A stretch of 64,000 nt of DNA from Escherichia phage vB_EcoM-Ro121c4YLVW. A program made the translations under genes and the position numbers. Within the stretch, counting starts at the first letter, position 1. Each line of letters opens with the position of its first letter. The stretch is from sequence record NC_052654.1; one strand, given 5' to 3'. Positions 1-64,000 of the stretch are shown piece by piece. The notes below the pieces were generated by a model. That model was not told the origin of the DNA. It saw only the letters and a list, made by a program, of their open reading frames with translations, and made no database searches.

Positions 1-253
1 CAAAGTAAGGTGTTACCAATTCTAAACGCTTATTCTTAGGGTTGTATTGGTAAATATCCTCTCCCGAATATTCACTAATCTGTTTCCAACCATCTTTTGT
101 AAGATATTCCGTTTCAGCAGAAACACATCCAGCGGCACCACCATAAATCATAACTTCTGGCATTAAATCCATTGCAAGAGTCTGTTTACCTGGTTGAGCC
201 TTTACTTCAATATCTACTCCAGCTAAACTACCTGCTGCCTTTTTCTTTGCCAC
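1..253 (-). CDS. 5' part of a gene continuing beyond the window start; N-terminus has a glycine-rich GGAAG followed by C-V-S-A-E-T (Hint/intein-like block A resemblance)
   Basis: Open minus-strand frame from GTG (253-251) to window edge, SD GGAGGG 3-4 nt upstream; translation (M)AKKKAAGSLAGVDIEVKAQPGKQTLAMDLMPEVMIYGGAAGCVSAETEYLTKDGWKQISEY... Confidence 0.35.
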   Translation of the reverse strand, partial: MAKKKAAGSLAGVDIEVKAQPGKQTLAMDLMPEVMIYGGAAGCVSAETEYLTKDGWKQISEYSGEDIYQYNPKNKRLELVTPYF

Positions 254-262
254 ATTCCCTCC

Positions 263-607
263 TTATTCAGCAATAATACCTTTTTCTTGCAGTGTTTTAA
301 TATATGTTTGTAAACCTAAAACCTTTCGTCTATCTTGCTCCCAAAGAGCGTTGTTTTGAGTTTGGTTGTTAACAACTTCAGATCTACTAACCCCTTTTGC
401 AATTTGATTTTTAGTGTATGGCACAGGTGTCGATACTTTATCCATCAAATCCGAATCTGGACCTTTAACCTTTTCTATGGCTACAGCCTTACACTCATCA
501 ATAAGAACTGGGGAAACTTTTGTTGATGATGAACAACCCGTCATCATTAGGGGCAAAGCAAGACATACTGCCAGAATTAGTTTTTGCATAATTCGTTGTA
601 TCCTCAT
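263..607 (-). CDS. outer-membrane lipoprotein, candidate o-spanin (signal peptide with lipobox-like LMMTGC)
   Basis: ORF track; N-terminal hydrophobic signal ending in Cys; overlaps the 3' end of the upstream TM/coiled-coil gene as in spanin pairs; true start may be the internal Met at 589. Confidence 0.45.
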   Translation of the reverse strand: MRIQRIMQKLILAVCLALPLMMTGCSSSTKVSPVLIDECKAVAIEKVKGPDSDLMDKVSTPVPYTKNQIAKGVSRSEVVNNQTQNNALWEQDRRKVLGLQTYIKTLQEKGIIAE

Positions 608-890
608 TGATCGTTTGTTTCTTCTTCTCTAAATCTGCTTTTAATTGTGCATTGTTTTTAGACAAGTTGTTTATTTGGGTATTTAATAATGCTCTTTCTT
701 CATCTGCTCTTTTTTGAAGAACATCAAAATCCTGTTTTGCTTTTGCTTGGGCTGCTTGATATAATTGCGCTTGATAGGCAACACCATCTTTGTAGCCAGA
801 CTCATGTATCTTGTTATAAGCAAACATTCCGGCAAGAATAAGAACAACAATTAAAACAAAACCTAATACAGTTTTAGTCTTTAGATTCAT
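498..890 (-). CDS. N-terminal transmembrane + coiled-coil protein, candidate i-spanin
   Basis: ORF track; TM helix (VLGFVLIVVLILAGMF) followed by Q/A/K-rich coiled coil; overlaps the lipoprotein gene. Confidence 0.45.
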   Translation of the reverse strand: MNLKTKTVLGFVLIVVLILAGMFAYNKIHESGYKDGVAYQAQLYQAAQAKAKQDFDVLQKRADEERALLNTQINNLSKNNAQLKADLEKKKQTINEDTTNYAKTNSGSMSCFAPNDDGLFIINKSFPSSY

Positions 891-1089
891 TATCTTCTAC
901 TTCCTCATAAAATTTTATTTTAGGAAGAGAAGGGGCGTTGTTAACTATCTTCTTCACTTCCATCGGTTGAGCCTCCACTAGGATCTCTTCCCACGTCTTC
1001 TCTGTCATCATAAAGTTCTTCCTCCAAGTTCCAAGCCCGTGTGTAATCATTCTTTTTATCTTTATGATAAGAAGAACGGTTAAAATCAT
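874..1089 (-). CDS. hypothetical protein
   Basis: ORF track; co-oriented with neighbours. Confidence 0.3.
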   Translation of the reverse strand: MILTVLLIIKIKRMITHGLGTWRKNFMMTEKTWEEILVEAQPMEVKKIVNNAPSLPKIKFYEEVEDNESKD

Positions 1090-1169
1090 TTTTAACTACA
1101 AAATTGCGCATATTTTATCCTCCTCATATCTGATCTTATCACAAAAGTATATACAATTGCAAGCATTAA

Positions 1170-1203
1170 AAATAAAAAGCCCCTAACCTTTCGGAGAGGG
1201 GTG
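1170..1203 (-). terminator. intrinsic terminator (GC hairpin CCCCT..AGGGG followed by T-tract on minus strand)
   Basis: Hairpin and CTTTTTATTTTT read on minus strand immediately downstream of the 1253..1549 gene stop. Confidence 0.45.
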
Positions 1204-1252
1204 TTAAAAATAACAAGGAGGAGGGGGGCAAAGCCCCAAGAGAGGAGAGGGA

Positions 1253-1549
1253 TTAGATTACGATCTTTTTAGGAACGTCATCTGTATTCTGCACGGCAGG
1301 AGTTTCTTCTTCCATAGCTTCATAATGTTCTTCTAACCATTCTTCTACTTGCTCTTTAATAGCTTTAGCTGCTTGGAAGCGGAGAGGTTTTGCTGCATCC
1401 TTATCATTAACAAGTTCAACAATATATCGCATAGCTTCTAAATAATGCTCTGCAAATAATTCTTTTACACTTGCTTGCGCCGCATCCATTGCGTAGATCT
1501 GTTGCATTTCGGCTGTTGGTCTTCCACGACCACGTTTTAGTTTAGGCAT
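1253..1549 (-). CDS. small DNA-binding protein with AT-hook-like motif (KRGRGRP)
   Basis: ORF track; N-terminal PKLKRGRGRPTA matches the AT-hook RGRP core; rest acidic helical. Confidence 0.45.
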   Translation of the reverse strand: MPKLKRGRGRPTAEMQQIYAMDAAQASVKELFAEHYLEAMRYIVELVNDKDAAKPLRFQAAKAIKEQVEEWLEEHYEAMEEETPAVQNTDDVPKKIVI

Positions 1550-1616
1550 AATAAAATCCTCCTAAACTTTATCTTAACATATAAAAAATAATAAGTCAAG
1601 TTTTATTCAATAGATA

Positions 1617-1641
1617 GCAAAAAGCCTCCAATAAGGAGGCT
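1617..1641 (-). terminator. intrinsic terminator closing the tRNA operon (AGCCTCC-aataa-GGAGGCT hairpin + TTTTT on minus strand)
   Basis: Perfect 7-bp inverted repeat followed, on the minus strand, by a T-run; lies downstream of the last tRNA. Confidence 0.55.
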
Positions 1642-1756
1642 AGTAAATACTGTTAAGTTGAAATGCTTTATTATAATTGTGCGTTAATGAGTCGCACCCC
1701 TCCATCTTAGAAGGAACCAGGCAAGGTCTTCAAAGATACCGCTGGCAAGCGATATT

Positions 1757-1835
1757 TGGAGGCGGGAATCGGATTTGAACCGATGATCTCCAGCATATGA
1801 AACTGGCGAGGACGACCAGACTCCTCTATCCCGCT
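1757..1835 (-). tRNA. tRNA with anticodon CAU (Met or Ile2/lysidine)
   Basis: Hand fold: T-arm ATCGG-TTCAAAT-CCGAT, anticodon stem CCAGT/GCTGG, loop TTCATAT, CCA encoded; A1-C72 mismatch at acceptor end. Confidence 0.6.
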
Positions 1836-1841
1836 ATTATG

Positions 1842-1911
1842 TATCCCGTGCTGGATTCGAACCAGCATCACAATAAGCTGTGGAACTCTTATCCTGTAAG
1901 TCTAACGGGAA
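1842..1911 (-). tRNA. tRNA-like gene with non-canonical anticodon arm (4-bp stem CACA/TGTG with 6-nt loop); possible pseudo-tRNA
   Basis: Canonical T-arm GCTGG-TTCGAAT-CCAGC and 6-bp acceptor pairing, but no 5-bp stem / 7-nt loop anticodon arm can be drawn; about 70 nt. Confidence 0.35.
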
Positions 1912-1913
1912 AC

Positions 1914-1987
1914 TGGTTGTTTCGACAAGAATCGAACTTGTGTCTCACGATTATCAGTCGTGGGTTCTACCATTGAACTACGAAACA
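1914..1987 (-). tRNA. tRNA-Ile (anticodon GAU)
   Basis: Hand fold: acceptor TGTTTCG/CGAAACA, D-arm GTTC..GAAC, anticodon stem CACGA/TCGTG, loop CTGATAA, T-loop TTCGATT, CCA encoded. Confidence 0.7.
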
Positions 1988-1993
1988 TTTAAT

Positions 1994-2070
1994 TGGTCGG
2001 GACGGAGTGATTCGAACACTCGACCTCTCGCTCCCAAAGCGAGCGCACTACCAAGCTGTGCTACGTCCCG
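1994..2070 (-). tRNA. tRNA-Pro (anticodon UGG)
   Basis: Hand fold: acceptor CGGGACG/CGTCCCG, anticodon stem CTCGC/GCGAG, loop TTTGGGA, T-arm GAGTG-TTCGAAT-CACTC, CCA encoded. Confidence 0.7.
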
Positions 2071-2163
2071 TGATAACATTCTAAAGGTACACCGCAAAAG
2101 AAAGTGTTCGGCGGCTCCTCGTTTTTAACTTCACACTTAAGGTAGTGACTCACCTTTGTTATA

Positions 2164-2239
2164 TGGCTGGTCTGTCTGGATTTGAACCAAACCTACGACA
2201 GTCAAAGTGTCGTGTGCTACCGGACTACACTACAAACCA
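2164..2239 (-). tRNA. tRNA-Gln (anticodon UUG)
   Basis: Hand fold: acceptor TGGTTTG/CAGACCA, anticodon stem CGACA/TGTCG, loop CTTTGAC, T-loop TTCAAAT, CCA encoded, 76 nt. Confidence 0.65.
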
Positions 2240-2337
2240 ATAAATCATTTAATGAAGGGCAACCAGAAGAAGTGTGAGAGAAGGAGAAAACCATGAGTAA
2301 AAGAGAAAGTTTTCTGGCAACCCTTTATTAAATAATT

Positions 2338-2411
2338 TGGAGCGTTCTACGAGGATCGAACTCGTGCCGCCGACTTGGAAGGACGGAATGCTACCGCTAC
2401 ACCAAGAACGC
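2338..2411 (-). tRNA. tRNA-Gly (anticodon UCC)
   Basis: Hand fold: acceptor GCGTTCT/AGAACGC, T-arm ACGAG-TTCGATC-CTCGT, anticodon loop CTTCCAA (one T-T in stem), CCA encoded. Confidence 0.6.
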
Positions 2412-2422
2412 CATATATATTT

Positions 2423-2452
2423 ACTATACTACATTTTACTATTTGTTGTCAA
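2423..2452 (-). promoter_or_regulatory. sigma70-like promoter inside the tRNA cluster (TTGACA-N18-TATAGT on minus strand)
   Basis: Consensus -35 with near-consensus -10 read on minus strand, directly upstream of tRNA-Gly. Confidence 0.5.
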
Positions 2453-2725
2453 GACTTTTATTGATTGGGACAGTGACGAGTATCCCGTTGGGTGACTAGC
2501 CCTACGTTCGGTAAGCTAACTTAAAATAATACAAAACCAAAGTCAAATATTATTCTTCGTTGCTGTCGATGGGAGAGCCGCTTCTCATTTTGCCCCATCC
2601 AACCCTACTCCGGTCAAGTTTCGGGTGACTCTTTTTGTGATCAACACAATACTAAGAACACTGTCTTTCGAGCAGACCTTGTGCACAGGATACGACGATC
2701 AATCACAGTGCTCTTAATGTTGTGT
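2453..2725 (-). ncRNA. non-tRNA spacer inside tRNA operon; candidate stable small RNA(s)
   Basis: About 270 bp between tRNA-Thr and the internal promoter with no ORF and no T-loop motif; T4 carries non-tRNA stable RNAs in its tRNA region. Confidence 0.25.
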
Positions 2726-2800
2726 TGGTGCTCCCACACTGAATCGAACAGAGATCCACGGATTACAAAACCGTTGTAATAGCCATTATACTATAGGAGC
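2726..2800 (-). tRNA. tRNA-Thr (anticodon UGU)
   Basis: Hand fold: acceptor GCTCCTA/TGGGAGC (one G-U), anticodon stem ACGGT/TCCGT, loop TTTGTAA, T-loop TTCGATT, CCA encoded. Confidence 0.6.
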
Positions 2801-2806
2801 AATGCT

Positions 2807-2884
2807 GGGACTCGGCAGGATTCGATACCTGCAATTCCAGAAGCCTATTGGCGACTGGGGGGTTTACCTTAACTCTACAAGTCC
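2807..2884 (-). tRNA. tRNA-like gene with aberrant D/anticodon region (anticodon not assignable)
   Basis: Good acceptor pairing GGACTTG/CGAGTCC and T-arm GCAGG..CCTGC (8-nt loop TATCGAAT), but the central region (CCCCCC run) does not give a canonical anticodon arm; no CCA encoded. Confidence 0.3.
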
Positions 2885-2891
2885 ATAATTC

Positions 2892-2977
2892 TGGCGATGA
2901 GTATAGGATTCGAACCTATATTGTTCTTTCGAACACGGATTAACAGTCCGCCGCTTAAACCATTCAGCCAACTCATC
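2892..2977 (-). tRNA. type II (long variable arm) tRNA with anticodon GUU (Asn-decoding anticodon on a Tyr-like body)
   Basis: Hand fold: acceptor GATGAGT/ACTCATC, anticodon stem GCGGA/TCCGT, loop CTGTTAA, variable-arm hairpin GTTC-GAAA-GAAC, T-arm ATAGG-TTCGAAT-CCTAT, CCA encoded. Confidence 0.5.
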
Positions 2978-2983
2978 TTAATT

Positions 2984-3071
2984 TGGTGGTGAGTGATGGA
3001 GTCGAACCACCCGAATCGCAATGATAACAGATTTACAGTCTGCCCCGCTACCCCTACGGAATTAACTCACC
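2984..3071 (-). tRNA. tRNA-Tyr (anticodon GUA), type II
   Basis: Hand fold: acceptor GGTGAGT/ACTCACC, anticodon stem GCAGA/TCTGT, loop CTGTAAA, long variable arm, T-loop TTCGACT, CCA encoded. Confidence 0.6.
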
Positions 3072-3201
3072 TAAATACTAATATTTAAATTCTTTTTAAA
3101 ATAGCCAGTGTTCACACCACTAACTATGAGGTATCGGTAAAGTGGTTACCGCCACTTGCCGAAGATTTACTCTGCTAAAGTAAGCTACATTAAAAAGAAC
3201 T

Positions 3202-3287
3202 TGGCGGTAGATGTAGGACTCGAACCTACACGCCGTTTCCGACTACAGTTTAGCAAACTGTCGTGGCTACCATTTCACCAATCTACC
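3202..3287 (-). tRNA. tRNA-Ser (anticodon GCU), type II
   Basis: Hand fold: acceptor GGTAGAT/ATCTACC, anticodon stem ACAGT/ACTGT, loop TTGCTAA, long variable arm, T-arm TGTAGG-TTCGAGT-CCTACA, CCA encoded. Confidence 0.65.
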
Positions 3288-3292
3288 TAATC

Positions 3293-3383
3293 TGGCGGAA
3301 GGAGGGAGAGTCGAACTCCCAAGGCTCTTTCAAGCTCGGCGGTTTTCAAGACCGTTTTCGTCGCCACATCGATTTGCCCTTCC
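3293..3383 (-). tRNA. tRNA-Ser (anticodon UGA), type II
   Basis: Hand fold: acceptor GGAAGGG/TCCTTCC, anticodon stem CGGT/ACCG, loop CTTGAAA, long variable arm, T-arm GGGAG-TTCGACT-CTCCC, CCA encoded. Confidence 0.6.
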
Positions 3384-3617
3384 ATACTTATAATCTAACA
3401 TAAAATAATGTTTGTTGTCAATAGTTTTTTAAAACATTTTACCATGAATGGTGACTCCACCAACCCCCGTTCTCCACGAACGGTGCTCTTCGAGCATTTA
3501 TGTCTTCTAATATAACCGTGGCCTTTGTTTATAATGTCTGACATACTTGCCTCATTCTCTGCCACCATGATCAGTAGTGGGTTCAAATCACTTGAGCTAA
3601 TTCATGTTAAAATGTTC

Positions 3618-3692
3618 TGGTGTCTTTACAAGGAATCGAACCTTGACTAAGAGTTTAGAAGACTCCTGTGCTATCCATTACACCATAAAGAC
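3618..3692 (-). tRNA. tRNA-Arg (anticodon UCU)
   Basis: Hand fold: acceptor GTCTTTA/TAAAGAC, anticodon stem GGAGT/ACTCT, loop CTTCTAA, T-arm CAAGG-TTCGATT-CCTTG, CCA encoded. Confidence 0.7.
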
Positions 3693-3694
3693 TT

Positions 3695-3769
3695 TGGTGG
3701 CCCTGGCTGGTTTCGATCCAGCTACCTATCGGTTATGAGCCGACAGCTCTCCCATTGAGCTACAGGGCC
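3695..3769 (-). tRNA. tRNA with anticodon CAU (Met elongator or Ile2)
   Basis: Hand fold: acceptor GGCCCTG/CAGGGCC, D-arm GCTC-AATGGGAGA-GC, anticodon loop CTCATAA, T-arm GCTGG-ATCGAAA-CCAGC, CCA encoded. Confidence 0.65.
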
Positions 3770-4015
3770 ATAAATGTGGTAACAGAGACGCTGACGATTG
3801 TAGAGAACCGCTACATTCTCTAAGACCAAGCCCAACTTTCAGCGTAAAAGTTCTTGAGCCGAGACTATTCCTTTTCCTCTTTGGTAGCTAACCTCTGAAG
3901 AAGTAGTCTCTAACACTACCGCAGTGCAAGCCCCTCTTAACAAAAGTCAACGACCCTGTTACCACACTTGATGAACGTATCCTAACATATGAAGGATACG
4001 TTTGTCAATAGTTAT

Positions 4016-4264
4016 TTAAGCATATTCTGCTACTTCTTCACTATCTTTCTTTTCCAGAAGAGCAACAACCAAAGCTTCTGCGTTAAAAGTGTTAATTTCA
4101 AGATCCATCTCTCGCATCAGAGCCAAGAAATCAATAACTTTAACATCTTTAGTGATTACAATAGAAGTTGTACCATTGTTTTCAGATGTGTATTTTTCTG
4201 GATGGAAAAGAAAAACTGCATTGCCGTTACCATCTTCAAACACGTGTTTTTCTAATAGAGACAT
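4016..4264 (-). CDS. hypothetical protein
   Basis: ORF track, start moved to internal Met (MSLLEKH) preceded by AGGAGG. Confidence 0.45.
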   Translation of the reverse strand: MSLLEKHVFEDGNGNAVFLFHPEKYTSENNGTTSIVITKDVKVIDFLALMREMDLEINTFNAEALVVALLEKKDSEEVAEYA

Positions 4265-4272
4265 TGTTCCTC

Positions 4273-4524
4273 CTAATCTGTTAGTTGTTCGTCCTCTACC
4301 AAGTTTGACACGAGAACGTCTGTTATACATTGATGCTGATAAACCCTTTCGGGACTATCATCAAAAGCCAAACCTGTGCAAATAGAACAGAGGTCTGATT
4401 CCTTGATGACTCCATTTTTATCACGTCTGGAGTGGTTTGTCAAATGCCTATTACAAGCACGGCACCTAAAATAAAAACTATTTTGCATATATCCTTCGAA
4501 CCCCAAATGGGGAGTGATCGGCAT
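4273..4524 (-). CDS. hypothetical Cys-rich (zinc-binding?) protein
   Basis: ORF track; CxxC...CxxC pattern. Confidence 0.3.
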   Translation of the reverse strand: MPITPHLGFEGYMQNSFYFRCRACNRHLTNHSRRDKNGVIKESDLCSICTGLAFDDSPERVYQHQCITDVLVSNLVEDEQLTD

Positions 4525-4561
4525 CTCCTCACTTCTAGTTTAGCACGAAGGATATCTTAAG

Positions 4562-4747
4562 TCAACTAGGAATAATTTTATCCTTTTTGGTTTCATAACC
4601 AGTCCAATCTAAATCCTCCCAGCCTTCATCATCGTCTAACACATTGTCATCGTCATAAGATGCAATGTTATAAATAGAACGTGGATTACAAGACATACAA
4701 TCTTTAATAGGTACATGATGCCATTTGCACGGATTCTCGCTAATCAT
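4562..4747 (-). CDS. hypothetical acidic protein
   Basis: ORF track; SD GGAGGTG 5 nt upstream of ATG. Confidence 0.45.
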   Translation of the reverse strand: MISENPCKWHHVPIKDCMSCNPRSIYNIASYDDDNVLDDDEGWEDLDWTGYETKKDKIIPS

Positions 4748-4772
4748 TGCACACCTCCATTCTTGTTAAGAT

Positions 4773-4977
4773 GTTCCGTACTGTACTTCATACTGATCTA
4801 TAGATCAAGTATTATTTATAATAATTTATTATTTTATTTTTAATTGATAGAAGTTGATCTGTACGTACCAGTTCTGATACACTGTACCTGTTTGTTAGAT
4901 CTAATAATTATTTATTATTAATATTTAATAATTATTAATCTAGTACGGAGTACAGTACTTGAGTACAGAGTACTACA
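4773..4977. repeat. AT-rich divergent intergenic region flanked by GTAC-rich imperfect inverted repeats (GTACTGTAC / GTACAGTAC) with GATC palindromes
   Basis: Direct reading: ccgtactgtacttcatactg at about 4775 and gtacggagtacagtacttgagtacagagtac at about 4945 flank about 150 bp of more than 85% A+T; sits between minus- and plus-strand gene blocks. Confidence 0.5.
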
Positions 4978-5227
4978 TCAACAACCTAAAACCTTAACTC
5001 GCTGCGCTCGTTAATAGATTTCTAGGGTAGCATACTTCGAACACAAAAGTCAAGAGTTTTATTAAAATTATTTTCTGTGTGCAAAAACCTTGCTTAAACA
5101 GGTAGCAATAGTATAGCCTATAACATAAGCTTCATAAGAGGCTCGTAGAGCAAGTTCACTTACTAGGTAAGGTGATTTATCATCTTATATATAAAAAGTG
5201 CGTCAGAGACGCGTTTAGGAGGCTAGA

Positions 5228-5551
5228 ATGAGATTTACAAGACAAGAGGTAGTTGTGCTGGACGAAGCAATGACAATGATCGTCTTTTACTACGAGGATA
5301 TCTTCTGTGCAGCATATCATTTAAATGACATTCAGATCGAATGGCAGCAGATAGCATTTTTGTTGGACAAGAGTACTCATTTGGATGGCTTTGAGTATTT
5401 GGAATGGGATGGTGCAAAGGAAGTTAAAATTGTAGGGTTAAATCACGATCAGATTGTTGACATGCAATGTAAGTTGTGTCATTATCAGTTCTCAAACAAA
5501 GTCAAACTCGAAAGGCAATTGGAGGTGGTTAAAGATGATAGCACTAATTAG
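5228..5551 (+). CDS. hypothetical protein
   Basis: ORF track; SD AGGAGG upstream. Confidence 0.5.
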   Translation: MRFTRQEVVVLDEAMTMIVFYYEDIFCAAYHLNDIQIEWQQIAFLLDKSTHLDGFEYLEWDGAKEVKIVGLNHDQIVDMQCKLCHYQFSNKVKLERQLEVVKDDSTN

Positions 5552-5651
5552 TGAGAATCCAGTCCTGACAACAATTGTTCTGATTTTTGCCATGTGTGTG
5601 GTTCACGATGTTCTGGTAAGTTATTTTGACAACAAAGGAGGTAAGAAATGA
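5535..5651 (+). CDS. small membrane protein (38 aa)
   Basis: Internal Met of ORF 5454..5651 preceded by GGAGGTGG; hydrophobic helix. Confidence 0.35.
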   Translation: MIALISENPVLTTIVLIFAMCVVHDVLVSYFDNKGGKK

Positions 5652-5842
5652 AAGACGTTATTCAAATGGTATTCCGTGTAACTCTAGATGGTATACACGT
5701 TGTTAAAGGCACACAGAACTACACAGAAGCGAAAGAACACTTCTTAGAGTGGATTGATACACTGAAGACACAAGATGTGTCCTACAGCCGTGTTACGCTT
5801 ACTGGCGACCATACCCCAATCATGGAGTACGTAAAGAAATGA
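5648..5842 (+). CDS. hypothetical protein
   Basis: ORF track; SD AAGGAGG; stop/start overlap with neighbours. Confidence 0.5.
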   Translation: MKDVIQMVFRVTLDGIHVVKGTQNYTEAKEHFLEWIDTLKTQDVSYSRVTLTGDHTPIMEYVKK

Positions 5843-6078
5843 GCAACTATCCAATTACAGGCGTAACCTATTCTTGTGTAGCAAAAGGTGGTTTATATAC
5901 GGTAGTGGAATTTCCAAAACCTGCCGGAATATCTAAAGTGTTTGATCCTGTGGTTATCTATGAAGATCTTAGAACAGGTCAACGTTACTGGAGATTTGTG
6001 AATGACTTTTTAGATCGTATGGAGGTAGTAAGTGGCGAAAACACCGAAGAAGTTATCAAAGCCAAAGAACGTTACTAA
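5839..6078 (+). CDS. hypothetical protein
   Basis: ORF track; start overlaps upstream stop. Confidence 0.45.
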   Translation: MSNYPITGVTYSCVAKGGLYTVVEFPKPAGISKVFDPVVIYEDLRTGQRYWRFVNDFLDRMEVVSGENTEEVIKAKERY

Positions 6079-6385
6079 GAAACCGAAAAACGAGGTTCTC
6101 AAAGTAGCCAAATCAGTTCCTAAGAAAGATAAATTTGATACGGAGGCATTCGTCTTTGACACACCAATCGAGAAGATTGAAGAAGCGTTGCAACGTCTTG
6201 AGGAGCAGGAGGCAGATCCAATGGCTGAACCACTCACGGCAGACCAAATTTATTGGTGGGGAATATGGACTTTGCAACTACCAGAAGCAAAAAGAAGGGG
6301 AATGACTTCGGTTCCTACTTGTGCAAAAGAAGCGGCTGTGTTAGGTTTGTATGAGAAATCTAAAAAGAGGAGCAAAAAGAAATGA
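6032..6385 (+). CDS. hypothetical lysine-rich protein (GTG start)
   Basis: ORF track; GGAGG upstream of GTG; overlaps 3' end of upstream gene by 47 nt. Confidence 0.4.
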   Translation: MAKTPKKLSKPKNVTKKPKNEVLKVAKSVPKKDKFDTEAFVFDTPIEKIEEALQRLEEQEADPMAEPLTADQIYWWGIWTLQLPEAKRRGMTSVPTCAKEAAVLGLYEKSKKRSKKK

Positions 6386-6663
6386 TCAAGACTTTCCTGA
6401 AGTGTGTAAAAGCAACAGATAACGAGTGGTACTCTGGATTATTCACTGCTGGCAAGAAATACGAGATCCTCAACGGGACAGGCAAGAAGTTTTCTCTCGT
6501 TGTAAACGATGAAGGCACGAAGCAAATGGTATTTGCTGAAAGTTCTGTTTATGGTATTTTTGAAGTAGTGCAAGAAGGCTCTCCAATGATTCTGGAATAT
6601 CATGGCACTAATAAACCATATACTACTATGGATGTTATCAACAATAAGAGGAATGCAAAATGA
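6382..6663 (+). CDS. hypothetical protein
   Basis: ORF track; ATGA stop-start overlap. Confidence 0.5.
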   Translation: MIKTFLKCVKATDNEWYSGLFTAGKKYEILNGTGKKFSLVVNDEGTKQMVFAESSVYGIFEVVQEGSPMILEYHGTNKPYTTMDVINNKRNAK

Positions 6664-6842
6664 TTTTACTTTATTCCGGTAAGGCGAAATACATGCAAGG
6701 TGTTAAACGTGTAGAGGTTACTAAGACAGTAACAATCGGAAAATCTTTTATAGTTTATTATTTCATTATTAATGGGAAGGAGTATGCTGTAGCAAAAACC
6801 TTGGTTGATAATGGTAAAACGTGGAAAGTGGAGGCACTATGA
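6660..6842 (+). CDS. hypothetical protein
   Basis: ORF track; ATGA overlap. Confidence 0.45.
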   Translation: MILLYSGKAKYMQGVKRVEVTKTVTIGKSFIVYYFIINGKEYAVAKTLVDNGKTWKVEAL

Positions 6843-7045
6843 TCCCTGTAGCTGGGTGGGTGGTATTGGCAACACTTAATGGGAATGTTACTGTGGAGAC
6901 TAAAACCATCTTCAAAGCACCAGAAGATTGCTATAACTCCTTGGTAACTTGGCCTCGTGATGATGATGATAAGGCAGAGTATCAGTGTTTTTACATTGAG
7001 GGTAATCCTGTAGAATTTGAGGTTAAAGTGAAGGAGGAAAAATGA
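6839..7045 (+). CDS. hypothetical protein
   Basis: Internal Met of ORF 6821..7045 preceded by GGAGG. Confidence 0.45.
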   Translation: MIPVAGWVVLATLNGNVTVETKTIFKAPEDCYNSLVTWPRDDDDKAEYQCFYIEGNPVEFEVKVKEEK

Positions 7046-7512
7046 GAATTAAAGTAACTAAAGCTTACGATGATAACCCGAAGTTTATCTCTTTGAATAA
7101 GAGTTATGGTGTCGAAAACGGCGATGAGTTCGAGGTTATCGATCTTTTTGAGGACCACGGTTATATTGTCAAAGCCCCAATCACAGAGCAGGCTATTATC
7201 ATCTTACGCACAGAGGCTGTTGAGGTAGGTTCTGATGAGCCTCAATATGACAGCCCATACATGACAGAGTGGATCGTAGCTGTGGATGTTGGAGGTATGG
7301 TTTCTGTACTGAAGGCTCCTAATCTCCATCCTAGTTTTACAGAGAACGGTAAGACAGCTTTGGATTATGGGTTGCCAGAAGATGTTGAGAATACACCGCC
7401 AGGTATGTACCGTTGGATTTGCTCTTTCCATGAAGAGAAGGATTGGGAATCAGGGCTTGTTGATGATTGGCATTTTGAAGTGGAAAGTTCTTTTTTAATC
7501 ATGCCAGCTTAA
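7042..7512 (+). CDS. hypothetical protein
   Basis: ORF track; SD GGAGG. Confidence 0.5.
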   Translation: MRIKVTKAYDDNPKFISLNKSYGVENGDEFEVIDLFEDHGYIVKAPITEQAIIILRTEAVEVGSDEPQYDSPYMTEWIVAVDVGGMVSVLKAPNLHPSFTENGKTALDYGLPEDVENTPPGMYRWICSFHEEKDWESGLVDDWHFEVESSFLIMPA

Positions 7513-7522
7513 AGGAGGTTAT

Positions 7523-7867
7523 ATGAAAGTTTGGATAGATGATATGCGGAACCCAGCCGACTATGGACAGGAGGATGCAATTTGGTTTAAAACGTCACAA
7601 GAAGCTATGGCCTTTCTCAACGATCCTGCTAAACTGTATCGAAGAGTAACCGAGTGGTCTTTTGACAATGATTTAGGTATGGAGTCAGACCAAGATGGGT
7701 ATGATGTTTTCCTGTACCTGGAAGAACTTCTGGCGTTTGGTAAACCTTGCTTTGGTTCACCCACCATTTTCGTGCATACTTCTAATCCCGCCGCTGGGGA
7801 TAAATTCATGCTTGCAAAAGAATCTATGCTGCGTTATGGTATTAAAATGATTCGTGTGCACTACTAA
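7523..7867 (+). CDS. hypothetical protein
   Basis: ORF track; SD AGGAGG. Confidence 0.5.
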   Translation: MKVWIDDMRNPADYGQEDAIWFKTSQEAMAFLNDPAKLYRRVTEWSFDNDLGMESDQDGYDVFLYLEELLAFGKPCFGSPTIFVHTSNPAAGDKFMLAKESMLRYGIKMIRVHY

Positions 7868-7876
7868 GGAGAGAAC

Positions 7877-8020
7877 ATGCATCATTCGGTTTGGTCGGAA
7901 CAAGAAGAGGACGAAGGTTACTTTATCTACCGAGAAGAAGAGGATTGGCCCGACACAAGTAATGATCTTTTACTTCCAGACACTAGTTTTTTCGAGGATA
8001 ACTTAAGAGAGGAGGATTAG
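7877..8020 (+). CDS. small acidic hypothetical protein (about 47 aa)
   Basis: ATG after GGAGAG; fills gap between genes. Confidence 0.3.
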   Translation: MHHSVWSEQEEDEGYFIYREEEDWPDTSNDLLLPDTSFFEDNLREED

Positions 8021-8026
8021 GAAACA

Positions 8027-8383
8027 ATGAGTGGTATTGAAAACAATATTTGTTACCAACCTCTTACCTGGATGGGTGAGGGTCATTATGCGCAACGTGT
8101 TATCGTCTGTGCTGCAAATAAGTATATTTTGAATAATGGTGAAGAGTTAATTATTCCTTGTGTTCGACATGCAAATCCTGTACTATATGCACAGTTAAAC
8201 GTGTTGAAAGAAGCAGGTGTAATCAACAAAACTTTGTGCACACCAGATAATCAAGGCTTTATCGATCAGTATTACAATTGGTGGAGTCGTGCGGATGCTT
8301 ACATCATCGCGGAAAATGCTGACCAGATCGACCATGAGCGTAATGGTCACGACCATGAATTATTTAGCGAGGGATTATACTAA
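8027..8383 (+). CDS. hypothetical protein
   Basis: ORF track; SD GGAGGA. Confidence 0.5.
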   Translation: MSGIENNICYQPLTWMGEGHYAQRVIVCAANKYILNNGEELIIPCVRHANPVLYAQLNVLKEAGVINKTLCTPDNQGFIDQYYNWWSRADAYIIAENADQIDHERNGHDHELFSEGLY

Positions 8384-8934
8384 TGTTTATTACAAGCGAT
8401 TTGCATTTTATGCATAAACGTATTCGAGAGTTTGCTCCTGAATATCGTCCGTGGGAAGATATGGACCACATGACAGAAGCCTTGATCGAAGCATGGAACA
8501 AATGTGCTACTACTCCTGGTGTTAAGATGTGGCATTTGGGCGACTTCTGTTTCGGAACTGAAGAAGATACCCGTAAAATTGCTTCTCGTCTCCAAGGAGA
8601 TATCACCTACTGTGTTGGGAACCATGACTACAGCAAACACCGAGAAGTGCTTGCAGAGTATGGTGAAGTGGTGTATTATGACGAAGTGAAATATCAGAAG
8701 CTGTTCTTCGTCTTAAGTCATTACCCTATGGCCTCCTGGAATAAACAAGGTCGTGGATCAATCATGCTACACGGGCATTCCCACGGATCTTTCCCTGATG
8801 AAGCTTATGGTAAAATGTTAGATGTGGGTTGGGATGCACACGGAAAAATCTTGCATTTTGATGAGATAATTTCTATGATGAGTAAACGAGATATCGTGAC
8901 TGTAGACCATCACAAAATAATCAAAGGAGAGTAA
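8383..8934 (+). CDS. calcineurin-like metallophosphoesterase
   Basis: Motifs SDLH, GDFxFG, GNHD, GHSHG (metallophosphatase signature); ATGA overlap with upstream gene. Confidence 0.65.
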   Translation: MFITSDLHFMHKRIREFAPEYRPWEDMDHMTEALIEAWNKCATTPGVKMWHLGDFCFGTEEDTRKIASRLQGDITYCVGNHDYSKHREVLAEYGEVVYYDEVKYQKLFFVLSHYPMASWNKQGRGSIMLHGHSHGSFPDEAYGKMLDVGWDAHGKILHFDEIISMMSKRDIVTVDHHKIIKGE

Positions 8935-8935
8935 T

Positions 8936-9868
8936 GTGACTAAATTTAATTGCGACGATTTGGTTGAAAAAGGTTTAGTTCATAAGAAAACATATAAAGA
9001 AGGAGAGTATTCTGGTCTATCTGTTCTTAAGTATAAGAACAAAGTTTTCTGGGATAACTTATGGAGCATTGATTCTCGTCTTCTAGAATGTCGCGGAATC
9101 GTTGTTGATGCTGATGACAATGTTGTTATTTGGCCTTTCACTAAGATTTTTAATCGTTTTGAGAATGGCACAGATCTACCATTGGATGAACTTGTAGATG
9201 TGGTTCGTAAAGTAAATGGTTTTATGGCCTCTGTAGGTGTATATAAAGGTCAACTTATTGTATCGACAACAGGAAGCCTTGAATCAGATTTTGCAAGTAT
9301 TGCAAAGAATCGTATTGTTTCAGAGTGTGATGACATAGAACATTTCATCAAATGGACAGAGAGTGCAAAAGCAACTTTCCTTTTTGAAATCTGTGATCCT
9401 TCTGATCCGCATATTGTCGAAGAAGAACCAGGTGCATACTTAATTGGTGCCAGAATTCAAAATCCTGATGGGACAAGTTTTATGTTACCTGAAGGTGCTC
9501 TTGATGGAATTGCTTCTGTCACCAAATTTAAGCGTCCTGAAGTTCATCCAATGGTTAAGTTTTCAGATGTTGTTGAAATGTCTAAACATTGTAAACACGA
9601 AGGGTTTGTAGTTCGTGAAACAAACTATCCGTTCAACTTACTTTTAAAAATTAAATCACCACACTATCTTACTAAGAAGTTTCTTATGCGCGGTGGAGAT
9701 AAAAAGTGGGATCTGATTTGGGATAATCCAAAAAATGCCAAACAAATGGTTGACGAAGAATATTACGCTTTGTTAGAATGGATTCGAAATAATTTTACGA
9801 AGACTCAATGGGCTGCTTTAAATCAGCAAGAGCGACGTGAAAAAATCGAAAACTTTTTTGGAGGATAA
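8936..9868 (+). CDS. ligase-family nucleotidyltransferase, RNA-ligase-like (motif I KVNG, motif V EGFVVRE)
   Basis: GTG start; lysine nucleotidyltransferase motifs with Asn in place of Asp in motif I; sits between phosphoesterase and polynucleotide kinase. Confidence 0.45.
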   Translation: MTKFNCDDLVEKGLVHKKTYKEGEYSGLSVLKYKNKVFWDNLWSIDSRLLECRGIVVDADDNVVIWPFTKIFNRFENGTDLPLDELVDVVRKVNGFMASVGVYKGQLIVSTTGSLESDFASIAKNRIVSECDDIEHFIKWTESAKATFLFEICDPSDPHIVEEEPGAYLIGARIQNPDGTSFMLPEGALDGIASVTKFKRPEVHPMVKFSDVVEMSKHCKHEGFVVRETNYPFNLLLKIKSPHYLTKKFLMRGGDKKWDLIWDNPKNAKQMVDEEYYALLEWIRNNFTKTQWAALNQQERREKIENFFGG

Positions 9869-10273
9869 ATGAAACAACTTATCATTTTACGTGGCGTTTC
9901 AGGTGCTGGTAAATCTACAGTAGCAGAAATTATTTCTGAAGGTTATTGGCCTATCTGTGAGGCAGATCAATATCATTACACAGAGAGTGGTGTTTACGAT
10001 TGGAAGCCAGAAAATGTAGGTAAAGCACACGCATGGTGTCAGGGTATTGTTCGTGATGCTATGGCATCTAATCTTAACAAGATTATTGTTTCTAATACTT
10101 CAACCACAGAGAAAGAACTTAAACCTTATCTAGCTCTTGCTGAAGAGTTTGGTTATCAAGTTATCTCTTTAATTGTTGAAAATAGGCACGGTAATGATTC
10201 AATTCACGAGGTTCCACAATATATCCGTGATCAGCAAGAGAAACGTCTTCGTGGTTCACTTAAACTTCAATAA
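9869..10273 (+). CDS. P-loop polynucleotide-kinase-like protein
   Basis: Walker A GVSGAGKST at N-terminus, size and layout like the T4 Pnk kinase domain. Confidence 0.55.
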   Translation: MKQLIILRGVSGAGKSTVAEIISEGYWPICEADQYHYTESGVYDWKPENVGKAHAWCQGIVRDAMASNLNKIIVSNTSTTEKELKPYLALAEEFGYQVISLIVENRHGNDSIHEVPQYIRDQQEKRLRGSLKLQ

Positions 10274-10282
10274 GGAGAAATA

Positions 10283-10609
10283 ATGCAGATTTATACAGAT
10301 GATCGTAAATATGAGACAATTTTAGATGAAGATACTGGACGAATTACCGTTCTCCGTCACGGTGAAGAGTGGCGTGATGAAACGGGAGACAATTATATCT
10401 TGTCTCTGATTCATCTTATTGAACAAATGCGTGATGATTACGCTGAACTGCATTATGAAAATGAGGCTAATAAAGTAAAATTTGAAAATGAATTAGAAGA
10501 GAAAGAATCCGAAATGGTATATCTAAAAGAAGAGATCTCCCGTTTGGAGGAAGAGATTGATGCTCTTCAAGAAGAGATTTACGAACTCAACAACGAACTG
10601 AACGCTTAA
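10283..10609 (+). CDS. hypothetical coiled-coil protein
   Basis: ORF track; E/L-rich heptads. Confidence 0.45.
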   Translation: MQIYTDDRKYETILDEDTGRITVLRHGEEWRDETGDNYILSLIHLIEQMRDDYAELHYENEANKVKFENELEEKESEMVYLKEEISRLEEEIDALQEEIYELNNELNA

Positions 10610-10618
10610 GGAGGGATT

Positions 10619-10810
10619 ATGAAAAAAGATATCGTTGTTGTTGGTTGGCTGACTTGCCCTTGTGGTAGTAATGACATAACTGTAAACACAGAGGGTGATA
10701 AAAATTATTTATTCTACGGGGATAAAATCACTTGCAATACCTGCGGACGTGTTGGTATTATAGAAACCGATGATTGTTGTGCTTTTGAATCTTGGGATGA
10801 AGAAGAATGA
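10619..10810 (+). CDS. small zinc-ribbon protein (CPCG...CNTCG)
   Basis: ORF track; two CxxC pairs. Confidence 0.45.
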   Translation: MKKDIVVVGWLTCPCGSNDITVNTEGDKNYLFYGDKITCNTCGRVGIIETDDCCAFESWDEEE

Positions 10811-11028
10811 GTACTGCATTTTATGTTCGTAGCGGAGACGAGGATTTTCTAGCTACTTTTGATGACGGTGATCTTGAAGATATGTATGAAGATATGCTTG
10901 ACTATGCCAAAGGGCAAGGTTTCACAAGCATTGATTATATGTTGGCAACATCTACAACGTTACTCGACGCAGATTTGGATGAAGTGTGTAACAGATTGAA
11001 AATTTCAGTTTTTAAATGGGAGGACTAA
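10807..11028 (+). CDS. hypothetical acidic protein
   Basis: ORF track. Confidence 0.4.
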   Translation: MSTAFYVRSGDEDFLATFDDGDLEDMYEDMLDYAKGQGFTSIDYMLATSTTLLDADLDEVCNRLKISVFKWED

Positions 11029-12143
11029 TGCAACAAACAAATCAAACGCTGTATGGTAAAGATTCAAAAGGAAAACTTAAACAGTGGACAGTATATACAG
11101 ATGGTGCAGTTGTTACTGTAGCTCATGGAAGAGTAGGTGGAAAGATCACAGAAAAATCTTATACAGCAGAAGCAAAAAACATTGGTCGTTCCAATGAAAC
11201 AACACCGGAAGAACAAGCTGAACTTGAAGCTTTTGCCAAATGGACAAAACAGTTAAAGAATGGCTATTATAAAACAAAAGAAGAAGCTGAAAACCATGTT
11301 CCTTCCACACCAATGAAATGCCAGGATTATAAAGATTATCCTGAAAGGGTTGTGTTCCCTGGTTATGCACAATACAAACTGAACGGGTTACGTTCTATGA
11401 TTAACATGAAAGGGGAGTGTTTATCAAAAGCTGGGGAAGTGTATAACCTGCCACCTCATTGGAAAGGTATTCCAAACTTTATTAGTGAAGTTGTTGGTCA
11501 TCCTCTTGATGGTGAAGTGTTTGCTGGGTTAGGTGTCCTTAGTCTGCAACAAATTAACAGTGCTTGGAAGAAGCATAATGCAAATACACCTTTGCTGAAT
11601 TATTACGTATACGATATTCCAGTTCCAGGTCTACCGTTTGAAAAACGTGTTGATGCTCTTGCTGCTCTTAAGGCAGTAGTTGAAGATTATGGTCTTGACG
11701 AGCTTATTTGTGTAGTTCATACAGAGTATATTGAAAACCAAGAGCAGTTTGACGCTTTCTATGAAAAAGCTTTACTTGAGAAAGCTGAAGGTGTAGTATA
11801 TCGTAATGCTCACGGAGTTTACGAATTTGATAAACGTTCTTATGACGTTATTAAACGTAAGCCTCGCCACACCCTTGAAGTTAAAGTAACAAATTCAAAA
11901 AGCGATAAAAATGGCGATGGAGTGTTGACAGGTGAGATGGAAAATGGTAAAGTAGTCGAATTCTTAATGCGTAAAGATGCTCATGAGACTATCAATTATC
12001 GTAAAGCAGAGAATGCTTCTACCTTGATTAATCAGTTCGTTGAAATAGAGTATGAAGAATTTTCAGATGAAGGTATTCCAACAAAACCTGTTGGTGTTCG
12101 TATTCGAGAAATGATCCTAGGCACTTGGGAACCAGCAGAGTAA
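11016..12143 (+). CDS. ATP-dependent nucleic-acid ligase-like nucleotidyltransferase (motif I KLNGLR, III LDGEV, V EGVVYR) with N-terminal WGR-like domain
   Basis: Covalent nucleotidyltransferase motifs in correct order; motif I Asp replaced by Asn. Confidence 0.5.
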   Translation: MGGLMQQTNQTLYGKDSKGKLKQWTVYTDGAVVTVAHGRVGGKITEKSYTAEAKNIGRSNETTPEEQAELEAFAKWTKQLKNGYYKTKEEAENHVPSTPMKCQDYKDYPERVVFPGYAQYKLNGLRSMINMKGECLSKAGEVYNLPPHWKGIPNFISEVVGHPLDGEVFAGLGVLSLQQINSAWKKHNANTPLLNYYVYDIPVPGLPFEKRVDALAALKAVVEDYGLDELICVVHTEYIENQEQFDAFYEKALLEKAEGVVYRNAHGVYEFDKRSYDVIKRKPRHTLEVKVTNSKSDKNGDGVLTGEMENGKVVEFLMRKDAHETINYRKAENASTLINQFVEIEYEEFSDEGIPTKPVGVRIREMILGTWEPAE

Positions 12144-12152
12144 GGAGGAAAA

Positions 12153-12347
12153 ATGTTCTTAGCCATTTTAATCGTTTTCAGTGTACTTTCTTTTTATTGT
12201 ATGAATGCTTCGGAAAACTTTCCTAAGAATTCAAAGAAAAGAACCGTATGTGTTGTGATTGATTCATGTATGTCTGGAGTTGGGTATGCGGTAGTTTCTT
12301 GTTTCTTAGCTTATCATTGTTCAAAATACCTGGAGGCATTTTTATGA
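12153..12347 (+). CDS. small membrane protein
   Basis: ORF track; SD AGGAGG; two hydrophobic helices. Confidence 0.45.
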   Translation: MFLAILIVFSVLSFYCMNASENFPKNSKKRTVCVVIDSCMSGVGYAVVSCFLAYHCSKYLEAFL

Positions 12348-12526
12348 TAATTTTAGCAACAATTCTTATGATGCTGATAGCAATTGCTATTGTAATTCTG
12401 GCATCTTTTCCAGCGGATAAATGGTATTTCAATATTCCACGTATGCTTGTTTTCGGTTTCGCAGGAATTTACATGGGTGAGACTGTAGTAAATATTAGCA
12501 ACTTTCTAGAAAGCTATTTTAAATAA
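12344..12526 (+). CDS. small membrane protein
   Basis: Internal Met of ORF 12266..12526 after GGAGG; hydrophobic. Confidence 0.4.
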   Translation: MIILATILMMLIAIAIVILASFPADKWYFNIPRMLVFGFAGIYMGETVVNISNFLESYFK

Positions 12527-12535
12527 GGAGTTATA

Positions 12536-13261
12536 ATGATCGAGAATTTTTTTAAAGATATTAAGTTCGATACTGAATTTTTCAAAAATGCAGCGAAGCA
12601 CGTGATTGATTGGAATGCTAAAGCACGAGGTGGTGAACAACCTGAATTCACTCAAGAGCTATTTATGTCCCAAATCGGATTCGTTCGTGAAGAGCTTAAA
12701 GAGTATGAAACAGCCGCGAAAGTAAACGATCATGTAGAACTCTTGGATGCAGCAGCGGATATTTTTGTAGTATCCAGTTATCTGACCTACATGTTCTTTG
12801 GTGAAGAACATACGATGAATTTCTTGGACTATGCTGTAGGCGATGTTTTTACTCCAACTGTGTATACTGATTTTGATGCTTTGGAACAAACATTTACAGA
12901 GCCAGTTCAAATGGCACTAATGGCTGCTGGTATTATGCGTATGTCTCGTGACACTCTAATCCGTTCAAAATATCCAGAAAAGAAAGTTATTAAAGAGGTA
13001 TTGAAAAGTAATGATTCCAAGTATCCAACTAAACAACAGTTGCTGAAAACTTGGAAAACTTCGGATATCGATTCAGCCATTGCACAAGAATGCGCTGCAA
13101 TTGAAGAACGAAATGCCAATCGTCCAGAAGGGGCATACACTGGTGTTCATGCTGTTTATAATGAAAAACAGAAAGTGTATGTGTTCTTTGATGATAAAGG
13201 TAAGATCATGAAACCATCGACCTTTGTCAAACCTAATATTGCAGGTATTATTAACAAGTAA
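12536..13261 (+). CDS. MazG-like nucleotide pyrophosphohydrolase (tentative)
   Basis: All-alpha profile with E-x-x-E...D acidic motif (EELKEYE...DAAADI). Confidence 0.35.
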   Translation: MIENFFKDIKFDTEFFKNAAKHVIDWNAKARGGEQPEFTQELFMSQIGFVREELKEYETAAKVNDHVELLDAAADIFVVSSYLTYMFFGEEHTMNFLDYAVGDVFTPTVYTDFDALEQTFTEPVQMALMAAGIMRMSRDTLIRSKYPEKKVIKEVLKSNDSKYPTKQQLLKTWKTSDIDSAIAQECAAIEERNANRPEGAYTGVHAVYNEKQKVYVFFDDKGKIMKPSTFVKPNIAGIINK

Positions 13262-13317
13262 TGTTGTAAGCCGCCCTTTACGGGCGGTAATGTGAGATGT
13301 ATTAAATAGGAGGAAAC

Positions 13318-14196
13318 ATGTTTGTAAAATCTTTTAAATCCGCTCTGCCTATGGTTGTTGGTGACAATGCTTCTGTAGCATCCCTTAACAGCATTACAGA
13401 TATTCCTCTGGAATTTGTAACAGCAGAAGGCTCCCAGTCACACACTATCGGTCTTGTTCGTTTCGAAGATGACTCTAAATTTGTAAAAGAGTTTTCAGAT
13501 CTTGAACTGCTTAATGTAGGTCAATCTGTGAAGAAGGTAGATAAAAAGAAAGTTAAACGTATTCTGAATGAACGTCTAGAAGAAATGCGTCAGGACATGG
13601 AGAGCGAAGGTAAAGAGTTTTATGTCGATAAAGAAGTAGTCAAAGCAATGAAGGAAGATATTGAATTTGCACTATTGCCTGAAACAGAACCTGAAGATTT
13701 CTTTAACTATGTTGTCTTGGATAAAACTACGAATCTTCTTTATGTTCTTAATGGAAGTAAAAAGGTTGCAGAAGAGATTACTTCTTTCCTCCGTTCCGTT
13801 CTGGGGACTTTCCCTTCGGTAGGTTTTAGTGTGCACGAAGAAGCTATTGTAAAAGGTTTTGGTGAATTGCTGGAGAATCACGAAGCAGATCGTATTACTC
13901 TCGGAAATTATATCAAAATGGAGGATAGCGAGGGCGTTGTTGTTTGGAGTAAAGAATCCCTATACGAGTCTAAAGCTGTCGAACTAAAAGAAGATGGTAA
14001 AGATGTTGTTGCAATCGGTCTTGAATATGACGGTGTTGTAGATTTCGTAGTGGATAAAGAGTTTAAACTTTCTAAACTACGTTTTCCGAAATATTTTGCA
14101 GACGAAGAAGGCAGTATTGAAGCTTCAGTCCTTCTGTGCTTCAATGAGATTCGAGGTCTGATGGAAGATTTAACCAAAGCAACAATCCTTAAATAA
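13318..14196 (+). CDS. rdgC: RdgC-like recombination-associated protein
   Basis: Length about 290 aa and internal block VVLDKTTNLLYVLNGSKKVAEEITSFLRSVLG resembling E. coli RdgC (recalled, not aligned). Confidence 0.45.
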   Translation: MFVKSFKSALPMVVGDNASVASLNSITDIPLEFVTAEGSQSHTIGLVRFEDDSKFVKEFSDLELLNVGQSVKKVDKKKVKRILNERLEEMRQDMESEGKEFYVDKEVVKAMKEDIEFALLPETEPEDFFNYVVLDKTTNLLYVLNGSKKVAEEITSFLRSVLGTFPSVGFSVHEEAIVKGFGELLENHEADRITLGNYIKMEDSEGVVVWSKESLYESKAVELKEDGKDVVAIGLEYDGVVDFVVDKEFKLSKLRFPKYFADEEGSIEASVLLCFNEIRGLMEDLTKATILK

Positions 14197-14200
14197 GTTC

Positions 14201-14229
14201 TTGACTTGCGGGATTAGTTATGATATTAT
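14201..14229 (+). promoter_or_regulatory. sigma70-like promoter TTGACT-N17-TATTAT
   Basis: Direct reading; followed immediately by hairpin 14230-14258. Confidence 0.5.
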
Positions 14230-14258
14230 GCCTACCTACTTAATGAGGTAGGCTTTTT
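14230..14258 (+). terminator. hairpin CCTACCT..AGGTAGG + TTTTT (terminator/attenuator in 5' leader)
   Basis: 7-bp inverted repeat followed by T-run, then SD of next gene. Confidence 0.4.
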
Positions 14259-14268
14259 AGGAGGCGTT

Positions 14269-14478
14269 ATGAAAAAGATTCTGACAGTCGTTCTTTTAGC
14301 TTTTAGTTTCACAGTAGCAGCAGGTCAAATTACTTTAATCTTGTCTGATTCTGAAGTTAATGGCAATACAAAATATTGCTACTATTCTAACGCTAACCAA
14401 GATGAAGTTATAGCAATCCCGAAAAGTCGTCAATGTCCGTATACTAAAACATTCTCAACAGAGGATGACGATGAATAA
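14269..14478 (+). CDS. small secreted protein (signal peptide)
   Basis: ORF track; N-terminal MKKILTVVLLAFSFTVAAGQ. Confidence 0.5.
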   Translation: MKKILTVVLLAFSFTVAAGQITLILSDSEVNGNTKYCYYSNANQDEVIAIPKSRQCPYTKTFSTEDDDE

Positions 14479-14490
14479 TTAGGGGGAAAT

Positions 14491-15609
14491 ATTAGCGGTT
14501 ATATTTTAATTAAACCTGAAGATCTTCATTTATATGTCAACGAAGAAACAATAGCTGCAATTGATTATGATCAGATCGCTTTCCAAGCAGCGTCTGCATT
14601 AGAGAAAAGAACAATCATTGCGAAGCACATCCCTTCAGGTGCTCAAAAGGAATTTAAAAATAAGACAGAGTTTTGGGGTAAAAGCAAGACTAAAATTGGA
14701 GGTTGGCTAGGAGATACAAATGCAGAAAGAGCCTCCAAAAACAAACGTCCCTTCACAAAGGAAGAGTTCGAAATCATTGATAAGCAATACCCGCCAGAAG
14801 ATATCGGACACACCTTCCAAGCAGCTAAAACAAAAGTCTTAGGTATTCTAAAACATCTACGTTTAGAAAAATATTGCGGAGTTATTGGCGTAGGAAAAAC
14901 TTTCAGACACGCCTTCAAAATGCCTGTAGAATATAAGTCTGAACGATTAGATATCAAACCACTTCAGCTTTCAGAAACCAAAGATTATCTTGTGGAGTTC
15001 CACAATGGTGATGTTGTTACTGTAATAGAGGCTGATGATGAGTTAGAGAAGTATGGTTTCCAAGGTTATAAAGATTATAAAAGGACGGGTAAATTTTCTT
15101 ATATCGTAGTGTCTATAGATAAAGATAGTTTACATACTCCTAGTATCCTTTTTAATTTCTACAAAGAGGATGGAGTATTTAAAAATCCAGATATAATTCT
15201 TATTGACGAGTCTATTGGCGATATATGGATCGTAGATAAAGGTAAAAAGAAAGAAGTTAAAGGTTGGGGCAGTTACTGGTTAGCATATCAGATGCTAATG
15301 GGAGATAAAACAGATAGTATCCGACCTTATCAAGATTTTGATATTAAGTTCGGAGATATTACTTGTTTTAATCTTCTTTCAGCTTGTAAAACTCAAGCAG
15401 AACTTTTCCAAACAGTTAAAGATACTTACTACTCATGGTTCCCAGATGGTGTTAATTTTACTTCTTGGGATGGAGAAGAAGTCCATATGACAACAGATGA
15501 ATGGATAGAAACAATTTTCCAGTTGGTATACATGAAACGCTGGGATAATGACGATACAACATTTGAGAGTATGCTTCAGTCATACATCTCGCAACAGGAG
15601 GCAGAGTGA
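14491..15609 (+). CDS. rnh: RNase H / 5'-3' exonuclease (T4 rnh, FEN family), apparently starting at a non-AUG (ATT) codon
   Basis: 147 sense codons upstream of the first ATG (14920); upstream part IAAIDYDQIAFQAA resembles T4 RNase H ICLIDFSQIALSTA; H3TH-like LMGDKTDSIRPY; SD AGGGGG 4 nt before ATT 14491. Confidence 0.6.
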   Translation: MSGYILIKPEDLHLYVNEETIAAIDYDQIAFQAASALEKRTIIAKHIPSGAQKEFKNKTEFWGKSKTKIGGWLGDTNAERASKNKRPFTKEEFEIIDKQYPPEDIGHTFQAAKTKVLGILKHLRLEKYCGVIGVGKTFRHAFKMPVEYKSERLDIKPLQLSETKDYLVEFHNGDVVTVIEADDELEKYGFQGYKDYKRTGKFSYIVVSIDKDSLHTPSILFNFYKEDGVFKNPDIILIDESIGDIWIVDKGKKKEVKGWGSYWLAYQMLMGDKTDSIRPYQDFDIKFGDITCFNLLSACKTQAELFQTVKDTYYSWFPDGVNFTSWDGEEVHMTTDEWIETIFQLVYMKRWDNDDTTFESMLQSYISQQEAE

Positions 15610-16565
15610 GCAGATTAACAGAAGAGCAGAAAGCAGATATCCTTAGTATGAGTGCAGAGGGTATGTCTTCTCGAAATATTGCAGCAATTGTTTTAGGTAG
15701 CCCAACAAGAAAAAGCACAGTAAATGATTTCCTTGCACGTTTCAGTGGAAGTAAACAAGAACCCGTTAAAAAGAAACAACCAGTTATTAAAATTATTGAT
15801 GTTGAAACTGCACCAGAGATTGCATATACTTTCCGTCGATTCAAAGCCTTCATTTCTCCAGACCAGGTGATTCGCAGAGGTTATTTGTTATCCTACTCTT
15901 CTGCTGACCTGTATACTGGTGAAGTGGAAGGTAAGAACTTGTCTTCTTATCCTCTTTTCGATATTGATCATACAGATGATTGGGAGCTTTGCCAAGATCT
16001 TTGGAACCTTCTGAATGAGGCAGATGTAGTTGTGGCACACAACGGATATAAGTTTGACCGTGCATACATTAACCAACGATTTGCATATCACGATATGGCT
16101 CCTCCTTCTAATTATGTAGTCGTTGATACATTGAAGGCAGCTAAGAAACAATTTGCACTTCCTTCCAACTCCCTTAAAGAAATGGGAGCATATTTCGAAA
16201 CAGAAAGTGAAAAACTGGATAACGAGGGGTTCCCTTTATGGAAAGCATGTTGTGAAGGTGATCGTGATGCTTTTGAACGTATGCAGATTTACAATGATGG
16301 CGATGTTGTTTCACTCCGTGATTTGTATATGAAAATCCTTCCGTGGATTCCACAGCATCCTAACTTATCCGCTTATTACCCAGATGAGAAAGTCCGTTGT
16401 TCTCGTTGCGGCAGTGATCATGTTCACGTTGTTACTGGTAAGCAATACCACACTGCGGTAAGTTCTTTCGATATCATTCGTTGTGAATCTTGTGGAGGTT
16501 TGTCACGTAGTAGAGCAAACACCAGATCCAAAGATAAACGAGCAGCAACTATTATTGGAATCTAA
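15606..16565 (+). CDS. DEDD-family (DnaQ-like) 3'-5' exonuclease with C-terminal zinc finger
   Basis: Motifs IIDVETAPE (exo I) and VVAHNGYKFDRAY (exo II/III); C-terminal CSRCG...CESCGG. Confidence 0.55.
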   Translation: MSRLTEEQKADILSMSAEGMSSRNIAAIVLGSPTRKSTVNDFLARFSGSKQEPVKKKQPVIKIIDVETAPEIAYTFRRFKAFISPDQVIRRGYLLSYSSADLYTGEVEGKNLSSYPLFDIDHTDDWELCQDLWNLLNEADVVVAHNGYKFDRAYINQRFAYHDMAPPSNYVVVDTLKAAKKQFALPSNSLKEMGAYFETESEKLDNEGFPLWKACCEGDRDAFERMQIYNDGDVVSLRDLYMKILPWIPQHPNLSAYYPDEKVRCSRCGSDHVHVVTGKQYHTAVSSFDIIRCESCGGLSRSRANTRSKDKRAATIIGI

Positions 16566-16570
16566 TAATC

Positions 16571-16594
16571 AGGGAGCTTATTGCTCCCTTTTTT
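16571..16594 (+). terminator. intrinsic terminator GGGAGC-ttatt-GCTCCC + TTTTTT
   Basis: Direct reading downstream of exonuclease gene. Confidence 0.6.
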
Positions 16595-16623
16595 ATTGAC
16601 AAAAATTTGATATTAGTGTATAC
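16595..16623 (+). promoter_or_regulatory. sigma70-like promoter TTGACA-N17-TATACT
   Basis: Direct reading. Confidence 0.55.
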
Positions 16624-16651
16624 TCTGCTAACCACAATAAAAGGAGGAAAT

Positions 16652-16879
16652 ATGAGCATTACATTAACAGGTAACGAAATTTTTGAACTGTTTGAAATGT
16701 TAGGTTTGAACTATACCATCGAGAAAGACCCAGATTTACTTGATGTTGAAATAACAATTCAAGAAGATACAGCAATCTACAATAATGATGGTGATGTTAT
16801 CTATCAAGGTAGGGTAGCTTATTATACAGACTACCCAGAAGAAGGCGCAGTAGGAATTCAGGAGGAAAATTATGTCTAA
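16652..16879 (+). CDS. hypothetical protein
   Basis: Internal Met of ORF 16607..16879 preceded by AAGGAGG. Confidence 0.45.
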   Translation: MSITLTGNEIFELFEMLGLNYTIEKDPDLLDVEITIQEDTAIYNNDGDVIYQGRVAYYTDYPEEGAVGIQEENYV

Positions 16880-17273
16880 TGCTTTTGATAATCAGGTTGA
16901 CGGTGATCACTACACAAAAATGGCAATGCAACCTATTGAACTAGCTTATTTGGTTGGTGGCACACCTTGTTTTTGCAAATTGGCAAAATACGCAACACGT
17001 ATTAAAGGTGAACGTCAGATTAACCTAGATAAAGCTATTCATTGTATTGAACTAGAAAGAACCCTTATGCAAAATAACACGTATATGGTTCGTGAAAATT
17101 ACCCATCTATGACAAATGCAGCTAAACATGATCAAGCTATGCTTCTTATTGATTTCTTCACAAAAGATCCTTTAATCCGAGTGGCACTGAAACACATGTA
17201 TAACTCTTCTTATGTAGATGCAGTTGAAGCTATTAAACAACTTAAGGAACGTATTAGTGGCGAGCAATACTAA
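16872..17273 (+). CDS. hypothetical protein
   Basis: ORF track. Confidence 0.45.
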   Translation: MSNAFDNQVDGDHYTKMAMQPIELAYLVGGTPCFCKLAKYATRIKGERQINLDKAIHCIELERTLMQNNTYMVRENYPSMTNAAKHDQAMLLIDFFTKDPLIRVALKHMYNSSYVDAVEAIKQLKERISGEQY

Positions 17274-17451
17274 ACAATATGGAGCAGGAGAAGTTTATAA
17301 AATATTCAACCGAAAAGGTGATAAACTTTTACTAACTTTGACTATTCCAGAAACAATGTGCAAGGCGGGGTTAGACCGCCTTTTGTTTTTTAAACACAAT
17401 ATCCCACCAGGGGAATATACAGCTAAAAAGGTGAGCAATATTGGCAGGTGA
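17218..17451 (+). CDS. hypothetical protein (start uncertain; overlaps upstream gene)
   Basis: ORF track. Confidence 0.3.
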   Translation: MQLKLLNNLRNVLVASNTKQYGAGEVYKIFNRKGDKLLLTLTIPETMCKAGLDRLLFFKHNIPPGEYTAKKVSNIGR

Positions 17452-18016
17452 ACCAAAAATAATGTGGGGTGAAGGAACACCCTGGAAAACACAAGCTGAA
17501 TTTTATACTTATCTTAGGGGATGTTTTAGAAAAGCATGGATGAGACACCCTAATAAAATTAAGGTTATCAATGCAAGGCGTTTTAAAGTTGATCGAGTAG
17601 ATAAAGACGGCAATGTGATGATAGACAAGAAAACTGGAAAACCAAAACAAGTTTGGAATTGTGAGTGCGAAATATGTGGACATAGAGGAGGAATGAAAGA
17701 CTTCCAAGTGGATCATATTCACGCAGCAAAACAACTTCAATGTTTTGATGATATTCCTCTTTTTGTTTTCCGTTTAATCTATGTGAAAGAAGAAGATTTG
17801 CGAATGGTTTGTAAATTGTGCAACTCTATTCTTGCTTATGCAGACAAGCAAGGCATATCTTTTGAAGAAGCAAAAGCTGAAAAAGAAGCGATAGCTTTGT
17901 GTAGAGCTAAGAAAGATAAAGCGTGGCTGAAGAAGCGTAAAATAGAACCTGAAAGCACAGTAGCAAAACGCCGTAAACAAATAGTCAAAATCCTATTGCA
18001 GGAAATTGAAAGTTAG
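17441..18016 (+). CDS. HNH-family nuclease
   Basis: CECEICGH...DHIHA motif; TTG start with AAGGTGA SD. Confidence 0.45.
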   Translation: MAGEPKIMWGEGTPWKTQAEFYTYLRGCFRKAWMRHPNKIKVINARRFKVDRVDKDGNVMIDKKTGKPKQVWNCECEICGHRGGMKDFQVDHIHAAKQLQCFDDIPLFVFRLIYVKEEDLRMVCKLCNSILAYADKQGISFEEAKAEKEAIALCRAKKDKAWLKKRKIEPESTVAKRRKQIVKILLQEIES

Positions 18017-18052
18017 TATAAGATAACTATACTGAAAGAGAGAGGAGGTTTT

Positions 18053-18661
18053 ATGCAGATAGTATGTGATTGGGATTTAGTTGTGGCTCCATTAGATGTT
18101 GCTTGGTTAGAATGGTTGAATAAGATTAGTGGACTTGGTGTTAAGATAGATACATTCACAAAAAATGCAGACTATGATCTTACCAACTACTTTCCTGGTT
18201 TCAGGGAGGAGTTCAATATAGATCCTTACGGATTTCTGGATAATCCTCATCTCTATGATACAATGGGTTTTGTTCCAGGTATGCCAGATTTCTTAAAGTA
18301 TGTTTCAAGGAAAGGTAGCAATCTTTTGATCGCAAGTGTGACAAAAGGTGGTCACTTAAGTTCTAAACATAAGCATGTTTTAAGAACGTTAGATACGATT
18401 GATTTTAGCAAAGGATCTGGTAACGGCTTTTTTGCTACGAAAGAAAAATACTTATTGCCTTGTGATATAGCAATAGATGACAGGGCTGATAACCTACTAT
18501 ATTTTCCAGATGAAGTGGTTAAAATATATTTTAATACGCCTTATAAAGATAACCATCTAGAAGAACTAAAGAAAAAACCAAATGTTGTGATCACAGGTTT
18601 AGAAGATCAGTGGCTAACATGTTTGGATGTTTTTAACACTTTGAACAATTTTAAAAACTAA
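18053..18661 (+). CDS. HAD-superfamily 5'(3')-deoxyribonucleotidase-like protein
   Basis: N-terminal DxD (VCDWDLV) and C-terminal IDDR motif typical of NT5C-type nucleotidases. Confidence 0.45.
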   Translation: MQIVCDWDLVVAPLDVAWLEWLNKISGLGVKIDTFTKNADYDLTNYFPGFREEFNIDPYGFLDNPHLYDTMGFVPGMPDFLKYVSRKGSNLLIASVTKGGHLSSKHKHVLRTLDTIDFSKGSGNGFFATKEKYLLPCDIAIDDRADNLLYFPDEVVKIYFNTPYKDNHLEELKKKPNVVITGLEDQWLTCLDVFNTLNNFKN

Positions 18662-18670
18662 GGAGAAAAA

Positions 18671-19669
18671 ATGACAAAACAGATTTCGGCTAGTATTATT
18701 GCGCATTCCATCACTGAAGACGGAAAAGAGATTGTAACTTTCGAACTTGAATATCCACGTATTATTCATTCAGAACTGATGACTCACCGCCTGTTCAGTC
18801 GTAACGCTGCTTCTAGCCGTGCTATACCTGTTAAAACATTGATCGAAATGGTGCGAAATCAGCCTGCTCGTCCTTATCGTTTTGGGGCTAACCAACCTGG
18901 TATGCAGGACAAAGGTGTTGACCATGATGCTCTTATTGATGCAGGTTATACTGCTCAAGAGTGGTGGGATCTTGCCGCGCTTAGTGCAGCACGTTTTGCA
19001 GAAGAATTCTCTTTGGCAGGGTACCACAAACAAGTTGCAAACCGTCTTCTGGAACCTTTCCAACGAATTAAAACAGTTCTGACAGCAACAGAATATGAAA
19101 ATTTCTGGTGGCTACGTGATGACAAAGAAGCCGATCCTACTATCGAAGCTTTGGCTAAAGAGATGCACAAAGAGTATGAAGGATCTACACCAGAAGTGCT
19201 GAAACCAGGGCAATGGCACACACCTTATGTAGACCATTTCTATGATAGTATTGGCACAGAAGGTGACGATCATTTTGTTTTTGGTGGATACTACGTTCAA
19301 GATGAATCTGGAGAAGTTGTTGTGCTTACTTTGGAAGAAGCCAAAGCTATTTCAGCTTCGTGTTGTGCACAGGTTAGCTATCGTCGTTTAAATGCAACTA
19401 AAGATAAAGCTTTAGATATCTATGGTCGTTTGCTGACTGGGCGTAAGGTTCATGCTTCTCCGTTTGAACATCAAGCTACTCCAATGCAAGAAACATGCGA
19501 ACAATATGGAGAGAACTGTTTTGAAGATTTGTTTATCAATGCTCCTTGGGATTTTAACTCTTGGGAACCAGGTATTACCCATGTAGATCGTAATGGTAAG
19601 TTTTGGTCTGGCAATTTCAAAGGCTGGATTCAACATCGTCAACTTTTAACAAATCATACTAAATGGTGA
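18671..19669 (+). CDS. thyX: flavin-dependent thymidylate synthase ThyX
   Basis: ThyX signature RHRLFSRNAASSRA (RHRx7-8S). Confidence 0.8.
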   Translation: MTKQISASIIAHSITEDGKEIVTFELEYPRIIHSELMTHRLFSRNAASSRAIPVKTLIEMVRNQPARPYRFGANQPGMQDKGVDHDALIDAGYTAQEWWDLAALSAARFAEEFSLAGYHKQVANRLLEPFQRIKTVLTATEYENFWWLRDDKEADPTIEALAKEMHKEYEGSTPEVLKPGQWHTPYVDHFYDSIGTEGDDHFVFGGYYVQDESGEVVVLTLEEAKAISASCCAQVSYRRLNATKDKALDIYGRLLTGRKVHASPFEHQATPMQETCEQYGENCFEDLFINAPWDFNSWEPGITHVDRNGKFWSGNFKGWIQHRQLLTNHTKW

Positions 19670-19685
19670 TCTGTTTAAATAGTTA

Positions 19686-19713
19686 TTGACTTTAGTATTA
19701 GTTTTAGTATAAT
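19686..19713 (+). promoter_or_regulatory. sigma70-like promoter TTGACT-N16-TATAAT, followed by leader hairpin GGGAGGA..TCCTCCC
   Basis: Direct reading. Confidence 0.55.
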
Positions 19714-19767
19714 ATAGCACAATACTGGGAGGAGGTGAGTCCTCCCATTCAAAATGAAGGAGAAAAT

Positions 19768-20178
19768 ATGTCATTAGTAAATACTACAACTTGGGCTACC
19801 GTAAGCATGTCTACTGTAATGTCTACCCCTATCTGGAAACTAGAATCAAATAAACACAATGGCAATATCCCACACGAGAAACAAAATGCTGTTATTAGAG
19901 CGTCGCTTGTAATGCTGGGTATGGCTGAAGATTCACACTATTCTGTTGAGCGTAATGTGAATATCCGAAGCAATAACGATAAGCGAGTAGTGTTTGCAAA
20001 TACAACGCTTTTCACTTTCCCTGTTTCACCTAATTGTGGTTTTAAACGAATCTACCAAGAAAATGATATTTTTCATTTTGGTGATGAAGAATTTACAGGT
20101 TGGGGTGCGTCACATATTAAGATGGATGATTTCGGTAACTCTTATGATCCTGCGAAAGCAGATGATACTAATCAATGA
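19768..20178 (+). CDS. hypothetical protein
   Basis: Internal Met of ORF 19735..20178 preceded by GAAGGAG. Confidence 0.45.
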   Translation: MSLVNTTTWATVSMSTVMSTPIWKLESNKHNGNIPHEKQNAVIRASLVMLGMAEDSHYSVERNVNIRSNNDKRVVFANTTLFTFPVSPNCGFKRIYQENDIFHFGDEEFTGWGASHIKMDDFGNSYDPAKADDTNQ

Positions 20179-20429
20179 GAGGGACAATGACTGATAATAA
20201 ATATGAAGGCTGTGAAATCGAAGTCTATTTTGATGAAACTGTTGGTTGTAATGTAACTGTAATTCTAGACACTTCAAAACGTTTATCTCCTAAAAGACAA
20301 GAAGCAGACCGTCGAGCAAAAGCAAAAGGGTTTGATGACATAACTCATTTTGAAGGTTTTCTATATGCTAATGGACTTTTTAATGAAATGAAGTTCGGTT
20401 ATGATGTAGATGTTTTGAATATGCATTAA
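20175..20429 (+). CDS. hypothetical protein
   Basis: ORF track; ATGA overlap. Confidence 0.45.
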   Translation: MRGTMTDNKYEGCEIEVYFDETVGCNVTVILDTSKRLSPKRQEADRRAKAKGFDDITHFEGFLYANGLFNEMKFGYDVDVLNMH

Positions 20430-20445
20430 TAATAGGGAGGAGAAG

Positions 20446-22686
20446 TTGATTCGTTTTGTAACTAAATCTAACGGTAAGACAGAGGAGTTTAATCCAGAAA
20501 AACTTCGTAAGTGGTCTGAATTTGCAGCAGGTAAACTAAACTGGTCTGAAATTGAATTAGAAGCTGTGAAGCGGTGTTATGACGGTGTGTCTACACGTGA
20601 TCTGCATAAAGCAATGATTGCAGCGTGTATTGACAAGAAAACACAAGCTTACAGTGATATGGCAGGAAGACTTCTTCTGGGTATGATTTACAAACAGGCT
20701 CATGGGGGATACCACAGTATCCCTTCACTGAATACCTTTTATCATGATATGGTAGAACGTGGACATTGGGCTAAAATGGATTATACCGATGAAGAGATCA
20801 AAGAAATCGGTAAGATTGTAAAGCATAATAAAAATCTAACTTATGGTTATTCTGTTTTACGTCAGATGGTAGATAAATATCTTATTCGAGATGCAGTAAA
20901 CGATGTGGTGCATGAGTCTCCACAGTTTCTTTTCATTGGTATCGCAATGAAGGTTATGGAGATCCAACCAAAAGAACGCCGTATAGAAGATATTAAAAAA
21001 CTTTATACTTATGTTAGCGATCTTAAGATTAATCTGCCATCGCCGTATCTGACAACTCTACGAACTCCAATCAAAGGAAGTGCGTCTTGTTGTTTATTCC
21101 GTGCAGACGATACGGCAGAGTCTTTAGCCATTGCTAATTACTTAGCTCATGAGTATACGTTGAATAACGCAGGTATTGGTGTTAATCTTCAAACTCGTGC
21201 CACAGGTCAAGGTGTTAAGAATAATCGTATTATTCATGGTGGTCTTCTTCCGTATCTGAAATGGATGGAAGATAGTGTTGGAGCTTCAAAGCAAGCAAGT
21301 CGTGGAGGTAGTGCTACAGTTACCTTTACCATACTTGAACCAGACTTCGACGATCTGATTCGACTGAAGAATCCAACAACACCTATAGATAAACGAGTAG
21401 ACAAACTGGATTATTCTATTGTTGTTAACCGTTCGTTCTTGCGTCGAGCAGCTAAAAACGAAGACTGGATGTTAGTTAGTTGTGATGATGCTCCTGAACT
21501 TTATGAAGCTTTGTATAAAAGTGAAGAAGAGTTTGATGCAGTTTATGACAAAGTAAGCCGACGTCGCATTAAGAAAAAATTCGTCAAGGCTCGTGATCTT
21601 CTTACAGAGATTATTGTTCAACGTGCAGAAACAGGACGTATTTACATGTTCTTTGCTGACAACGTTAACAACCATACACCTTTCTTGGATACGGTGTATC
21701 AATCAAACCTGTGTCAAGAGATCTTCTTACCAACTAAAGCTTTCCACAGTATGCCGGATCTCTTTACTGGTGAAAATACAGAAGATCAAGAATTGGCTTT
21801 ATGTTTCTTATCTTCTATTGTTGCTGGTCGTGTATTACCTGAAGAATATGAGGATGTTGCATACTACACTGTATTGACAATTGACAACGTTATTGAAACA
21901 ATGGATTATCCATTTAAACATAACGAAATAACTGCTAAAGCACGTAGATCTATTGGTGTAGGCATTACAAACTTAGCACATTACTTGGCAAGTAATTTTG
22001 TAAATTATTCAGATGATTATGCTAAAAAATTAATGCATGAACTTGCAGAACGTCATTACTTTTGGTTGGCAAAAGCCTCTTTGCGTCTGGCTAAGGAAAA
22101 AGGTAATGCAGAATGGATCGATAAGACCAAATGGCCTCAAGGTTGGCTACCAATTGACACCTATGCTAAAGCAGTAGATAGTGTCGGTAACTTTGATCTT
22201 AAAATGGACTGGGAAGGTTTACGTGCTGAAATCATTGAACAAGGTGGTATCCGTAATAGTGTCTTGGCTGCTATTGCACCTAATGAGTCCAGCAGTTTGG
22301 TAAGCAATACTACTAACTCTCTGTACCCTGTTCGTGATACTATTATGTATAAACAAAGTCAGAAAGGTAGTGTATTATTTATTGTTCCAGACTACGAAAA
22401 ACTGAAAATGTTCTACCAATCCGCCTGGGATACTCCGGCTAAAGATCTTGCAGAAATGTATGGTATCTTTACCAAGTTTACGGACCAAGGAATTTCTTGT
22501 GATTCTTGGCTAGATTATTCTAAATTGGTAGGTGGACGTTTATCAGTGAAAGCCGAGATGCAGTTTATTCTGAATTTTGCTAGATTGGGTGGCAAGTCAT
22601 TGTATTACCTTAATAGTAGAACAAAATCAGCAGATTCTTTAGCACAAGAAGATTCTGATGGTGGTTGTGAAGCTTGCAAGATGTGA
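20446..22686 (+). CDS. nrdA: ribonucleoside-diphosphate reductase large subunit (class Ia NrdA)
   Basis: N-terminal ATP-cone, active-site NLCQEI, size 746 aa; TTG start after GGGAGGAG. Confidence 0.9.
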   Translation: MIRFVTKSNGKTEEFNPEKLRKWSEFAAGKLNWSEIELEAVKRCYDGVSTRDLHKAMIAACIDKKTQAYSDMAGRLLLGMIYKQAHGGYHSIPSLNTFYHDMVERGHWAKMDYTDEEIKEIGKIVKHNKNLTYGYSVLRQMVDKYLIRDAVNDVVHESPQFLFIGIAMKVMEIQPKERRIEDIKKLYTYVSDLKINLPSPYLTTLRTPIKGSASCCLFRADDTAESLAIANYLAHEYTLNNAGIGVNLQTRATGQGVKNNRIIHGGLLPYLKWMEDSVGASKQASRGGSATVTFTILEPDFDDLIRLKNPTTPIDKRVDKLDYSIVVNRSFLRRAAKNEDWMLVSCDDAPELYEALYKSEEEFDAVYDKVSRRRIKKKFVKARDLLTEIIVQRAETGRIYMFFADNVNNHTPFLDTVYQSNLCQEIFLPTKAFHSMPDLFTGENTEDQELALCFLSSIVAGRVLPEEYEDVAYYTVLTIDNVIETMDYPFKHNEITAKARRSIGVGITNLAHYLASNFVNYSDDYAKKLMHELAERHYFWLAKASLRLAKEKGNAEWIDKTKWPQGWLPIDTYAKAVDSVGNFDLKMDWEGLRAEIIEQGGIRNSVLAAIAPNESSSLVSNTTNSLYPVRDTIMYKQSQKGSVLFIVPDYEKLKMFYQSAWDTPAKDLAEMYGIFTKFTDQGISCDSWLDYSKLVGGRLSVKAEMQFILNFARLGGKSLYYLNSRTKSADSLAQEDSDGGCEACKM

Positions 22687-22692
22687 TGAAAC

Positions 22693-22715
22693 TAGGGGCT
22701 TCGGCCCCTTTTTAT
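22693..22715 (+). terminator. intrinsic terminator AGGGGC-TTCG-GCCCCT + TTTTT
   Basis: Direct reading; same hairpin recurs at 28862 and 40961. Confidence 0.6.
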
Positions 22716-22730
22716 TGAGGAGAATTTTAA

Positions 22731-23816
22731 ATGGCAGCAATTAATTTACACAATGAAGTTTACAAAACAGGAAAATATCCAGTATTTTTAGGGGAACAAT
22801 TAGGGATTTTTGATTCTGTTAACGTAACTTATCCAGAGATGCACAAACTCTACAAACTTCAAAAAGCACAAGATTGGGATGAGAATGAAGTCAATCTGGA
22901 TCAAACACGTAAAGATTTCGTAGCTTGTTCTAAAAACAACTATGATGTTATGATTAAAAACTTATCGTTCCAATGGGAAAATGATTCTCTTGCAAAATCA
23001 ATCATCACTTTGTTCTCTCCATTCTTGAGTAACAATGAAGCCTGTGCTATGATGATGAAGCAGAGTGAAATGGAAGTTCTCCATGCGTTAACGTATTCTG
23101 AAATAATCCGTCAATGTACTCCAGATCCAATCGAAGTCATCAATCAGATTATGATTAATGATAAAATTTTCAATCGTATGGGTATCATTGCTGATATCAT
23201 GGGTCAGTTGGAAGAAGCTGGTCATAAGTATGCTCTAGGATTGATTGAAGCTAACGATGAACTTCGACTGCTGATTCTTAAAGGGATGGTAGCCCTGATT
23301 GGATTAGAAGGTATTCAGTTTATATCTTCCTTCTCTGCTACTTTTGCTATGGCAGAACAACAACTGTTTGTTGGGGCTTGTAAACTGATCCAGAAAATTA
23401 TGCTAGATGAAATCTTGCATGTTAAGATGGATTACGCTGTAATTGATGCATTGATGCATGACCCAATTTGGCGTAAAATTTACGAAGATAATATTGAAGA
23501 GTTGACTTTGATCCTCGACACTGTTGTTGAACAAGAGGAACAGTGGTGTGACTACCTGTTTAGTGAAGGGCGTTTTATTGTAGGTCTTAACGCCGAATTG
23601 TCTAAACAGTGGGTTTATTTCAATGCTGCTCCTATTTATCGTCGATTGAAAATGAAAGCCAAGTTTAAAGCACCTAAACATAGTCCTTTAGCTTGGATGG
23701 AAAAATGGTTGAATCCTGATTTGATTCAGTCAGCAGCCCAAGAGATTCAGTTAACTAATTACAAATTGAATTCAGCTAACAAAGATCTCTCTGATGATGA
23801 GGAGCTTGACTTCTAA
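22731..23816 (+). CDS. nrdB: ribonucleoside-diphosphate reductase small subunit NrdB
   Basis: Size and position after nrdA, ferritin-like helical profile with conserved E/H ligands. Confidence 0.8.
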   Translation: MAAINLHNEVYKTGKYPVFLGEQLGIFDSVNVTYPEMHKLYKLQKAQDWDENEVNLDQTRKDFVACSKNNYDVMIKNLSFQWENDSLAKSIITLFSPFLSNNEACAMMMKQSEMEVLHALTYSEIIRQCTPDPIEVINQIMINDKIFNRMGIIADIMGQLEEAGHKYALGLIEANDELRLLILKGMVALIGLEGIQFISSFSATFAMAEQQLFVGACKLIQKIMLDEILHVKMDYAVIDALMHDPIWRKIYEDNIEELTLILDTVVEQEEQWCDYLFSEGRFIVGLNAELSKQWVYFNAAPIYRRLKMKAKFKAPKHSPLAWMEKWLNPDLIQSAAQEIQLTNYKLNSANKDLSDDEELDF

Positions 23817-24025
23817 TGATTTTGAGATGTGTTGGTATAATCGACACATTCAAAGACGTTTTTGATAAAGGGGCTTCTTATGAAGCCTCTGAAATGAAGA
23901 ATGGTTTTTGTGATGTATTCGGTAAACGCCTGAAGAAAAACGGCGATCCTTGGCTAGGAGTTATGTCTTGTGGTCATATTATTGTAAATGGTGTTGCCAA
24001 ATTTGAAATAATTAAGGAGGAATAG
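23816..24025 (+). CDS. hypothetical protein
   Basis: ORF track; ATGA overlap with nrdB stop. Confidence 0.4.
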   Translation: MILRCVGIIDTFKDVFDKGASYEASEMKNGFCDVFGKRLKKNGDPWLGVMSCGHIIVNGVAKFEIIKEE

Positions 24026-24177
24026 TGGCTGAAAAACTTATTTTTTGTCCTGTGTGCGGTGGGACGGGACAGATGGAAGTGGAAATTATGGTAACATTTC
24101 CTTGCCTGAATTGTCATGGTGAGGGGCGAGTAGTAGTCTTTGAAAAAGAAGGGTTGGAGGTAGAAGATGGAGAGTGA
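24025..24177 (+). CDS. small zinc-ribbon protein (CPVCGG...CLNCHG)
   Basis: GTG after AAGGAGG; two CxxC pairs. Confidence 0.35.
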   Translation: MAEKLIFCPVCGGTGQMEVEIMVTFPCLNCHGEGRVVVFEKEGLEVEDGE

Positions 24178-24331
24178 AAAAGAGTATGTCCGCATTCCAC
24201 GAGAATTAACAGATCACATTGCAGAAGCAATAGCTTTCGAAGCTAGATGTTGTGGAGGTATTGCTTACGATATTTATGAAGCAATTATTAAAGCTGCTCA
24301 AGAAGAGGAGGAGATGAATAATGGGTATTGA
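24167..24331 (+). CDS. small hypothetical protein
   Basis: ATG after GGAGGT; overlaps neighbours at both ends. Confidence 0.3.
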   Translation: MESEKEYVRIPRELTDHIAEAIAFEARCCGGIAYDIYEAIIKAAQEEEEMNNGY

Positions 24332-24647
24332 TATCGAATGGCGTATGTTACAGGGTGCACCATATGATAAATGGAAAGAAATATTTGGAGACGACCCACA
24401 AGTTGAAGACCAGTTCGATGGGGACTTTAATTGGTTTCTCTGCGAAGGTTTGGGCTTGGAAAACATTTCCCCGTGGTACGATGCAGATCCTGAAGATTGT
24501 GTCTTCGGTGTCAAGCTGTGTAGCGGCTGTGGTGCTTGTGCCATAGACCTCACAAGCTTAAATAAAAAAGCGAATGAGATCTATTTTGAACTGCTTAATA
24601 AGTATAATATTGAAACTGAAACATTAGTATCACAAAACGTCTGGTAA
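24321..24647 (+). CDS. hypothetical Cys-containing protein
   Basis: ORF track. Confidence 0.45.
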   Translation: MGIDIEWRMLQGAPYDKWKEIFGDDPQVEDQFDGDFNWFLCEGLGLENISPWYDADPEDCVFGVKLCSGCGACAIDLTSLNKKANEIYFELLNKYNIETETLVSQNVW

Positions 24648-24656
24648 GGAGAACTG

Positions 24657-25649
24657 ATGCGCTATCTGGTAACAGGTGGTCTTGGTTTTATTGGGAGTGC
24701 CGTGGTGCGCTCTCTTTGTCAAGATCCTAATAACGAAGTTTTTGTCGTTGATAAGATGAGCTATGCAGCAGATATTGAGAATGTAGGCGATATCACTCAC
24801 GTTAAACTAAGCATGACAGATTTGGCAAACGAAGCCCAAGTAAAAAGTTTAGTAGTAGAGTGCAATCCCGATTTCATCATTCACTTAGCGGCAGAGAGTC
24901 ATGTGGATAATTCTATCAAGAATCCACGAGTTTTCATCGACTCCAATATTATTGGTACATACAATTTATTGGAAGCTGCAAGGCTCCTCCCAAAGAATAA
25001 ACTGAAGATGTTCGTACACGTCTCCACAGACGAAGTGTACGGCGATATGGCAGACTCTGGCGTTCCCTTTACCGAAGAGACAGCTTATGCCCCTTCAAGC
25101 CCATACAGTGCGTCTAAGGCAGCATCTGACCATCTTGTGAAAGCTTGGCACCGTACCTACGATTTGCCTGTTGTGATAACCAACTGCTCCAATAACTTTG
25201 GACCTTATCAACATCCAGAAAAGCTGATCCCAAAAATCATCACAAGTATTTTGACGAATAAAGAGATTCCGGTGTATGGTAAAGGCGATCAGGTGCGAGA
25301 CTGGCTTTTTGTTGAGGATCATGCGAGAGCTATTCTTCAAGTGGCAACAGGTGGAGAACCAGGCCAAACGTATAACGTTGGAACACGTAATCCCAAAACC
25401 AATATGGAGATCATCTATATGGTTTGTGACTACATGGATGCTGTACATCCAGAAGCAGGAACCTACCCTTCTTCCAACTTGATAACTTTTGTTGAAGATC
25501 GTAAAGGACATGACTTGCGTTATGAAATCAATCCTTCTAAGATAGAGTCTGAACTGGGTTGGAGTGCAAACTCTACATTTGAACAAGATCTCTACTCAAC
25601 GATTGAATGGTACTTAAACAACCCTCAATGGTGGAGTGAGAAGATTTAA
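24657..25649 (+). CDS. rmlB: dTDP-glucose 4,6-dehydratase
   Basis: Rossmann GGLGFIGS, catalytic YxxxK (YSASK), SDR-extended family length. Confidence 0.85.
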
Positions 25650-25657
25650 GGAGGGCT

Positions 25658-26536
25658 ATGAAAGGTATTATTTTGGCTGGAGGAAGTGGAACCCGCCTTC
25701 ATCCGGTAACACGCAGCGTGAGCAAGCAATTGCTCCCTGTGTATGACAAACCCATGATCTACTACCCTTTATCGGTATTGATGTTGGCTGACATTAAGGA
25801 TATCTTAATCATCACCACACCAGGCGATCAGGAAGACTTTGAGTATCTTCTCGGAGATGGGTCTATGTTTGGGATAAAACTCACTTACGCAATCCAATCC
25901 GAGCCACGAGGTCTTGCGGACGCTTTCATCATCGGTAAAGATTTTATCGGAGAAGACTCTGTTGCTCTTATTTTAGGTGACAACCTATTCTTCGGACAAA
26001 GCTTTGGTAAACTACTGATTAACGCCAGTGAGATGGTAGATGTTTGGGGCGGAGCTTGTATCTTCGGGTATTTGGTGAAAGATCCTGAACGATTCGGTGT
26101 GGTTGAATTTGGGAGTAATCGTCAAGCTATTTCTATTGAAGAGAAACCTGAAAATCCTAAATCAGATTACGCTGTCACAGGTTTGTATTTCTATGATAAC
26201 TCTGTTGTTCAACGTGCATTAGAAGTAACCCCTTCCGCGCGTGGAGAACTGGAGATCACAGATATCAATCGCAGCTACCTCGAAGACAGGAAGTTACAAG
26301 TGGAAGTTCTCGGACGAGGATTTACTTGGCTTGACACAGGAACACACGCCAGTCTGATGGAAGCTGGTCAATTCGTGCAGACTATTGAGAACCGGCAAGG
26401 ATTGAAGATTGCGTGCCTGGAAGAAATTGCTTTCAAAAAAGGGTGGATTTCTTTAGAGACTTTGGTGTATCATGGAAACTCACTGAAGAAAACAGAATAC
26501 GGGCAATACCTACTCAAATTAGCGGAGAGAAAATGA
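25658..26536 (+). CDS. rmlA: glucose-1-phosphate thymidylyltransferase
   Basis: N-terminal [16 protein letters not shown] nucleotidyltransferase signature; 292 aa. Confidence 0.85.
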
Positions 26537-27099
26537 AAGTAGAAAAAACAAAAATTGAAGGTGCGGTAATTATCAAACCAGACGTTTATAAAGATGATCG
26601 TGGTTTCTTTTTAGAAACATATAATGAACAAAAATACGAAGATATTATTGGTAGACAAACTTTCGTTCAAGATAACATGTCTAAATCAAACTTCGGTGTT
26701 TTGCGAGGAATGCACTTTCAAACAAATAATCCGCAAGGTAAGCTTGTTCGTTGTGTAAGTGGGGAAGTATTGGATTTCGCTGTAGACCTACGTAAAGATA
26801 GTCCTACTTACGGTGCTTGGGACGGTGTTGTTCTTCGTGCACGACACCATACACAGTTCTGGCTTCCACCTGGTTTGGCACATGGTTTTATAGTGTTGAG
26901 TATGGATGCTATCTTCGAATACAAATGCACAACTCCATACGACCCTTCCAGCGAACAAAGTTTACGTTGGGATGATCCTGATATAGGGATTGATTGGGGC
27001 TTCGATATGATTTTTGACGAAGATTTTAAACCTATCTTATCAACAAAAGATGCAATGGCTAAGTCTTTTCAACAGCTACGTAGCGAGGGTGTATGCTAA
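26533..27099 (+). CDS. rmlC: dTDP-4-dehydrorhamnose 3,5-epimerase
   Basis: Cupin-type RmlC (about 188 aa) beginning [14 protein letters not shown]; ATGA overlap with rmlA. Confidence 0.8.
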
Positions 27100-27935
27100 C
27101 ATATCTGGTATTGGGCGGTAATGGACAACTGGGACAAGCTTTACGTAAAGTGGCTCCTTCAAATGTATCTTTAATTTATCCTAAAGAACGTGTAGATATT
27201 ACAAATTTTGAAGCTGTGCGAAACGCTATTGTTGAAGATTATGTAGATGGTGTTATTAATTGCGCTGCTTATACGGCTGTAGATAAAGCAGAACATGATT
27301 TTGCTACTGCTTTGGCTGTTAATTCCTACGGCCCTGCAAACATTGCAGCAGTGTGCAGTAAACTTAAAATTGATTTTGTGCATATTTCTACAGACTATAT
27401 TTTTAATTACTCTCATCCTATTTTTGAAGATACTACACCTAACCCAATAAACAATTATGGGTATACGAAAGAACTTGGTGAAAAAATGGTGCGAGGAGTT
27501 AACCCAAATGCATATATTATTCGAACAGCCTCGGTATATAGCGAATTTGGAAATAACTTTCTAAAAACCATGTTGTCTCGCTATAATGATGGACAACGTG
27601 ATTTTATTATTGTTGCTGATCAGTTCTCTTGTCCAACATATGCTCCAGATTTAGCAGAAGCTATTTTTGAAGTATTAAAAACAGGTTGGTCAAGGTCTGT
27701 TAAGACTTACCATTTTGCAGGAAGCCATCTTATTTCTTGGGCGGAGTTTGCGGAAAAGATCTTGACACAGATGCCAGAACCTGTTAAGATATCGGCGGTA
27801 TCAGCTTCAACCTATAATGCTCCAGCAGCACGTCCGGTGAAGTCACAATTAGTAACCAGTCACTATCTTACAAAATCAGATTTAAATAAAGGTATTGAAC
27901 GGTCTTTAGCAGTATTACTTAATAAGGAGAGGTAA
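27093..27935 (+). CDS. rmlD: dTDP-4-dehydrorhamnose reductase
   Basis: Rossmann LVLGGNGQLG; completes the B-A-C-D operon. Confidence 0.75.
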   Translation: MLTYLVLGGNGQLGQALRKVAPSNVSLIYPKERVDITNFEAVRNAIVEDYVDGVINCAAYTAVDKAEHDFATALAVNSYGPANIAAVCSKLKIDFVHISTDYIFNYSHPIFEDTTPNPINNYGYTKELGEKMVRGVNPNAYIIRTASVYSEFGNNFLKTMLSRYNDGQRDFIIVADQFSCPTYAPDLAEAIFEVLKTGWSRSVKTYHFAGSHLISWAEFAEKILTQMPEPVKISAVSASTYNAPAARPVKSQLVTSHYLTKSDLNKGIERSLAVLLNKER

Positions 27936-28195
27936 TGGAATTTGTAATTTTTGGTAAACCTAACTGTCAATTTTGCGAAATGTCAAAACAACTATTAACC
28001 ATGCGCAATAAACAGTTTGAATATTTAAGTCTTGACCAAGACTACGATTTAGAATCAATGACTAAAACAGTTGTTGATCTTACCGGAGTTCCTCCACGCA
28101 CATTTCCACAAATTCTGTCTGAAGTGAACGGGGAGGTAACATACGTAGGCGGTTTTACCGAACTGCGTGATCTCATGGCTCAAATTGCGGAGTAA
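27935..28195 (+). CDS. glutaredoxin/NrdH-like thioredoxin-fold protein (CQFC)
   Basis: CxxC after beta-strand near N-terminus; 86 aa. Confidence 0.55.
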   Translation: MEFVIFGKPNCQFCEMSKQLLTMRNKQFEYLSLDQDYDLESMTKTVVDLTGVPPRTFPQILSEVNGEVTYVGGFTELRDLMAQIAE

Positions 28196-28199
28196 CACT

Positions 28200-28349
28200 T
28201 ATGAAAAGTAAACAGAAACGTAAGATCTTTTCTCGTGCTTTGGCAAATGAGCTGAAGTCCAACATAAAGAAAACGAAACCAAAACGTGAAACTTCTCCAG
28301 AACATCTGTTGTTTAATGAGTTGGATCACGGAGTAGGAGACGACGAATA
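28200..28349 (+). CDS. small basic hypothetical protein
   Basis: Short ORF filling gap. Confidence 0.25.
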
Positions 28350-28357
28350 GGAAGTAA

Positions 28358-28858
28358 ATGGCTAAAGTAGTAGATGAGTTTGATATGCTACGAGTCGATG
28401 AAGGACTGAAGCTTACTGTTTATCAAGACCATCTTGGTTATTGGACAGTCGGCATAGGACACCTTCTGACTAAAATAAAAGATAAAGCAAAGGCTATTCA
28501 AATCTTAGATAATCTCCTTGGTCGTAAGACCAATGGAGTTATCACAGAAAAAGAAGCCCGTCAAATCTTTGCTGACGATGTTGCAAAAGTGAAGAGAGAC
28601 ATAAAAAACAGTGCTATCTTATCACCAATCTATGATAAGGTGAGTGATACTCGTAAATTGGGAATAATCAACATGGTTTTCCAGTTGGGGTTAAAAGGTG
28701 CTGAAGGGTTTAAAAATAGCTTGACTTTAATCAGCAATGCATATTATACTCAAGCAGGTAAAAACATGCGTAAAAGCCGATGGTATAGCCAGACGCCAAA
28801 CCGTGCTGAACGAGTAATTAAAGTTCTGACTTCTGGAACTTTAGATGCTTACAACTAA
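28358..28858 (+). CDS. e: T4-type lysozyme (endolysin, gene e homolog)
   Basis: EMLRVDEGLKLTVYQD..GYWTVGIGHLLTK matches T4 lysozyme catalytic region (Glu, Asp, Thr). Confidence 0.9.
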   Translation: MAKVVDEFDMLRVDEGLKLTVYQDHLGYWTVGIGHLLTKIKDKAKAIQILDNLLGRKTNGVITEKEARQIFADDVAKVKRDIKNSAILSPIYDKVSDTRKLGIINMVFQLGLKGAEGFKNSLTLISNAYYTQAGKNMRKSRWYSQTPNRAERVIKVLTSGTLDAYN

Positions 28859-28860
28859 TA

Positions 28861-28880
28861 AAGGGGCTTCGGCCCCTTCT
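28861..28880 (+). terminator. hairpin AGGGGC-TTCG-GCCCCT
   Basis: Direct reading. Confidence 0.45.
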
Positions 28881-28895
28881 AAAAGGAGTGCTACT

Positions 28896-29654
28896 ATGGG
28901 AAATAAAACCGCAGCTAAAACACAACGGCAGAAACTGGCTAATTCAGCAAAGATTGAAAGCCGTTATGCAGCAAAAGCGGTAGGTAATGACGATTACCGT
29001 TTAGATGAATTTATGCCTGAAGGGGACCAAAATAAGATTGTTCAAAGCATGATTTGGAATGATCTGACTGTTGTAAATGCTCCGGCAGGGACTGGTAAAA
29101 CCTCTGTTGCTTTATGGAAAGCTTTGCAGATGCTTCGTTCAGGAGACTTCCGTAAACTACTTTTTATCAAGAACCCTACTGAAGTCGGAGATGACCAGAT
29201 TGGTTTCTTGTCTGGGGATAAAACAGATAAACTAGCAGCACACTATGAATCTACAAAACGTATTTTCCAGCAATTCATGACAGCCAACAAATTGGAAAAC
29301 GATATTGGATCAGGTAAGATCGAATTGAATATTCCTAACTATTTGTTGGGGGCTACCCTGGATAATACAATCGTCATTATTGACGAAGCACAACTCATGT
29401 CAACAGAAACACTTAAACTTCTTATTGAACGTGCAGGTATTAATACGCATGTTATTGTATTAGGCGATGTTCGCCAGACATATGCAATTAAAAAACGTAG
29501 CAATGGTCTGCATCAAATTTTGGAACTTTTATATCCAGAAAATGAAGAAGGTGTTCGTGAGCCAATTGTAGATTTTATTGGATACGTTGAACTGACAACG
29601 GACGATAATAAACGTGGACGTTTGTCTAAACTGATTACTGAAGTGTTTATTTAA
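28896..29654 (+). CDS. phoH: PhoH-like ATPase
   Basis: Walker A NAPAGTGKTS; start moved to Met after AAAAGGAG. Confidence 0.75.
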   Translation: MGNKTAAKTQRQKLANSAKIESRYAAKAVGNDDYRLDEFMPEGDQNKIVQSMIWNDLTVVNAPAGTGKTSVALWKALQMLRSGDFRKLLFIKNPTEVGDDQIGFLSGDKTDKLAAHYESTKRIFQQFMTANKLENDIGSGKIELNIPNYLLGATLDNTIVIIDEAQLMSTETLKLLIERAGINTHVIVLGDVRQTYAIKKRSNGLHQILELLYPENEEGVREPIVDFIGYVELTTDDNKRGRLSKLITEVFI

Positions 29655-29686
29655 TAATGTGGCAGGGAAGCCATTTATAAGGAGGA

Positions 29687-30190
29687 TTGATGGGTGTAGC
29701 AACAATAGCTATCGGAAGAAGCGGTATAGATGAGTGCTATCAAACGGGACTCGTAAAACCTAACGAATTTCGTCAAATTTGTGTAAACCATATTGAAAAA
29801 GAGATTGCTCTTACTTTAGAGAATATGACCCTCCGAGATAAACTGGAAATGTTTAAATGTTGGTGTCTAGGAGAAGATTGGCTTTTAAACCATTTTCAAG
29901 AACTTTCTGATAGTAAAGAAAGCTTGTTTGATTGTATAATAGGAATAGCTGGCTCCGATCCTAGCCTTCTGCACATAACAGAAGAAGAGGCGAAGTTACT
30001 GTTCTTAAGTAATTTGTTTAATAAGAAAGCACTGCTTGTTCGTGATTGTAGTGATCTTCTTAATAACCCGCTCGCAACGTCTGATCAAATTTTTGTTGAC
30101 AAAGAGACACTACGTGCGATAGAATACATCTGCAAATATGTGAATGGCGGGAAAGCGGTTCTTAAAACATTAACAGAGGAGGAAGAATAG
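29687..30190 (+). CDS. hypothetical protein
   Basis: ORF track. Confidence 0.45.
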   Translation: MMGVATIAIGRSGIDECYQTGLVKPNEFRQICVNHIEKEIALTLENMTLRDKLEMFKCWCLGEDWLLNHFQELSDSKESLFDCIIGIAGSDPSLLHITEEEAKLLFLSNLFNKKALLVRDCSDLLNNPLATSDQIFVDKETLRAIEYICKYVNGGKAVLKTLTEEEE

Positions 30191-30882
30191 TGACGACAAT
30201 TATTGCAACCAAAAATAAGATTTTGAGTGACGGTAAGGTAACTTTTGGTGGACGTGTAGATTCTATTAATTTCAAAAAGGTCCGAAAAATTGGAGATTAC
30301 CTTGTAGGTGGTGCTGGTCGTCTGACCTCCGTGCTTTCTTTCTTTCAATGGTTTGAACAAAATCTACAGTGCGAAGCAGCACGTGATGCTGTCCCTGGTT
30401 TGATGATTCACTCTGATCCAGATAAAGAAGATGAAGAGTTTATTGCACTTGTTGTTCATCCAGACGGACGTATTTTCCTGCACGAAGGTAATAACCCAAC
30501 ACGTGCATATCCGATTGATGAAGAATATTATGCGGTAGGAAGCGGGTCAGACTTTGCTTTAGCTGCTCTTGATGCAGGGGCAACACCAGAACAGGCTATG
30601 GAAGTAGCTAAAAAGCGAGATGCTTTTTCTGGTGGTGAAACATTTATTGAAGAACAAGACGAGATTATTGAATTAACAGATGATGATTTAGAAAACTTCT
30701 CCAAAGAAGAATTGATCAATCTTTTGAAATTCGGTAATCCCTACGGTGAAGAAGAACCTCGTAACGTGGCAGGTAACGAGGCGGATACTGAAGAAAAATC
30801 TGTTGCAGAAAACAACTTGACTTCTAAATCTGAAAATATTAATCTCGTAAATGTGGCGGATTTCGAAGGAACCGCTATTTAA
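30190..30882 (+). CDS. HslV-like Ntn-hydrolase peptidase
   Basis: N-terminal MTTIIAT (Thr nucleophile after Met), GG and AVGSGSDFALAA blocks; acidic C-terminal extension. Confidence 0.5.
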   Translation: MTTIIATKNKILSDGKVTFGGRVDSINFKKVRKIGDYLVGGAGRLTSVLSFFQWFEQNLQCEAARDAVPGLMIHSDPDKEDEEFIALVVHPDGRIFLHEGNNPTRAYPIDEEYYAVGSGSDFALAALDAGATPEQAMEVAKKRDAFSGGETFIEEQDEIIELTDDDLENFSKEELINLLKFGNPYGEEEPRNVAGNEADTEEKSVAENNLTSKSENINLVNVADFEGTAI

Positions 30883-30887
30883 CAAAC

Positions 30888-30908
30888 TGCCCCTTCGGGG
30901 GCATTTCT
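30888..30908 (+). terminator. intrinsic terminator GCCCC-TTCG-GGGGC + TTTCTT
   Basis: Direct reading. Confidence 0.5.
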
Positions 30909-30927
30909 TAAACATAGGAGATTAATA

Positions 30928-31362
30928 ATGTTACAAGTTCCTGCTAAGTTTGTTGAAGGCGCTATCCACTCTTACCGTCAAACATGTAAGAGGGCAAGAA
31001 ACTGTTTAGATGGTCTGGTGGCAAAAACCTATACTGTTGAAAAGAAGAAACGTTGGTTTGGCAAAGATGTTTACGAAGTTAATATTTTTGGTGAACATAA
31101 ACTAAACCACGATACTCCTGAAAACATGTTAGAAATATTTCTAAGAGATGACAAAATATCTCCTATGGATTACCAACTTTTAAAATTTTATGATTCTTCT
31201 TTGGCTATTGATAAGTTTGTTGAAGATATTCTGTCTAGAAAAACAGATAAAAACACTTATCCTCTAGAGGCTGATCAAATAGGATTATTAAACGAGATTT
31301 CATCCTTTAAAGAGTTGGATAATATTACAAAAGAGGAGATTTTAGATGGCATTAGATTATGA
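30928..31362 (+). CDS. hypothetical protein
   Basis: ORF track. Confidence 0.45.
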   Translation: MLQVPAKFVEGAIHSYRQTCKRARNCLDGLVAKTYTVEKKKRWFGKDVYEVNIFGEHKLNHDTPENMLEIFLRDDKISPMDYQLLKFYDSSLAIDKFVEDILSRKTDKNTYPLEADQIGLLNEISSFKELDNITKEEILDGIRL

Positions 31363-31855
31363 TCGCCCAACGAGCGATTATTATCCGACACCGCAAAAAG
31401 CAATCAATAGTTTGTTTAGTGTTATAGATTTCAAAAATCTAAAGGAAGAAGGTTGGGTTTTTGCAGAACCTTGCAGAGGTGAAGCTGAAGCGATTTATCG
31501 CCATTTTCCTGAAGGTTCAGAATATTGCGAACTTGAAGAAGGTAAAGATTATTTTAGTCATGAATGGGAAAATCGTCCCGACATTATAATCACAAATCCT
31601 CCATTTAAGTTAGCAATGGAGTTCTTGGAAAAGAGCTTAAAAGAGGCGGATGTTTGTATTTATCTTCTTCGGTTGGGCTTCTTGGAGTCAAAGAAACGAC
31701 GAGAGTTCCATCAAAAGAATCCACCAACAAACCTTATAGTCCTTTCAGAACGGCCTTCGTTTGTTGCAGGTGGAACAGATAAGACAGCATACGCTTGGTA
31801 TGTATACGACCCAAAGAATCGTTTGGGCCTCTCTCAACCATTTTATTTTGTTTAA
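31346..31855 (+). CDS. phage Dam-type N6-adenine DNA methyltransferase (small, NPPF motif)
   Basis: IIITNPPF catalytic motif in about 170-aa protein. Confidence 0.5.
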   Translation: MALDYDRPTSDYYPTPQKAINSLFSVIDFKNLKEEGWVFAEPCRGEAEAIYRHFPEGSEYCELEEGKDYFSHEWENRPDIIITNPPFKLAMEFLEKSLKEADVCIYLLRLGFLESKKRREFHQKNPPTNLIVLSERPSFVAGGTDKTAYAWYVYDPKNRLGLSQPFYFV

Positions 31856-31867
31856 GGAGTGTGAACT

Positions 31868-32104
31868 ATGGGTAAACTAATTATGACAGTGGCTATTGAT
31901 TTTGATGAAGTAGATGAAAGCCTCAACCTTTCACTTTCTACTGACGTAGATGGCGAAATGGATAATATTGAAGCAGCTACTGCTCTTTTCTTCAAAAAAG
32001 CCATTGAAGTTTATGCCGAACATGCTGCAAATCAGGCAGTAGATTACGGTGGTATCGTGCGAGCTTTAGTTCACTCTACCGAGGGCAATGACTGGGAAGA
32101 TTAA
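31868..32104 (+). CDS. hypothetical acidic protein
   Basis: ORF track. Confidence 0.4.
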   Translation: MGKLIMTVAIDFDEVDESLNLSLSTDVDGEMDNIEAATALFFKKAIEVYAEHAANQAVDYGGIVRALVHSTEGNDWED

Positions 32105-32307
32105 TGGCTTACAATTATTACTGCATTTATGCACATGAAAAGAAAAAAGGTGACACTGGGACTAACGTTTATGCAGAGTCCGAATCTCATGCAAAAGAGA
32201 TTGGTGCTATCCTTTTATCACGCTGGACTGGAAATAATTACAGTGCAGAAGATATGTTTGCAGAAGTGGATTCTAGTATCCAAGAAGACAACATAACAAC
32301 TACGTGA
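32104..32307 (+). CDS. hypothetical protein
   Basis: ORF track. Confidence 0.4.
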   Translation: MAYNYYCIYAHEKKKGDTGTNVYAESESHAKEIGAILLSRWTGNNYSAEDMFAEVDSSIQEDNITTT

Positions 32308-32352
32308 TATACTTATACTCCCTTTTCGGAGGGAGTATTTTAAGGAGGGATT

Positions 32353-32547
32353 ATGCAGAGCGGAGAAGAACTTTTAGAGAAACAATTCTCAACGCGTCAA
32401 CAAGCTTTAAGTTATATGGTTTTTCTAAGCAATCTTGATGTGAATGAGATACTTTTACGGCGCGAAGGTAATTTCTGGAGCGTTAAATATCATGCAACAA
32501 GGTCTGTAATCTACCTGGAAGAGGCGGAATTCTCTTTGGTAGAATGA
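32353..32547 (+). CDS. hypothetical protein
   Basis: ORF track; SD AAGGAGGG. Confidence 0.45.
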   Translation: MQSGEELLEKQFSTRQQALSYMVFLSNLDVNEILLRREGNFWSVKYHATRSVIYLEEAEFSLVE

Positions 32548-33134
32548 TCCGAGGAGTAGTTATGCGTTCAACTTTCACTGGCAAAATAAATGCTGGTTTG
32601 ATTTTTACAGCAGTAAGCATTCTTAGCAAAAAGTTTAAAGTTGTTAACTTACCTGTGTGTGTCGATTTCGATCATGTTTTTGATCCTTCGAACCCCACTC
32701 GTTGCATAGTAAGGAGTAATGTTGAAAACCCAACAGAAAATCTTTTTTATGTAACAAAACCATCTCAAAGCATACTTAACCAGGTTGAGGCGAAATTGAT
32801 ACCTAACGGTAAATATTACTCCTTTTTACCTTGTAAGTCGGTTGAAGTAGAGAATAGCAATACTTTCGCTAATAACTTGTCTGTATTCGTTTTCTTTGTT
32901 TCACAGGAAGACGAAACAGATGAAATGGTAGCAACAGTGAGATCACTTTATGACTCTTTAGGGGTTGTTTATAGTCAACAGGTGTGCGAAAATAATAAAT
33001 CCTGTGTAGATTTCATTATCAACGGTATTTGTGTTTGTAGAGTAGAATCTTTTTGGCTGCACGATACATATGTGACTGTAGCAGAGGTTATATCTGAACC
33101 AAGATTTAGTCATGCGGTTTCGTTAATAATTTGA
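32544..33134 (+). CDS. hypothetical protein
   Basis: ORF track. Confidence 0.45.
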   Translation: MIRGVVMRSTFTGKINAGLIFTAVSILSKKFKVVNLPVCVDFDHVFDPSNPTRCIVRSNVENPTENLFYVTKPSQSILNQVEAKLIPNGKYYSFLPCKSVEVENSNTFANNLSVFVFFVSQEDETDEMVATVRSLYDSLGVVYSQQVCENNKSCVDFIINGICVCRVESFWLHDTYVTVAEVISEPRFSHAVSLII

Positions 33135-33144
33135 GGAGGAAGGA

Positions 33145-33474
33145 ATGGAAATTACTACAGAACAAGCCCTTATCGACGAGGGTCGTAAAATCTTAGAAAA
33201 GTATTTAGGGGAGATTCATAAAACCCCTGGCTATTTGGGTTGGAGAATTGTTGAAGCTGTAGATTTCCTTCCTCGTAACAGTAAAAGCGTCGAAATGCGA
33301 TCTCTTTTCTTATTAGTAAAGGTGGACGGGGATACACCTTTTAAAGATGCCGCAGAACATATTGAAAAAGTTGAAGAGAAAGCTTATGCAGAATTTGCCG
33401 ATCTTGTTTTAGAACAAGAGATTGAAGGAAAGGTGAATATTTTTATTTTCTTAGATTTTGAGGAGGATAAGTGA
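33145..33474 (+). CDS. hypothetical protein
   Basis: ORF track. Confidence 0.45.
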   Translation: MEITTEQALIDEGRKILEKYLGEIHKTPGYLGWRIVEAVDFLPRNSKSVEMRSLFLLVKVDGDTPFKDAAEHIEKVEEKAYAEFADLVLEQEIEGKVNIFIFLDFEEDK

Positions 33475-34214
33475 TCATACACAGAGAAATTACTGTTAAA
33501 AGCGATCAAGATCTTTTTATAATTGGAGATCTACACGGTTGTTATAATTTGTATGAAAAAGGAAAGGCAAAGTTAGGTATCCGAGATACAGATGTGGTTG
33601 TATCTCTAGGAGATCTTACTGACCGTGGAAAGCAAAACTTTCGTTGTGTTTTAGAATTTACTCGTAAACACAATCGCTACGCTATTCGTGGCAATCATGA
33701 AGACATGATGATTAAAGGTATGCTGGAAGGAGATCGTAGCTACTACGAGTGTTGGTATCAAAATGGAGGATATACGGTCTTTGAAGAATGTGGTGAAGAA
33801 GGAGCTACAGCCTTAGCAATGATGACAGAAGATTTACCTGTTGTTCTCATTGTTAACTACAGAGGCATGAAACTTGCGTTTATTCATGGTGGGTATCCAT
33901 CTTCTTTGGAATATCTCCCTGTAACAGATATTCCAGAATACATTTCGAAGATGACAAAAACACAGGAAAACCGTTTTGCTGAAGCACTTATGTGGGACAG
34001 AGATATGGTAGACTGTGCTAAAGAGGGAATGAAACTTCCTGTTGTGATGGGTGTGGATTATGTGTTTCATGGACACTCTTATGTAAAAACACCTATTATC
34101 AATGCGAATCGTGTTTATATGGATACTGGATCTGTGTTCAATAATAACTTAACATTTGCTTATTTCGATATGGACGGTGGTCTTCAATTTTATTCAACTC
34201 TTGAGGAGGATTAA
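33471..34214 (+). CDS. PPP-family Ser/Thr protein phosphatase (lambda-phosphatase-like)
   Basis: GDLHG, GDLTDRG, GNHE metallophosphatase motifs. Confidence 0.7.
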   Translation: MIIHREITVKSDQDLFIIGDLHGCYNLYEKGKAKLGIRDTDVVVSLGDLTDRGKQNFRCVLEFTRKHNRYAIRGNHEDMMIKGMLEGDRSYYECWYQNGGYTVFEECGEEGATALAMMTEDLPVVLIVNYRGMKLAFIHGGYPSSLEYLPVTDIPEYISKMTKTQENRFAEALMWDRDMVDCAKEGMKLPVVMGVDYVFHGHSYVKTPIINANRVYMDTGSVFNNNLTFAYFDMDGGLQFYSTLEED

Positions 34215-34522
34215 TGTATAAGATTACAATTATTCAAAGTGTAGGTAATATCCGTAAAGAAGTTATCTTAGAAACAGAAGATGTTAATCTTGTTCGTGAG
34301 ATTGTTCTTAAGGAAGATAACCTGCAAGCTGTAGAATCAGATGCACCGAATCTTATGGTGGATCAAGAATATTCTGAACTTCGTCGTATTTTTGAAGAGA
34401 TTCAGAAGAAAGAAACACAACCTACCATAAAACCTTTTGGCCCTTATGATCCGAGCAATCCTAGCAGTCCTTGGATCATGAGAAATACGGAACCCTATAC
34501 ACCTTTTGAAATTACTTGTTGA
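34214..34522 (+). CDS. hypothetical protein
   Basis: ORF track. Confidence 0.4.
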   Translation: MYKITIIQSVGNIRKEVILETEDVNLVREIVLKEDNLQAVESDAPNLMVDQEYSELRRIFEEIQKKETQPTIKPFGPYDPSNPSSPWIMRNTEPYTPFEITC

Positions 34523-34529
34523 GGTGATT

Positions 34530-35111
34530 ATGGCAGAACTGTTCTATACGGGAGTTGGAAGTAGAGACATATCCGAAGAAGAGTGGGCTTTGATGGTAGG
34601 CATAGGGAAATGGCTTTCAAACCTTGGGTTTAAATTAAGGTCTGGGAAGGCAGAGGGTAGTGATTCTGCTTTTGAAACAGGTGTCCAAGAGTCTGAAAAT
34701 CCTACTAACAAGGAGATTTATGTTCCTTGGGAAAATTTCAAAGGTAATCAGATTCCAGGGGATGTTATTGTTCTTGCAAAACCAGATACAATGAACTATG
34801 CTATCTCTGTGCAATGGATCAAAGATGTTCACCCAGCCTATGAAAAGCTTAAGCAGGGTGCTAGAAAATTGCACCAACGTAATGTGCATCAAGTGTTAGG
34901 TAGAGATTTGGAGAATCCTGCTCCATCATGTTTCTTGTTGGCTTGTGCTAATACTGATAAACATGGAGATGCAAAAGGTGGAACAGCTACGGCTTGGAAG
35001 ATAGCTAAAGCCAATAATGTTCCTTGTTTAAACATTCGTGGGAAAACAAAACAAGAGATTTACGATTTTCTACGACCTTTGGTAATGAGGGCAATAACAA
35101 GTGATTCCTAA
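34530..35111 (+). CDS. Rossmann-like SLOG/DprA-like nucleotide-binding protein (tentative)
   Basis: GVGSR...SGKAEGSD glycine-rich pattern; start moved to Met after GAGGTG. Confidence 0.3.
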   Translation: MAELFYTGVGSRDISEEEWALMVGIGKWLSNLGFKLRSGKAEGSDSAFETGVQESENPTNKEIYVPWENFKGNQIPGDVIVLAKPDTMNYAISVQWIKDVHPAYEKLKQGARKLHQRNVHQVLGRDLENPAPSCFLLACANTDKHGDAKGGTATAWKIAKANNVPCLNIRGKTKQEIYDFLRPLVMRAITSDS

Positions 35112-35613
35112 ACGTAAACGTGGTGAACAAAGAACAAACTTGGCAGAAATCTTAGATTACAACATGGTTAATGATGTGACAAAAGAAATTCTGCCTGTTG
35201 TAGAAGATATTCTTCAAAGAGGGTTACGATTCTGCTCGGATCGGGTGCATTTCATGTGGACACATAAAAGTGACTCCGCTTTGAATTTCTATCCTTTGGA
35301 TTATACTCTGAACAATACAGAGATGAAAGATATCAACAAATACTTAATGGGATATAAAGATATAACCGAAACCGTTCTTGGAGAATTGGCAGAAATCTTG
35401 GCTAACGATATCCTTAGAAATATTAATAAGGCTCTTGACAGAAGCCCAGCAGGAGTAGTAGTATCTTTTGCTGTGCCAGATATGGTTAAATATGAGTCTA
35501 CAATACCTAATAAAGCTTATGCCTTTCTTCGGAGAGACGTTCGTGGAAATGTGTTGGAGATGGAGTCAAACTACAAGATTGAGGAGGTTTTATGGCAGAG
35601 TTCGGATCAGTAA
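35101..35613 (+). CDS. hypothetical protein (GTG start)
   Basis: ORF track. Confidence 0.4.
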   Translation: MIPKRKRGEQRTNLAEILDYNMVNDVTKEILPVVEDILQRGLRFCSDRVHFMWTHKSDSALNFYPLDYTLNNTEMKDINKYLMGYKDITETVLGELAEILANDILRNINKALDRSPAGVVVSFAVPDMVKYESTIPNKAYAFLRRDVRGNVLEMESNYKIEEVLWQSSDQ

Positions 35614-35882
35614 CAAGTTTTGAAAGTAACTTCGTTACCGCTTGGGAAGCTTGGGATGAAATGGGTGTTGGGGAACTTTATTTTTACAATGTAACACTAC
35701 GTCCAGAGTATGCTTACCTGGTACCAGAAGGAACAGTTCAAATTGGCATGTATCTGTCTTCTCAAGACGGTGTTGTTCAATTTGAGTTTTATTCAAACAC
35801 AACGGACAACGAATTTACATATCGTGCATTTCATGTCAACATGTCTTTAGGAGAGGAGAAATTTTATGACGACCAAGTTTAA
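35592..35882 (+). CDS. hypothetical protein
   Basis: ORF track. Confidence 0.4.
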   Translation: MAEFGSVTSFESNFVTAWEAWDEMGVGELYFYNVTLRPEYAYLVPEGTVQIGMYLSSQDGVVQFEFYSNTTDNEFTYRAFHVNMSLGEEKFYDDQV

Positions 35883-36063
35883 AACAGTAGAAGAAGCCGT
35901 AAAAGCAGCTTATGAGGCTTTAGCGGAAGCAGAGCAGTTAGCAGATGAGACTGGTAAAGGTTTCCGTTTCTCCCCTGAATATGGGATGGGTGGCTATTAT
36001 GATCCAGAAGATGAAAATGAGAATACTGGAACAAATTGGCATCCATCTTCTTTAAGTTGTTAA
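35866..36063 (+). CDS. small protein, C-terminal W-H-P-S-S-L-S-C family member 1
   Basis: ORF track; shares C-terminal WxSSxC tail with two downstream genes. Confidence 0.45.
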   Translation: MTTKFKTVEEAVKAAYEALAEAEQLADETGKGFRFSPEYGMGGYYDPEDENENTGTNWHPSSLSC

Positions 36064-36074
36064 TAGGAGGTAGA

Positions 36075-36350
36075 GTGGGAATCGAAGATATCAAAGGTTA
36101 TAAGGCGCATACTGACGATAAGATTGGCAAGGTTAACGCTATTAAAGATGCAGAAGAGCGTTTAGGTTTAATCTTCAAAGCTTTAGAGGAAGAGTATTGT
36201 GAAGCATATCATGGGTCTTTTGACGGCACAGAAAAAGAATTAGGTCTTGCATACGAACGTATTGATCAAATCCGTTGTGCTATTAGACATTTAAAAGAAG
36301 CTAGTATGTGGGCTTGTCGTTCAGTTTTCCAACCAGAGGAGAAATACTAA
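36075..36350 (+). CDS. hypothetical protein (GTG start)
   Basis: GTG after AGGAGG within ORF 36036..36350. Confidence 0.4.
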   Translation: MGIEDIKGYKAHTDDKIGKVNAIKDAEERLGLIFKALEEEYCEAYHGSFDGTEKELGLAYERIDQIRCAIRHLKEASMWACRSVFQPEEKY

Positions 36351-36568
36351 TGAGTGATCGTAATGTTGAAGAATTAACTGAAAAAGCCCAAGCTATTATG
36401 GCTTTAGTGGACGAACTTACAAAAGAAGCTGAAGATGCTGGTTTTGGTCTTAGTTTAGAAAATGACGCAATCTGTTTTGAAGATTGGCAATCCTCTTCTT
36501 GTTATGGTGAAGGTGATGATGGTTTCGTCGTTAATTCTCAAGGTGTTTGGCACAGTAGTAGCTGTTAA
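36350..36568 (+). CDS. small protein, C-terminal W-H-S-S-S-C family member 2
   Basis: Internal Met after GAGGAG. Confidence 0.45.
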   Translation: MSDRNVEELTEKAQAIMALVDELTKEAEDAGFGLSLENDAICFEDWQSSSCYGEGDDGFVVNSQGVWHSSSC

Positions 36569-36577
36569 GGAGAGATT

Positions 36578-36850
36578 GTGGAGTCTGAAGGCGAACTGCT
36601 GATAAAAAAGAAAGTTAAAGAGATGGAACAAGCACAAAGAAAGTTTCGTAAGGAGATTGAAGAACTTTGTGAACAGTTTCAGGAACAAGCTTGGATAGGT
36701 GACTACGGTAACGGAGAAACTTATTACCCTACAGGAACGCCAGCCGCAGATCACTATATTGATTTCATTTGTGAAGATTATGGTGTAGAGTTGGATGAAA
36801 ATGGTTTAACCACAAGAGGTGTTTGGATCTCTTCTTCCTCAATGTGTTAG
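36578..36850 (+). CDS. small protein, C-terminal W-I-S-S-S-S-M-C family member 3
   Basis: ORF track; GTG start after AAGGAGAG. Confidence 0.45.
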   Translation: MESEGELLIKKKVKEMEQAQRKFRKEIEELCEQFQEQAWIGDYGNGETYYPTGTPAADHYIDFICEDYGVELDENGLTTRGVWISSSSMC

Positions 36851-36858
36851 TAAATAAT

Positions 36859-36881
36859 AACCCGCTTCGGCGGGTTTTTTA
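36859..36881 (+). terminator. intrinsic terminator ACCCGC-TTCG-GCGGGT + TTTTTT
   Basis: Direct reading. Confidence 0.6.
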
Positions 36882-36910
36882 TTGACAGGAATCTGGAAGC
36901 TTGATAAACT
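36882..36910 (+). promoter_or_regulatory. sigma70-like promoter TTGACA-N17-TAAACT
   Basis: Direct reading. Confidence 0.45.
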
Positions 36911-36940
36911 TAACCTATCAACCAATAGAGGAGAAATATT

Positions 36941-37882
36941 ATGGTGTTAATTGGTAGCCGTGCATTGCAAATTCATGCTATGGACATGGGAAAAGACTTG
37001 TATCGCCCTTGTGTAGATTTAGATTACCTGTGTACAGAACAAGAGTGGGAAGAATTATCAAAAATGTTCTCTCAAGAGGAGTTTGTTGAACTTGTAGAAC
37101 GTAAAGGAAACAAAGGCCATGTCAAAATGATAGCTGGTGCACATTTGGAATACGATATTGCTTCTCAAGGAGATAGCACAGAAGCTTTGATTAGTTATTG
37201 TGAAGATTCTGATGATGTTCGTCGAACTTACGCTGGACATGTTGTTGCTCCTTTAGATGTGCTCTACCTTCTTAAAATGAGTCATCGTTTTAAAAAGGAT
37301 AGTCCTCACTTCTTTAAAACTATGAAAGATATTCATTTCATGCGGTCACTGGGCGCAAAGATCCCAGAAAATCTTAAGAGTATTTATGAGTTGCGTGAGA
37401 AAGAAACATACACTTACTCTCATCCGAACTTAAACGTAAAAAGTAAAGACTTTTTTAAAGGTGATGAGGTTCCGTATGTTTATGATCATGATTCTATCCA
37501 TGAAGCAATCGCGGTAATGGATGCTCCGGCATATAAATCTTATATGAAAGATGGAAGTGAAGTTATGACCAGCAAAGAAAAGTTTTTTGCTCAACCAAAA
37601 CATGTGCGCCTGTTAGGTGTTTATGAAGAAGCGTGTGTTTTGGCTTTGGAACGTTCACAAATTCCTTTCGGTGGAGAGATCGGAGGTCCAACCCCTAAGC
37701 AAAGTTTTATAATGGCTTTATCTAAAGTCTGCACATCCATCACTAGTGGTTGGTTTAGGGAATATGCTTGGGAAAACTTTTATGTTGTTATTAAGCTATA
37801 TGAAAACATGGGCGAAAACGACTATGTTGAACGTTTTAAAGCTAATCAACATGTAGTAAAGCCTTTTGAAGGAGGTTATTAA
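36941..37882 (+). CDS. hypothetical protein (313 aa)
   Basis: ORF track. Confidence 0.5.
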   Translation: MVLIGSRALQIHAMDMGKDLYRPCVDLDYLCTEQEWEELSKMFSQEEFVELVERKGNKGHVKMIAGAHLEYDIASQGDSTEALISYCEDSDDVRRTYAGHVVAPLDVLYLLKMSHRFKKDSPHFFKTMKDIHFMRSLGAKIPENLKSIYELREKETYTYSHPNLNVKSKDFFKGDEVPYVYDHDSIHEAIAVMDAPAYKSYMKDGSEVMTSKEKFFAQPKHVRLLGVYEEACVLALERSQIPFGGEIGGPTPKQSFIMALSKVCTSITSGWFREYAWENFYVVIKLYENMGENDYVERFKANQHVVKPFEGGY

Positions 37883-37883
37883 T

Positions 37884-38279
37884 ATGTGTGGATATCTTTC
37901 AGAAAGTTATTTCAAAGTGACGCACGAGGATTTAGAAAAAGCACGATTGAAACTGACAGCTATTATTGAATACTCTAATACTGTTGATCACAGATTAAAG
38001 ACTACTAAAGTATCTGTTCCTTGTTGGTTAGGTTTACGGCATAAAATAATGTCTCAACATGACCATGTTGTTCGAGAGATGCATGGTTGGTGTTGGTTTC
38101 ACGATGTGGCTCTGCATTTTGGTTATATTACAGAAGAAGAGCATAGATTCTGTGAACTAACATATCGTATTCCAACCCTTCACGATTTAGATTTGTGGAA
38201 GAAAGCAAACGAGATTTTTCTTACAGAAAGTGATTGGCGTAAAGTTATGGCTTGTCTTGAATGGAGGGGTAATGAGTAA
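37884..38279 (+). CDS. hypothetical protein
   Basis: Internal Met of ORF 37866..38279 after GGAGG. Confidence 0.45.
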   Translation: MCGYLSESYFKVTHEDLEKARLKLTAIIEYSNTVDHRLKTTKVSVPCWLGLRHKIMSQHDHVVREMHGWCWFHDVALHFGYITEEEHRFCELTYRIPTLHDLDLWKKANEIFLTESDWRKVMACLEWRGNE

Positions 38280-38955
38280 AACAGTTTTGTCTATGTTTGA
38301 CGGATCTGGGATCATGGTGTTACGTTATGCCGAAGCAGGTCACAAGTGTTTTTGTGTAAACGCTGATGAAGGGGATCACGGTAAATACGAGGTTAGGATG
38401 GAGCACCCAAACATAACCTATGTGAATGCCTGGATAGATTCTACATTCAACCCTGAAGATCATGGGATACCTAAACCCGATATTATTTTTGGATTTCCAC
38501 CTTGCACTATGTTAGCAGGTAGTGGTAGCAAACACGAACGCAGCACAGAGGAATTGGATGAAGCTTTAGCTAATATTCGTGTAGTGGAAGCTTTGGGTAA
38601 CAAATATAATGTTCCTTGGATGATTGAGAACCCAGTAGGTAAACTTTCAACCTTATGGCGTAAACCCGATTTTTACTTTGATCCTTATGAGTATGGTGGG
38701 TATTTGTTTGAAGAGGAAGGAAGCTTTCATCCTAAAATGCCTACCCGTGATGGGTATACAAAGAAAACTTGTATTTGGCACGGCAATGGTTTTGTTCAAC
38801 CAGTGAAGAAACCAGTAGATCATATAGGCTGCTTCTGGGGTTGGAAAAGCTTAGGTGGAGCTAGTGCAAAAACAAAACAACTTAGATCACTAACCGCACG
38901 TGGTTTTGCTCGTGCAGTGTTTTTGTCTAACAATCTTCTAGATAAGGAGAAATAA
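38272..38955 (+). CDS. C5-cytosine-methyltransferase-like SAM-dependent enzyme (tentative)
   Basis: Motif order FDGSG (I), GFPPC (IV, PC), ENP (VI-like), R-rich C-terminus; short for a complete Dcm. Confidence 0.4.
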   Translation: MSKTVLSMFDGSGIMVLRYAEAGHKCFCVNADEGDHGKYEVRMEHPNITYVNAWIDSTFNPEDHGIPKPDIIFGFPPCTMLAGSGSKHERSTEELDEALANIRVVEALGNKYNVPWMIENPVGKLSTLWRKPDFYFDPYEYGGYLFEEEGSFHPKMPTRDGYTKKTCIWHGNGFVQPVKKPVDHIGCFWGWKSLGGASAKTKQLRSLTARGFARAVFLSNNLLDKEK

Positions 38956-39608
38956 TGTTAAATTCAAAACCAGTGGTTGCTTATCAAGTAGATCGTAATG
39001 ATGGTGAAGGAAGTGTTGTTATTTTCAGTACACACGGTCTTGAGGCTCGTCGAAAAGGTGCATATCGTTTAGAATGTGAGTTTGAAGACTGCACAAGCCA
39101 CCGTGTCAAACAATTCGATCAATATGCTGATAAAGGCTTCGTCCCTATCAAAGCGTTACTGGAAGATGGTTGGTGGGTATATTCTGCTTTTGATTACTCA
39201 AAACTGGAGGAGTCAGCTTCGTGCGCCTCCGAGATCGAATATGATGATTACTATGACACTCTATACCTTCCAGAATGGCTTGTCTTTTCTCCTGATGAGA
39301 GAAGTGTCTGGAAAACGTGGGAAGAAATGGAGAGACATGCGTATAGCATCAATGAAGCTTTAGATCGTAAAACTTGGTTTATTGAGGCAGTAAAGGCGGC
39401 ATACCCCCAATTCTCATTCTGTGATTTCACTGGCGGCCCAGGATACATTACACATACAGCCTCTTTTGAGTTTCCTGGTTCACGTTATAAGGGTAATGTT
39501 TATTGGGACTGGGATGAAAATAAACAACCTTCGGCTCAAGACTTCCGTTGCTATGTTTGTCAAGGCGATCAAGAAGCCCTTGACAAATACCTACAAAATC
39601 TGGTATAG
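38955..39608 (+). CDS. hypothetical protein
   Basis: ORF track. Confidence 0.45.
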   Translation: MLNSKPVVAYQVDRNDGEGSVVIFSTHGLEARRKGAYRLECEFEDCTSHRVKQFDQYADKGFVPIKALLEDGWWVYSAFDYSKLEESASCASEIEYDDYYDTLYLPEWLVFSPDERSVWKTWEEMERHAYSINEALDRKTWFIEAVKAAYPQFSFCDFTGGPGYITHTASFEFPGSRYKGNVYWDWDENKQPSAQDFRCYVCQGDQEALDKYLQNLV

Positions 39609-39624
39609 TGCCAGCATCTGAACA

Positions 39625-39653
39625 AAGCCTCCTGTTTCAGGGGGCTTTTCTTT
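39625..39653 (+). terminator. intrinsic terminator AGCCTCCTG-tttc-AGGGGGCT + TTTTCTTTT
   Basis: Direct reading. Confidence 0.55.
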
Positions 39654-39666
39654 TATAGGAGGGAAT

Positions 39667-40152
39667 ATGTTTCAAGTAAATGTCAATGTGCATAATAGTT
39701 ACTCTGATTGTGAAACGTGTGGCTATAATTCATCTAATGTTATTCGTATTAGTGGCGATTTAGGAGAAGCTTCTTTTGGAGAAGAAGCAAGTTGCTTTAG
39801 TGGTATGGATGCAGAATGGAATGATATTGCACATTGGTTAGTGAGCAAACTAAAAGAAAAAGAGAAACCATTTCCTACTCTGCTTGATCGTTCTCTTGTG
39901 GAAGATGCAGGTAAAGCATATGCAGACTATGCGTATGCAGACGGGAAATATTTGGAAGATGATAAGGCTAACCATTTGCTTTATGTTTACTATGAAGCTG
40001 AATCTGCCTACGATAATTATTACAGCATGTCTAACATCCTACGTCTGTTTGCAGAGTTTGATATTTATTTCGAAGTAGAATTTTCAGAAGATGATACTTA
40101 CGAGTACAATTCTTATGATCCATTTGAGGAGGAAGAATGCCAAGACGAGTGA
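39667..40152 (+). CDS. hypothetical acidic protein
   Basis: ORF track. Confidence 0.45.
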   Translation: MFQVNVNVHNSYSDCETCGYNSSNVIRISGDLGEASFGEEASCFSGMDAEWNDIAHWLVSKLKEKEKPFPTLLDRSLVEDAGKAYADYAYADGKYLEDDKANHLLYVYYEAESAYDNYYSMSNILRLFAEFDIYFEVEFSEDDTYEYNSYDPFEEEECQDE

Positions 40153-40952
40153 TTTTTGTAAGCGGTGCAGGTTTAAGTGCAGACAGTGGGATTCGAACAT
40201 TTAGAACAGACACAGATAGTGGTCGTGCTTTATGGGAAGAATATGATTTAGAAGAGGTCTGCGATATTGGAGCTTTCCAAGCAGGTTATCGTGTTAGAAC
40301 ATCTCCAGATCTTCCAGTGGTCGGTGGTGTAGACGAGAACGGTATGGATTTGTATGCCAAAACACACGAATTTTATAACAAAAGACGTGTTGAGCTTAAA
40401 GATGTACAACCTAATGCTGCACATATTCAAATAGCAAAGTGGTTTAAGGAATATCCTAACCAAATAGTAAACTTGACAACAAACGTTGATGATCTACTAG
40501 AGCGAGCAGGTGTAGACAGAGATTCTGTTATTCACGTACACGGATATCTTCCTGAAGTAGTTTACCGTATGCATCCCGGAGATTACAAAACACTGGTAGA
40601 TATTGGTTACAATAGTATAAACATAGATGATTATAACTGGGTGAAGCCTAATGTTGTATTTTTTGGTGAGGCTGCACCTTTGTATGCAGATATGGCTCAC
40701 TTGTTCGATACTTTGACCATGCAAGATTTGGTTGTAGTAGTAGGATGTTCAAACCAAGTTATCAATTTTAATTGGGAATTATTTCCTGCACTTAGTATGG
40801 GTACAAAAATGGTTGTAGTTAACCCTGGAGTTAATTACGAAGAAACACTTCTCTATGAAGATCGTGGAGTTTTTGTTTACCGAGAAAAAGCTGCAACAGC
40901 CTTCAGCAATGAAGGTTTCATTAAAATGGTCGAAGACCACTTAAACAAATAA
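40137..40952 (+). CDS. Sir2-family (sirtuin-like) NAD-dependent protein
   Basis: N-terminal FVSGAGLSADSGIRTFR matches sirtuin NAD-binding signature; VHVHGYL catalytic His region. Confidence 0.65.
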   Translation: MPRRVIFVSGAGLSADSGIRTFRTDTDSGRALWEEYDLEEVCDIGAFQAGYRVRTSPDLPVVGGVDENGMDLYAKTHEFYNKRRVELKDVQPNAAHIQIAKWFKEYPNQIVNLTTNVDDLLERAGVDRDSVIHVHGYLPEVVYRMHPGDYKTLVDIGYNSINIDDYNWVKPNVVFFGEAAPLYADMAHLFDTLTMQDLVVVVGCSNQVINFNWELFPALSMGTKMVVVNPGVNYEETLLYEDRGVFVYREKAATAFSNEGFIKMVEDHLNK

Positions 40953-40960
40953 ACCACTCA

Positions 40961-40983
40961 AGGGGCTTCGGCCCCTTTCTTAT
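40961..40983 (+). terminator. intrinsic terminator AGGGGC-TTCG-GCCCCT + TTTCTT
   Basis: Direct reading. Confidence 0.55.
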
Positions 40984-40995
40984 TAGGAGAATAAA

Positions 40996-41268
40996 ATGAC
41001 TGAAGAAATCCGTGATTACTACCTTGCACATTACGTTTACTACTTTGCCAATGCTACACAAAAAGGGGAAGGTAATCTTTACTTGGCAACAGGACATGGA
41101 ACAGGCGTTAGGAAATCAAATATTGATAATGCCTTGGCTCAAGTGGCTGCGGGGCTAGAAGATAAACTTCAAACACCTGTAGTTGTAGTGATGCAAAATA
41201 TAAATTACCTAGCAAGTTGTACTGAAACCGAATTTAACGCGTCTGAGACGCAATCTAACGAAGAATAA
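40996..41268 (+). CDS. hypothetical protein
   Basis: ORF track; SD AGGAGAA. Confidence 0.45.
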   Translation: MTEEIRDYYLAHYVYYFANATQKGEGNLYLATGHGTGVRKSNIDNALAQVAAGLEDKLQTPVVVVMQNINYLASCTETEFNASETQSNEE

Positions 41269-41282
41269 AACAAAGGCACCCA

Positions 41283-41312
41283 AGTGGGTGCCTTTTCTAT
41301 TTTAGAGCGTCT
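41283..41312. terminator. bidirectional terminator between convergent gene blocks (GGCACCC-aagt-GGGTGCC flanked by T/A runs)
   Basis: Direct reading. Confidence 0.55.
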
Positions 41313-41337
41313 CTGTTCGATTTAGGTGGGTTCTAGC

Positions 41338-41568
41338 TTACTTGTGTAGTGCTCTCTCGTATAACTCAATGATCAATTCATCCTCTACTGTAATACGCGC
41401 CATTTGATCCGTCTTAAGTATTGTTGGTTGGTAGTGGTGCATTTCACTATTGATACTACAATCCCATTCGTCATAACCTAAATACTCTCCTACATGGACC
41501 TTAACCATAAAGGGAAACGGGTTATCTACCAAAAATGCCATACAACCTTCTTCGATTTTATTTAACAC
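41338..41568 (-). CDS. hypothetical protein
   Basis: ORF track. Confidence 0.4.
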   Translation of the reverse strand: MLNKIEEGCMAFLVDNPFPFMVKVHVGEYLGYDEWDCSINSEMHHYQPTILKTDQMARITVEDELIIELYERALHK

Positions 41569-41596
41569 ACGACCTCCTATTGCTACAGATATGAAA

Positions 41597-41620
41597 AAAC
41601 CCGCCGAAGCGGGTTCTATT
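41597..41620 (-). terminator. intrinsic terminator ACCCGC-TTCG-GCGGGT + TTTTTT (minus strand), flanked by 10-bp direct repeat ctattgctac
   Basis: Direct reading. Confidence 0.5.
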
Positions 41621-41659
41621 GCTACGATAGGATCACTATCCTATAGTATTGTTTCTGTG

Positions 41660-41941
41660 TCAAGCCTTAGCGTAGAAAAACTTCTCATATTCAGATTTTG
41701 TTACGATTGTGGGGCAATCTTTTGTTCCATCCTCGATAACAGGGGCTTCTACCATTCTGGTGTTGAATAAGCAATAAGTTCCACGCATGTAAATACCCAG
41801 TTTTGTTTCTACGATGTGCTCTTTACTTACGCTTGAAAACTTAATCTCACCATCGGAGTCTCTTATAGCAATAAGCGCATGTTCGGGCCAATCTTTTCCT
41901 TTTGCTCCTAAAGCATTATACAATTCTTGAACGAGTTCCAT
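41660..41941 (-). CDS. hypothetical protein
   Basis: ORF track. Confidence 0.4.
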   Translation of the reverse strand: MELVQELYNALGAKGKDWPEHALIAIRDSDGEIKFSSVSKEHIVETKLGIYMRGTYCLFNTRMVEAPVIEDGTKDCPTIVTKSEYEKFFYAKA

Positions 41942-41953
41942 ATGACCTCCTTA

Positions 41954-42127
41954 TTAAATAACAAATTTTTCTTCTTCTGGCTTATCGTAATCTGGAGAAT
42001 AAACATGTGCGGGATTAAAACCTTTAAAATTTCCGCGACCTTTACGTGGACAGTTGAATGTGCGAGCTTGATGATCCCCAAAAGATTTCCCACAATGCAT
42101 ACATTTAAAATCAGTGCGTTTAGTCAT
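41954..42127 (-). CDS. small zinc-finger protein
   Basis: Internal Met (MTKRTDFKCMHCG) after AAGGAG; CxxC...C motif. Confidence 0.4.
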   Translation of the reverse strand: MTKRTDFKCMHCGKSFGDHQARTFNCPRKGRGNFKGFNPAHVYSPDYDKPEEEKFVI

Positions 42128-42182
42128 GCCATATCTCCTTTTAAAAGGCTGCACCTATTGAAGATGCAGCTTTGATAGATTA

Positions 42183-42284
42183 TTTAGATGAGTCTAAAAT
42201 GTCTTTTACTTTTGCCGTGATAACGTCTTGATATTTGTTAATAAGATAGCCTACAACTACACCTACGATAAATGAAACCATTAT
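42183..42284 (-). CDS. small membrane peptide (about 33 aa)
   Basis: ATG after AAGGAGAAATA; single hydrophobic helix. Confidence 0.25.
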
Positions 42285-42290
42285 TTCTCC

Positions 42291-42899
42291 TTATTTAAGT
42301 GGTGAGAGAACAATCTCTCGGTTTTTTAAGAACCAAAGCACGTCATCTTGATCATAGTCTGATCCCTCTGTAGTAGAATTTTTGATAGAATCAAAAAACC
42401 AACGAGGTATACCAAAACAACTTCCAGATGACTGCATGTCTTTCTGCGACATTTTAAATGTGATTGGAAAATCACAATTATCAATCTCTCGGATATCTGC
42501 TGAAGATAAGATTGTAACTTCAACCAGTTCGTCGTTAGATGTAGTATCGTTGTCTTCCTGAATAATGTCAAATGCTTTTTGCACATCTTTTGCATCTAAT
42601 GTTAAACCTGTGGCTTTCTGAAAAGCCGAAACAAAAATTAGAGCTTCTTCAGAGCAAGGGGCTTCCAGCAAATGAGCCATAATAGGTGACAAGCAAATGT
42701 TAAGATCTTTGTCATACCAACGAACAATCCACACAGGCGTTGCTCCGTTTTGTTTGTCACGAGCCAAAATTGTAACGTGCTGACCTTCTTCTGGTATATG
42801 ATACAAACCAGAAAAACCAGGACCTGTAGTAGATTTTTTGACACGCGCTACGTGTCCAACTTCTAAAGGATCTTTACCATCCCAAATCTTCTCTTCCAT
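42291..42899 (-). CDS. hypothetical protein (202 aa)
   Basis: ORF track. Confidence 0.45.
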   Translation of the reverse strand: MEEKIWDGKDPLEVGHVARVKKSTTGPGFSGLYHIPEEGQHVTILARDKQNGATPVWIVRWYDKDLNICLSPIMAHLLEAPCSEEALIFVSAFQKATGLTLDAKDVQKAFDIIQEDNDTTSNDELVEVTILSSADIREIDNCDFPITFKMSQKDMQSSGSCFGIPRWFFDSIKNSTTEGSDYDQDDVLWFLKNREIVLSPLK

Positions 42900-42907
42900 A
42901 TAACCTC

Positions 42908-43171
42908 CTAAATAACATCTTTGAAATAGTGAATCACTTCAATATTATGGTACAAAGTGCTTCGCTCTTTTGTGTACTCTGTTTTAGTAACAAACACTTT
43001 TGCAATACCGTACTTATGCGCTGGTAGGCTTGGATTGGTTTGCATAATTTCTTTCACTACACTTATAGTTTCGTGCTCGGATTCCCAATAAGTGAAGTAA
43101 CCCTCACCATCAACGATTAAAGACTCGTTTTCAAGATCTACAAAACAGAAAAATATTGACGGATGGCTCAT
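42908..43171 (-). CDS. hypothetical protein
   Basis: ORF track. Confidence 0.4.
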   Translation of the reverse strand: MSHPSIFFCFVDLENESLIVDGEGYFTYWESEHETISVVKEIMQTNPSLPAHKYGIAKVFVTKTEYTKERSTLYHNIEVIHYFKDVI

Positions 43172-43335
43172 TCTTTTTCTTCAACCTTCCTCAAAGCTTT
43201 TTGATCGAATATGGCGTGTTGCAATTCCCCGTTTTCATCGAACCAAGTTACTTTACAAGATTCACCATAACTTTCTATTACTGTCATTTGTTTGTTTGCA
43301 CCTTTAAGGCAAACCACATCACCTACTTGCATCAT
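43168..43335 (-). CDS. small hypothetical protein (about 55 aa)
   Basis: ATGA stop-start coupling at both ends. Confidence 0.3.
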   Translation of the reverse strand: MMQVGDVVCLKGANKQMTVIESYGESCKVTWFDENGELQHAIFDQKALRKVEEKE

Positions 43336-43781
43336 GATTGAGTTCCTTTTTGTTTTTCAATAGCTGCACGAATTTCTGCTAAAGGTTCTGCTACCAAGTC
43401 TTCAACTTCTTGGATTTGTTCATTCATCACATCACGAACCATTTGAATACGCTCTTCAAGGGAAACAGCAAGTTCATCTGCATAAGCCATATTAAGAACG
43501 TGGTAGAAATTTTCTTGTGCACTTAAAGCACCAGATAACAAATAATCCTGATCTTCCTCTGGTAAAAGCATGTGTTGCTCATATTCAGCAAAAGTGTTTT
43601 TGTTAATCTCAAGCAAAGCACCCATCATAACATCATACTGATAATCTTTATGACCAGGGTTGTTTAAAATAACATCTTCAAAAATATTAAGAAGAATCTT
43701 AGTAACAAAAGCATTGTTTTCGGCACCTTCCATCTGACGGATTACCGTGATTACTTCTTTTTCTTTAGCGTTTTGGCTCAT
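43332..43781 (-). CDS. hypothetical protein
   Basis: ORF track. Confidence 0.45.
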   Translation of the reverse strand: MSQNAKEKEVITVIRQMEGAENNAFVTKILLNIFEDVILNNPGHKDYQYDVMMGALLEINKNTFAEYEQHMLLPEEDQDYLLSGALSAQENFYHVLNMAYADELAVSLEERIQMVRDVMNEQIQEVEDLVAEPLAEIRAAIEKQKGTQS

Positions 43782-43971
43782 AGTGTTTCTCCTCTGATTC
43801 TATTTGGATATAACCTGTGGTTTTGCACGGGTTACACTCGTAAATTTGACCTACGTCCGCCATAACATATCCTGCACCACCACAATAGGGGCAAGGCATA
43901 GGAGGACAAGGTATGGACGTAGTGATTGTTACGACATTATCAATTTCCAACATTTTCGCCATTACTACCAT
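43765..43971 (-). CDS. small zinc-ribbon protein
   Basis: ORF track; CPYCGG...CNPCK. Confidence 0.4.
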   Translation of the reverse strand: MVVMAKMLEIDNVVTITTSIPCPPMPCPYCGGAGYVMADVGQIYECNPCKTTGYIQIESEEKHYEPKR

Positions 43972-44213
43972 TCCGCTATTAACGTCAAACCAAGTGCATC
44001 GTTAAAACGCTCAACATTTGAGTATAGGTATGGAGGGGTTATTTGCTCTAAAATTTGTGCTGCTTCCACTTGGTGTTCTATGTTTTGAGAAGTTCGGGCA
44101 TAAACTAAGACACCCATTTTATTCAAAATAAAAACAGAATCAGACCCATCCAGCTTATCAACGGCTGCATACATTTTAGTCATATTTTCTCCTGGATTAC
44201 CATTCAGCAACAA
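43965..44213 (-). CDS. hypothetical protein
   Basis: ORF track. Confidence 0.4.
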   Translation of the reverse strand: MLLNGNPGENMTKMYAAVDKLDGSDSVFILNKMGVLVYARTSQNIEHQVEAAQILEQITPPYLYSNVERFNDALGLTLIAEW

Positions 44214-44412
44214 GACTAGGATTCATAGCAAAAGCTTTGAAAGTTGTTATGTCATGACTAACATTAAAACTAACACCTTTTACTTTCTCTAGTATTTGAA
44301 CTTTTGTCTCTCCGTCCCACGGTAGGATGATAACACCATCTCCTGTGATCAACCACCAATGGTTCTCTCCATCTCGTGAATCTTTTGCTTTGTATAGAAA
44401 ATTGGAACTCAT
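44197..44412 (-). CDS. hypothetical protein
   Basis: ORF track; SD AGGAGGAAG. Confidence 0.45.
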   Translation of the reverse strand: MSSNFLYKAKDSRDGENHWWLITGDGVIILPWDGETKVQILEKVKGVSFNVSHDITTFKAFAMNPSLVAEW

Positions 44413-44450
44413 TCTTCCTCCTGTTCGGTATTATTCACCTGTGAGACACA

Positions 44451-44479
44451 ATGTAACACAAGCTTTGTGAGTTTGTCAA
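44451..44479 (-). promoter_or_regulatory. sigma70-like promoter TTGACA-N17-TTACAT (minus strand)
   Basis: Direct reading within 360-bp intergenic region with short direct repeats (TTGATAGGT x2, ACTATAGG x2). Confidence 0.4.
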
Positions 44480-44772
44480 GGATCTAATTACATTCTACAG
44501 AAGAAGAGGGTTAATAACTATAGGAATAGTCTTACTATAGGTGCAATACTAGTTAAGACTTAGATTGATAGGTAAGACTTATCTTAAACAGATAATTGAT
44601 AGGTGAATCAGCATTGACTTTTTCAAAAAAATATGGTACCCTAAACATATGTTTACGAGCGATAGCGAGTAGTAGATTTCTATATAATAATGTTTCATGT
44701 TACTCACGATAGTGAGGTATGAAACGTAAGTGAAGGTAGATAAACTATGATCATCTATCTACCATCTATTAA

Positions 44773-44982
44773 TCAGTATAGATCCAATGTTAGACTAACA
44801 GTTATCCAACAAACAATAACAGTCCATATAACAAGTAATGATCTACAAACTACATCCCATTCAAATACATTGTATGTTAACCATTCTCCCATCACAACAC
44901 AAGAACCTAACCAACATCCAACAATAACTATAATCCAATAAAAGAATCCTACAGTAGAGTATATAGCAAAAGCTTTTAACAT
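44773..44982 (-). CDS. small membrane protein
   Basis: ORF track; SD GGAGGAAAG; two TM helices. Confidence 0.45.
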   Translation of the reverse strand: MLKAFAIYSTVGFFYWIIVIVGCWLGSCVVMGEWLTYNVFEWDVVCRSLLVIWTVIVCWITVSLTLDLY

Positions 44983-45395
44983 CTTTCCTCCAGAAGTTGT
45001 TCAACAGTTTGACGAGTATGATTGTCCCAGTAAACCTTAGTGAAGTCAAGAGTCCCTTGTTCGTTTCTCTTAGTTTCGAAGAAGTATCCGCCTTCTCTTT
45101 CTACTCTGTCTCTAATGTGCTCTATAAGGTGCTTTTTACAAGATGCTGATAAACAATAGTCATACTCCCCACGAAGCAATGCTATAGCTGCAAGCCTGTT
45201 ATCACCAACTTGAGATATTGTCCAAGAAAGCATACTACCTTTTATACCTAAAGGTGTTTGTCGAATGGAATATCCACCATGCCGACTGATAGAAATTATG
45301 GCAAGTGGTTCTCCTGTTAGGGATCTTCCTAATGCACCTTCTGTTGGACTTCCTTCAATAACACGTTTGAAAAAAGCTTTGATCTTACCTAACAT
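44976..45395 (-). CDS. hypothetical protein
   Basis: ORF track. Confidence 0.45.
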   Translation of the reverse strand: MLGKIKAFFKRVIEGSPTEGALGRSLTGEPLAIISISRHGGYSIRQTPLGIKGSMLSWTISQVGDNRLAAIALLRGEYDYCLSASCKKHLIEHIRDRVEREGGYFFETKRNEQGTLDFTKVYWDNHTRQTVEQLLEERC

Positions 45396-45413
45396 AAGTC
45401 CCCCTTAAAAACT

Positions 45414-45548
45414 TACTTGTTTAAAGTATCTCTTACTTGTTCTGCTTGACGTTTAGTAATAAAAGTCCCAACCGAAACGTTAAATTCATTGACTACAGAG
45501 AACGATCCATCACGATTCTCACGAATATTAAACAATTTCTTACTCATT
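45414..45548 (-). CDS. small hypothetical protein (about 44 aa)
   Basis: ATG after GGAGGTAGAA. Confidence 0.25.
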
Positions 45549-45743
45549 TCTACCTCCTTCGATGCTTTGTGCCGTACCATCCCAAGCCATTAGAATATTT
45601 GCCAATAGTTCACGAGGCTCTTTAAACCAAACTTCCATTTCATCAAGAATCTCGTCCGTGTCGTAAGTATAACCTGGAACACCAAGTTCGCATTTCTTAA
45701 GATAGCTTTCTAACCAGCGGTGATAATTCTTAACCCCATTCAT
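45540..45743 (-). CDS. hypothetical protein
   Basis: ORF track. Confidence 0.4.
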   Translation of the reverse strand: MNGVKNYHRWLESYLKKCELGVPGYTYDTDEILDEMEVWFKEPRELLANILMAWDGTAQSIEGGRNE

Positions 45744-46068
45744 ACTGTGCTACCTTTTCTTTTACCCAATCTACACGATCTTTATCATAATGTTGAGTGC
45801 CAAGGAAAAGACCATTGTGGAAACTTTCCTCACCGAAAGGATAAATCGGATCTAAACCATCTTCTTCAAATAACATTTTTAGTCTCTGTGATGTAGATTT
45901 CTTAGTTTCTGAGTTGTAGTTTGTGGTTATAAGCCAATCTTCCAAACAACGACACAAACCTTGACGAGAATCCCAAGGAAAAACACAATCTCCGACAGGA
46001 GCTTGTTCAGCCCATTTCAACCAGCCTTTAAAAAAGTTATACAGTATGTAGTCTTCAGTGTAATACAT
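45730..46068 (-). CDS. paralogous family A member (GLCxCL / PF(N,G) / R-x-x-WVKDR motifs)
   Basis: Start moved to Met after AAGGAGGAG; shares motifs with five other ORFs in this block. Confidence 0.5.
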   Translation of the reverse strand: MYYTEDYILYNFFKGWLKWAEQAPVGDCVFPWDSRQGLCRCLEDWLITTNYNSETKKSTSQRLKMLFEEDGLDPIYPFGEESFHNGLFLGTQHYDKDRVDWVKEKVAQYEWG

Positions 46069-46119
46069 TATCTCCTCCTTTACGTATACAATAACACCCC
46101 GAAGAACGGGGTGCAACTG

Positions 46120-46731
46120 TTATTTAATCTGTTTGAAAATTTCGTTTGGAACGGTACCGTTTAAAATACCTTCTACGATCTCCTGTGCAGACGTGTAAGA
46201 GAGTCCAAAAGAAGCTACGCCTAAAATTGCCTCCTTCAAAGGATCTGGCAGGGGTTCAAAATTACCTGCAACAAAGCCACCTGCACAAGCAGCGCCTTCA
46301 TCATCCCAGAAAACAACTGCTACATCGTTACCATGCGAAGTTGTGCGATGTGCAATAACTTCAACTTCTGTTCCTTCTTTAGGAACAGAATAAGAACTGT
46401 CCCAAGAATATCTTTCCAAATCAGGAACAAAGATAACCTTTTCACCTACTGGCGGCAGTTCACAACGATAATACCAAGAATTTTTTTCGTTCATTGTTTT
46501 ATTTTCCTCCACGTCTTCAAAAGTAACGATCCAATCGTAGCCGTAAGAAAACGGATATTTTAGATCTAAAGAATAAGTTTGACCTAGATCGTCCTCAACA
46601 AGAACCATCCTGTCAAAGTTTGCGATGTTAGGATTATGTTTAATGATAGGGTATGTTTCCCCTACAGTAAATTGCCCCAAATGGTAAAGTTCATCTCTCC
46701 AAGTAATTTGGATATGAGTGCATTGAATCAT
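46120..46731 (-). CDS. hypothetical protein (203 aa)
   Basis: ORF track. Confidence 0.45.
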   Translation of the reverse strand: MIQCTHIQITWRDELYHLGQFTVGETYPIIKHNPNIANFDRMVLVEDDLGQTYSLDLKYPFSYGYDWIVTFEDVEENKTMNEKNSWYYRCELPPVGEKVIFVPDLERYSWDSSYSVPKEGTEVEVIAHRTTSHGNDVAVVFWDDEGAACAGGFVAGNFEPLPDPLKEAILGVASFGLSYTSAQEIVEGILNGTVPNEIFKQIK

Positions 46732-46735
46732 AAAA

Positions 46736-47008
46736 TCACCCCCAAGAAATATTTATATATCTTACAATGTTTGCACTGTCTAAAGCCATGTTTGCACCAC
46801 ACCCACGCTCGCGCCAGTAACTAACAATACCTTCACAGATACTCTCTTGTATCTTCTTATCACTTGGCATTTCTAGTATAAGACTTGGATTGTGGATGTT
46901 TATGTTATAATATCCTTCCTCTGCGGCTTGAGCTACCAATTTACTTACTTTTTCAAAGTACGGGGAATTAGTGGCATCTGCCATTGTTTTTAAGGTTTGT
47001 CTATCCAT
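46736..47008 (-). CDS. hypothetical protein
   Basis: ORF track. Confidence 0.4.
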   Translation of the reverse strand: MDRQTLKTMADATNSPYFEKVSKLVAQAAEEGYYNINIHNPSLILEMPSDKKIQESICEGIVSYWRERGCGANMALDSANIVRYINISWG

Positions 47009-47373
47009 TATTCTGCCTCATCATAGAAGAAATCCAACTCTTGTTCCAGTTGTTTAACTCGATCCTTAACCCACTGTACACGTTTTTCATTAAACATGCA
47101 ACGTTTTTCCTTACACTCTTGCTCAAAAGATTTTGCTGTGTTAAACGGGAAAGTTGTATCTAAACCAGCATTTTCAAAACTGGCTAATTGCATACCATAA
47201 ACAGAATATGCTAAAGAATGATCGGCTCGAAATTCATCACTTATATACATACGTAGACCTCGGCATAAGCCAACATCAGCGTAACCACTTTCTCGTGGAA
47301 AGAGACGGAGGTGTTCTAACCAATTATTATAGAAATCTAAAAGAATCCTCTTACACTTCAAATCAATTGTCAT
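47008..47373 (-). CDS. paralogous family A member
   Basis: Start moved to Met after GAAGGAGAAAC; motifs FYNNWL, GLCRGL, FPFN, VQWVKDRV. Confidence 0.5.
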   Translation of the reverse strand: MTIDLKCKRILLDFYNNWLEHLRLFPRESGYADVGLCRGLRMYISDEFRADHSLAYSVYGMQLASFENAGLDTTFPFNTAKSFEQECKEKRCMFNEKRVQWVKDRVKQLEQELDFFYDEAE

Positions 47374-47773
47374 AAAAAGTTTCTCCTTCATCGAACAAGT
47401 TGGCAAGATTGTTCACCGCAATTTGGGTGGAAAGAAGACAACTGTTTGCAGACACATAAGCACGGGCTATTTTGTAAACATAAGCTTTCGTATTGCAATC
47501 TTCTAAAATCGGAAGACTTTCATCGATAGCATCTATAACACTAAACATTACATCTAAAACTTTAATGGTGAGTGTTGTATTTGTATCTTCGTAACCTTTT
47601 TCAATCCGACCTGAATAGAAAGTATAGTCCTCAACAGTTCGTCGTTTAAATTGGCGCATAAAATCAGAACCATCTGTAGCAGAATTGAACAAATTTTCAA
47701 AAAATACCTCCCATCCGGCAAAAAGGGCTGACAGCATGATTAAGTGGTCTACAGATTCATTTTCTTGTTTCAT
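47363..47773 (-). CDS. hypothetical protein
   Basis: ORF track. Confidence 0.4.
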   Translation of the reverse strand: MKQENESVDHLIMLSALFAGWEVFFENLFNSATDGSDFMRQFKRRTVEDYTFYSGRIEKGYEDTNTTLTIKVLDVMFSVIDAIDESLPILEDCNTKAYVYKIARAYVSANSCLLSTQIAVNNLANLFDEGETFYDN

Positions 47774-47781
47774 ATCCTCTC

Positions 47782-48459
47782 CTATTTAATGTTCAATCTA
47801 GCACACAAGCGAGAAACAGTTTTAGCATCCCACTTACCACCACGTGCTGTTGCGATTTTCTTACTATTGAATTTTTCAGCAATAGTTTTGTAAGGTGTAT
47901 TTAAATCTCTAAGGATCTCCAAGCGTTCACGGAATGTCTCTGCAAAAGCGTCTGCTTTAACAGAATTGTATTCCATTTTTCCTTTTCTACGTGCAGCGGC
48001 AGTTTTAGGATTAGCACTGCCTAATAAAACACCTTTGCTTTTTGCTACAGCAAGACCCTTTTTAATACGATCAGCAATACCTCTGACTTCTTGTTCAGCC
48101 AGAACAGACAGAAGCTGTATAACCATTTTATCTGCATCTGGCATGATGGCTATCTTAACATCGATCATTTCTAGAAGAGTTGCTACGGAGGCGTTGTTAC
48201 GACCCAAGCGGTCAACTTTAGCTACCAATAAAGTTGCTCCGGTAGCTTTACACATTTCAACCGCTTTGACCAGTTCCTTACGTTGCTTCCAATCGCCCTT
48301 ACCCGAATAGTATTCAGAAAATTGACCAATAACTTCAGCATCAGGCACAGAGTCTAAGAAGTAACGGATATCGTTCTCTTGGCTCTCCATACCATATTGT
48401 GCCTCACCTTTTTTCTGTTTAGAAAGACGACTGTAAACAACAAACTTTTTCATAACCAC
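47782..48459 (-). CDS. small serine recombinase (resolvase/invertase family)
   Basis: N-terminal VYSRLSKQKK (catalytic Ser region), LLVAKVDRLGRN, C-terminal HTH-like basic tail; 225 aa. Confidence 0.7.
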   Translation of the reverse strand: MVMKKFVVYSRLSKQKKGEAQYGMESQENDIRYFLDSVPDAEVIGQFSEYYSGKGDWKQRKELVKAVEMCKATGATLLVAKVDRLGRNNASVATLLEMIDVKIAIMPDADKMVIQLLSVLAEQEVRGIADRIKKGLAVAKSKGVLLGSANPKTAAARRKGKMEYNSVKADAFAETFRERLEILRDLNTPYKTIAEKFNSKKIATARGGKWDAKTVSRLCARLNIK

Positions 48460-48482
48460 TCCTAAACCATTGCTGTATTCTC

Positions 48483-48511
48483 ACTTTACAAAACGAATAA
48501 ACACTTGTCAA
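48483..48511 (-). promoter_or_regulatory. sigma70-like promoter TTGACA-N17-TAAAGT driving the recombinase gene
   Basis: Direct reading on minus strand. Confidence 0.45.
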
Positions 48512-48523
48512 GGTATTTATTAT

Positions 48524-48736
48524 TTACAGCCATTCTACTTTTAAGCAGTATTCTTCGACATGTTGTTTACGCTTGTTTTTGTCTATGTAAGTGTATTCAA
48601 CAAATGTCCCAAGATAATCCTTGTCCACATTGTGTTGGCTATTAATTGGACATTTAGTACGACAAACCCGTTGCCACTGACGAAGAATTACGGCTTTGTT
48701 TTTAGGATCAAAGGGATGAGGGTAATGTGCCTTCAT
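48524..48736 (-). CDS. hypothetical protein
   Basis: ORF track. Confidence 0.4.
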   Translation of the reverse strand: MKAHYPHPFDPKNKAVILRQWQRVCRTKCPINSQHNVDKDYLGTFVEYTYIDKNKRKQHVEEYCLKVEWL

Positions 48737-49060
48737 TCACGCCTCCTGTTTTAGTCGAAAAATATTTTGAATAACTAGAGATGTATAGTTATCACTTAGT
48801 CCCATAAGTTCTACTTCCAAGTTTCGAATATCTTCCACCGTAGGAGGATATGTTGGTAAAAATGCTTGAGCATTGCCAGATCCGACCTCATTGCTGTAAG
48901 CAGTTGTAAAATTGTAAGATACAAAACATGAAACACCTTTTTGTCGGTACCCGATTAATCGACGAATACACCAGATAAGAGCCAAACCTATGAGAACACC
49001 TCCTAAACCAGCCAACAAGAAGGATAAGTTCATAATAGCTTCGTTAACAACTGCTTGCAT
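48737..49060 (-). CDS. membrane protein
   Basis: ORF track; TM helix. Confidence 0.4.
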   Translation of the reverse strand: MQAVVNEAIMNLSFLLAGLGGVLIGLALIWCIRRLIGYRQKGVSCFVSYNFTTAYSNEVGSGNAQAFLPTYPPTVEDIRNLEVELMGLSDNYTSLVIQNIFRLKQEA

Positions 49061-49070
49061 TCTTTTCTCC

Positions 49071-49418
49071 TTAGTTATGTAAACCCAAATGTGCTACAAC
49101 TTCTCTACGATAAGATAACTGCATAGCGATTTTATAGCCAGGATGAAAACCATTTACATCAATGTCATCAAACCAAACCTCAAACGAACCGTGCTTAAGG
49201 GTCATTAAGTTGATATACCATTCGATAGTATAATGATCGTTAGCAATACCTTCGATGTAAAACTCTCGGCAACAATGAGATAAATCTTCACTTGTTTCAC
49301 GTTTCCAGTCTTTGATAGCACCCTTCTCTTTAGCTTTATTCAGAATGTGGATCAGGTCTTCAACTTGCATATTCTCTCCTTTAGTTCCAACTAATAACGA
49401 TGTGTTTGATAATCCCAA
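49071..49418 (-). CDS. hypothetical protein
   Basis: ORF track. Confidence 0.4.
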   Translation of the reverse strand: MGLSNTSLLVGTKGENMQVEDLIHILNKAKEKGAIKDWKRETSEDLSHCCREFYIEGIANDHYTIEWYINLMTLKHGSFEVWFDDIDVNGFHPGYKIAMQLSYRREVVAHLGLHN

Positions 49419-49935
49419 AAATACTGTGCTCTGCGGTTGCCAATGTTACATCCAAACCTTTTGCACGTAGCATTGTAGCTACAACATTTGCCCCTCTTTT
49501 CTGTTCACTTATCTGTTCATAAGAAGAAGGGTTATTGCACAAACCAAAACTGGAAGGTTCAAAGTATTTTTCAAACTTCCCTTGTTCTGCACAATCTTCA
49601 ATCTCTAATAGAACGGCGTCTACCATTTCAGTAAAATGGGAATTTGCTTGCAGTGCTTTATTACGCAGTTTATCACGTAAACTTCCCGTAGATTCTTCCT
49701 GCTCTTCTGTCTGTCCATCTTCACAGAAAGGATGAAGTTCAGCCCAGTCCCAAGCATCTCCTTCTAAAGCAAATGGAGTGTTGTAATTGAAGAAAGTGCA
49801 GCGCGGATATTCCCCGTTGAAAGAATCTTTCAGCAGAATATATTTCTTACCGTTTGCATGGAAGAGTTCTCCTTTGATAACCTTACCTACAAGGATATCA
49901 CTGTTAGTGGAACGGGTGCAAATAAATTTTTTCAT
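49381..49935 (-). CDS. hypothetical protein
   Basis: ORF track. Confidence 0.4.
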   Translation of the reverse strand: MKKFICTRSTNSDILVGKVIKGELFHANGKKYILLKDSFNGEYPRCTFFNYNTPFALEGDAWDWAELHPFCEDGQTEEQEESTGSLRDKLRNKALQANSHFTEMVDAVLLEIEDCAEQGKFEKYFEPSSFGLCNNPSSYEQISEQKRGANVVATMLRAKGLDVTLATAEHSIFGIIKHIVISWN

Positions 49936-49997
49936 GATTTTCTCCTCTTTGTTTCGATGAGATGATTATGACAAAGACAGATCCTTCTGTCAACTAT

Positions 49998-50219
49998 TTA
50001 TTTCCATTCCCCTTGGTGTTCTTTGATCTCATAAGAGTAGTATTCGAACATGCTCATACAAACCACACCAGACATTTCTAAACAAAGAGGTTTACTATTA
50101 TAAAAGGCACTTATCATTCTTCCAGCTTTATCTGCTGACTCTTTAGTATCACATCCGCAAACTGTTCTCACCCAAGGATTAGGGCCATCATACTTAAGAC
50201 GCACAATCCACATGATCAT
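49998..50219 (-). CDS. hypothetical protein
   Basis: ORF track. Confidence 0.4.
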   Translation of the reverse strand: MIMWIVRLKYDGPNPWVRTVCGCDTKESADKAGRMISAFYNSKPLCLEMSGVVCMSMFEYYSYEIKEHQGEWK

Positions 50220-50443
50220 TCTTCCATCTCAAACCATTCAGGGAACACTTTGCGGAAGACCCGCGTGTTTTCTAAGAGAAATTCCAACTCTTTTTCCAAA
50301 TCTGCGTTCCAACCGTTTATTTTAACACGGATTGCCAATGCACTTGCACGGCGACTCAATTCTTGACAGATTGGATCACGCAGAACTATTGAGTCATAAA
50401 ACTGACAAACAGCCTCAAGTTCATACCAGTTATAATCCGACAT
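50216..50443 (-). CDS. hypothetical protein
   Basis: ORF track. Confidence 0.4.
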   Translation of the reverse strand: MSDYNWYELEAVCQFYDSIVLRDPICQELSRRASALAIRVKINGWNADLEKELEFLLENTRVFRKVFPEWFEMEE

Positions 50444-50769
50444 TATTCATCCTCCTCTGCAATACGATCTCTTACCCAATTAATCCTGTCCACGTTCAGG
50501 TGACATACCTCTGCATCTGATTCTAAGATATATGCATCGTAGTTCTCATTGAAAGGGAGTGCTTGACTCAACCCTTTGTGGTAAAACTGTGCGTGCATTT
50601 CATCTGACAAGATTGTTATAATGGGGTTGTAATTACCTCTGTGCACATAATCGAACAAGTTGGCACACAAACCACAATCCCGCCGAAAAGGTTTACCATC
50701 AGGAGCACCAACATCAATCCATGCTAGATAAATTTTATAAAACTCCATCAACCTTGTGCTTGTTTTCAT
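50443..50769 (-). CDS. paralogous family A member
   Basis: SD GAGGTGG; motifs FYKIYLAWI, GLCANL, LPFN, INWVRDRI. Confidence 0.5.
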   Translation of the reverse strand: MKTSTRLMEFYKIYLAWIDVGAPDGKPFRRDCGLCANLFDYVHRGNYNPIITILSDEMHAQFYHKGLSQALPFNENYDAYILESDAEVCHLNVDRINWVRDRIAEEDE

Positions 50770-51007
50770 TTAGCCACCTCGTTAGTTTTTCTTGCTCTTT
50801 GTTTGCGCGTTCTAAGCTTCTGAACTTTAAACAGAGGGAACGAGAATCCCTACCCATGCACAAGCTTTCATCTAAGCTGTGCTCCCCAACCAACCAAAGA
50901 GAGTATGTTTGAACATCTAACCCATAGTTTCTGTCTTTCCATAATCTCACCCCAAGAACATCAAAAGGAGCTTCCGCGACTAAAGAAAGAAACCGATCTT
51001 TATTCAT
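50735..51007 (-). CDS. hypothetical protein
   Basis: ORF track. Confidence 0.35.
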   Translation of the reverse strand: MNKDRFLSLVAEAPFDVLGVRLWKDRNYGLDVQTYSLWLVGEHSLDESLCMGRDSRSLCLKFRSLERANKEQEKLTRWLNENKHKVDGVL

Positions 51008-51069
51008 ATTACACCACCTTGCTCACGTTGATAATGTATGTATACCATACATAAAATAAATGTCAAGGC

Positions 51070-51270
51070 TTATCGACACAGATAGTTGTAACGATCTGCT
51101 TTATCCTCGGCTTCAGCAAAGTCAGCAATCAAGGAAGTTTTGAGTTCTTCCAACTCTTTCACCCAAGAGTCGTAATCGTTCTGTGTTTCTCCAATAGTTT
51201 GGAGAAAACAATCGTCGTAGCCAATAGACATGGCTAACTCGATAATACGTTCCAGTTTTTCTTCCATCAC
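51070..51270 (-). CDS. hypothetical protein
   Basis: ORF track. Confidence 0.4.
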   Translation of the reverse strand: MMEEKLERIIELAMSIGYDDCFLQTIGETQNDYDSWVKELEELKTSLIADFAEAEDKADRYNYLCR

Positions 51271-51629
51271 TTCTCTCCTTCTACAGACTTCTGTTTAACA
51301 TAAAAGTAAGCACCACGAGCAAGATACAAATCATGTTCAATATCGCTCACAGGAAAACCATCTGGATTTTTAAAACCGTCTTCTACAGCCAAAATGAGAG
51401 ATCGTAAACTGATAGCTAACAACTCCATTTGATCTTGTAGTTTTCTATTTTCTGCATAAAGGTTTTTGCATTTTTGTTCTGCATTTTTCCATTGTTCTAA
51501 TGCATGATCATAGTTTCGCATAAGGATAGCTTTTTCTTGTTCACGTTTAAAAGTTTCTTCACAAATGAAACCCGTGCCTAAACCAGTTTCTTCATCTTTG
51601 ACAAACACTTCAACAAAATCTTTAGACAT
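51267..51629 (-). CDS. hypothetical coiled-coil protein
   Basis: Start moved to internal Met after AGGAGATAAT. Confidence 0.4.
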   Translation of the reverse strand: MSKDFVEVFVKDEETGLGTGFICEETFKREQEKAILMRNYDHALEQWKNAEQKCKNLYAENRKLQDQMELLAISLRSLILAVEDGFKNPDGFPVSDIEHDLYLARGAYFYVKQKSVEGEK

Positions 51630-51630
51630 A

Positions 51631-51894
51631 TTATCTCCTATTTGCTTTTGGATACTCCCAACCCTCTGGGAGATCTTCTTTACACATCCACTCAAAAGGC
51701 CAGCGACAATAACTGTGCCACTTTCCATCGAGATACAAGCAATCTTCATCCACTGGTCCACAAGGGTTGATAACTACAACACACCCTTTTGCTCGCCAAT
51801 ATTGAACTATTTCAGGGTAAAAACAAGAAACGTCGGTCCACTCCCAAATACGTTCATCATTCAAACGGTATGCTGCTGGCAATGTCTCTTTCAT
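51631..51894 (-). CDS. Cys/Trp-rich hypothetical protein
   Basis: ORF track. Confidence 0.4.
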   Translation of the reverse strand: MKETLPAAYRLNDERIWEWTDVSCFYPEIVQYWRAKGCVVVINPCGPVDEDCLYLDGKWHSYCRWPFEWMCKEDLPEGWEYPKANRR

Positions 51895-51898
51895 ATTA

Positions 51899-52345
51899 TT
51901 AAACCTCTGTCAAAGAGAAACGCCAATCCTTACTACTACCTACACCAAGGAAGATATAGTCTCCGGTACTAACGGAATATCTCCAAGCGGGAATCCAATC
52001 AGGAATCTCTGGCTTATGGCTGTAGCCATAACGCTCGCCACTCGAATCTGTTGCAATATAATTAACAAATTCAGGAACCTCTAAAGTTTCACCTTGATAC
52101 TCTACACGCTTGAAGCCATCTTCCACTTCTTTCTCACCTTCTACCAGAAGGGCAAGAAATTTGATGTGAGGGCAAGTGAAATCTTGTCCTGGATAACGTG
52201 AACGGATATCTGTTAACAATGCGACTACAGCATCCGATAACTCTTTATAATCCTCATATCTTACAAATGTGCCTTCTGTCGGATCATCAGGACACAAACG
52301 CCAAACATCGTTGCAGTTTACAGCGTAATGTCTCATTTTAGTCAT
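51899..52345 (-). CDS. hypothetical protein
   Basis: ORF track. Confidence 0.45.
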   Translation of the reverse strand: MTKMRHYAVNCNDVWRLCPDDPTEGTFVRYEDYKELSDAVVALLTDIRSRYPGQDFTCPHIKFLALLVEGEKEVEDGFKRVEYQGETLEVPEFVNYIATDSSGERYGYSHKPEIPDWIPAWRYSVSTGDYIFLGVGSSKDWRFSLTEV

Positions 52346-52354
52346 AAATCCCCC

Positions 52355-52753
52355 TTATCGTTGCGTACAATCAGCTTCTAGAGTAAGAACATTCGTTATT
52401 GTTTTATCATTTTTTAGAAATGCAAACCAAGCCAAAGTGTCTCGATACTCTGTGCGCATCATTACTACTTCAGTAGTGCCAATAAATTGTTGTGAACCGT
52501 ACATAGCACTACCATCTTTACTTTTTTCTCCTGTGTATTGCAGAATGCCACTCATCAAAGCACCACCTGAATTTTTAAGGATAAAGGAGTTATCTTTATT
52601 AATGACAACAGAAGCCATTTTCTTAGGACCAGAAATCACTTCACCTTTCAGATTTTTAACAACCACATCTGACACACACTCATAAACTTGAGACGCATTT
52701 GCTGTTCCAAGTGATGCAACGAGTAGCAATAAACCTACAATGATCTTTTTCAT
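52355..52753 (-). CDS. secreted protein (signal peptide)
   Basis: ORF track; N-terminal MKKIIVGLLLLVASLGTANA. Confidence 0.45.
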   Translation of the reverse strand: MKKIIVGLLLLVASLGTANASQVYECVSDVVVKNLKGEVISGPKKMASVVINKDNSFILKNSGGALMSGILQYTGEKSKDGSAMYGSQQFIGTTEVVMMRTEYRDTLAWFAFLKNDKTITNVLTLEADCTQR

Positions 52754-52848
52754 ATAAACTCTCCTCTTTATTTACCCGACGCGCCCCTGTTGGGCGGAAA
52801 GGGTTGTACGCAAAATTTTTAGCTCCAATCGTCGGGTGTCCCGACTCC

Positions 52849-53055
52849 TTACGCTTTTAATGTTTTAACAGAATGACAAGCTTTGCAAACCATAACCGGA
52901 ACAAGTTCATCTCCATTATCCGCATAAATCACTGTTTTCTTCATTCTGCCACCGCATGAACAATACTCTGTATGATCCGCAGGAATATTAAATATTCCGT
53001 AATCACTTTCATACTGTTTCTTACATATGGACACTGCTTTCGTAAAACAAGACAT
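52849..53055 (-). CDS. small zinc-ribbon protein
   Basis: ORF track; CxC...CxxC. Confidence 0.4.
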   Translation of the reverse strand: MSCFTKAVSICKKQYESDYGIFNIPADHTEYCSCGGRMKKTVIYADNGDELVPVMVCKACHSVKTLKA

Positions 53056-53057
53056 GC

Positions 53058-53279
53058 CTACTCCGCAAGAACCTTCACTTCGTCAGAGAAGAATACGTAA
53101 TCACAACCTTCCCAAACATCTTCTTCAAACCACTCCCATCCCTCGACTTTGGACATTTCTTCTATCGTAACAAAGAATGTTGTCATATCCTCACTAACAA
53201 GATGTGCTTCAACAACAAAAGGAATCTGAACATTCTCAAAACCAACATAACCCAATACATCACAAACTCTAATTTTCAT
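53058..53279 (-). CDS. paralogous family B member (MKIR..., W-x-W-F-E-E, DYVFF)
   Basis: ORF track; similar to 56571..56792. Confidence 0.45.
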   Translation of the reverse strand: MKIRVCDVLGYVGFENVQIPFVVEAHLVSEDMTTFFVTIEEMSKVEGWEWFEEDVWEGCDYVFFSDEVKVLAE

Positions 53280-53280
53280 A

Positions 53281-53481
53281 TTATGCTCCTTTGTAGATTA
53301 TGTTGGTGCGTTCACACTCTGCCACCAGCAAGCGATTAGCAATGTTGTCCATAGGAACATCAATCTCTACGCTCCAAGCGTTGATATACACTTCTTCAAT
53401 CTTTGCTCCAAGCATTTGTGCGATCAGAGCAACAGCGCCAGCATACTCAAGTTTAATCTCAATTACCATTTTGCACCTCAA
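53281..53481 (-). CDS. hypothetical protein
   Basis: ORF track. Confidence 0.4.
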   Translation of the reverse strand: MRCKMVIEIKLEYAGAVALIAQMLGAKIEEVYINAWSVEIDVPMDNIANRLLVAECERTNIIYKGA

Positions 53482-53483
53482 GG

Positions 53484-53720
53484 TTATTTGTCTTGCTTGT
53501 ATCTTACAAGGCGATCACACTCCAGGTCAAGAAATTTCTCCGCATTTCGTTCATGTTTGAGCACAATACATTGTTCTTTCCAGTCTGTAGCTCTTTGCTG
53601 CGCTGCTCCTGGGTCAAAATCCCAAAGCCATGCCGCGAAAAGAACAACCATAACAATTACCAAGAAACTAAACACTATTGGCATTGCACATCCTCCTGTG
53701 TAGCATGATCTTTTACCCAT
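53484..53720 (-). CDS. small membrane protein
   Basis: ORF track; TM helix. Confidence 0.4.
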   Translation of the reverse strand: MGKRSCYTGGCAMPIVFSFLVIVMVVLFAAWLWDFDPGAAQQRATDWKEQCIVLKHERNAEKFLDLECDRLVRYKQDK

Positions 53721-53989
53721 TTTATACGGGCAGCATTCAAATGCAATAGCCCGTTTCTTTGTGCAAAATCATATTTAAACCAGTCTCCGTCATCAAACGG
53801 GTATTCTTCAGACAATCCTGCTTCTCGAAATTGCATTTGCATTTCATAATTTAGGTCATCATAACCACCAGACCAAAGATAGAGGCAACTGCACAAACCT
53901 TTATCGTGCCAGAAAGGATTATTATCTGGAGCACCAGCTAACAGCCAATTATGATAGGCTTGATAAAATTCTTTAAGTTCTTCTGACAT
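53675..53989 (-). CDS. paralogous family A member
   Basis: SD AGGGGG; motifs FYQAYHNWL, GLCSCL, YPFD, IKWVKDH. Confidence 0.5.
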   Translation of the reverse strand: MSEELKEFYQAYHNWLLAGAPDNNPFWHDKGLCSCLYLWSGGYDDLNYEMQMQFREAGLSEEYPFDDGDWFKYDFAQRNGLLHLNAARIKWVKDHATQEDVQCQ

Positions 53990-54187
53990 TTAACCCCCTG
54001 TGTACAGTGTTGAAAGATACACAGCAAAAGCATTCTCGGCTGTTTTAACCTCCTCTTCAAGATCTTCACGCTCTGCTGGCGTTAGCGCATTTCGCACAGC
54101 AGCGTCTGCTTCTCGGATTTTTCTTACTAAACGTGAAACATCTTTCAGTTGTTGAAAAGTAGCCATAATCTTCCTCCTTTTAGTCAA
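53990..54187 (-). CDS. hypothetical protein
   Basis: ORF track. Confidence 0.4.
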   Translation of the reverse strand: MTKRRKIMATFQQLKDVSRLVRKIREADAAVRNALTPAEREDLEEEVKTAENAFAVYLSTLYTGG

Positions 54188-54479
54188 ACCAGTTGTATTC
54201 GGAAGGGTAACGAGCGTAGTTTGGCTTGTACCCCAGTCTTTTCATCTTAACAGACATACGAGTGAAGCCAAAGGTTGTTTTGCCCTTAGACATAAACTTC
54301 TTCCCACTCTTCATTGGCTTCTTAGGGTTTTTGATCGTCTGGTGTAACGCTCGCGCAAGCCACAAAGTGTATGCGCTCGGCACTTGATTAACTTTCATCT
54401 TGTTACCTTTCATCGAAACCTCCTCAGTGAACTTCGTGCCAAGTGCCAAACTCTTCTGCTGATACTTTAGGAACGGCAT
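54180..54479 (-). CDS. hypothetical basic protein
   Basis: ORF track. Confidence 0.4.
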   Translation of the reverse strand: MPFLKYQQKSLALGTKFTEEVSMKGNKMKVNQVPSAYTLWLARALHQTIKNPKKPMKSGKKFMSKGKTTFGFTRMSVKMKRLGYKPNYARYPSEYNWFD

Positions 54480-54651
54480 GAGTTTCTCGGTATTTGTTTA
54501 AAGCTTTCTCAATGGCTGTAGCAAAAACATCTTGTGATTTATAAGGCATATAATAAGAGCGTCCCATGTATGCCACTGCATCACGTAATTCTTCTGCTTG
54601 CTCTTGTGTAACTGTCAATGTGATAGTAACCATTATTTCACCTCCGACCAA
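54424..54651 (-). CDS. hypothetical protein
   Basis: ORF track. Confidence 0.35.
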   Translation of the reverse strand: MVGGEIMVTITLTVTQEQAEELRDAVAYMGRSYYMPYKSQDVFATAIEKALNKYRETHAVPKVSAEEFGTWHEVH

Positions 54652-54932
54652 TCAATAGTGATCCACTCGTATGCCCCGTTCAGATCCATTTCTTTATAAA
54701 CAATAAGCCCACGCTCACGAAGAATTGCTACTGCTTCATCCATCCACTTCACCTGATTGTAGATCTCCCCTGGGTGGGTAGGGGAATTATCCAGACCAAA
54801 ATCAGATGGCGTGAAATTTCTTGAAGAGTTTCCCGCTCGTGCTTCAGCAAAACATGTCTCGATCACTTCTTCAACAGGGAAGTTGAAGGAAGCTTCTTTT
54901 GCAATACGGCGTAACTGTTCGGTCAGATTCAT
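54633..54932 (-). CDS. hypothetical protein
   Basis: ORF track. Confidence 0.4.
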   Translation of the reverse strand: MNLTEQLRRIAKEASFNFPVEEVIETCFAEARAGNSSRNFTPSDFGLDNSPTHPGEIYNQVKWMDEAVAILRERGLIVYKEMDLNGAYEWITIDWSEVK

Positions 54933-54959
54933 TTTATTCTCCTTTCGTTGTGCGAAACA

Positions 54960-55397
54960 TTACAGCAGATCTAATGCTTTCAACTCTTCTTTCAATGATT
55001 CAGGCAGGTCACATTCAATGTCAATCAGAGATAACAAGTGACCAACAATGCCTTCCAGATGTTGATACTCACTATAACTTATAAATTCAGAATTGTAAAC
55101 AGAAACATCCTTAGTTTCTTTCACAACTTCCCCCGCAGACACGCACATAAAAAAGTTACGCTCTCCGCGAGCTAACAATATCTCCCAACTTCTGAACGGA
55201 TACTGTCCAGCTTCAATAATATCTCCGCTGTCCAATAAGGTCAATGAGCAAACAGACCCTGATTCACTAACATCTTCGACGCGGAAACAAGACCCTTCAA
55301 TCAAAGCTGCCATTTTGAAATTTTCATCAGAGATCATAGAGAAAGCTTCACATGCAGCTTTGCTTTTGAAACAGTAAACAGCATTAATTTTAAACAT
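54960..55397 (-). CDS. hypothetical protein
   Basis: ORF track. Confidence 0.45.
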   Translation of the reverse strand: MFKINAVYCFKSKAACEAFSMISDENFKMAALIEGSCFRVEDVSESGSVCSLTLLDSGDIIEAGQYPFRSWEILLARGERNFFMCVSAGEVVKETKDVSVYNSEFISYSEYQHLEGIVGHLLSLIDIECDLPESLKEELKALDLL

Positions 55398-55409
55398 AAC
55401 ATTCTCCTT

Positions 55410-55868
55410 TTAAACAAAAGATACGCCGATGGTAGCAACAACCAAACGTTTATAAACTTCAACCTCTTCTGTAGGATTAGCCATTTTATGCTCCGCTGCT
55501 TCTTTCAAAGCTTCTTCATAATTTTGAGATCCAGAAATACAGGTGTCACCAGTCATTACAACATACCACTCTTCTTTTGTTGTATCAACAGGTTCTTCTT
55601 GGGGTTTTCCACGACCACCACGAACACCACCGTCAACAAAATAATCTATATGAGCAGAATTGATTATGTAACGATCCCCATCACCAGCAGTGATAATACC
55701 ATCTCTCATACCTATTACAACCATTGACAAGATATTACCATTTGCATCAGTGCTCAACACCTCGAAAAAATTCTCTCCAATGATAGCCGCAATACTGTTA
55801 TCAAAGGTAGAATATAGTCGCATATAATCCTCATCCTGGAAACGGTAGACATGACCTTCTTTAAACAT
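55410..55868 (-). CDS. hypothetical protein
   Basis: ORF track. Confidence 0.45.
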   Translation of the reverse strand: MFKEGHVYRFQDEDYMRLYSTFDNSIAAIIGENFFEVLSTDANGNILSMVVIGMRDGIITAGDGDRYIINSAHIDYFVDGGVRGGRGKPQEEPVDTTKEEWYVVMTGDTCISGSQNYEEALKEAAEHKMANPTEEVEVYKRLVVATIGVSFV

Positions 55869-56322
55869 TGCTCTCTCCTCCTAGTTCATCATACCATTTC
55901 AAAGCGTCTTTTGGAAGCATACCAAAATCTTCTTTTAGCTCTTTTTCAATCTCTTCTTGCATTTCCATCAGCATTTTCAATTGACGGACTTTTTTGTGCA
56001 TAGCCACATTCCTTTCATTAAGGTTTGTCACTACATTATTTGCACGACTCGGTGGAAACGACAAAGGTTTCACGGGAAGATAATCTTCGATATTATCTAG
56101 TGCGTTACGAAAATTATGATCCAAGAAACGCACATCTACACGATTGTAATCGGCAGCTACAACAGTGAACACTTTAAACGGCACATTGGATAAAGTATGT
56201 TGCACACAGACAGTACCCATATTACCTTCAATTTTACTGGTAACTTCCAGCACACCTGTATGAGCACTAACATAATCGTGAACACATTGCACATAGGCTG
56301 CCAGTATAGTGAATTGTCTCAT
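55861..56322 (-). CDS. hypothetical protein
   Basis: ORF track. Confidence 0.45.
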   Translation of the reverse strand: MRQFTILAAYVQCVHDYVSAHTGVLEVTSKIEGNMGTVCVQHTLSNVPFKVFTVVAADYNRVDVRFLDHNFRNALDNIEDYLPVKPLSFPPSRANNVVTNLNERNVAMHKKVRQLKMLMEMQEEIEKELKEDFGMLPKDALKWYDELGGESNV

Positions 56323-56567
56323 TTTCTACCTCCCCATAATGCTAACATTTTATTGAAAATGGAAACGCGTCGTGCGCGAGATGCCATATCATAATTCATT
56401 CTTTCCGTCTCTGCAAGAAATTGATCTACGGTAATCAACGCTTTTGTCTTCTCTTTCAGAGTTTGCATATTCATCCATTCACATTCAGAGTACCAATTAT
56501 CGAAATACAAACTATCGAGAAGATCCATTGCTGCTTCATTCTGTTGTGGTGTGATCATTGCACACAA
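56319..56567 (-). CDS. hypothetical protein
   Basis: ORF track. Confidence 0.4.
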   Translation of the reverse strand: MCAMITPQQNEAAMDLLDSLYFDNWYSECEWMNMQTLKEKTKALITVDQFLAETERMNYDMASRARRVSIFNKMLALWGGRK

Positions 56568-56570
56568 CCC

Positions 56571-56792
56571 TTAATAGACAATTTCATATTCGTGAGGAAA
56601 GAAAACATAATCTTCCCCTTCTCGTGCATCTATCTCGTCCCAAAACCATTCCTGCACTTCCATCATCTTCGAGAATCGCACATGAGCAAGCCCACTGTAT
56701 TCCACCGTAGCTTCCAACACAAGTGGGAATTTTGCACGGGTAAGTCCTTTATAACCACCATCATTCTCAATACGAATTTTCATGCGTTTCAT
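56571..56792 (-). CDS. paralogous family B member
   Basis: ORF 56571..56801 with probable start at second Met; MKIRIENDGG...VQEWFWDEID...DYVFF. Confidence 0.45.
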   Translation of the reverse strand: MKRMKIRIENDGGYKGLTRAKFPLVLEATVEYSGLAHVRFSKMMEVQEWFWDEIDAREGEDYVFFPHEYEIVY

Positions 56793-56793
56793 G

Positions 56794-57003
56794 TTATGCA
56801 TCCTTCAGACCCTTAATAAAGTAACGACCAACCGGATTCCCTCGGAAGTATTCGTTAATGAAATCGATAACACACGTTTCACTGCCTGTCACAACGGACG
56901 GCTTAAAGTTTTGGAATTCTACAGCTACACGGCTGGCTTTAGCCAGTGCTTGCACACGTGTAGGATCAGTCAAGAACATTGTGACAGTTTTCAAATTCTT
57001 CAT
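56794..57003 (-). CDS. hypothetical protein
   Basis: ORF track. Confidence 0.4.
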   Translation of the reverse strand: MKNLKTVTMFLTDPTRVQALAKASRVAVEFQNFKPSVVTGSETCVIDFINEYFRGNPVGRYFIKGLKDA

Positions 57004-57052
57004 TTCATCTCCTCATTGGCTATCTGCTATGTCATCCATTATACAAACATCT

Positions 57053-57436
57053 TTATTCAATGCAAGCATTATTTGCATCTTCAATGCGATCTTTCACCCA
57101 TTGCACACGAAACTTGTTGGTATGACACGCTAAAGCTATACACTCTGAAAGGTAATCCATGCAATCTGCATTGAACGGAAGATTGTAGTCCAGCCCTGCA
57201 CATGTAAATTGTTTCCTCATTTCATATTTCAAACGGTCTAACAAATGATCACGCCATCTTCTATCTTCTTCTCTAGTTGTCTCACCAACAAAATCATCTA
57301 CATAGTCTACCAGACAACCACATAAGCCACTCGTTGTGCGATTCATTGCAGGATAGTTGGCAATCCATGCTTTATAGAAGCGAAGCAATGTTGCACTACT
57401 CAACGGAATACTATTTGTCATTTTTCTCTCCTTCAT
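57053..57436 (-). CDS. paralogous family A member
   Basis: SD AAGGAGAG; motifs FYKAWI, GLCGCL, LPFN, VQWVKDRI. Confidence 0.5.
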   Translation of the reverse strand: MKERKMTNSIPLSSATLLRFYKAWIANYPAMNRTTSGLCGCLVDYVDDFVGETTREEDRRWRDHLLDRLKYEMRKQFTCAGLDYNLPFNADCMDYLSECIALACHTNKFRVQWVKDRIEDANNACIE

Positions 57437-57755
57437 AATCTTGAATTCTATCTAGCACCCATTGTATACGATGTTTGTTTTTATGGCAAATATGTTTTTT
57501 ATGTTCGAAGGTGTATTCCTCATAACCACCTTCATTAAACGGGAAATTGTAATCCAATCCTGCACCAATAAACTGTGATTTCATCTCCTGTTGTAGACGA
57601 GGTAACAGTTCATCAGGATATGTTCCCTCTACATACTTAATCAAACATATGCACAAACCACTCGTTGTGTGACCTTCTACCTCACCAGCAAGCCAAGCTT
57701 TGTAAAACTTCATTAGACGTAAACTGCTCAACGGAACATTTTTACTCTTTTGCAT
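57411..57755 (-). CDS. paralogous family A member
   Basis: SD GAGGAGA; motifs FYKAWL, GLCICL, FPFN, IQWVLDRI. Confidence 0.5.
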   Translation of the reverse strand: MQKSKNVPLSSLRLMKFYKAWLAGEVEGHTTSGLCICLIKYVEGTYPDELLPRLQQEMKSQFIGAGLDYNFPFNEGGYEEYTFEHKKHICHKNKHRIQWVLDRIQDYEGEKNDK

Positions 57756-57759
57756 GACA

Positions 57760-59270
57760 ATCTCCTCTCATCGTTAGCCATCTTTCATGGCAATCATCAA
57801 TCACCAACATCATACGATCAATCTTAGGGAATTACAATCGAATTATCATAGGGGATTCCTATCAATTATCCCATATATACCGATTATTTTTGACACCCCA
57901 CTCTTGTATAAAAAGTAACCCAAAATATCTACGGGGAGAGATTATTTCGGGACACCCTGTTTCATAGCAATCATGGCAAGAATATCTAATAGAATCAATA
58001 TGATATGGCAAAAATCATGGCGCATACGTAAGAAGTGCTTAACGCGAATTTTCGGGCCGTCAGGTCCACGCAGCGACAATTCCCAAATATCATGCGAATG
58101 AGAATAATTATCATTCGTATTCAATGACTTATGCAAGGCTCATGCCAACATAGCGACAAGGTGGGCCACTTGATTATAAATCACACAAACACTTATTTAT
58201 CAATGGTTTGGCAACTTCATCATATGACGGAACAATGTCAACTGATCCCGCTCATGACAAGCAGACTATTATTTATATGAGAATGATTATTATTTAAACG
58301 TTTATTAACATATAAACTAAAATAAATCAAGAATTTTCTGATTTTATTTACGTTTAAGAGAAGGTGCTCAACATATCGCTACGCGATAGTATTCGCCCCC
58401 AAAAGATTAGCCTTTATTTTCTTGTATGTTTATACACTGCGTGTACATCTATGTGCACACTATGCAACCTGTCGCTATTCGCTCATGTTGCTACGTGCAA
58501 TTATTCATCTTGCTAATGATTTCATATTGTAACTATTACAATGACTATTGTTATTGCGCTAATGTTATGATCTTGGTAATTACATATAATGCTAATAATA
58601 AGCCAGCGCAATAAGTGTAAGCGTCATTACGCTTGCAATTATTGCAAGCTACGCAGTAACAAGAAATAACCGTCACCGATGGTTATGATTGTTGGGGTGT
58701 AGTTGGCTTATTATTAGCTCGCTATGTGTCCGGCATAGCGTGCTAATGATGACTCTGTGAATGATTCGTTTTGTAATGATTTCATTCAGGCACTATTTTG
58801 CTAATAGTTATTATTTTAATGGTTTCGTTTGTTATTGTTCGTTAGTTGGTTGTTTTGTCGTGTTATCGTTATCTTGCTTAGTATTCATCATGGTTTGATT
58901 GTTTGTCATTATCAATCATCTTGCTATTATTCCTTTGATTATGATTAGTTTGCTTATTGTTTTAGGTTGTTGGTTGGTTAGTTGTTGCGAACTATTATCA
59001 ACATTATAGTTATGCACTTATATTGCATAGATAAACATGGATAGATGATAATGGTTATCATTGCACCAGAAAGGAGGTAAAAGGGTGTTTTTGATGGTTT
59101 GTTGTTGGTTGTTGATCGATTTTAACCGCTTTAAATGGCTCTCTAACAGCCTGTTACCCTGGGAGGTATGGTTATTCATTTAATGGTTGATTAGCTTGAT
59201 ACCACTATTTATTCAGTTTTGTTCTGTGTCGGTTTTCCATAGGCGGAATCTATCAACATTGTTCGGGCAA
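57760..59270. repeat. 1.5-kb non-coding, repeat-rich region (GCTAAT-type short direct repeats, palindromes, G+T-skewed tract)
   Basis: No credible ORF; repeated gctaatg / gtaatgatttcat / ttgttattg motifs; palindromes aagcgtcattacgctt and cttgcaattattgcaag; long GT-rich tract 58800-59000. Confidence 0.5.
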
Positions 59271-59297
59271 AAAGAAAGGGCGCTTGGTGCGCCCCTT
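59271..59297 (-). terminator. intrinsic terminator GGGCGC-ttggt-GCGCCC + TTTCTTT (minus strand)
   Basis: Direct reading. Confidence 0.55.
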
Positions 59298-59310
59298 GTT
59301 TTGTTGTCGA

Positions 59311-59730
59311 TTATAACGCTTCATAGATTGAGTAGATCCGGTTTGCCAGGTCATTACGAAAGCGGAATTTTTCATCACGTTTAATCATCAGATCCTTAAA
59401 ACCGCATTCTTTCAAGGCTTCATTAACTTTATGGCGGCAAACGTTCATATTATCCTGCGCGTCACCAATAAACTTATTACTGTGATGCATTGCTTTGATC
59501 TCTTCCTCTAATACCAGGGCAACTACACGGACCGGATCAAGCTGATATGCGGTAACATCCATGCGGCATTGTAAACGGCTTTTAACATCGTTTACAGGAT
59601 ACACTGCAACCTCTTCCCCGTCAACGTTCACGATAACCAATTTACCATCGATTTCGAAGCCTTTGGCGGCGCTACCGTGACAAAAAGCGTTATCGAAGGA
59701 GTAAGCTGGATTATTTGATTTAATGTTCAT
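59311..59730 (-). CDS. hypothetical protein
   Basis: ORF track; own promoter and terminator. Confidence 0.5.
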   Translation of the reverse strand: MNIKSNNPAYSFDNAFCHGSAAKGFEIDGKLVIVNVDGEEVAVYPVNDVKSRLQCRMDVTAYQLDPVRVVALVLEEEIKAMHHSNKFIGDAQDNMNVCRHKVNEALKECGFKDLMIKRDEKFRFRNDLANRIYSIYEAL

Positions 59731-59775
59731 GATGTTGTCCTTTGTTTCGTTTCGTTGTTTGCTGCCAGTAAGTTA

Positions 59776-59804
59776 AATATAATATAACGCCGATCCCCTG
59801 TCAA
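59776..59804 (-). promoter_or_regulatory. sigma70-like promoter TTGACA-N17-TATATT (minus strand)
   Basis: Direct reading. Confidence 0.55.
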
Positions 59805-59837
59805 TAGGGGATAGCGCATTATTTACATTTCTTTACG

Positions 59838-59865
59838 TTAAAGGGCGCTTAGTGCGCCCTTGTAT
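59838..59865 (-). terminator. hairpin GGGCGC-ttagt-GCGCCC (terminator between monocistronic units)
   Basis: Direct reading. Confidence 0.45.
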
Positions 59866-59869
59866 AATC

Positions 59870-60238
59870 TTACTTTGTGCTGTTGTAAACGTTATCGCGT
59901 TCAACCATCAGGGCAAGGCGGATCAGTTGATCAGTTGTATCGCTTAAGCTTTTAGGCCATGTTTTACTGTTCCAGCTATCAAGATTAGATTGAATATATG
60001 TATCAATGGCTTGATCCATGTTGTCAAACAAGTTTTCTTCTAAGCTCTCGGCTGTTTCACACTGGAAAGCATTAGCCACACTATTAATCAGTAAGCAAGC
60101 CAGTAAATCAGCGTTACGCCAATTTTTACGGATAGTTTCATCTGTCAGATAACCAACGAGATTAACCTTTGCGCCAGTGGTGGACGTTGCGATCACTTCT
60201 TGCGCTTTTTCAACTGCTTTAATTGCTGATTTGCTCAT
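59870..60238 (-). CDS. hypothetical protein
   Basis: ORF 59870..60316 with start moved to Met after AGAGGAAAATAAA; upstream part overlaps promoter. Confidence 0.45.
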   Translation of the reverse strand: MSKSAIKAVEKAQEVIATSTTGAKVNLVGYLTDETIRKNWRNADLLACLLINSVANAFQCETAESLEENLFDNMDQAIDTYIQSNLDSWNSKTWPKSLSDTTDQLIRLALMVERDNVYNSTK

Positions 60239-60287
60239 TTTATTTTCCTCTTTGTGGGCTTGCTGTATTGCTTGCCCTACGAGATAA

Positions 60288-60316
60288 ATAATAATATAAG
60301 GGTGATCCGGTGTCAA
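60288..60316 (-). promoter_or_regulatory. sigma70-like promoter TTGACA-N17-TATTAT (minus strand)
   Basis: Direct reading. Confidence 0.55.
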
Positions 60317-60490
60317 TAGGTAGAATTGTAAAGATTCGATAGTTTATCTCTTTGATGTTTTGTTGTTTGATAGGTGTTAGCTATCAATATATAGCGGGGT
60401 CGTCCGGTGATTATCTTCCCTGTTGCCAGTGCCGCCCGTTCAATAAGCATAACAAAAAACAGGACAAAAACAAGCCCTGTTTTGTAAAGA

Positions 60491-60694
60491 TTAGATGATC
60501 TGCATATCCTCCACGATAATTTCTAATTTCCAAACAAGATGATCTAAGCTCCCTGATAAAAATGATTCCGATACATAACCGCCATCGGATACCGTAGCAA
60601 GGATCTCGCCATTTGCTTGCTCTTTGATTTGAACATCCAGGCGGTTAGCCTTTGCTTTATTCAGGACGGCGATCAGGCGGTTAGCTGTAGTCAT
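60491..60694 (-). CDS. hypothetical protein
   Basis: ORF 60491..60745; first 17 codons are translation of the leader hairpin repeat, so start moved to internal Met. Confidence 0.4.
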   Translation of the reverse strand: MTTANRLIAVLNKAKANRLDVQIKEQANGEILATVSDGGYVSESFLSGSLDHLVWKLEIIVEDMQII

Positions 60695-60699
60695 GGTGT

Positions 60700-60728
60700 T
60701 TCCTTCCAGTGGTGAGCGGCACCATTGC
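60700..60728 (-). repeat. GC-rich 5'-leader hairpin repeat (GTAGGGCGGCAATGGTGCCGCTCAC family), copy 1
   Basis: Near-identical copies at about 62040, 63285 and 63650, each 10-30 nt upstream of a minus-strand start codon. Confidence 0.55.
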
Positions 60729-60777
60729 CGCCCTACAAAACACATCTTACACTATCCGGCACATTGTGCAAGCTATT

Positions 60778-60969
60778 TTAAATCTTATCGCCAATATAAT
60801 CTGATCTGTTCTTCTCTGTCATGCGCTTTAATAATTCTTGCATATTGCTTATAGCTTGCAAGGTGTCTTCTTCCAGACTTGAATCAACATAATCAGGATC
60901 ATTCTTCACCTTGCTATAGTTGTGATAGCGTAACGCTGCTAATACCTTTCTAACTTGTTCCACGTTCAT
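60778..60969 (-). CDS. hypothetical protein
   Basis: ORF track. Confidence 0.4.
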   Translation of the reverse strand: MNVEQVRKVLAALRYHNYSKVKNDPDYVDSSLEEDTLQAISNMQELLKRMTEKNRSDYIGDKI

Positions 60970-61115
60970 AATGTACCCTTAAAATAGTGTGCCGATGGAA
61001 GATAGCAGGTCACTAACAACTAAAACCAGATCTACTATCACATATCTAATCAGGAAGGGGATAAGCGCCAGCGTCGCTACTATGATCCCCATTGTGATGA
61101 TCACCTTTCTCATCG

Positions 61116-61400
61116 TTAGCGGCTTACGTAGGCTTTACCGTTTACGGTCATCGGTATGGCTTCAAGGTCTGGATCTTCCTTAAGGTCGCGTGCAAGCTCA
61201 CCGCAGCGGATACCCTCGAATCCGTGATATTCTGTTACACCGTCGTTAAATGTTTTAGCGGCAAGGCATAGGCGATAATTAACGCCGATCCGGTTTATTG
61301 CGTTGATATCGGTTAGCGTGATGGATTCTGGCAACTCATTAGCCAGTACAGGCGCGTTAATACCAACAACCAGGGCAACTACTGCGATCATCTTTTTCAT
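61116..61400 (-). CDS. secreted protein (signal peptide)
   Basis: ORF track; MKKMIAVVALVVGINAPVLA. Confidence 0.45.
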   Translation of the reverse strand: MKKMIAVVALVVGINAPVLANELPESITLTDINAINRIGVNYRLCLAAKTFNDGVTEYHGFEGIRCGELARDLKEDPDLEAIPMTVNGKAYVSR

Positions 61401-61454
61401 GTGTCTATCCTCTTCCTATTGCGTTTAATGGGGCGTTACCGCCCCGCTTATGGT

Positions 61455-61691
61455 TTATTGATTGATGTTATGATGAAAGTTATTTTCTTCAATAGCTTTT
61501 AAAATAAAAGCCGTGATCGCTTTCGTGTCTACTTGTTCGAACGTATCAGAATAAGCCCAATAATAATCATCCCCTACTTTCGGCGGGTAAACCTGGACAA
61601 GGAGATCGCCACCTGGTTGATCTATAAGCTCAACATGCAAGCCGGATGATTCAGCGGTTTTAACGGCGTTTAATACTGTTGCAATACTCAT
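61455..61691 (-). CDS. hypothetical protein
   Basis: ORF track. Confidence 0.4.
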   Translation of the reverse strand: MSIATVLNAVKTAESSGLHVELIDQPGGDLLVQVYPPKVGDDYYWAYSDTFEQVDTKAITAFILKAIEENNFHHNINQ

Positions 61692-61735
61692 AATCTTTCC
61701 CTTTCTGATGTGGGGCGTTGCCGCCCCTTTGTTGA

Positions 61736-62035
61736 TTAGATCGCTGTTTCCAGTAGTTCGGCTAACGTCTTACCGCCTGATAGTTGGTCTAACGTTTGCT
61801 CTTCTGGCAAGAAATTAGCTGATATTAATCCGACTTGATTTCCTTTGTGCCAATTAGCTTGACGGATGATTCCATCCTTTAAAGATTTTACCGCCATTGT
61901 GCAACCGTCGCCAAATGATTCATTTTTATGATCCATTACTTCATAAGCGCCCAGCTTGCTGCTGTTAGGCACCATTAATGCGAATACATCACCAACAACC
62001 AGTTTTTCTACGGTAACAATAGCGATAGTTTCCAT
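61736..62035 (-). CDS. hypothetical protein
   Basis: ORF track. Confidence 0.4.
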   Translation of the reverse strand: METIAIVTVEKLVVGDVFALMVPNSSKLGAYEVMDHKNESFGDGCTMAVKSLKDGIIRQANWHKGNQVGLISANFLPEEQTLDQLSGGKTLAELLETAI

Positions 62036-62116
62036 TTTACTTTCCTCATTATCGGCGGCACCATTGCCGCCCTACGTGGTAAATATTAGCACACTGGCGA
62101 TCTGTGTCAATACTTT

Positions 62117-62503
62117 TTATTCAATATAAATCAAATTATCTTCACCAATGTAAGCCGACACGTTCGGCATAAACTTAGCTGCATTGGTTAGGCGGTTCGC
62201 CGTGTTAGTGGTGTATATTTCAGGGCGATCCCAAAAGCCTACGCCGTGACTGTTACGGGTAAAATGTAAATCATTCCCGATCTGGTTGGCTGTTGCGCCG
62301 TCGCTCATTGCCTCAGAGATAGCGGCATTATTGGCATCACAAAACGCCGCCACGTCACGTATGATCCGCTGATGGGCTTGATCTGAAAATTCATAATCAG
62401 TCATGTCATCTATAAAATTACCTTCATGATCCCTTGCGGATTCAGCAAAAATAAAGGCTTCTTTATAACCGTTGATGATTTCAATAATGATTTCTGTTTT
62501 CAT
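62117..62503 (-). CDS. hypothetical protein
   Basis: ORF track. Confidence 0.45.
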   Translation of the reverse strand: MKTEIIIEIINGYKEAFIFAESARDHEGNFIDDMTDYEFSDQAHQRIIRDVAAFCDANNAAISEAMSDGATANQIGNDLHFTRNSHGVGFWDRPEIYTTNTANRLTNAAKFMPNVSAYIGEDNLIYIE

Positions 62504-62724
62504 GCTGTACGCTCGACAATAATAATGGTTTGCGGTATCTCGTTTTCTACTACTAATAAGGCTTTTTTCTGCGTGATAGATATTTTAACACGTTGTAAAG
62601 TAGCGGTAAAATCTTTCATTTCATTATGCGCGGATTTAGTGCAATGCCAGATCTCAGGCTTACCTATTTGCAAGCCGCGTAAAAATTCTGTTTTACCTGT
62701 CTTATTCGTGATCATTTGATTCAC
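62500..62724 (-). CDS. hypothetical protein
   Basis: ORF track; ATGA overlap. Confidence 0.4.
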   Translation of the reverse strand: MNQMITNKTGKTEFLRGLQIGKPEIWHCTKSAHNEMKDFTATLQRVKISITQKKALLVVENEIPQTIIIVERTA

Positions 62725-62902
62725 CTTAACCGATACCGTGGGAAGATAGGATCATATTAGCCATAGTTGCAACCACTCCAACCGATAACGCCAGGCCCAC
62801 TATTACAACCGTGAAAATTTTCTCTAACATGATTCTACCCTCATTAATGGGCGTTGCCTTATTGCCCCGCCCTACGAAATACATTCTATCAGATAACAAA
62901 TT

Positions 62903-63049
62903 ATCGTCAAGATTTATTTTTTACTTCCCAAACGGAAAATTCGCTGCCTGTTGGGATCATCTTTTTAATCTTGTTTGCTGCCGCTACCAGGTCAACGGCT
63001 TGCACTGTAATAATATAACCAATTGTCGAGGCTGTTGCGTTGAAAGTTT
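62903..63049 (-). CDS. small hypothetical protein (about 48 aa)
   Basis: Minus-strand ATG downstream of hairpin GGCGGGA-TTAA-TCCCGCC. Confidence 0.25.
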
Positions 63050-63097
63050 TCATTATATTACCCTTTAATACAGGCGGGATTAATCCCGCCTTGTTGA

Positions 63098-63268
63098 TTA
63101 CTCTTCATCGTCGCCGTTATAGTATTCAATGCCATTTTCATCGGTTACGGTGATGTTAACGCCACCGATAGCAACACGATCACGGGCAAACGTCATGGCT
63201 TCATTTAAATCTTCAGACCAAAAAATATTGTGACCTTTGCGCGATACATAAAACATAGTCGGGATCAT
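63098..63268 (-). CDS. hypothetical protein
   Basis: ORF 63098..63352 with start moved to internal Met (upstream codons are the hairpin repeat). Confidence 0.35.
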   Translation of the reverse strand: MIPTMFYVSRKGHNIFWSEDLNEAMTFARDRVAIGGVNITVTDENGIEYYNGDDEE

Positions 63269-63353
63269 GATTTGTTTCTCTTCTGTTGTGAGCGGTGGAC
63301 CATTCCGCCGCCCTATGTGGTAAACTTTACTACGTTGTTTGCGTGCTGTCAAA

Positions 63354-63638
63354 TTATTTTTTAATGTTTTGCCCTACAAAATTAATCATTTCCTTAAGCT
63401 GTCTCTCTGTCATGATCGTACCTGGTAACTCTTCTTTAATTTCTTCCGGTAAATAAATATTACCGCGCCAGGTTAACAAACAACCGTTTTGATCTTCGCA
63501 GATAGAATAGGAAAACATCCACTCGCAATCATTTTCAAGCTCCCAAAAACACAAAAAGTCTTCTTTCCCTAAGTTTTCAACGGTTAAACATAATCCGCGA
63601 CGTGCTGCATAATTAGTTAGGCTTTTTGTGATTTTCAT
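63354..63638 (-). CDS. hypothetical protein
   Basis: ORF 63354..63689 with start moved to internal Met (MKITKSL). Confidence 0.4.
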   Translation of the reverse strand: MKITKSLTNYAARRGLCLTVENLGKEDFLCFWELENDCEWMFSYSICEDQNGCLLTWRGNIYLPEEIKEELPGTIMTERQLKEMINFVGQNIKK

Positions 63639-63717
63639 GATTTTTCTCTCTTCTTGTGAGCGGCACCATTGCCGCCCTACAAGATACATATTACCAGACT
63701 AAGCCGACTTGTCAAAC

Positions 63718-63828
63718 TATTTTTTCTTTTTCTTTGCTTCCAACCGTCTAAGGTTACGGCTTGACTTATTGCGCAAGGCGCTTAGATCGTCGTACCCTTT
63801 CCATGCTTGCATATCTTTCGGATTCATG
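63718..63828 (-). CDS. small basic hypothetical protein (about 36 aa)
   Basis: ATG after AAGGGGATAAC. Confidence 0.2.
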
Positions 63829-63840
63829 TTATCCCCTTAC

Positions 63841-63957
63841 TTGTTAGCCGGATTATATGCCAGGACCGCGCCGCTTGCTTTCACGCTTTCCGCTTCATAG
63901 TTGCGCAGATCGTTTTCTGTAAGGTTGAGCGCGATCACTTCCTCGATCTCAACGTCA
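63841..63957 (-). CDS. small hypothetical protein, may extend beyond the window
   Basis: Minus-strand ORF at window edge. Confidence 0.2.
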
Positions 63958-64000
63958 GCGGCAAGGGCGATCTCTTTGATAATGTCTGCTGTTTTCATAG

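What the first reader, a model, noticed from the sequence alone, without database searches (positions are those of the whole stretch)
1..253. Edge gene with a possible intein-like N-terminal junction (GGAAG followed by C-V-S-A-E-T)
The partial minus-strand ORF at the window start reads ...PEVMIYGGAAG-CVSAETEYLTKDGWKQISEY.... A glycine-rich, P-loop-like stretch followed immediately by Cys-(V/L)-S-x-E-T resembles the N-terminal splice junction (block A) of a Hint/intein inserted into an ATPase motif, as seen in some phage terminases and RNR genes. Only about 85 residues are visible, so this is speculative.
Basis: inference. Interest (0 to 1): 0.35.

Follow-up and report, generated by a model that had tools for sequence, protein, structure and literature searches.

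The report
Mini-intein splitting terminase ATP-binding loop
The gene at the window's edge is the DNA-packaging terminase of a phAPEC8-like coliphage, and its ATP-binding loop really is interrupted by a small self-splicing protein element (a mini-intein) that no database record annotates; this kind of element is well known in phage terminases.

Summary
Window 253..1 (minus strand) encodes the first 84 residues of the large terminase (TerL) of a Phapecoctavirus. It is identical in DNA to Escherichia phage ESCO13.

In the complete ESCO13 gene (691 aa) a 159-aa insert sits exactly inside the Walker A motif: GGAAG | C1…T-G-N159 | SGKS. Related terminases of about 510 aa read straight through as IYGGAAGSGKSRLLLLKAL.

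- **Family conservation:** Cys1, a block B SxxH, a block F Cys, the terminal Asn and Ser+1 are all invariant in the insert family.
- **Structure:** the AlphaFold model (pLDDT 91) matches only Hedgehog/intein (HINT)-fold structures. The best match is the AceL NrdHF intein (6ZGQ).
- **Longer versions:** alleles of about 325 aa at the same site fold as intein plus LAGLIDADG homing endonuclease.
- **Selection and spread:** the insert is under purifying selection as strong as the terminase itself and is fixed in Stephanstirmvirinae (132 records).
- **Annotation gap:** no listed record annotates it as an intein, and the Pfam and NCBIfam searches returned no family for the insert.

Two predictions were off. 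The intein ends in Gly-Asn rather than His-Asn, and block B is SxxH rather than TxxH.

One twist remains open. The signature resembles class 3 inteins (Cys at F:4, Thr at G:5, no C-terminal His), yet Cys1 is retained. Splicing itself is inferred, not shown.

This is a new member of a known kind, of modest interest.

The parts
251..253 (-). GTG start codon of the terminase large subunit (TerL) precursor gene. An AAGGAGG ribosome-binding site lies at 264-258.
   Evidence: Read directly from the sequence. RefSeq ESCO13 annotates the same start, L001:6348.
128..253 (-). N-extein: TerL residues 1-42. It ends in the first half of the Walker A motif (…IYGGAAG).
   Evidence: Translation. It aligns to the N-termini of insert-free TerL homologs up to GGAAG.
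125..127 (-). [quoted passage not shown]
   Evidence: Read from the sequence. Cys1 is invariant in 20 of 20 family members and present in 180 of 181 copies in the wider family.
1..127 (-). N-terminal 42 residues of the 159-aa mini-intein: block A (CVSAETEYLTKDGW) and the next beta strands. Blocks B, F and G and the C-extein lie beyond the window's left edge.
   Evidence: Family profile hit with E = 2.9e-14, starting at profile position 1. The continuation was read from the identical ESCO13 gene, L001:6474-6950.

Best explanation
The edge ORF is the 5' end of the large terminase (TerL, Terminase_6 type) gene of a Phapecoctavirus.

What is there: the gene encodes a 78.6-kDa precursor. A 159-aa (18.6-kDa) mini-intein with no homing endonuclease is inserted between Gly42 and Ser202, inside the Walker A motif (GGAAG|SGKS).

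What it most likely does after translation (inferred): the intein folds as a HINT domain, excises itself and joins the two halves. This yields a 532-aa (60.1-kDa) terminase with an intact P-loop, GGAAGSGKS. Without splicing the packaging ATPase cannot be made, so every productive infection would depend on it.

Proposed chemistry (inferred):
1. Cys1, activated by the block B residues Ser66 and His69, converts the Gly42-Cys1 peptide bond into a thioester.
2. The N-extein is passed to Ser+1. This may go directly or by way of the invariant block F Cys138, which occupies the F:4 position.
3. The terminal Asn159 cyclises and releases the intein. It does this without the usual penultimate His; Arg70 or the conserved Arg-Arg at 148-149 probably compensate.
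4. The ester rearranges to a peptide bond.

Origin (inferred): the element descends from a full-length intein carrying a LAGLIDADG endonuclease, which still occupies the same site in other phage terminases. It lost the endonuclease and is now fixed and vertically inherited in Stephanstirmvirinae.
For: What is shown:
- **Identity of the locus:** window 1-300 is identical to ESCO13. ESCO13 TerL is 691 aa.
- **Host domain starts after the insert:** Pfam Terminase_6N begins only at residue 202, E = 5e-17.
- **Precise insertion:** about 510-aa homologs read IYGGAAGSGKSRL…, while 35 of the 120 listed homologs carry an insert C…[TS]GN|SGKS at the same point, with sizes of 146-159, 246 and 301-328 aa.
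- **Syntenic empty site:** a site with no insert (TerL followed by portal) is present in metagenomic phage contigs of 133 and 141 kb.
- **Invariant residues:** C1, T6, E7, G13, W14, H69, K136, Y137, C138, G158, N159 and S+1 are invariant in the family.
- **Similarity to solved inteins:** the profile against PDB sequences gives the AceL NrdHF intein 6ZGQ at E = 2e-12; most of the weaker hits are also inteins or intein-like HINT domains.
- **Fold:** the AF2 model has pLDDT 91.4. The top 50 Foldseek PDB hits are all inteins, Hedgehog or bacterial intein-like domains; the best is 6ZGQ, TM 0.67-0.70.
- **Long allele:** the long allele at the same site models at pLDDT 94 and matches the intein-endonucleases PI-SceI, PI-PfuI and Tli/Pho VMA. 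Its middle domain matches I-DmoI.
- **Selection:** ESCO13 against PaulScherrer gives 88% aa identity and dN 0.085 for the intein, against 87% and dN 0.118 for the extein. dN/dS is about 0.055 for both.
- **Spread:** intein DNA is present in 132 phage records, out of about 134 records with a TerL at least 60% identical.

From the literature: the closest solved relative has the same S-x-x-H-R, Cys F:4 and T-G-N|S features and splices efficiently in E. coli at 37 C without either C-terminal His (PMC7891396).
Against: - No experiment shows splicing of this protein.
- Blocks B, F and G were read from a 99.9% identical relative, not from the window itself.
- The Pfam and NCBIfam searches returned no family for the insert.
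[quoted passage not shown] Taken alone, that could suggest a crippled C-terminal reaction.
- Which Cys makes the first attack cannot be decided from sequence.
Confidence: 0.92

Rival explanations
1. It is an intein, but it splices by the class 3 route. Block F Cys138 attacks the N-terminal junction first and forms a block F branched thioester. Cys1 is then not the primary nucleophile; it might, for example, act as a redox latch by forming a disulfide with Cys138.
For: - The best sequence and structure relative is a proven class 3 intein (PMC7891396).
- It shares Cys at F:4, Thr at G:5, Gly at G:6, Ser+1, Arg at B:11, a non-Trp hydrophobic residue at B:12 and Pro four residues after the Cys.
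- Cys F:4 is present in 177 of 181 family copies.
- The founding class 3 paper lists three inteins that carry the Trp-Cys-Thr (WCT) triplet together with Ser1 or Cys1 (PMC2807308).
Against: - Cys1 is present in 180 of 181 diverged family copies. In proven class 3 inteins position 1 is not required and is a non-nucleophile (PMC5222942).
- The Trp of the WCT triplet is absent.
- Grafting WCT onto a class 1 intein did not give class 3 splicing (PMC7664689).
Confidence: 0.25
2. It is a degenerate HINT-like insertion that is not spliced out. It stays in the mature terminase as an extra domain.
For: - It has no penultimate His and no F:13 His.
- The homing endonuclease is lost.
- It is fixed in the lineage.
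- It has no hit to curated intein models.
Against: - The insert separates GGAAG from SGKS, so the P-loop could not form.
- Every residue needed for splicing (C1, H69, N159, S+1) is invariant, and the insert is under strong purifying selection.
- AceL NrdHF has the same missing His residues and splices to completion.
Confidence: 0.04
3. The Cys-Val-Ser-Ala-Glu-Thr stretch is ordinary terminase sequence that merely looks like an intein block A.
For: Only 42 residues of the insert are visible in the window. Short motifs of this type can arise by chance.
Against: - The family profile gives E = 2.9e-14 on the window fragment alone.
- Homologs lack the segment precisely.
- The insert has a HINT fold.
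Confidence: 0.01

Closest known systems
AceL NrdHF class 3 split intein (PDB 6ZGQ; Hoffmann et al. 2020, PMC7891396)
   Same: It is the best hit both by profile (E = 2e-12) and by fold (E = 1.5e-7, TM 0.67-0.70). The two share block B S-x-x-H-R plus a non-Trp hydrophobic residue, Cys at F:4 followed by Pro at +4, a C-terminal Thr-Gly-Asn | Ser, and the absence of both C-terminal histidines. Both appear to be of phage origin, and both are about 146-159 aa.
   Different: AceL NrdHF starts with Ala1, is naturally split, and sits in a ribonucleotide reductase. The intein here starts with an invariant Cys1, is contiguous, and sits in a terminase P-loop. The two are only about 20% identical.
Mycobacteriophage TerL P-loop inteins TerL1-a and TerL1-b (Kelley et al. 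2016, PMC5050341), and the phiCbK TerL intein (PMC3556154)
   Same: These are inteins inserted in the Walker A motif of a phage large terminase. Splicing is required to build the ATPase site. For the mycobacteriophage examples, splicing and endonuclease activity have been shown experimentally.
   Different: They occur in a different terminase family (Terminase_1) and at a different position in the P-loop, at or one residue from the GK|[ST] bond. Here the bond is G|SGKS, three residues upstream. In that study the Terminase_6-like terminases carry their intein in the C-motif instead. Several of those tested carry endonucleases. The phiCbK TerL intein starts with Pro1 and ends in His-Asn.
Full-length LAGLIDADG inteins at the same TerL site in metagenomic phages (for example P0026, P0028, P0030), and the 146-aa allele of Vibrio phage PWH3a-P1 (P0034)
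   Same: They share the same insertion point (GG[AS]AG|SGKS), the same invariant residues and the same TGN|S end. These are alleles of the same intein.
   Different: The long forms keep a two-motif LAGLIDADG endonuclease. They are only 26-33% identical to the Phapecoctavirus copy.
Canonical class 1 mini-inteins (Ssp DnaB, Npu DnaE, gp41-1)
   Same: They share the HINT fold, Cys1, the block B His, the terminal Asn and Ser/Cys +1.
   Different: They have Asp at F:4, His at F:13 and a penultimate His. Here these positions are Cys, a non-His residue and Gly.

Membership tests
Intein (HINT-fold protein-splicing element) | An in-frame insertion, with precise boundaries, in a conserved host motif, and absent from orthologs. 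| tested here: met
   GGAAG|159 aa|SGKS compared with the contiguous GGAAGSGKS in about 510-aa TerLs. A syntenic site with no insert was also found.
Intein (HINT-fold protein-splicing element) | A nucleophile (Cys, Ser or Thr) as the first intein residue, or a class 2/3 substitute. | tested here: met
   Cys at window 127-125. It is invariant in the family.
Intein (HINT-fold protein-splicing element) | Block B [TS]xxH. | tested here: met
   S66-M-E-H69 in the identical ESCO13 gene, outside the window. The His is present in 181 of 181 copies.
Intein (HINT-fold protein-splicing element) | A C-terminal Asn followed by Cys, Ser or Thr at +1. | tested here: met
   …F-V-T-G-N159 | S-G-K-S. The Asn is present in 181 of 181 copies.
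Intein (HINT-fold protein-splicing element) | A penultimate His (G:6). This is typical but not obligatory. | tested here: not met
   Gly158, and Gly in 177 of 181 family copies. Functional inteins without this His are documented (PMC7891396; PMC4031507 reference 74).
Intein (HINT-fold protein-splicing element) | A Hedgehog/intein fold. | tested here: met
   AF2 model with pLDDT 91.4. The top 50 Foldseek PDB hits are all inteins, Hedgehog or bacterial intein-like domains.
Intein (HINT-fold protein-splicing element) | A match to curated intein or Hint models in Pfam or NCBIfam. | tested here: not met
   No family was reported for the insert at E <= 10 in either library. Relatives also give no significant Hint or intein-splicing domain hit; the only such match is a sub-threshold Hom_end_hint hit in P0122, outside the mapped insert copies.
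Intein (HINT-fold protein-splicing element) | Demonstrated excision of the intein and ligation of the exteins. | not testable with these tools
   This needs expression followed by SDS-PAGE and MS. No paper was found that links inteins to phAPEC8- or phi92-like phages.
Class 3 inteins | No N-terminal Cys, Ser or Thr nucleophile. | tested here: not met
   Cys1 is present in 180 of 181 copies.
Class 3 inteins | Cys at block F position 4. | tested here: met
   K-Y-C138-F-E-T-P lines up with the canonical V-Y-D-L-x-V-P, read by eye. Cys is present in 177 of 181 copies. The spacing to the terminal Asn (21 residues) matches AceL NrdHF C124 to N146 (22 residues).
Class 3 inteins | Trp at B:12 and Thr at G:5, the rest of the Trp-Cys-Thr (WCT) triplet. 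| tested here: inconclusive
   G:5 is Thr157 (Thr or Ser in 164 of 181 copies). B:12 is Phe71 (V/M/I/L/F across the family), not Trp. AceL NrdHF is class 3 with Met at B:12.
Class 3 inteins | A block F branched thioester intermediate; F:4 Cys obligatory and position 1 dispensable. | not testable with these tools
   This requires C1A and C138A mutants and thiol-lability assays.
Mini-intein (no homing endonuclease) | A splicing domain only, with no endonuclease domain between blocks B and F. | tested here: met
   The insert is 159 aa. The model is a single HINT domain. Long alleles carry about 170 extra residues that fold as a LAGLIDADG domain.
Terminase large subunit, Terminase_6 (T4-like) type | An N-terminal ATPase with Walker A, matching the Pfam model. 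The gene lies next to the portal gene. | tested here: met
   PF03237, E = 5e-17, residues 202-460. The portal gene lies directly downstream in ESCO13. Walker A (GGAAGSGKS) is restored only after removing the insert.

The most novel reading that the evidence does not exclude
This intein may belong to a very large, under-described clade. The clade's signature is Cys1 plus Cys at F:4, Thr or Ser at G:5 and Gly at G:6, with no C-terminal His. About 3,650 representative proteins match at E <= 1e-10, and the Pfam searches run here did not recognise its splicing domain.

The clade would be mechanistically intermediate between class 1 and class 3. One possibility is a two-thiol relay: Cys1 to Cys F:4 to Ser+1. 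Another is a class 3 attack with Cys1 forming a disulfide with Cys F:4 as a redox latch. Under the latch reading, terminase maturation, and therefore DNA packaging in phi92- and phAPEC8-like phages, would be conditional on the redox state of the infected cell.
Probability: 0.15. Interest if true: 0.6.

Novelty: new member of a known kind. Interest (0 to 1): 0.33.

Why it matters
**Annotation.** phAPEC8-, ESCO13- and phi92-like phages are widely isolated and used as biocontrol or therapy candidates. Their terminase is routinely used as a phylogenetic and packaging-type marker. In the GenBank and RefSeq records listed, it is annotated as a plain 691-aa "terminase large subunit" or as hypothetical. 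The mature enzyme is probably a 532-aa protein. Alignments, trees and structure models that include the 159-aa insert are therefore distorted.

**Detection.** A whole family of inteins escaped the Pfam and NCBIfam searches run here. Genome annotation pipelines that rely on such models may therefore miss them.

**Protein engineering.** This is a compact, endonuclease-free cis-splicing intein that works in E. coli phages at 37 C with Ser+1, and it is related to a fast class 3 intein. That makes it a candidate tool.

**Mechanism.** Cys1 and Cys F:4 are both conserved here, which offers a natural test case for how class 3 splicing arose from class 1.

Tried and rejected
- **Curated domain models.** I scanned the 84-aa window fragment against Pfam, and the isolated insert and full-length TerL against Pfam and NCBIfam. 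No intein or Hint hit appeared, even at E <= 10. This is a sensitivity gap, not evidence against an intein.
- **C-terminal profile.** A profile of only the C-terminal 50 residues (blocks F and G) against PDB sequences gave no intein hit. The crystallised 6ZGQ carries C124A and N146A. Block F and G assignment therefore rests on pattern, spacing and fold.
- **Endonuclease profile.** A profile of the endonuclease part of the long alleles against PDB sequences gave nothing. Pfam LAGLIDADG_3 was only sub-threshold, E about 0.01. This was resolved by structure prediction and Foldseek.
- **Papers not held.** I tried to read Tori & Perler 2011 and Brace 2010 on class 3 inteins with Ser1 or Cys1. Neither is in the library.
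- **Prior reports.** I searched for an intein reported in phAPEC8, Phapecoctavirus, ESCO13 or Stephanstirmvirinae. None was found. The BASEL paper mentions inteins only generically, and its phage PaulScherrer annotates a plain terminase.
- **Second intein in the window.** The family profile finds no other copy in the 64 kb.
- **Active-site distances.** I could not measure distances such as Cys138 S-gamma to the scissile carbonyl, because model coordinates are not exposed.
- **Intron reading.** I considered a group I intron or free-standing endonuclease insertion. I rejected it for this site because the ORF is continuous and in frame and the insert is a folded HINT domain.

Full report
**1. The observation**

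The minus strand of window 253..1 translates to VAKKKAAGSLAGVDIEVKAQPGKQTLAMDLMPEVMIYGGAAGCVSAETEYLTKDGWKQISEYSGEDIYQYNPKNKRLELVTPYF.

- The ORF starts at GTG 253-251, behind an AAGGAGG ribosome-binding site at 264-258.
- It lies immediately downstream of an overlapping spanin gene pair (263-890), which in turn follows a 10-tRNA array.
- The Gly-Cys junction is at 128|127.

**2. Where the window comes from**

Window 1-1600 is 99.9% identical to Escherichia phage ESCO13 (genus Phapecoctavirus, subfamily Stephanstirmvirinae). It is 98-99% identical to phAPEC8 and many relatives. Window 1-300 is base-for-base identical to ESCO13.

In ESCO13 the ORF is annotated "terminase large subunit", 691 aa, and is followed by the portal gene. 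I used this gene (L001:6348-8423) to see the part that the window cuts off.

**3. The full protein**

The ESCO13 protein reads …MPEVMIYGGAAG | CVSAETEY … SMEHRF … KKYCFETPSSYIVFRRGDHCFVTGN | SGKSRLLLLKALKY….

- Removing residues 43-201 (159 aa, 18.6 kDa) leaves a 532-aa, 60.1-kDa protein with a perfect Walker A motif, GGAAGSGKS.
- Pfam Terminase_6N matches only from residue 202 onward, E = 5e-17.

**4. Homologs show a precise insertion**

I searched the full protein against 5.8 billion proteins.

- Among the 120 best hits, the TerLs of about 510 aa read IYGGAAGSGKSRLLLLKAL without interruption.
- Thirty-five of the 120 carry an insert at exactly this point. All start with Cys and all end in [TS]-G-N followed by SGKS. 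Insert sizes are 146-159 aa, 246 aa and 301-328 aa.
- One insert-free relative (P0020, 64% identical to the extein) sits in phage contigs of 133 and 141 kb with the same TerL-then-portal order. Its site reads …ATCTATGGTGGTGCAGCAGGA|TCTGGTAAGTCA….

The C-V-S-A-E-T segment does not align as ordinary protein sequence in homologs.

**5. The insert is a HINT domain**

*Conservation.* In an alignment of 20 inserts, the invariant residues are C1, T6, E7, G13, W14, H69, K136, Y137, C138, G158, N159 and S+1. These include the residues an intein needs.

*Sequence similarity to solved inteins.* A profile of this alignment finds the AceL NrdHF intein (PDB 6ZGQ) at E = 2e-12. Most of the weaker hits are also inteins or intein-like HINT domains, including the PolII, RecA, DnaX, TFIIB, gp41-1 and DnaB inteins and bacterial intein-like domains.

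*Fold.* AlphaFold2 models the insert with mean pLDDT 91.4 as an all-beta domain with one helix. The top 50 Foldseek matches in the PDB are all inteins, Hedgehog autoprocessing domains or bacterial intein-like domains. The best is 6ZGQ, with E = 1.5e-7 and TM 0.67-0.70.

*The window fragment alone.* I built a profile from 181 family copies in other proteins. It hits the window's edge ORF at E = 2.9e-14, starting on the Cys, and hits nothing else in the 64 kb.

**6. The longer alleles carry a homing endonuclease**

The alleles of about 325 aa at the same TerL site contain two LAGLIDADG-like motifs: LRLQVAVMADG and I.DEV.HWDG.

Sequence methods were weak here. Pfam LAGLIDADG_3 gave E of about 0.01, and a profile against PDB sequences found nothing.

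Structure resolved it. The AlphaFold model (pLDDT 94) matches intein-endonucleases: the Tli and Pho VMA inteins, PI-SceI and PI-PfuI, with E from 1e-13 to 1e-10. Its middle domain matches I-DmoI.

The Phapecoctavirus copy is therefore a mini-intein that has lost the endonuclease. This is the expected late stage of the homing cycle (established knowledge).

**7. Population and selection**

- **Distribution:** the intein DNA is found in 132 phage records (Phapecoctavirus, Justusliebigvirus/phi92 and relatives).
- **Fixation:** about 134 records have a TerL at least 60% identical. The intein is therefore essentially fixed in the subfamily.
- **Selection:** between ESCO13 and the phi92-like phage PaulScherrer, the intein is 88% identical (dN 0.085) and the extein 87% identical (dN 0.118). 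dN/dS is about 0.055 in both. dS is saturated, so the ratio is rough.
- **Reading (inference):** the intein co-diverged with its host gene under constraint as strong as that on an essential enzyme. This is what one expects if failure to splice is lethal.
- **Base composition:** GC content is slightly lower in the intein (0.344) than in the extein (0.39).

**8. The wider family**

I searched the profile against 1.84 billion representative proteins. It finds 12,676 proteins at E <= 1e-3, 3,650 at E <= 1e-10 and 207 at E <= 1e-30.

- **Hosts:** the nine top hits scanned include T7-type primase-helicases, ribonucleotide reductase, RtcB and SpoVR, besides the terminases; two of the nine returned no Pfam family. 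Some proteins carry several copies.
- **Insertion context:** 79 of 181 copies sit in the context x|[SCT]GK[ST], that is, in a P-loop.
- **Signature across the 181 copies:** Cys1 in 180; the block B His in 181; Tyr-Cys at F:3-F:4 with Cys in 177; Thr or Ser at G:5 in 164; Gly at G:6 in 177; the terminal Asn in 181; an Arg-Arg pair before block G.
- **Detection gap:** Pfam gave no significant Hint or intein-splicing domain hit for these proteins either.

**9. Which splicing class?**

The literature defines class 3 inteins by three things: no N-terminal nucleophile, a Trp(B:12)-Cys(F:4)-Thr(G:5) triplet, and first attack by the F:4 Cys (PMC2807308, PMC5222942, PMC4031507).

AceL NrdHF is a proven class 3 intein with an atypical Met-Cys-Thr triplet. 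It has Ser at B:7, Arg at B:11, Gly at G:6 and Ser+1, and lacks both the F:13 and G:6 histidines. In that intein G145H kills activity and Arg69 helps Asn cyclisation (PMC7891396).

The intein here has nearly the same set:

| Position | AceL NrdHF | This intein |
|---|---|---|
| B:7 | Ser65 | Ser66 |
| B:10 | His68 | His69 |
| B:11 | Arg69 | Arg70 |
| B:12 | Met70 | Phe71 |
| F:4 | Cys124 | Cys138 |
| Pro after F:4 Cys | Pro128 | Pro142 |
| G:5 to G:7, +1 | Thr-Gly-Asn \| Ser | Thr157-Gly158-Asn159 \| Ser |
| Position 1 | Ala | Cys (near-invariant) |

Position 1 is free to vary in true class 3 inteins. Its conservation here argues that Cys1 is used.

My best reading is as follows, and it is inference: initiation is class 1 type at Cys1, with an essential F:4 Cys acting as relay or assistant. 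A class 3 first step has about 0.25 probability. Sequence alone cannot decide.

**10. Comparison with what is known**

- Inteins in phage terminase P-loops are well documented. Examples are the mycobacteriophage TerL1-a and TerL1-b inteins at or next to the GK|T bond, where splicing and endonuclease activity were shown (PMC5050341), and phiCbK TerL at K|S (PMC3556154). Actinophage surveys count 293 TerL inteins (bioRxiv 10.1101/2025.01.02.630785). A split terminase intein has been found in metagenomes (PMC2677866).
- What differs here: the host family is Terminase_6. The bond is G|SGKS, three residues upstream of the classic site. The signature is Cys1 plus Cys F:4 plus a Gly-Asn end. The phage group is Stephanstirmvirinae.
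- For that phage group I found no paper. None of the 60 of 132 records listed for the intein DNA mentions an intein.

**11. Verdict**

It is a new, unannotated member of a known kind. Its interest is modest: it matters mainly for annotation and as a possible mechanistic intermediate between intein classes. Splicing itself, and the order in which the nucleophiles act, remain to be shown experimentally.

Noticed in passing
window 263-890 (minus strand); L001:5994-6338: There is an overlapping spanin pair just upstream of TerL: an i-spanin ORF at 498-890 and an o-spanin ORF at 263-607. The o-spanin ORF has a lipoprotein signal ending in the lipobox L-M-M-T-G-C. RefSeq ESCO13 annotates the o-spanin as only 71 aa, starting at an ATA codon (L001:6123). 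That start cuts off the signal peptide and lipobox, so the start is probably mis-called.
   Followed up: partly
window 1757-3769 (minus strand): There is an array of 10 tRNA genes (Met, Ile, Pro, Gln, Gly, Thr, Asn, Ser, Arg, Met), matching the tRNA cluster annotated in ESCO13.
   Followed up: no
L003 (Escherichia phage nepoznato MN850571.1), locus 547-3591: In this close relative the TerL gene carries a second mobile element downstream of the intein. The gene is split into two ORFs (locus 547-1788 and 2833-3591) by an insertion of about 1 kb encoding an HNH homing endonuclease (an intron or a free-standing endonuclease gene). The 412-aa truncated TerL cluster P0017 looks like the same arrangement. 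This part of the gene lies outside the window, so I cannot tell whether the window's genome has it.
   Followed up: partly
outside the window: Klebsiella phage ZCKP1 DNA polymerase (UniProt A0A2Z4QDY3, 1110 aa): The intein model also matches the predicted structure of the DNA polymerase of a Phapecoctavirus in BFVD (E = 9e-6). This suggests a second intein in these genomes. The window has no ORF of 500 aa or more other than 20446-22686, and the family profile finds no other copy of the TerL intein family in the window. The polymerase gene therefore appears to lie outside the window.
   Followed up: partly
window, about 1-4000, 4000-40000 and 40000-64000: GC skew is negative in the first 4 kb, positive from about 4 to 40 kb, and negative again after about 40 kb. 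This is consistent with blocks of genes on opposite strands.
   Followed up: no
metagenomic proteins P0121 (2602 aa), P0144 (2583 aa) and P0184 (2223 aa): Some representative proteins match the intein-family profile in five or six separate stretches within one polypeptide. Two or three full-length copies per protein could be mapped. In some cases copies are separated by only a few extein residues, for example …GNS-GYQ-CHD….
   Followed up: no

Follow-up and report, generated by a model that had tools for sequence, protein, structure and literature searches.

Two conserved candidate RNA modules follow a tRNA-Thr gene in the tRNA cluster of phAPEC8-like phages

Phage tRNA clusters can contain genes for RNAs that are not tRNAs. 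Phage T4 encodes two such stable RNAs, species 1 and species 2, whose genes rnaC and rnaD are annotated in the T4 record inside the tRNA cluster, with rnaD starting one base after tRNA-Arg. Additional examples are GOLLD and ROOL; these structured non-coding RNAs occur in phages and prophages, often lie beside tRNA islands, contain a variable linker, and form homo-oligomers via self-interacting kissing loops (PMC12286853). Here, we describe a segment in the tRNA cluster of Escherichia phage vB_EcoM-Ro121c4YLVW (NC_052654.1) through which a large group of enterobacterial phages would join this category, represented so far by T4, GOLLD, and ROOL. The analyzed stretch of DNA, called the window in the following, comprises 64,000 nucleotides. 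An initial annotation, made from the sequence, had proposed that positions 2453-2725 encode a candidate non-tRNA RNA inside the tRNA operon. This proposal was strengthened by our analysis, in which six minus-strand helices were found to be kept by compensatory changes in relatives and in unrelated phages, and neither a conserved open reading frame (ORF) nor a tRNA fold was detected.

Over its tRNA region (1600-4100), the window is 100% identical to Escherichia phage ESCO13 (Phapecoctavirus, Stephanstirmvirinae), and this region shares 95-99.9% identity with dozens of phAPEC8-like phages. The segment is, therefore, also referred to as the ESCO13 element. According to ARAGORN and Rfam, all tRNA genes of the cluster are located on the minus strand, from 3769 to 1757. 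A consensus scan yielded three sigma-70-type promoters on this strand, at 4008-3979, 3421-3392, and 2452-2423, the last of which serves tRNA-Gly and the tRNAs downstream of it. In the same scan, a single terminator-like site was found outside the tRNA genes, at 1641-1623. Because the scan revealed no terminator on the minus strand between 3392 and 2453, the segment should share a transcript with tRNA-Ser through tRNA-Thr that is initiated at the promoter at 3421-3392. The initial annotation had placed the segment between tRNA-Thr and the TTGACA-N18-TATAGT promoter that precedes tRNA-Gly, and these coordinates and this content hold. Its further statement that the segment lies just downstream of an internal promoter had to be corrected, as, in the direction of minus-strand transcription, the promoter at 2452-2423 comes immediately after the segment, which is itself downstream of the promoter at 3421-3392. 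The features of the segment and its neighbors are compiled in Table 1.

Table 1. Features of the segment and the adjoining genes, in the order of the minus-strand transcript
Feature	Position	Strand	Description and basis
tRNA-Thr (UGU), encoded CCA	2726..2800	-	ARAGORN; Rfam tRNA 55.6 bits; 3' end abuts the element
HP1, 82-nt hairpin	2644..2725	-	lower stems of 6 bp and 14 bp, irregular upper stem, 7-nt loop
HP1 core, 40 nt	2665..2704	-	GAUUGAUCGUCGU(A)UCCUG-NGCN-CAAGGUCUGCUCGAA(A)G; blastn, pattern scan, variant list
HP1 apical self-complementary hexamer GUGCAC	2681..2686	-	alignment columns 43-48
Linker between HP1 and B-C RNA	2623..2643	-	A-rich; sequence unconserved outside Phapecoctavirus (alignments)
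B-C RNA	about 2622-2467	-	helices P2, P3, P5, and P6 with covariation; invariant loops; these flank the variable P4
B-C 5' domain	2565..2622	-	GAAAC, P1 (2 bp, UGAC loop), AGUAG, P2, P3
B-C P2	within 2565..2622	-	GUUGGAUGGG / CCCAUCGAC, conserved G-G mismatch
B-C P3	within 2565..2622	-	GAG / CUC, hexaloop AAGCGG
P4 variable hairpin	2514..2564	-	alignments, folds; unalignable between subgroups
B-C 3' domain	2467..2513	-	single-stranded CCGAACGUAG, then P5 and P6
B-C P5	within 2467..2513	-	GGG / CCC, 7-nt loop CUAGUCA
B-C P6	within 2467..2513	-	GGGA / UCCC, 12-nt loop UACUCGUCACUG
Internal sigma-70-type promoter TTGACA-N18-TATAGT	2423..2452	-	11/12 consensus matches; conserved in relatives
tRNA-Gly (UCC)	2338..2411	-	ARAGORN and Rfam

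When the region 1600-4100 was compared with Rfam, as the initial annotation had advised, no family matched inside 2412-2725, even at E values up to 10. A cloverleaf or T-loop of the tRNA family (RF00005) was absent from 2412-2725 at the gathering score, at E values up to 10, and according to ARAGORN. Thus, no tRNA is placed between tRNA-Thr and tRNA-Gly, and the divergent tRNA fold that had been considered as a counter-explanation was not detected. The segment also contained no match to tmRNA (Rfam up to E 10 and ARAGORN), and no Rfam match at E values up to 10 was obtained for HDV-like, hammerhead, twister, pistol, or hatchet ribozymes. The longest ORF within 2453-2725 has 33 aa and a GTG start codon. 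Across five relatives, no ORF is conserved in frame and length; the lengths range from 22 to 72 aa and the start codons differ. Some records annotate hypothetical proteins across the segment. Neither a publication on this element nor a transcriptome of these phages came up in a search of the literature.

The segment is no random filler: across about 70 phage records, HP1 and most of the remainder show near-identity, and an internal stretch of about 55 nt is unalignable between subgroups. In six sequences of the Phapecoctavirus type, the block pattern consists of 82 identical nt, about 85 near-identical nt, about 55 unalignable nt, and about 46 near-identical nt, followed by the promoter. The sole difference within the first 82 nt of these six sequences is one C/T exchange in nieznany. 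The distantly related Stephanstirmvirinae phages phi1_175008 and KP13-26 of Klebsiella and Tr1 of Citrobacter have kept the second and the fourth block, whereas the first block (HP1) is absent; therefore, we treated the segment as two modules. As judged from these alignments, the two modules differ in their phylogenetic distributions, and the segment is no single RNA gene with a uniform origin. Many pairs are G·U when the helices are read as minus-strand transcript, and the opposite strand would give A·C mismatches at these positions, which suggests that the minus-strand transcript is the functional one. A long-range pairing of GGAUGGGG with UGUCCCAAUC, predicted by folding of a single sequence, was rejected because phage phiWec179 compensates the local helix P2 instead.

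The first module, HP1, begins at 2725, immediately behind the CCA of tRNA-Thr, which ends at 2726. It folds with -30.3 kcal/mol, and the z-score is -3.7 for the minus strand versus -1.9 for the plus strand. The hairpin contains a conserved, asymmetric internal loop of 6x3 nt (GAUUGA / AAG). Within Phapecoctavirus, HP1 is essentially invariant, with single substitutions in two records. Searches with blastn and pattern scans revealed that the HP1 core, GAUUGAUCGUCGU...GUCUGCUCGAA, recurs in unrelated phages, i.e., in lambdoid prophages of Klebsiella and E. coli, the Klebsiella siphophage SCNJ1-C, Sashavirus, and the E. coli phages PJ16, Bas77, and Bas81. A scan with the pattern GATCGTCGN{6,20}TCTGCTCG returned chance matches, as this pattern was too loose. 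In an alignment of 10 variants, 97% of the cells pair, whereas shuffled alignments reach 86.8% and slid partners give 33-44%, and seven pairs are changed on both sides. Pair 37-56 is U·G in all ten variants, pair 21-68 in seven of them, and G·U pairs account for about 13% of the paired cells in the minus-strand reading. In the inspected loci, HP1 is located in non-coding islands and is oriented like the tRNA genes wherever such genes are nearby. The retention of the core in unrelated phages, in non-coding islands near tRNA genes, argues for mobility of HP1. HP1 as a mimic of a host sequence was also considered and was rejected, because only 11 genomes matched, and both inspected matches were situated amid phage genes. 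In one prophage, the 3' strand of HP1 doubles as the acceptor strand of a 115-nt pseudo-tRNA.

In SCNJ1-C, Sashavirus, and Bas81, HP1 lies inside an island that has its own promoter, and the same layout was seen in Bas77, which was viewed less closely. The siphophage islands start with a segment to which the tag-coding part of tmRNA models aligns with 26.7 bits (E 1e-6 in a search of 436 nt), a score below the tmRNA gathering score of 84 bits. This segment reads AUAAAU-GCA-AAC-...-GCG-GCG-UAA, and its translation would end with ...LMAA and a stop codon. Such partial tmRNA matches below the threshold lie upstream of HP1 at the loci L003 and L005, and ARAGORN identified no tmRNA in the siphophage islands. 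The tag-like segment is followed by two or three hairpins that have a common lower-stem frame, ACACAAC...GUUGUG, and differ in their apical sequences. One of these apical cargoes is also found directly after tRNA-Thr in phiWec188 and SF1-1. From these sequence arrangements, HP1 looks like one exchangeable cassette among several.

For the second module, the B-C RNA, pattern scans of viral and metagenome collections together with blastn yielded about 15 distinct homologues, and those that could be placed all belong to phages or contigs with a length of about 140-155 kb. The B-C RNA occurs after a tRNA throughout the Stephanstirmvirinae and their metagenomic relatives, including phages of E. coli, Klebsiella, and Citrobacter. 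It starts directly after the CCA of the tRNA or after one intervening hairpin. In most lineages (e.g., Tr1, KP13-26, L272, and L274) it directly follows tRNA-Thr, and at three loci (L279, L288, and L296) it directly follows tRNA-Ser(GCU). The intervening hairpin is HP1 in Phapecoctavirus and a different one at L266, L278, and L289. A set of 5,426 E. coli genomes contained no match to the B-C RNA, and a role as mimic of a host sequence was rejected on these grounds. The P5 loop YUWGUCA was considered as a mimic of the tRNA-Thr anticodon loop; this idea was discarded because the same loop follows tRNA-Ser(GCU) at L279 and L288, and because position 37 is a C.

Inspection of the homologues led to a consensus order of elements. 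The 5' part consists of GAAAC, P1 of 2 bp with a UGAC loop, AGUAG, P2 of 9 bp with a G-G mismatch and sometimes an insert after it, and P3 of 5-6 bp with the hexaloop RANCGG. P4, which is a closed hairpin in every lineage inspected by eye, is followed by CCGRACGUAG, P5 of 3-4 bp with the loop YUWGUCA, and P6 (GRGA / UCYC) with the loop UAYYCGUCACUG. A covariance model of the 5' domain, R1, was built from four compact members. It yielded 22 matches, including one at 2563-2631 on the minus strand (31.9 bits, E 4e-5), which is its only match in the window, and it matched neither the T4 region nor lambdoid loci nor unrelated control loci. Two members with large inserts, L266 and L294, were missed by R1 and were recognized by eye.

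In the 5' domain, 88.7% of the cells pair, whereas shuffled versions reach 66% and slid partners give 32-55%, in an alignment that was fitted to R1 and thereby favors the structure, and that comprises related sequences from few lineages. Changes on both sides were found for 12 of its 16 pairs, and none of 500 shuffles reached the observed covariation score. For example, P2 is formed by GGAUUGG / CCAAUC, GUCAGG / CCUGAU, or GACAAGA / UCUUGUC, depending on the lineage. The 3' domain was aligned with MAFFT only, and 96.7% of the cells of its 13 variants pair, whereas shuffling leaves 87% and slid partners give 25-63%; such an excess over shuffles may also arise from the kinship of the sequences without any structure. 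Three of the eight pairs in this domain are changed on both sides. Taken by itself, the B-C part has an unremarkable fold energy (z -0.96), and, thus, the structural case for the B-C RNA is made by covariation only. The bases of a proposed loop-E closure (GG-AGUA-GG with CC-GAA-C) and of a putative contact between the UGAC and GUCA loops are invariant, apart from GAA, which is GGA in two lineages. By eye, a closing helix P0 that joins the leader behind the CCA to the sequence behind P6 could form in Tr1 and KP13-26; Phapecoctavirus has not kept this pairing.

The near-invariance of HP1 and of blocks B and C, in contrast to an unalignable P4 and a varying downstream gene, argues for selection on the RNA itself. 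We favor, with modest confidence, the explanation that the segment encodes a structured non-coding RNA on the minus strand that is released from a tRNA precursor as one or more stable RNAs. Transcription from the promoter at 3421-3392 would generate a precursor that extends from tRNA-Ser to tRNA-Thr and includes the segment. Host tRNA-processing enzymes would then free the segment RNA, and a cut at the 3' CCA of tRNA-Thr, together with trimming there, would set its 5' end. The 3' limit may be defined by protection through the P6 hairpin or by an RNase P cut at the 5' end of tRNA-Gly. HP1 would form a rod in which the internal loop and the self-complementary apex could mediate the binding of a conserved partner, the formation of a kissing-loop dimer, or both. 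In the B-C RNA of about 155 nt, the loops RANCGG, YUWGUCA, and UAYYCGUCACUG as well as the strands GAAAC, AGUAG, and CCGRACGUAG are likely contacts for a host or phage factor. The released RNAs would act in trans via their invariant loops, HP1 possibly via self-pairing. The occurrence of the HP1 core in lytic myoviruses, lambdoid prophages, and siphophages alike points to a conserved host target.

The main rival explanation takes the segment for nothing more than a processing spacer, whose hairpins guide cuts by RNase III or RNase E and prevent misfolding of the neighboring tRNAs, before it is degraded without any function in trans. We regard this as unlikely, albeit not negligibly so, in view of the other spacers of the cluster. 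The initial annotation had stated that the other tRNA genes are separated by 2-6 nt or short spacers. However, the cluster also contains spacers of 196 nt (3617-3422), 130 nt (3201-3072), 98 nt (2337-2240), and 93 nt (2163-2071) and a leader of 209 nt (3978-3770). Each of the long spacers folds as a domain that is closed by a long terminal stem, with z-scores from -3.6 to -5.5. The second unexplained spacer that had been pointed out, at 3072-3201, is indeed present and has a conserved four-helix fold, but it is not the only further one. These structured spacers suggest that the cluster carries several non-tRNA RNAs, and they equally lend partial support to a role in processing only. A near-perfect stem of about 20 bp has the size of an RNase III substrate, and the lower stem of HP1 is of this kind. 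However, processing signals would need neither a 40-nt core that is identical across unrelated phage families nor invariant B-C loops of 6 to 12 nt across phages of E. coli, Klebsiella, and Citrobacter and metagenomes. In addition, HP1 is present at two loci (L004 and L260) without a directly adjoining tRNA.

Control of the downstream gene by the B-C part, acting as a cis-regulatory leader or a promoter-upstream element, appears improbable. The spacing would be suitable, as 14 nt lie between the end of block C and the -35 hexamer in Phapecoctavirus, and as the B-C RNA of Tr1, L274, L290, and L279 is followed at a distance of 15-25 nt by a ribosome-binding site and an ORF. However, the downstream partner differs among lineages while the RNA stays conserved. 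In Phapecoctavirus and the Klebsiella phages it is the promoter with tRNA-Gly, in Tr1, L274, and L290 it is an ORF of 108 aa, and in L279 it is an unrelated ORF of 64 aa. A homologue of the 108-aa ORF is absent from ESCO13. Furthermore, the covariation is located in RNA helices and not in repeats that resemble DNA-binding sites.

The apex of HP1 is relevant to the question of whether this module acts as RNA or as DNA. Alignment columns 43-48 are complementary in all ten variants, with U/A, G/C, or C/G in columns 44/47, and this corresponds to three sequence types and about two independent changes. The sequence is GUGCAC in ESCO13, GGGCCC or GCGCGC in the lambdoid phages, and GCGCGC in the Sasha-like and the Bas phages. 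This palindromy is suggestive of a loop-loop (kissing) homodimer, but it is not decisive, because it fits equally well to an inverted repeat that runs through its own center. Such a repeat, acting at the DNA level as a small mobile palindrome or a protein-binding site, would explain all three hexamers without an RNA-RNA contact, and the presence of HP1 in unrelated phages suggests horizontal spread. Nevertheless, we consider an action as DNA quite improbable. A cruciform or a double-stranded binding site would not show the strand asymmetry that results from the G·U pairs, which are A·C on the other strand. In addition, the conserved internal loop is asymmetric, and the orientation of HP1 matches that of adjacent tRNA genes in the inspected loci.

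Lastly, a decayed tRNA, tmRNA, or small-protein gene, as might be surmised from the tmRNA-like tag template in the siphophage islands, the pseudo-tRNA of one prophage, and the annotated hypothetical proteins, is very improbable, because tRNA and tmRNA matches are absent even at E values up to 10 and by ARAGORN, the ORFs are unconserved among relatives, and the near-invariance and the compensatory changes indicate selection.

Returning to a structured RNA as the preferred explanation, a more far-reaching scenario can be envisaged, which we regard as rather doubtful at present. In this scenario, unrelated enterobacterial phage families would share exchangeable cassette hairpins with the ACACAAC...GUUGUG frame, and HP1 would be a self-kissing module for the dimerization or assembly of non-coding RNAs, i.e., a small-scale counterpart of ROOL and GOLLD. 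The B-C RNA would represent a new tRNA-linked class that captures a host factor of translation or RNA processing.

The phAPEC8-like phages are widely isolated and are therapeutic candidates, and in their genomes this region has been left blank or filled with spurious 'hypothetical proteins'. The two conserved modules represent two new candidate RNA families for covariance-model libraries, and the false CDS calls can be removed. As the phage is culturable and its host is E. coli, the system is amenable to experiments.

Several known RNAs invite comparison with the ESCO13 element. Klebsiella relatives carry a gene for a 'Ro-like' vWA protein (DUF7788/DUF2828) just upstream of the tRNA cluster, and the motifs CCGAA-GUAG, UUGAC, and CUAGUC of the element presumably recall stems of Y RNAs. 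A Y RNA/Ro pairing was nevertheless dropped, because tblastn detected no Ro-like gene in the whole ESCO13 genome and Rfam yielded no Y_RNA or YrlA match in the segment. The only YrlA match (21.7 bits) lies on tRNA genes at 1964-2025. The likeness to tmRNA is limited to the siphophage islands, in which HP1 follows the tag-coding-like segment.

From the dimerization initiation site of HIV-1, the hexamers GUGCAC and GCGCGC are known, and both are present among the HP1 variants. HP1 similarly has an apical palindrome of 6 nt followed by an A, the palindromy of which is kept by covarying changes, and no relatedness is implied by this likeness. Unlike the HIV-1 hairpin, HP1 has a loop of 7 nt instead of 9 nt, lacks the 5' flanking purines, and has a dimer that is predicted only. 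The 3'ETS of E. coli leuZ is a spacer of a tRNA precursor that acts in trans as an sRNA sponge; such spacers are short and base-pair with known sRNAs. The ESCO13 element would resemble it as a by-product of tRNA-operon processing with a putative function of its own, and no complementarity of the element to a target was identified.

With GOLLD and ROOL, the ESCO13 element has in common that it is phage-encoded and tRNA-adjacent. However, its size is about 270 nt, in contrast to about 580 to more than 800 nt, and, unlike for GOLLD and ROOL, oligomerization would be deduced from one palindromic loop only. Neither GOLLD (RF01998) nor ROOL (RF03087) matched the window at the gathering score, and neither matched the region 1600-4100 at E values up to 10.

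Homology to rnaC and rnaD of T4 was rejected both by the covariance model, as R1 had no match in the T4 tRNA/rnaC/rnaD region (L277) at E values up to 1, and by local alignment, as Smith-Waterman comparisons with the two genes gave z-scores from -1.4 to 1.0. Furthermore, rnaC has a T-arm and rnaD ends in CCA, whereas the ESCO13 element has neither. The parallel to T4 that the initial annotation had drawn is, thus, an analogy and not homology, but it holds for the layout. Like rnaC and rnaD, the element is a non-tRNA sequence within a phage tRNA cluster that is located on the same strand as the tRNA genes and abuts the 3' end of a tRNA. On the basis of these sequence comparisons, we conclude that the ESCO13 element is a pair of new candidate RNA families within the known category of non-tRNA RNAs in phage tRNA clusters.

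A further spacer of the tRNA cluster, located at 3072-3201 on the minus strand, had been singled out as unexplained in the initial annotation, and a conserved fold was found there. In this fold, three inner hairpins are closed off by a 17-bp stem; it is kept in five relatives, contains five pairs in which both sides have changed, and has a fold z score of -3.6. The spacer probably represents another structured RNA. Domains with long terminal closing stems were also found in the leader of the cluster and in two other long spacers (see the table).

Coordinates of RNA features in the window and in loci of other phages, prophages or metagenomic contigs (L-numbers)
Feature	Location	Strand	Characteristics
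tRNA gene	window 3297-3383	minus	tRNA-Sec model, 35.7 bits; annotated as tRNA-Ser in relatives
tRNA gene	window 2987-3071	minus	tRNA model, 39 bits; annotated as tRNA-Tyr in relatives
209-nt leader	window 3770-3978	minus	fold z -5.5; domain with long terminal closing stem
Long spacer	window 3422-3617	minus	fold z -4.9; domain with long terminal closing stem
Long spacer	window 2240-2337	minus	fold z -5.3; domain with long terminal closing stem
Hairpin family member	L263 1614-1700
Hairpin family member	L299 1663-1750
Hairpin family member	L299 1865-1980
Hairpin family member	L005 3160-3250
Hairpin family member	L261 2245-2330
Pseudogenic tRNA-Gly, 115 nt	L261 2566-2680		RefSeq annotation
tmRNA-like tag template	L003 2816-2971		siphophage island
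tmRNA-like tag template	L005 2817-2960		siphophage island
tmRNA-like tag template	L299 ~1330-1425		siphophage island

The two tRNA genes listed were missed by ARAGORN. In two short "spacers" on the same strand (2801-2891 and 1836-1913), an acceptor-like stem is present together with a T-arm-like sequence (GGTATCGAATCC, GGTTCGAATCC). ARAGORN called neither of them as a tRNA, and Rfam gave no tRNA call at E values of up to 10; they may be aberrant tRNA-like RNAs. At the terminator region that closes the cluster (1616-1670, minus strand), a weak match to the RyhB model was obtained (25.1 bits, E 0.097), which is below the gathering score of 55 and probably reflects terminator similarity only.

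Hypothetical-protein CDSs have been annotated on either strand across the region of HP1, the hairpin that directly follows tRNA-Thr, and the B-C RNA, the second structured module (L265 1689-2007; EP57 and WPEC records). Relatives do not share these ORFs, which are probably spurious. Two protein genes of relatives are absent from ESCO13. One encodes a DUF7788/DUF2828 "Ro-like" vWA protein directly upstream of the tRNA cluster in Klebsiella Stephanstirmvirinae (L266 1-591, L276 1-189). The other is a conserved 108-aa ORF that includes HCSCYGLEDQWEPE and comes immediately after the B-C RNA in Citrobacter phage Tr1 and two metagenomic relatives (L267 2572-2898, L274, L290).

Three database matches carry unexpected host names: Campylobacter phage B15 (MG065650; 99.8% over the 2.5-kb tRNA region of the window), and, over a 314-nt segment, Acinetobacter phage ABPW7 (OP562383; 95.5%) and Pseudomonas phage PsgM04F (OR584014; 82.4%). 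Because they match the tRNA region closely, all three look like Phapecoctavirus. Their host labels could be incorrect, or they could themselves be contaminants.

A family of hairpins has a common lower stem (ACACAAC..UAAGAGCA / UGCUCUU..GUUGUG) and apical sequences that differ between members. One apical cargo is common to Phapecoctavirus phiWec188 / SF1-1 and siphophage Bas81, and the stem changes are compensatory. In L261, GTTGTGG forms both the 5' acceptor strand of the pseudogenic tRNA-Gly and the 3' strand of HP1, so that the two structures would compete for this common strand. In the siphophage islands with a tag template, no tmRNA was called by ARAGORN and the Rfam matches were below the gathering score. 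The tmRNA-like templates, which sit 3' of their own promoter, read (A)ANEDRFLMAA-stop in Klebsiella siphophage SCNJ1-C and ANDDVVLMAA-stop in Bas81.

Follow-up and report, generated by a model that had tools for sequence, protein, structure and literature searches.

In textbook bacterial tRNA biology, a long extra arm is reserved for the tRNAs of leucine, serine, tyrosine and selenocysteine, and for SerRS this arm is the main recognition handle. For AsnRS, a class IIb synthetase that meets its tRNA on the side of the variable loop, such an arm could be an obstacle. A Tyr-to-Ser conversion was reportedly achieved by Himeno in 1990, and Hamashima and colleagues are said to have described nematode nev-tRNAs and other eukaryotic noncanonical V-arm tRNAs, in which a class-II scaffold is combined with the anticodon of a class-I amino acid; the nev-tRNAs, eukaryotic and unrelated in sequence to the RNAs considered here, are reportedly charged with leucine against their own anticodon. 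Phages also encode tRNA-like stable RNAs, of which T4 species 1 and 2 are examples, and the record of phage T5 lists RNA3 (T5s07) as no more than a "putative tRNA-like RNA".

The allo-tRNAs, like other irregular bacterial and phage tRNAs of this kind, combine a long V-arm with G73 and non-Ser/Leu/Tyr anticodons, and occur in phages, mobile elements and polycistronic clusters (PMC5389517); the GUU anticodon does not occur in the main text of their description (Mukai et al. 2017, PMC5389517). Host defence provides a second point of contact: the Lys(UUU), Thr(UGU) and Asn(GUU) tRNAs of E. coli are substrates of PARIS AriB, and their T5 variants neutralise PARIS (PMC12409363). AriB cuts E. coli tRNA-Asn at UAAUC/C, and contacts distal to the anticodon also matter (PMC12409363). 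A search of the full-text literature returned no earlier description of a long-arm tRNA-Asn in phages, with allo-tRNAs, PARIS and anticodon-loop evasion as the nearest subjects, and the family reported below is apparently undescribed.

Here we show the structure, covariation, distribution, synteny and identity-element content of a type-II tRNA-Asn(GUU) and of two tRNA-like RNAs encoded in a tRNA cluster of the window, that is, the whole 64-kb stretch of phage DNA analysed (Table 1). The promoter at 3392-3421 would drive a Ser-Ser-Tyr-Asn-RNA3like-Thr unit, and that at 2423-2452 a Gly-Gln-Pro-Ile-[second tRNA-like RNA]-Met unit. The counterpart of the Tyr gene in phage ASO2A is annotated as tRNA-Tyr-GTA by tRNAscan-SE. 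Existing genome annotations give the type-II Asn genes as plain "tRNA-Asn" and leave both tRNA mimics unannotated, while another member of the cluster carries the label tRNA-Pseudo in the phAPEC8 record.

Table 1. Features of the tRNA cluster, with their positions in the window and the evidence for each
Feature	Position	Strand	Evidence
Type-II (five-arm) tRNA-Asn(GUU), 86 nt, G73 and encoded CCA	2892..2977	-	ARAGORN, Rfam, RNAfold, RNAalifold
Anticodon GUU	2942..2944	-	Sequence and comparison with asnT
Extra (variable) arm, GUUC-GAAA-GAAC hairpin	2920..2934	-	Sequence and RNAfold
tRNA-Tyr(GUA), type II, directly upstream of the Asn gene, shared transcription unit	2985..3071	-	Rfam 39 bits (2987-3071); tRNAscan-SE annotation in ASO2A
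tRNA-like RNA, homologue of phage T5 RNA3	2806..2884	-	Covariance model, compensatory pairs, fold
tRNA-Thr(UGU), directly downstream of the RNA3-like element	2726..2800	-	ARAGORN/Rfam
Second tRNA-like RNA	1840..1911	-	Fold, compensatory pairs, covariance model R2
Sigma-70-like promoter TTGACA-18-TAGATT	3392..3421	-	Consensus match only
Sigma-70-like promoter TTGACA-18-TATAGT	2423..2452	-	Consensus match only
Intrinsic-terminator-like hairpin closing the tRNA cluster	1623..1641	-	Sequence; annotated terminator in ASO2A

ARAGORN calls a tRNA-Asn(gtt) with exactly the boundaries of the Asn gene in Table 1, the Rfam tRNA model aligns there at 62.1 bits (E=6e-12), 12 nt being inserted in the variable region, and the RNAfold MFE structure is a five-arm cloverleaf with a 7-bp acceptor, 3-bp D stem, 5-bp T stem, G73 and CCA. 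The anticodon arm of this structure has a 5-bp stem and the 7-nt loop CUGUUAA, in which U33 precedes GUU and position 37 is a purine, as expected of a tRNA-Asn; with G26, its 18 nucleotides (GGCGGACUGUUAAUCCGU) are identical to E. coli K-12 asnT. Instead of the 4-5 nt variable loop of a class-I body there is a 15-nt variable region with a 4-bp hairpin, which begins directly past nucleotide 43 and is followed by three unpaired nucleotides (AAU). The long variable arm and the GUU-bearing 7-nt loop had been proposed from a hand fold in a preliminary description of the locus, and both are borne out by the three programs; the adjoining tRNA-Tyr with its CUGUAAA loop is equally real, being found by Rfam and missed by ARAGORN. 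Relatives of the gene carry the tRNAscan-SE-based annotation tRNA-Asn-GTT, 86 nt. An intron, a tRNA-Sec, an allo-tRNA and a misregistered Tyr(GUA) fold were each weighed for this gene and discarded.

The five-arm cloverleaf with a 3-bp D stem is shared with bacterial class-II tRNA-Tyr(GUA) and tRNA-Ser. Relative to E. coli asnT, the 15-nt extra arm takes the place of a 5-nt variable loop (AUGUC), and the 3-bp D stem with G13.A22 is a further difference from E. coli tRNA-Asn; asnT, tyrT and serV served as the E. coli reference genes. Across the type-II Asn family the extra stem is 3-5 bp long (mostly 3-4 bp), usually capped by a GNRA-type tetraloop and mostly followed by 3-4 unpaired 3' nucleotides, for which the mode is 1 in Ser and 3 in Tyr tRNAs, with Ser stems spanning 4-8 bp; the arm geometry is thus of the bacterial tRNA-Tyr type rather than the tRNA-Ser type. 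In the body, by contrast, the resemblance can be to serine, as nearest-neighbour analysis splits the family into an Asn-like U1 subgroup and a Ser-like G1 subgroup. The acceptor, D and T body of the latter (G1-C72) subgroup, which includes the gene of the window, is closest to phage tRNA-Ser (0.84 identity). Body and D arm are Ser-like and G73 is shared with Ser; compared with Ser, the extra arm has a shorter stem in a different setting.

The family as assembled here comprises 96 distinct type-II tRNA-Asn(GUU) genes from T4-like and T5-like phages, Vequintavirinae, Stephanstirmvirinae and uncultured phages, with homologues of 81-86 nt in Justusliebigvirus, Mydovirus (Vequintavirinae), Winklervirus (T4-like) and Epseptimavirus (T5-like). 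Its members score well as tRNAs throughout, and their variable regions measure 11-19 nt (mode 15). G73 is present in 87 of the 96, a figure that, like the anticodon-arm statistics, is partly a product of search patterns requiring GGACTGTTAATCC. Among 114 viral Asn tRNAs sampled irrespective of their arms, 13 (11%) were type II, as against long arms in about 3-4% of other non-class-II isotypes. An RNAalifold consensus of 19 homologues has compensatory changes in 16 of 24 pairs, the pairs of the extra stem showing 1, 8, 11 and 6 double-sided changes, and in the majority of the 32 distinct variable regions compared with shuffles, the extra hairpin has the better energy. The search pattern gave 76 matches among the cellular genomes of 185,579 species, mostly in tRNA arrays (17 were confirmed by ARAGORN, 11 of these in stretches with at least 7 tRNAs), and more than 120 matches in IMG/VR; BLAST against 5,426 E. 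coli genomes found no prophage copy, the host asn genes being too short to match. Judging from these searches, the family appears to be found almost only in phages and in the tRNA arrays of mobile elements. The gene of the window is neither a one-off nor a pseudogene.

Positional orthology is clearest in the T5-like phages, where T5 itself has the order Cys-Asn(type I)-RNA3-Asp and its relatives Cys-Asn(type II)-RNA3-Asp. This one slot holds two alleles, a type-I Asn tRNA with an altered stem (UAAGUU) at 9 loci and a type-II Asn tRNA with the host-like UAAUCC at 14, a pattern that involves two lineages only. The type-II gene is the sole GUU tRNA in near-complete T5-like tRNA sets. One further locus, L230, holds a natural chimera of tRNA-Tyr and type-II tRNA-Asn.

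The interchange of type-I and type-II alleles at a single locus would also suit a functional Asn tRNA with a functionless arm, left over from a class-II ancestor by an alloacceptor switch and hard to remove once present. Such a switch could have run from Tyr (GUA to GUU plus A73 to G73) or from Ser (GCU to GUU), both anticodons lying one base from GUU, and the Tyr-like geometry on a Ser-like body, as well as the occurrence of the L230 chimera, are in keeping with it. We nevertheless consider it unlikely that the arm is functionless, since it has been kept across 96 very divergent sequences with many compensatory changes and GNRA-type loops, is enriched in Asn tRNAs and restricted to mobile elements; moreover, a large subgroup has ordinary tRNA-Asn-like acceptor and T arms, suggesting repeated gain or long maintenance. 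The covariation points instead to an extra arm that is a selected structural feature.

As to amino-acid identity, the determinants of E. coli AsnRS are the anticodon and G73, the latter being also an antideterminant for TyrRS and LeuRS (PMC9976931), and C2-G71 is listed as a SerRS antideterminant. The gene of the window carries G73 at position 2895, so that GUU and G73 are common to it, E. coli asnT/U/V/W and T5 tRNA-Asn, and it lacks the GUA and A73 of tRNA-Tyr. Whereas T5 tRNA-Asn alters the anticodon stem (UAAGUU), the type-II form retains UAAUCC. The 8/4 or 9/3 acceptor/T helices and Sec-like D arm of allo-tRNAs are absent, the configuration being 7/5 with a normal 8-nt D loop containing GG (G18G19). 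At the end of the acceptor stem the gene has G1-C72 and A2-U71, in contrast to the U1-A72 and C2-G71 of E. coli tRNA-Asn. Taken together, the Asn identity elements, the asnT-identical anticodon arm and the Asn slot of T5-like sets indicate that this tRNA most likely reads Asn codons as Asn, and the earlier suggestion that its decoding might be altered finds no support in them.

A SerRS substrate, inserting serine or a Ser/Asn mixture at AAC/AAU, could be made of the same molecule by its long arm and G73, together with G1-C72 and C11-G24. Ser identity depends chiefly on the variable arm and not on the anticodon, mistranslation results when tRNA-Ser is given a foreign anticodon (PMC9976931), and a long arm with G73 is the rule of thumb by which Ser identity of allo-tRNAs is predicted (PMC5389517); both are present here, with a 4-bp stem equal to that of the phage's own Ser(GCU). 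The body is nearest to phage tRNA-Ser, the D arm UGGCUGAAUGGUUUAAGCG resembles Ser D arms UGGCUGAGUGGUUUAAGGCA, and G2-C71 occurs in 11 of 19 members of the G1 subgroup. The gene of the window, however, has A2-U71 despite its G1-C72, while G2-C71 is conserved in bacterial tRNA-Ser and found in 60 of the 69 Ser tRNAs of the same data set, and in the wider family 56 of 96 have U1-A72 and 42 of 96 have C2-G71, as in bacterial tRNA-Asn. E. coli SerRS reads tertiary shape, and here the arm is set in the Tyr manner, with three unpaired 3' nucleotides against about one beyond the 4-8 bp extra stem in Ser, on a shorter stem, and the D loop is 1 nt shorter than in Ser-like arms. Since, in addition, complete T5-like sets have no GUU tRNA other than the type-II gene in their Asn slot, and a proteome-wide Asn-to-Ser error is unlikely to persist in four phage families, we regard missense decoding as quite improbable.

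The element directly 3' of the Asn gene, after a 7-nt spacer, has in common with T5 RNA3 its D region, 8-nt T loop, overall architecture and place after tRNA-Asn; the two differ in the sequence of the central hairpin, and where the element has G1-C72 and no encoded CCA, T5 RNA3 shows U1.U72 and encodes an ACCA end. Short-word BLAST gave no link between them; this came from comparison with the T5 sequence and was confirmed with a covariance model made solely from T5-like RNA3, for which the element is the best match in the window (34.4 bits, E=9e-8). It is composed of a 7-bp acceptor, the D region GUAGAGUUAAGGUAAACC, a long central hairpin (CCAG/CUGG and GCC/GGC, closed by the 4-nt loop AAUA) in place of any anticodon loop, and a T arm with the 8-nt loop UAUCGAAU, and its fold scores z=-3.77 against shuffles. 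The CCCCCC run mentioned in the preliminary description is present, but lies in the D region rather than centrally and is a length-variable homopolymer. An RNA3-like element directly 3' of tRNA-Asn is also found in T5, at 14 T5-like loci and at L290/L345, making three lineages, the third with entirely different helix sequences and unchanged architecture and position. Compensatory changes affect the acceptor and T helices of the family and are double-sided in 9 of 18 pairs. Special conservation of the element (93-97% between genera, against 74% for the Asn gene) was considered and dropped, Ser(GCU) also reaching about 96%.

The second tRNA-like RNA belongs to a separate family. It has an acceptor with a U1.U72 mismatch, a normal T arm, a CUUA-CAGGA-UAAG D hairpin and no CCA, and its fold, with a 7-bp acceptor helix, scores z=-2.4 against shuffles. 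Its central arm, previously drawn by hand as a 4-bp stem with a 6-nt loop, is best read as CACAG/UUGUG (5 bp) with a 4-nt loop, the corresponding arm of relatives having 6 bp and a 5-nt loop; the lack of a 5-bp/7-nt arm noted at the time stands. Double-sided changes are seen in 6 of 18 pairs. The covariance model R2 scores six members of the family at 82-99 bits, against at most 38 bits for ordinary tRNAs, and found none outside Phapecoctavirus, two Vequintavirinae and phiEB49, whose member is annotated as tRNA-Val(AAC).

Neither element has a canonical anticodon arm, their central loops being 4-6 nt, and no tRNA is called at either by ARAGORN or Rfam (E<=1): the acceptor and T arms first proposed for 1842-1911 and 2807-2884 are confirmed by RNAfold, and the canonical folds or Tyr/GUA assignment that might have overturned the hand folds were looked for and are absent. 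The two cannot decode, and neither looks like decay. That all three loci are non-functional, decaying pseudogenes carried in the cluster, as had also been suggested, is very improbable and largely refuted by covariation, for although two of them lack an anticodon loop, encoded CCA and a call by standard tRNA finders, the C-run varies in length and a neighbour bears the tRNA-Pseudo label, all three appear conserved across families with compensatory base-pair changes, the double-sided ones keeping the helices of both mimics across distant phages, the third RNA3-like lineage preserves its architecture and position, the RNA3 model matches significantly and the type-II Asn gene is a good-scoring tRNA everywhere.

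On balance we favour, as the probable reading of the whole, a functional phage Asn tRNA on a class-II scaffold, with a selected arm and accompanied by conserved mimics; the recurrence of the extra-armed tRNA and of the two look-alikes in many unrelated phages suggests that they are selected features. The Asn gene would be transcribed within the polycistronic tRNA unit and processed as its neighbours are, and we infer that host AsnRS charges the product with asparagine through the GUU anticodon and G73 on an asnT-identical arm, the charged tRNA then reading AAC/AAU. More speculatively, the extra arm most likely reshapes the tRNA core such that host tRNA-directed defence nucleases would reject it while AsnRS, EF-Tu and the ribosome would still accept it. 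The mimics, with a closed hairpin replacing the anticodon loop, probably mature by way of the tRNA processing machinery and may, again speculatively, owe their action to a tRNA-like shape, for instance as decoys or binding partners for tRNA-recognising proteins.

The three loci may also be decoys for host anticodon nucleases or countermeasures to them, an idea that gains circumstantial support from the targeting of tRNA-Asn by PARIS AriB (PMC12409363). Two findings weigh against evasion by the extra arm: the AriB cleavage sequence is intact in the anticodon stem of the type-II tRNA, which leaves only steric evasion, and long arms were seen in 0 of 94 tRNAs for Lys, the prime AriB target. The type-II tRNA-Asn and the RNA3-like mimic, often found inside a Lys-Tyr-Asn-mimic-Thr block, might tentatively be viewed as an anti-defence cassette, a possible but doubtful arrangement in which the arm would serve as a steric shield and the anticodon-less mimic as a nuclease decoy. 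If so, the arm would shield a host-identical Asn anticodon arm from PARIS-type or other tRNA-directed nucleases, a second evasion route besides mutation of the anticodon stem or loop, and the mimic would fill the site at which these nucleases bind the tRNA body.

A large, phage-restricted family of long-arm Asn tRNAs poses an identity problem, in that mischarging with serine must be avoided and the arm fitted into a class IIb synthetase. T5 RNA3 now joins a family of tRNA mimics that lack an anticodon, are conserved and are linked to Asn. Finally, the type-I and type-II alleles at one locus of close T5-like relatives offer a simple experimental system, which would allow a test of whether tRNA body architecture, besides anticodon-loop mutation, is a means of escape from PARIS-like tRNA-cleaving immunity.

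The gene at 2892-2977 on the minus strand of the ESCO13 window is a tRNA-Asn(GUU) of type-II architecture, with five arms including a long extra arm (hereafter Asn-II). ARAGORN calls tRNA-Asn(gtt) at exactly these coordinates, the Rfam tRNA model matches at 62.1 bits (E=6e-12) and places an insert in the variable region, and the long-arm fold drawn by hand in the preliminary description is reproduced by RNAfold as a complete minimum-energy five-arm cloverleaf. Counterparts in GenBank relatives are labelled as an 86-nt tRNA-Asn-GTT (tRNAscan-SE annotation); with all four in agreement, software gives no re-registration as Tyr/GUA. Asn-II genes already carry a plain "tRNA-Asn" label in public records, and in the full-text literature we found no paper noting their class-II architecture or their spread among phages. 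Two tRNA-like elements, 2806-2884 and 1840-1911 (minus strand; previously placed at 2807-2884 and 1842-1911), had been described as having good acceptor and T arms and a non-standard anticodon arm. Both points held: neither draws an ARAGORN call or an Rfam family at E<=1, and each folds with a 7-bp acceptor helix and a T arm, beating shuffled sequences.

Window positions 1500-4200 are 100% identical to the reverse strand of ESCO13 KX552041.2 57106-59806 (Phapecoctavirus, Stephanstirmvirinae). The tRNA cluster is flanked on one side by early and DNA-metabolism genes and on the other by the terminase and structural module. Three sigma-70-like promoters and a terminator-like hairpin suggest three transcription units, of which predicted unit 2 would run Ser(UGA)-Ser(GCU)-Tyr-Asn-(2806-2884)-Thr and unit 3 Gly-Gln-Pro-Ile-(1840-1911)-Met. 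Spacers of 2-7 nt flank Asn-II and both elements, and ordinary tRNA neighbours are spaced alike.

Features of the tRNA cluster region (window coordinates)
Feature	Position	Strand	Remark
tRNA cluster with all three loci	1757-3769	minus	
Sigma-70-like promoter	4008-3979	minus	consensus match only
Sigma-70-like promoter	3421-3392	minus	consensus match only
Sigma-70-like promoter	2452-2423	minus	consensus match only
Terminator-like hairpin	1641-1623	minus	consensus match only
tRNA-Ser(UGA)	3294-3384	minus	no ARAGORN call
tRNA-Tyr(GUA)	2985-3071	minus	no ARAGORN call
tRNA-Met(CAU)	1757-1835	minus	79 nt
Spacers of 85-300 nt within tRNA units	2075-2160, 2245-2335, 2420-2720, 3075-3200, 3390-3615, 3780-3975	minus	neither ORF annotation nor Rfam match

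Other genes of the cluster are irregular too. The tRNA-Ser(UGA) is visible only as a sub-threshold Rfam tRNA-Sec match (35.7 bits, the gathering score being 47) and has an unusual D region, CAAAUCGAUGUGGCGACGAAAA, similar to that of T5 tRNA-Ser2(GGA); the tRNA-Tyr(GUA) reaches just 39 bits in Rfam and its MFE fold is not a cloverleaf; and in the tRNA-Met(CAU), whose phAPEC8 orthologue is labelled "tRNA-Pseudo-CAT", A1 and C72 are mismatched and the D loop is enlarged. At places comparable to the long spacers, T5 has stable RNAs. In phAPEC8 (NC_020079.1 31932-32504), a 190-aa protein is labelled "histidyl tRNA synthetase", a full HisRS being far longer; the orthologous region lies about 27 kb from the tRNA cluster.

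Comparative evidence indicates that the Asn-II extra arm is under selection. Given 19 diverse sequences from the ESCO13-like subgroup, RNAalifold predicted the five-arm structure unaided, with double-sided changes at 16 of 24 pairs, the four extra-stem pairs showing 1, 8, 11 and 6. Hairpins of 32 distinct Asn-II variable regions, in which GNRA-like loops predominate, average -3.9 kcal/mol versus -0.8 kcal/mol for shuffles.

The 86-nt gene matched 756 of 50,697 phage records by BLAST, tRNA-Asn being the commonest annotation among the matches listed; in 232 of these, query coverage was at least 80%, so that the alignment probably spans the extra arm. Five-arm Asn versions confirmed by ARAGORN in isolates measure 84-86 nt (81-83 nt by the records' own annotation) and occur in Justusliebigvirus SD2 and arall, Klebsiella phage KPP-1 (Vequintavirinae), Serratia phage CBH8 (T4-like) and Salmonella phage SB9 (T5-like), whereas T5's own tRNA-Asn is type-I and 78 nt long. 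An IMG/VR scan (the database contains isolate genomes too) baited with the Asn anticodon arm alone, and thus unselected for arm length, gave 13 Asn tRNAs of at least 81 nt out of 114 (11%), compared with long arms in about 3-4% of other expected-class-I isotypes at the same loci. In pattern-limited scans, a long-arm-specific Asn pattern had at least 120 matches in IMG/VR and occurred at only 76 places across 185,579 bacterial and archaeal species (one genome each). ARAGORN confirmed 17 of the 76 as type-II Asn, 11 of them within tRNA arrays (8-kb stretches of 7-36 tRNA genes); Asn-II was absent from all 5,426 complete E. coli genomes searched. The collection comprises 96 distinct sequences, a few 3' ends being mis-registered in the ARAGORN output as parsed.

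Weighing identity elements and genomic slot against Ser-like traits, we predict that charging with asparagine is most likely. The E. coli Asn identity set consists of the anticodon and G73, the latter being a listed antideterminant against TyrRS and LeuRS as well (PMC9976931). ESCO13 Asn-II has the full set, and it matches E. coli K-12 asnT at all 18 nt of the anticodon arm with G26. Of the 96 sequences, 87 have G73, and the bacterial tRNA-Asn features U1-A72 and C2-G71 are found in 56 and 42, a uniformity partly built in by the search patterns; C2-G71 is a listed SerRS antideterminant. Independent support comes from T5-like contigs chosen only by the motif of RNA3 (phage T5 rna3). These run Tyr-Glu-Trp-Phe-Cys-Asn-RNA3-Asp, with the T5 type-I allele in the Asn slot at nine loci and an 83-nt type-II allele at 14; the slot holds the sole GUU tRNA of each stretch, which spans most of the tRNA set.

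Mischarging with serine is possible, since SerRS chiefly uses the long arm and G73 (PMC9976931), both features of Asn-II, and members of the ESCO13 subgroup carry G1-C72 and come nearest phage tRNA-Ser in their acceptor, D and T body. Weighing on the other side are the 2:71 pair, A2-U71 in ESCO13 Asn-II, the tertiary shape that E. coli SerRS reportedly senses, and a Tyr-like arm geometry of 0/4/3 (unpaired nt 5', stem bp, unpaired nt 3'), compared with 1/3/3 in E. coli tyrT; in serV the stem has 6-7 bp and a single nt is left unpaired on its 3' side. Asn-II lacks the class-I body of an ordinary tRNA-Asn. Assignment as a Tyr or Ser tRNA was rejected on identity elements, and assignment as an allo-tRNA on its 7/5 acceptor/T configuration and normal D arm, as opposed to 8/4 or 9/3 and a Sec-like D arm (PMC5389517).

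The T5 record places rna3, a "putative tRNA-like RNA", immediately 3' of tRNA-Asn. RNA3 and ESCO13 2806-2884 have in common the D region GUAGAGUUAAG(G)UAAACC, an 8-nt T loop (C/U)AUCGAAU and their overall layout, and a covariance model built from seven T5-like RNA3 sequences only found 2806-2884(-) as its top window match (34.4 bits; E=9e-8, such E-values being rough). Their joint alignment shows double-sided changes at 4/7 acceptor and 3/5 T pairs, with 88% pairing cells versus 34-44% when partners are slid. In a third lineage, represented by IMG/VR loci L290 and L345, the helices differ throughout in sequence (UGCUUG/CAAGCA, UCUAGA-AUUU-UCUAGA, GUAGG/CCUAC), yet the architecture is preserved and the element again lies between Asn-II and Thr. 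At 19 loci an RNA3-like element follows Asn-II within 60 nt. The central arm ends in a 4-6-nt loop in every case, so the element would be unable to decode. No paper linking RNA3-like mimics to tRNA-Asn was found in the full-text literature.

Homologues of 1840-1911 adjoin tRNA-Tyr in Vequintavirinae phages A7_1 and LTH01, and that of phiEB49 is annotated as tRNA-Val(AAC), with a 7-nt loop. A loop of 4-5 nt closes the 5-6-bp central hairpin in ESCO13, A7_1 and LTH01, and a comparison of five sequences reveals double-sided changes at 6 of 18 pairs. Six members score 82-99 bits with the family covariance model versus at most 38 bits for ordinary tRNAs, the nearest being phiEB49 tRNA-Arg(CCU). The earlier suggestion that both elements might be decaying pseudogenes is thus contradicted: pair changes and covariance models argue for conserved, structured tRNA mimics. 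That they act as decoys is a guess.

Irregular long-arm tRNAs extend to other isotypes in the IMG/VR loci, where long arms occur in 9/64 Thr(UGU), 8/58 Cys and 0/94 Lys tRNAs. Among 25 distinct viral Ile(UAU) tRNAs, 15 form a long-arm group (91-99 nt, e.g. L007, L026, L068, L103, L122) whose extra arm carries a conserved CCAGAUUAG motif and whose D arm is a stem with a tetraloop; the group probably falls into the allo-tRNA(UAU) class that Mukai et al. 2017 described. Some phage clusters carry long-arm forms of several isotypes that are usually class I, among them L020 (Asn, Cys, Trp) and L103 (Gly, Glu, Pro, Ile). On the T5-like contig L230, a natural Tyr/Asn-II chimera lies immediately upstream of RNA3; its 5' part is Tyr-like (CUGUAAA loop, GCCCUUCGGGG arm), the junction falls at the T loop and its 3' end is exactly that of the type-II Asn gene (GGUUCGAAUCCUACACGGCCCGCCA), implying that class-II tRNA genes lying side by side have recombined.

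The arm may also bear on host defence. The PARIS nuclease AriB cuts three E. coli tRNAs at UAAUC|N, namely Lys(UUU), Thr(UGU) and Asn(GUU), and T5's own tRNAs of these three kinds neutralise PARIS (PMC12409363). T5 tRNA-Lys with the cleavage sequence restored is still uncut, so AriB also relies on contacts beyond the anticodon arm; one with the D loop has been proposed (PMC12409363). At the T5-like Asn locus, the anticodon stem is altered in the type-I allele (UAAGUU) and remains UAAUCC in the type-II allele, a pattern from only two lineages that is compatible with two different ways of escaping a shared pressure. The Justusliebigvirus block runs Lys-Tyr-Asn-mimic-Thr. Against the arm as an escape from AriB, none of 94 Lys tRNAs has a long one. 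Asn-II opens direct experiments on tRNA identity and on the evasion of tRNA-targeting immunity.
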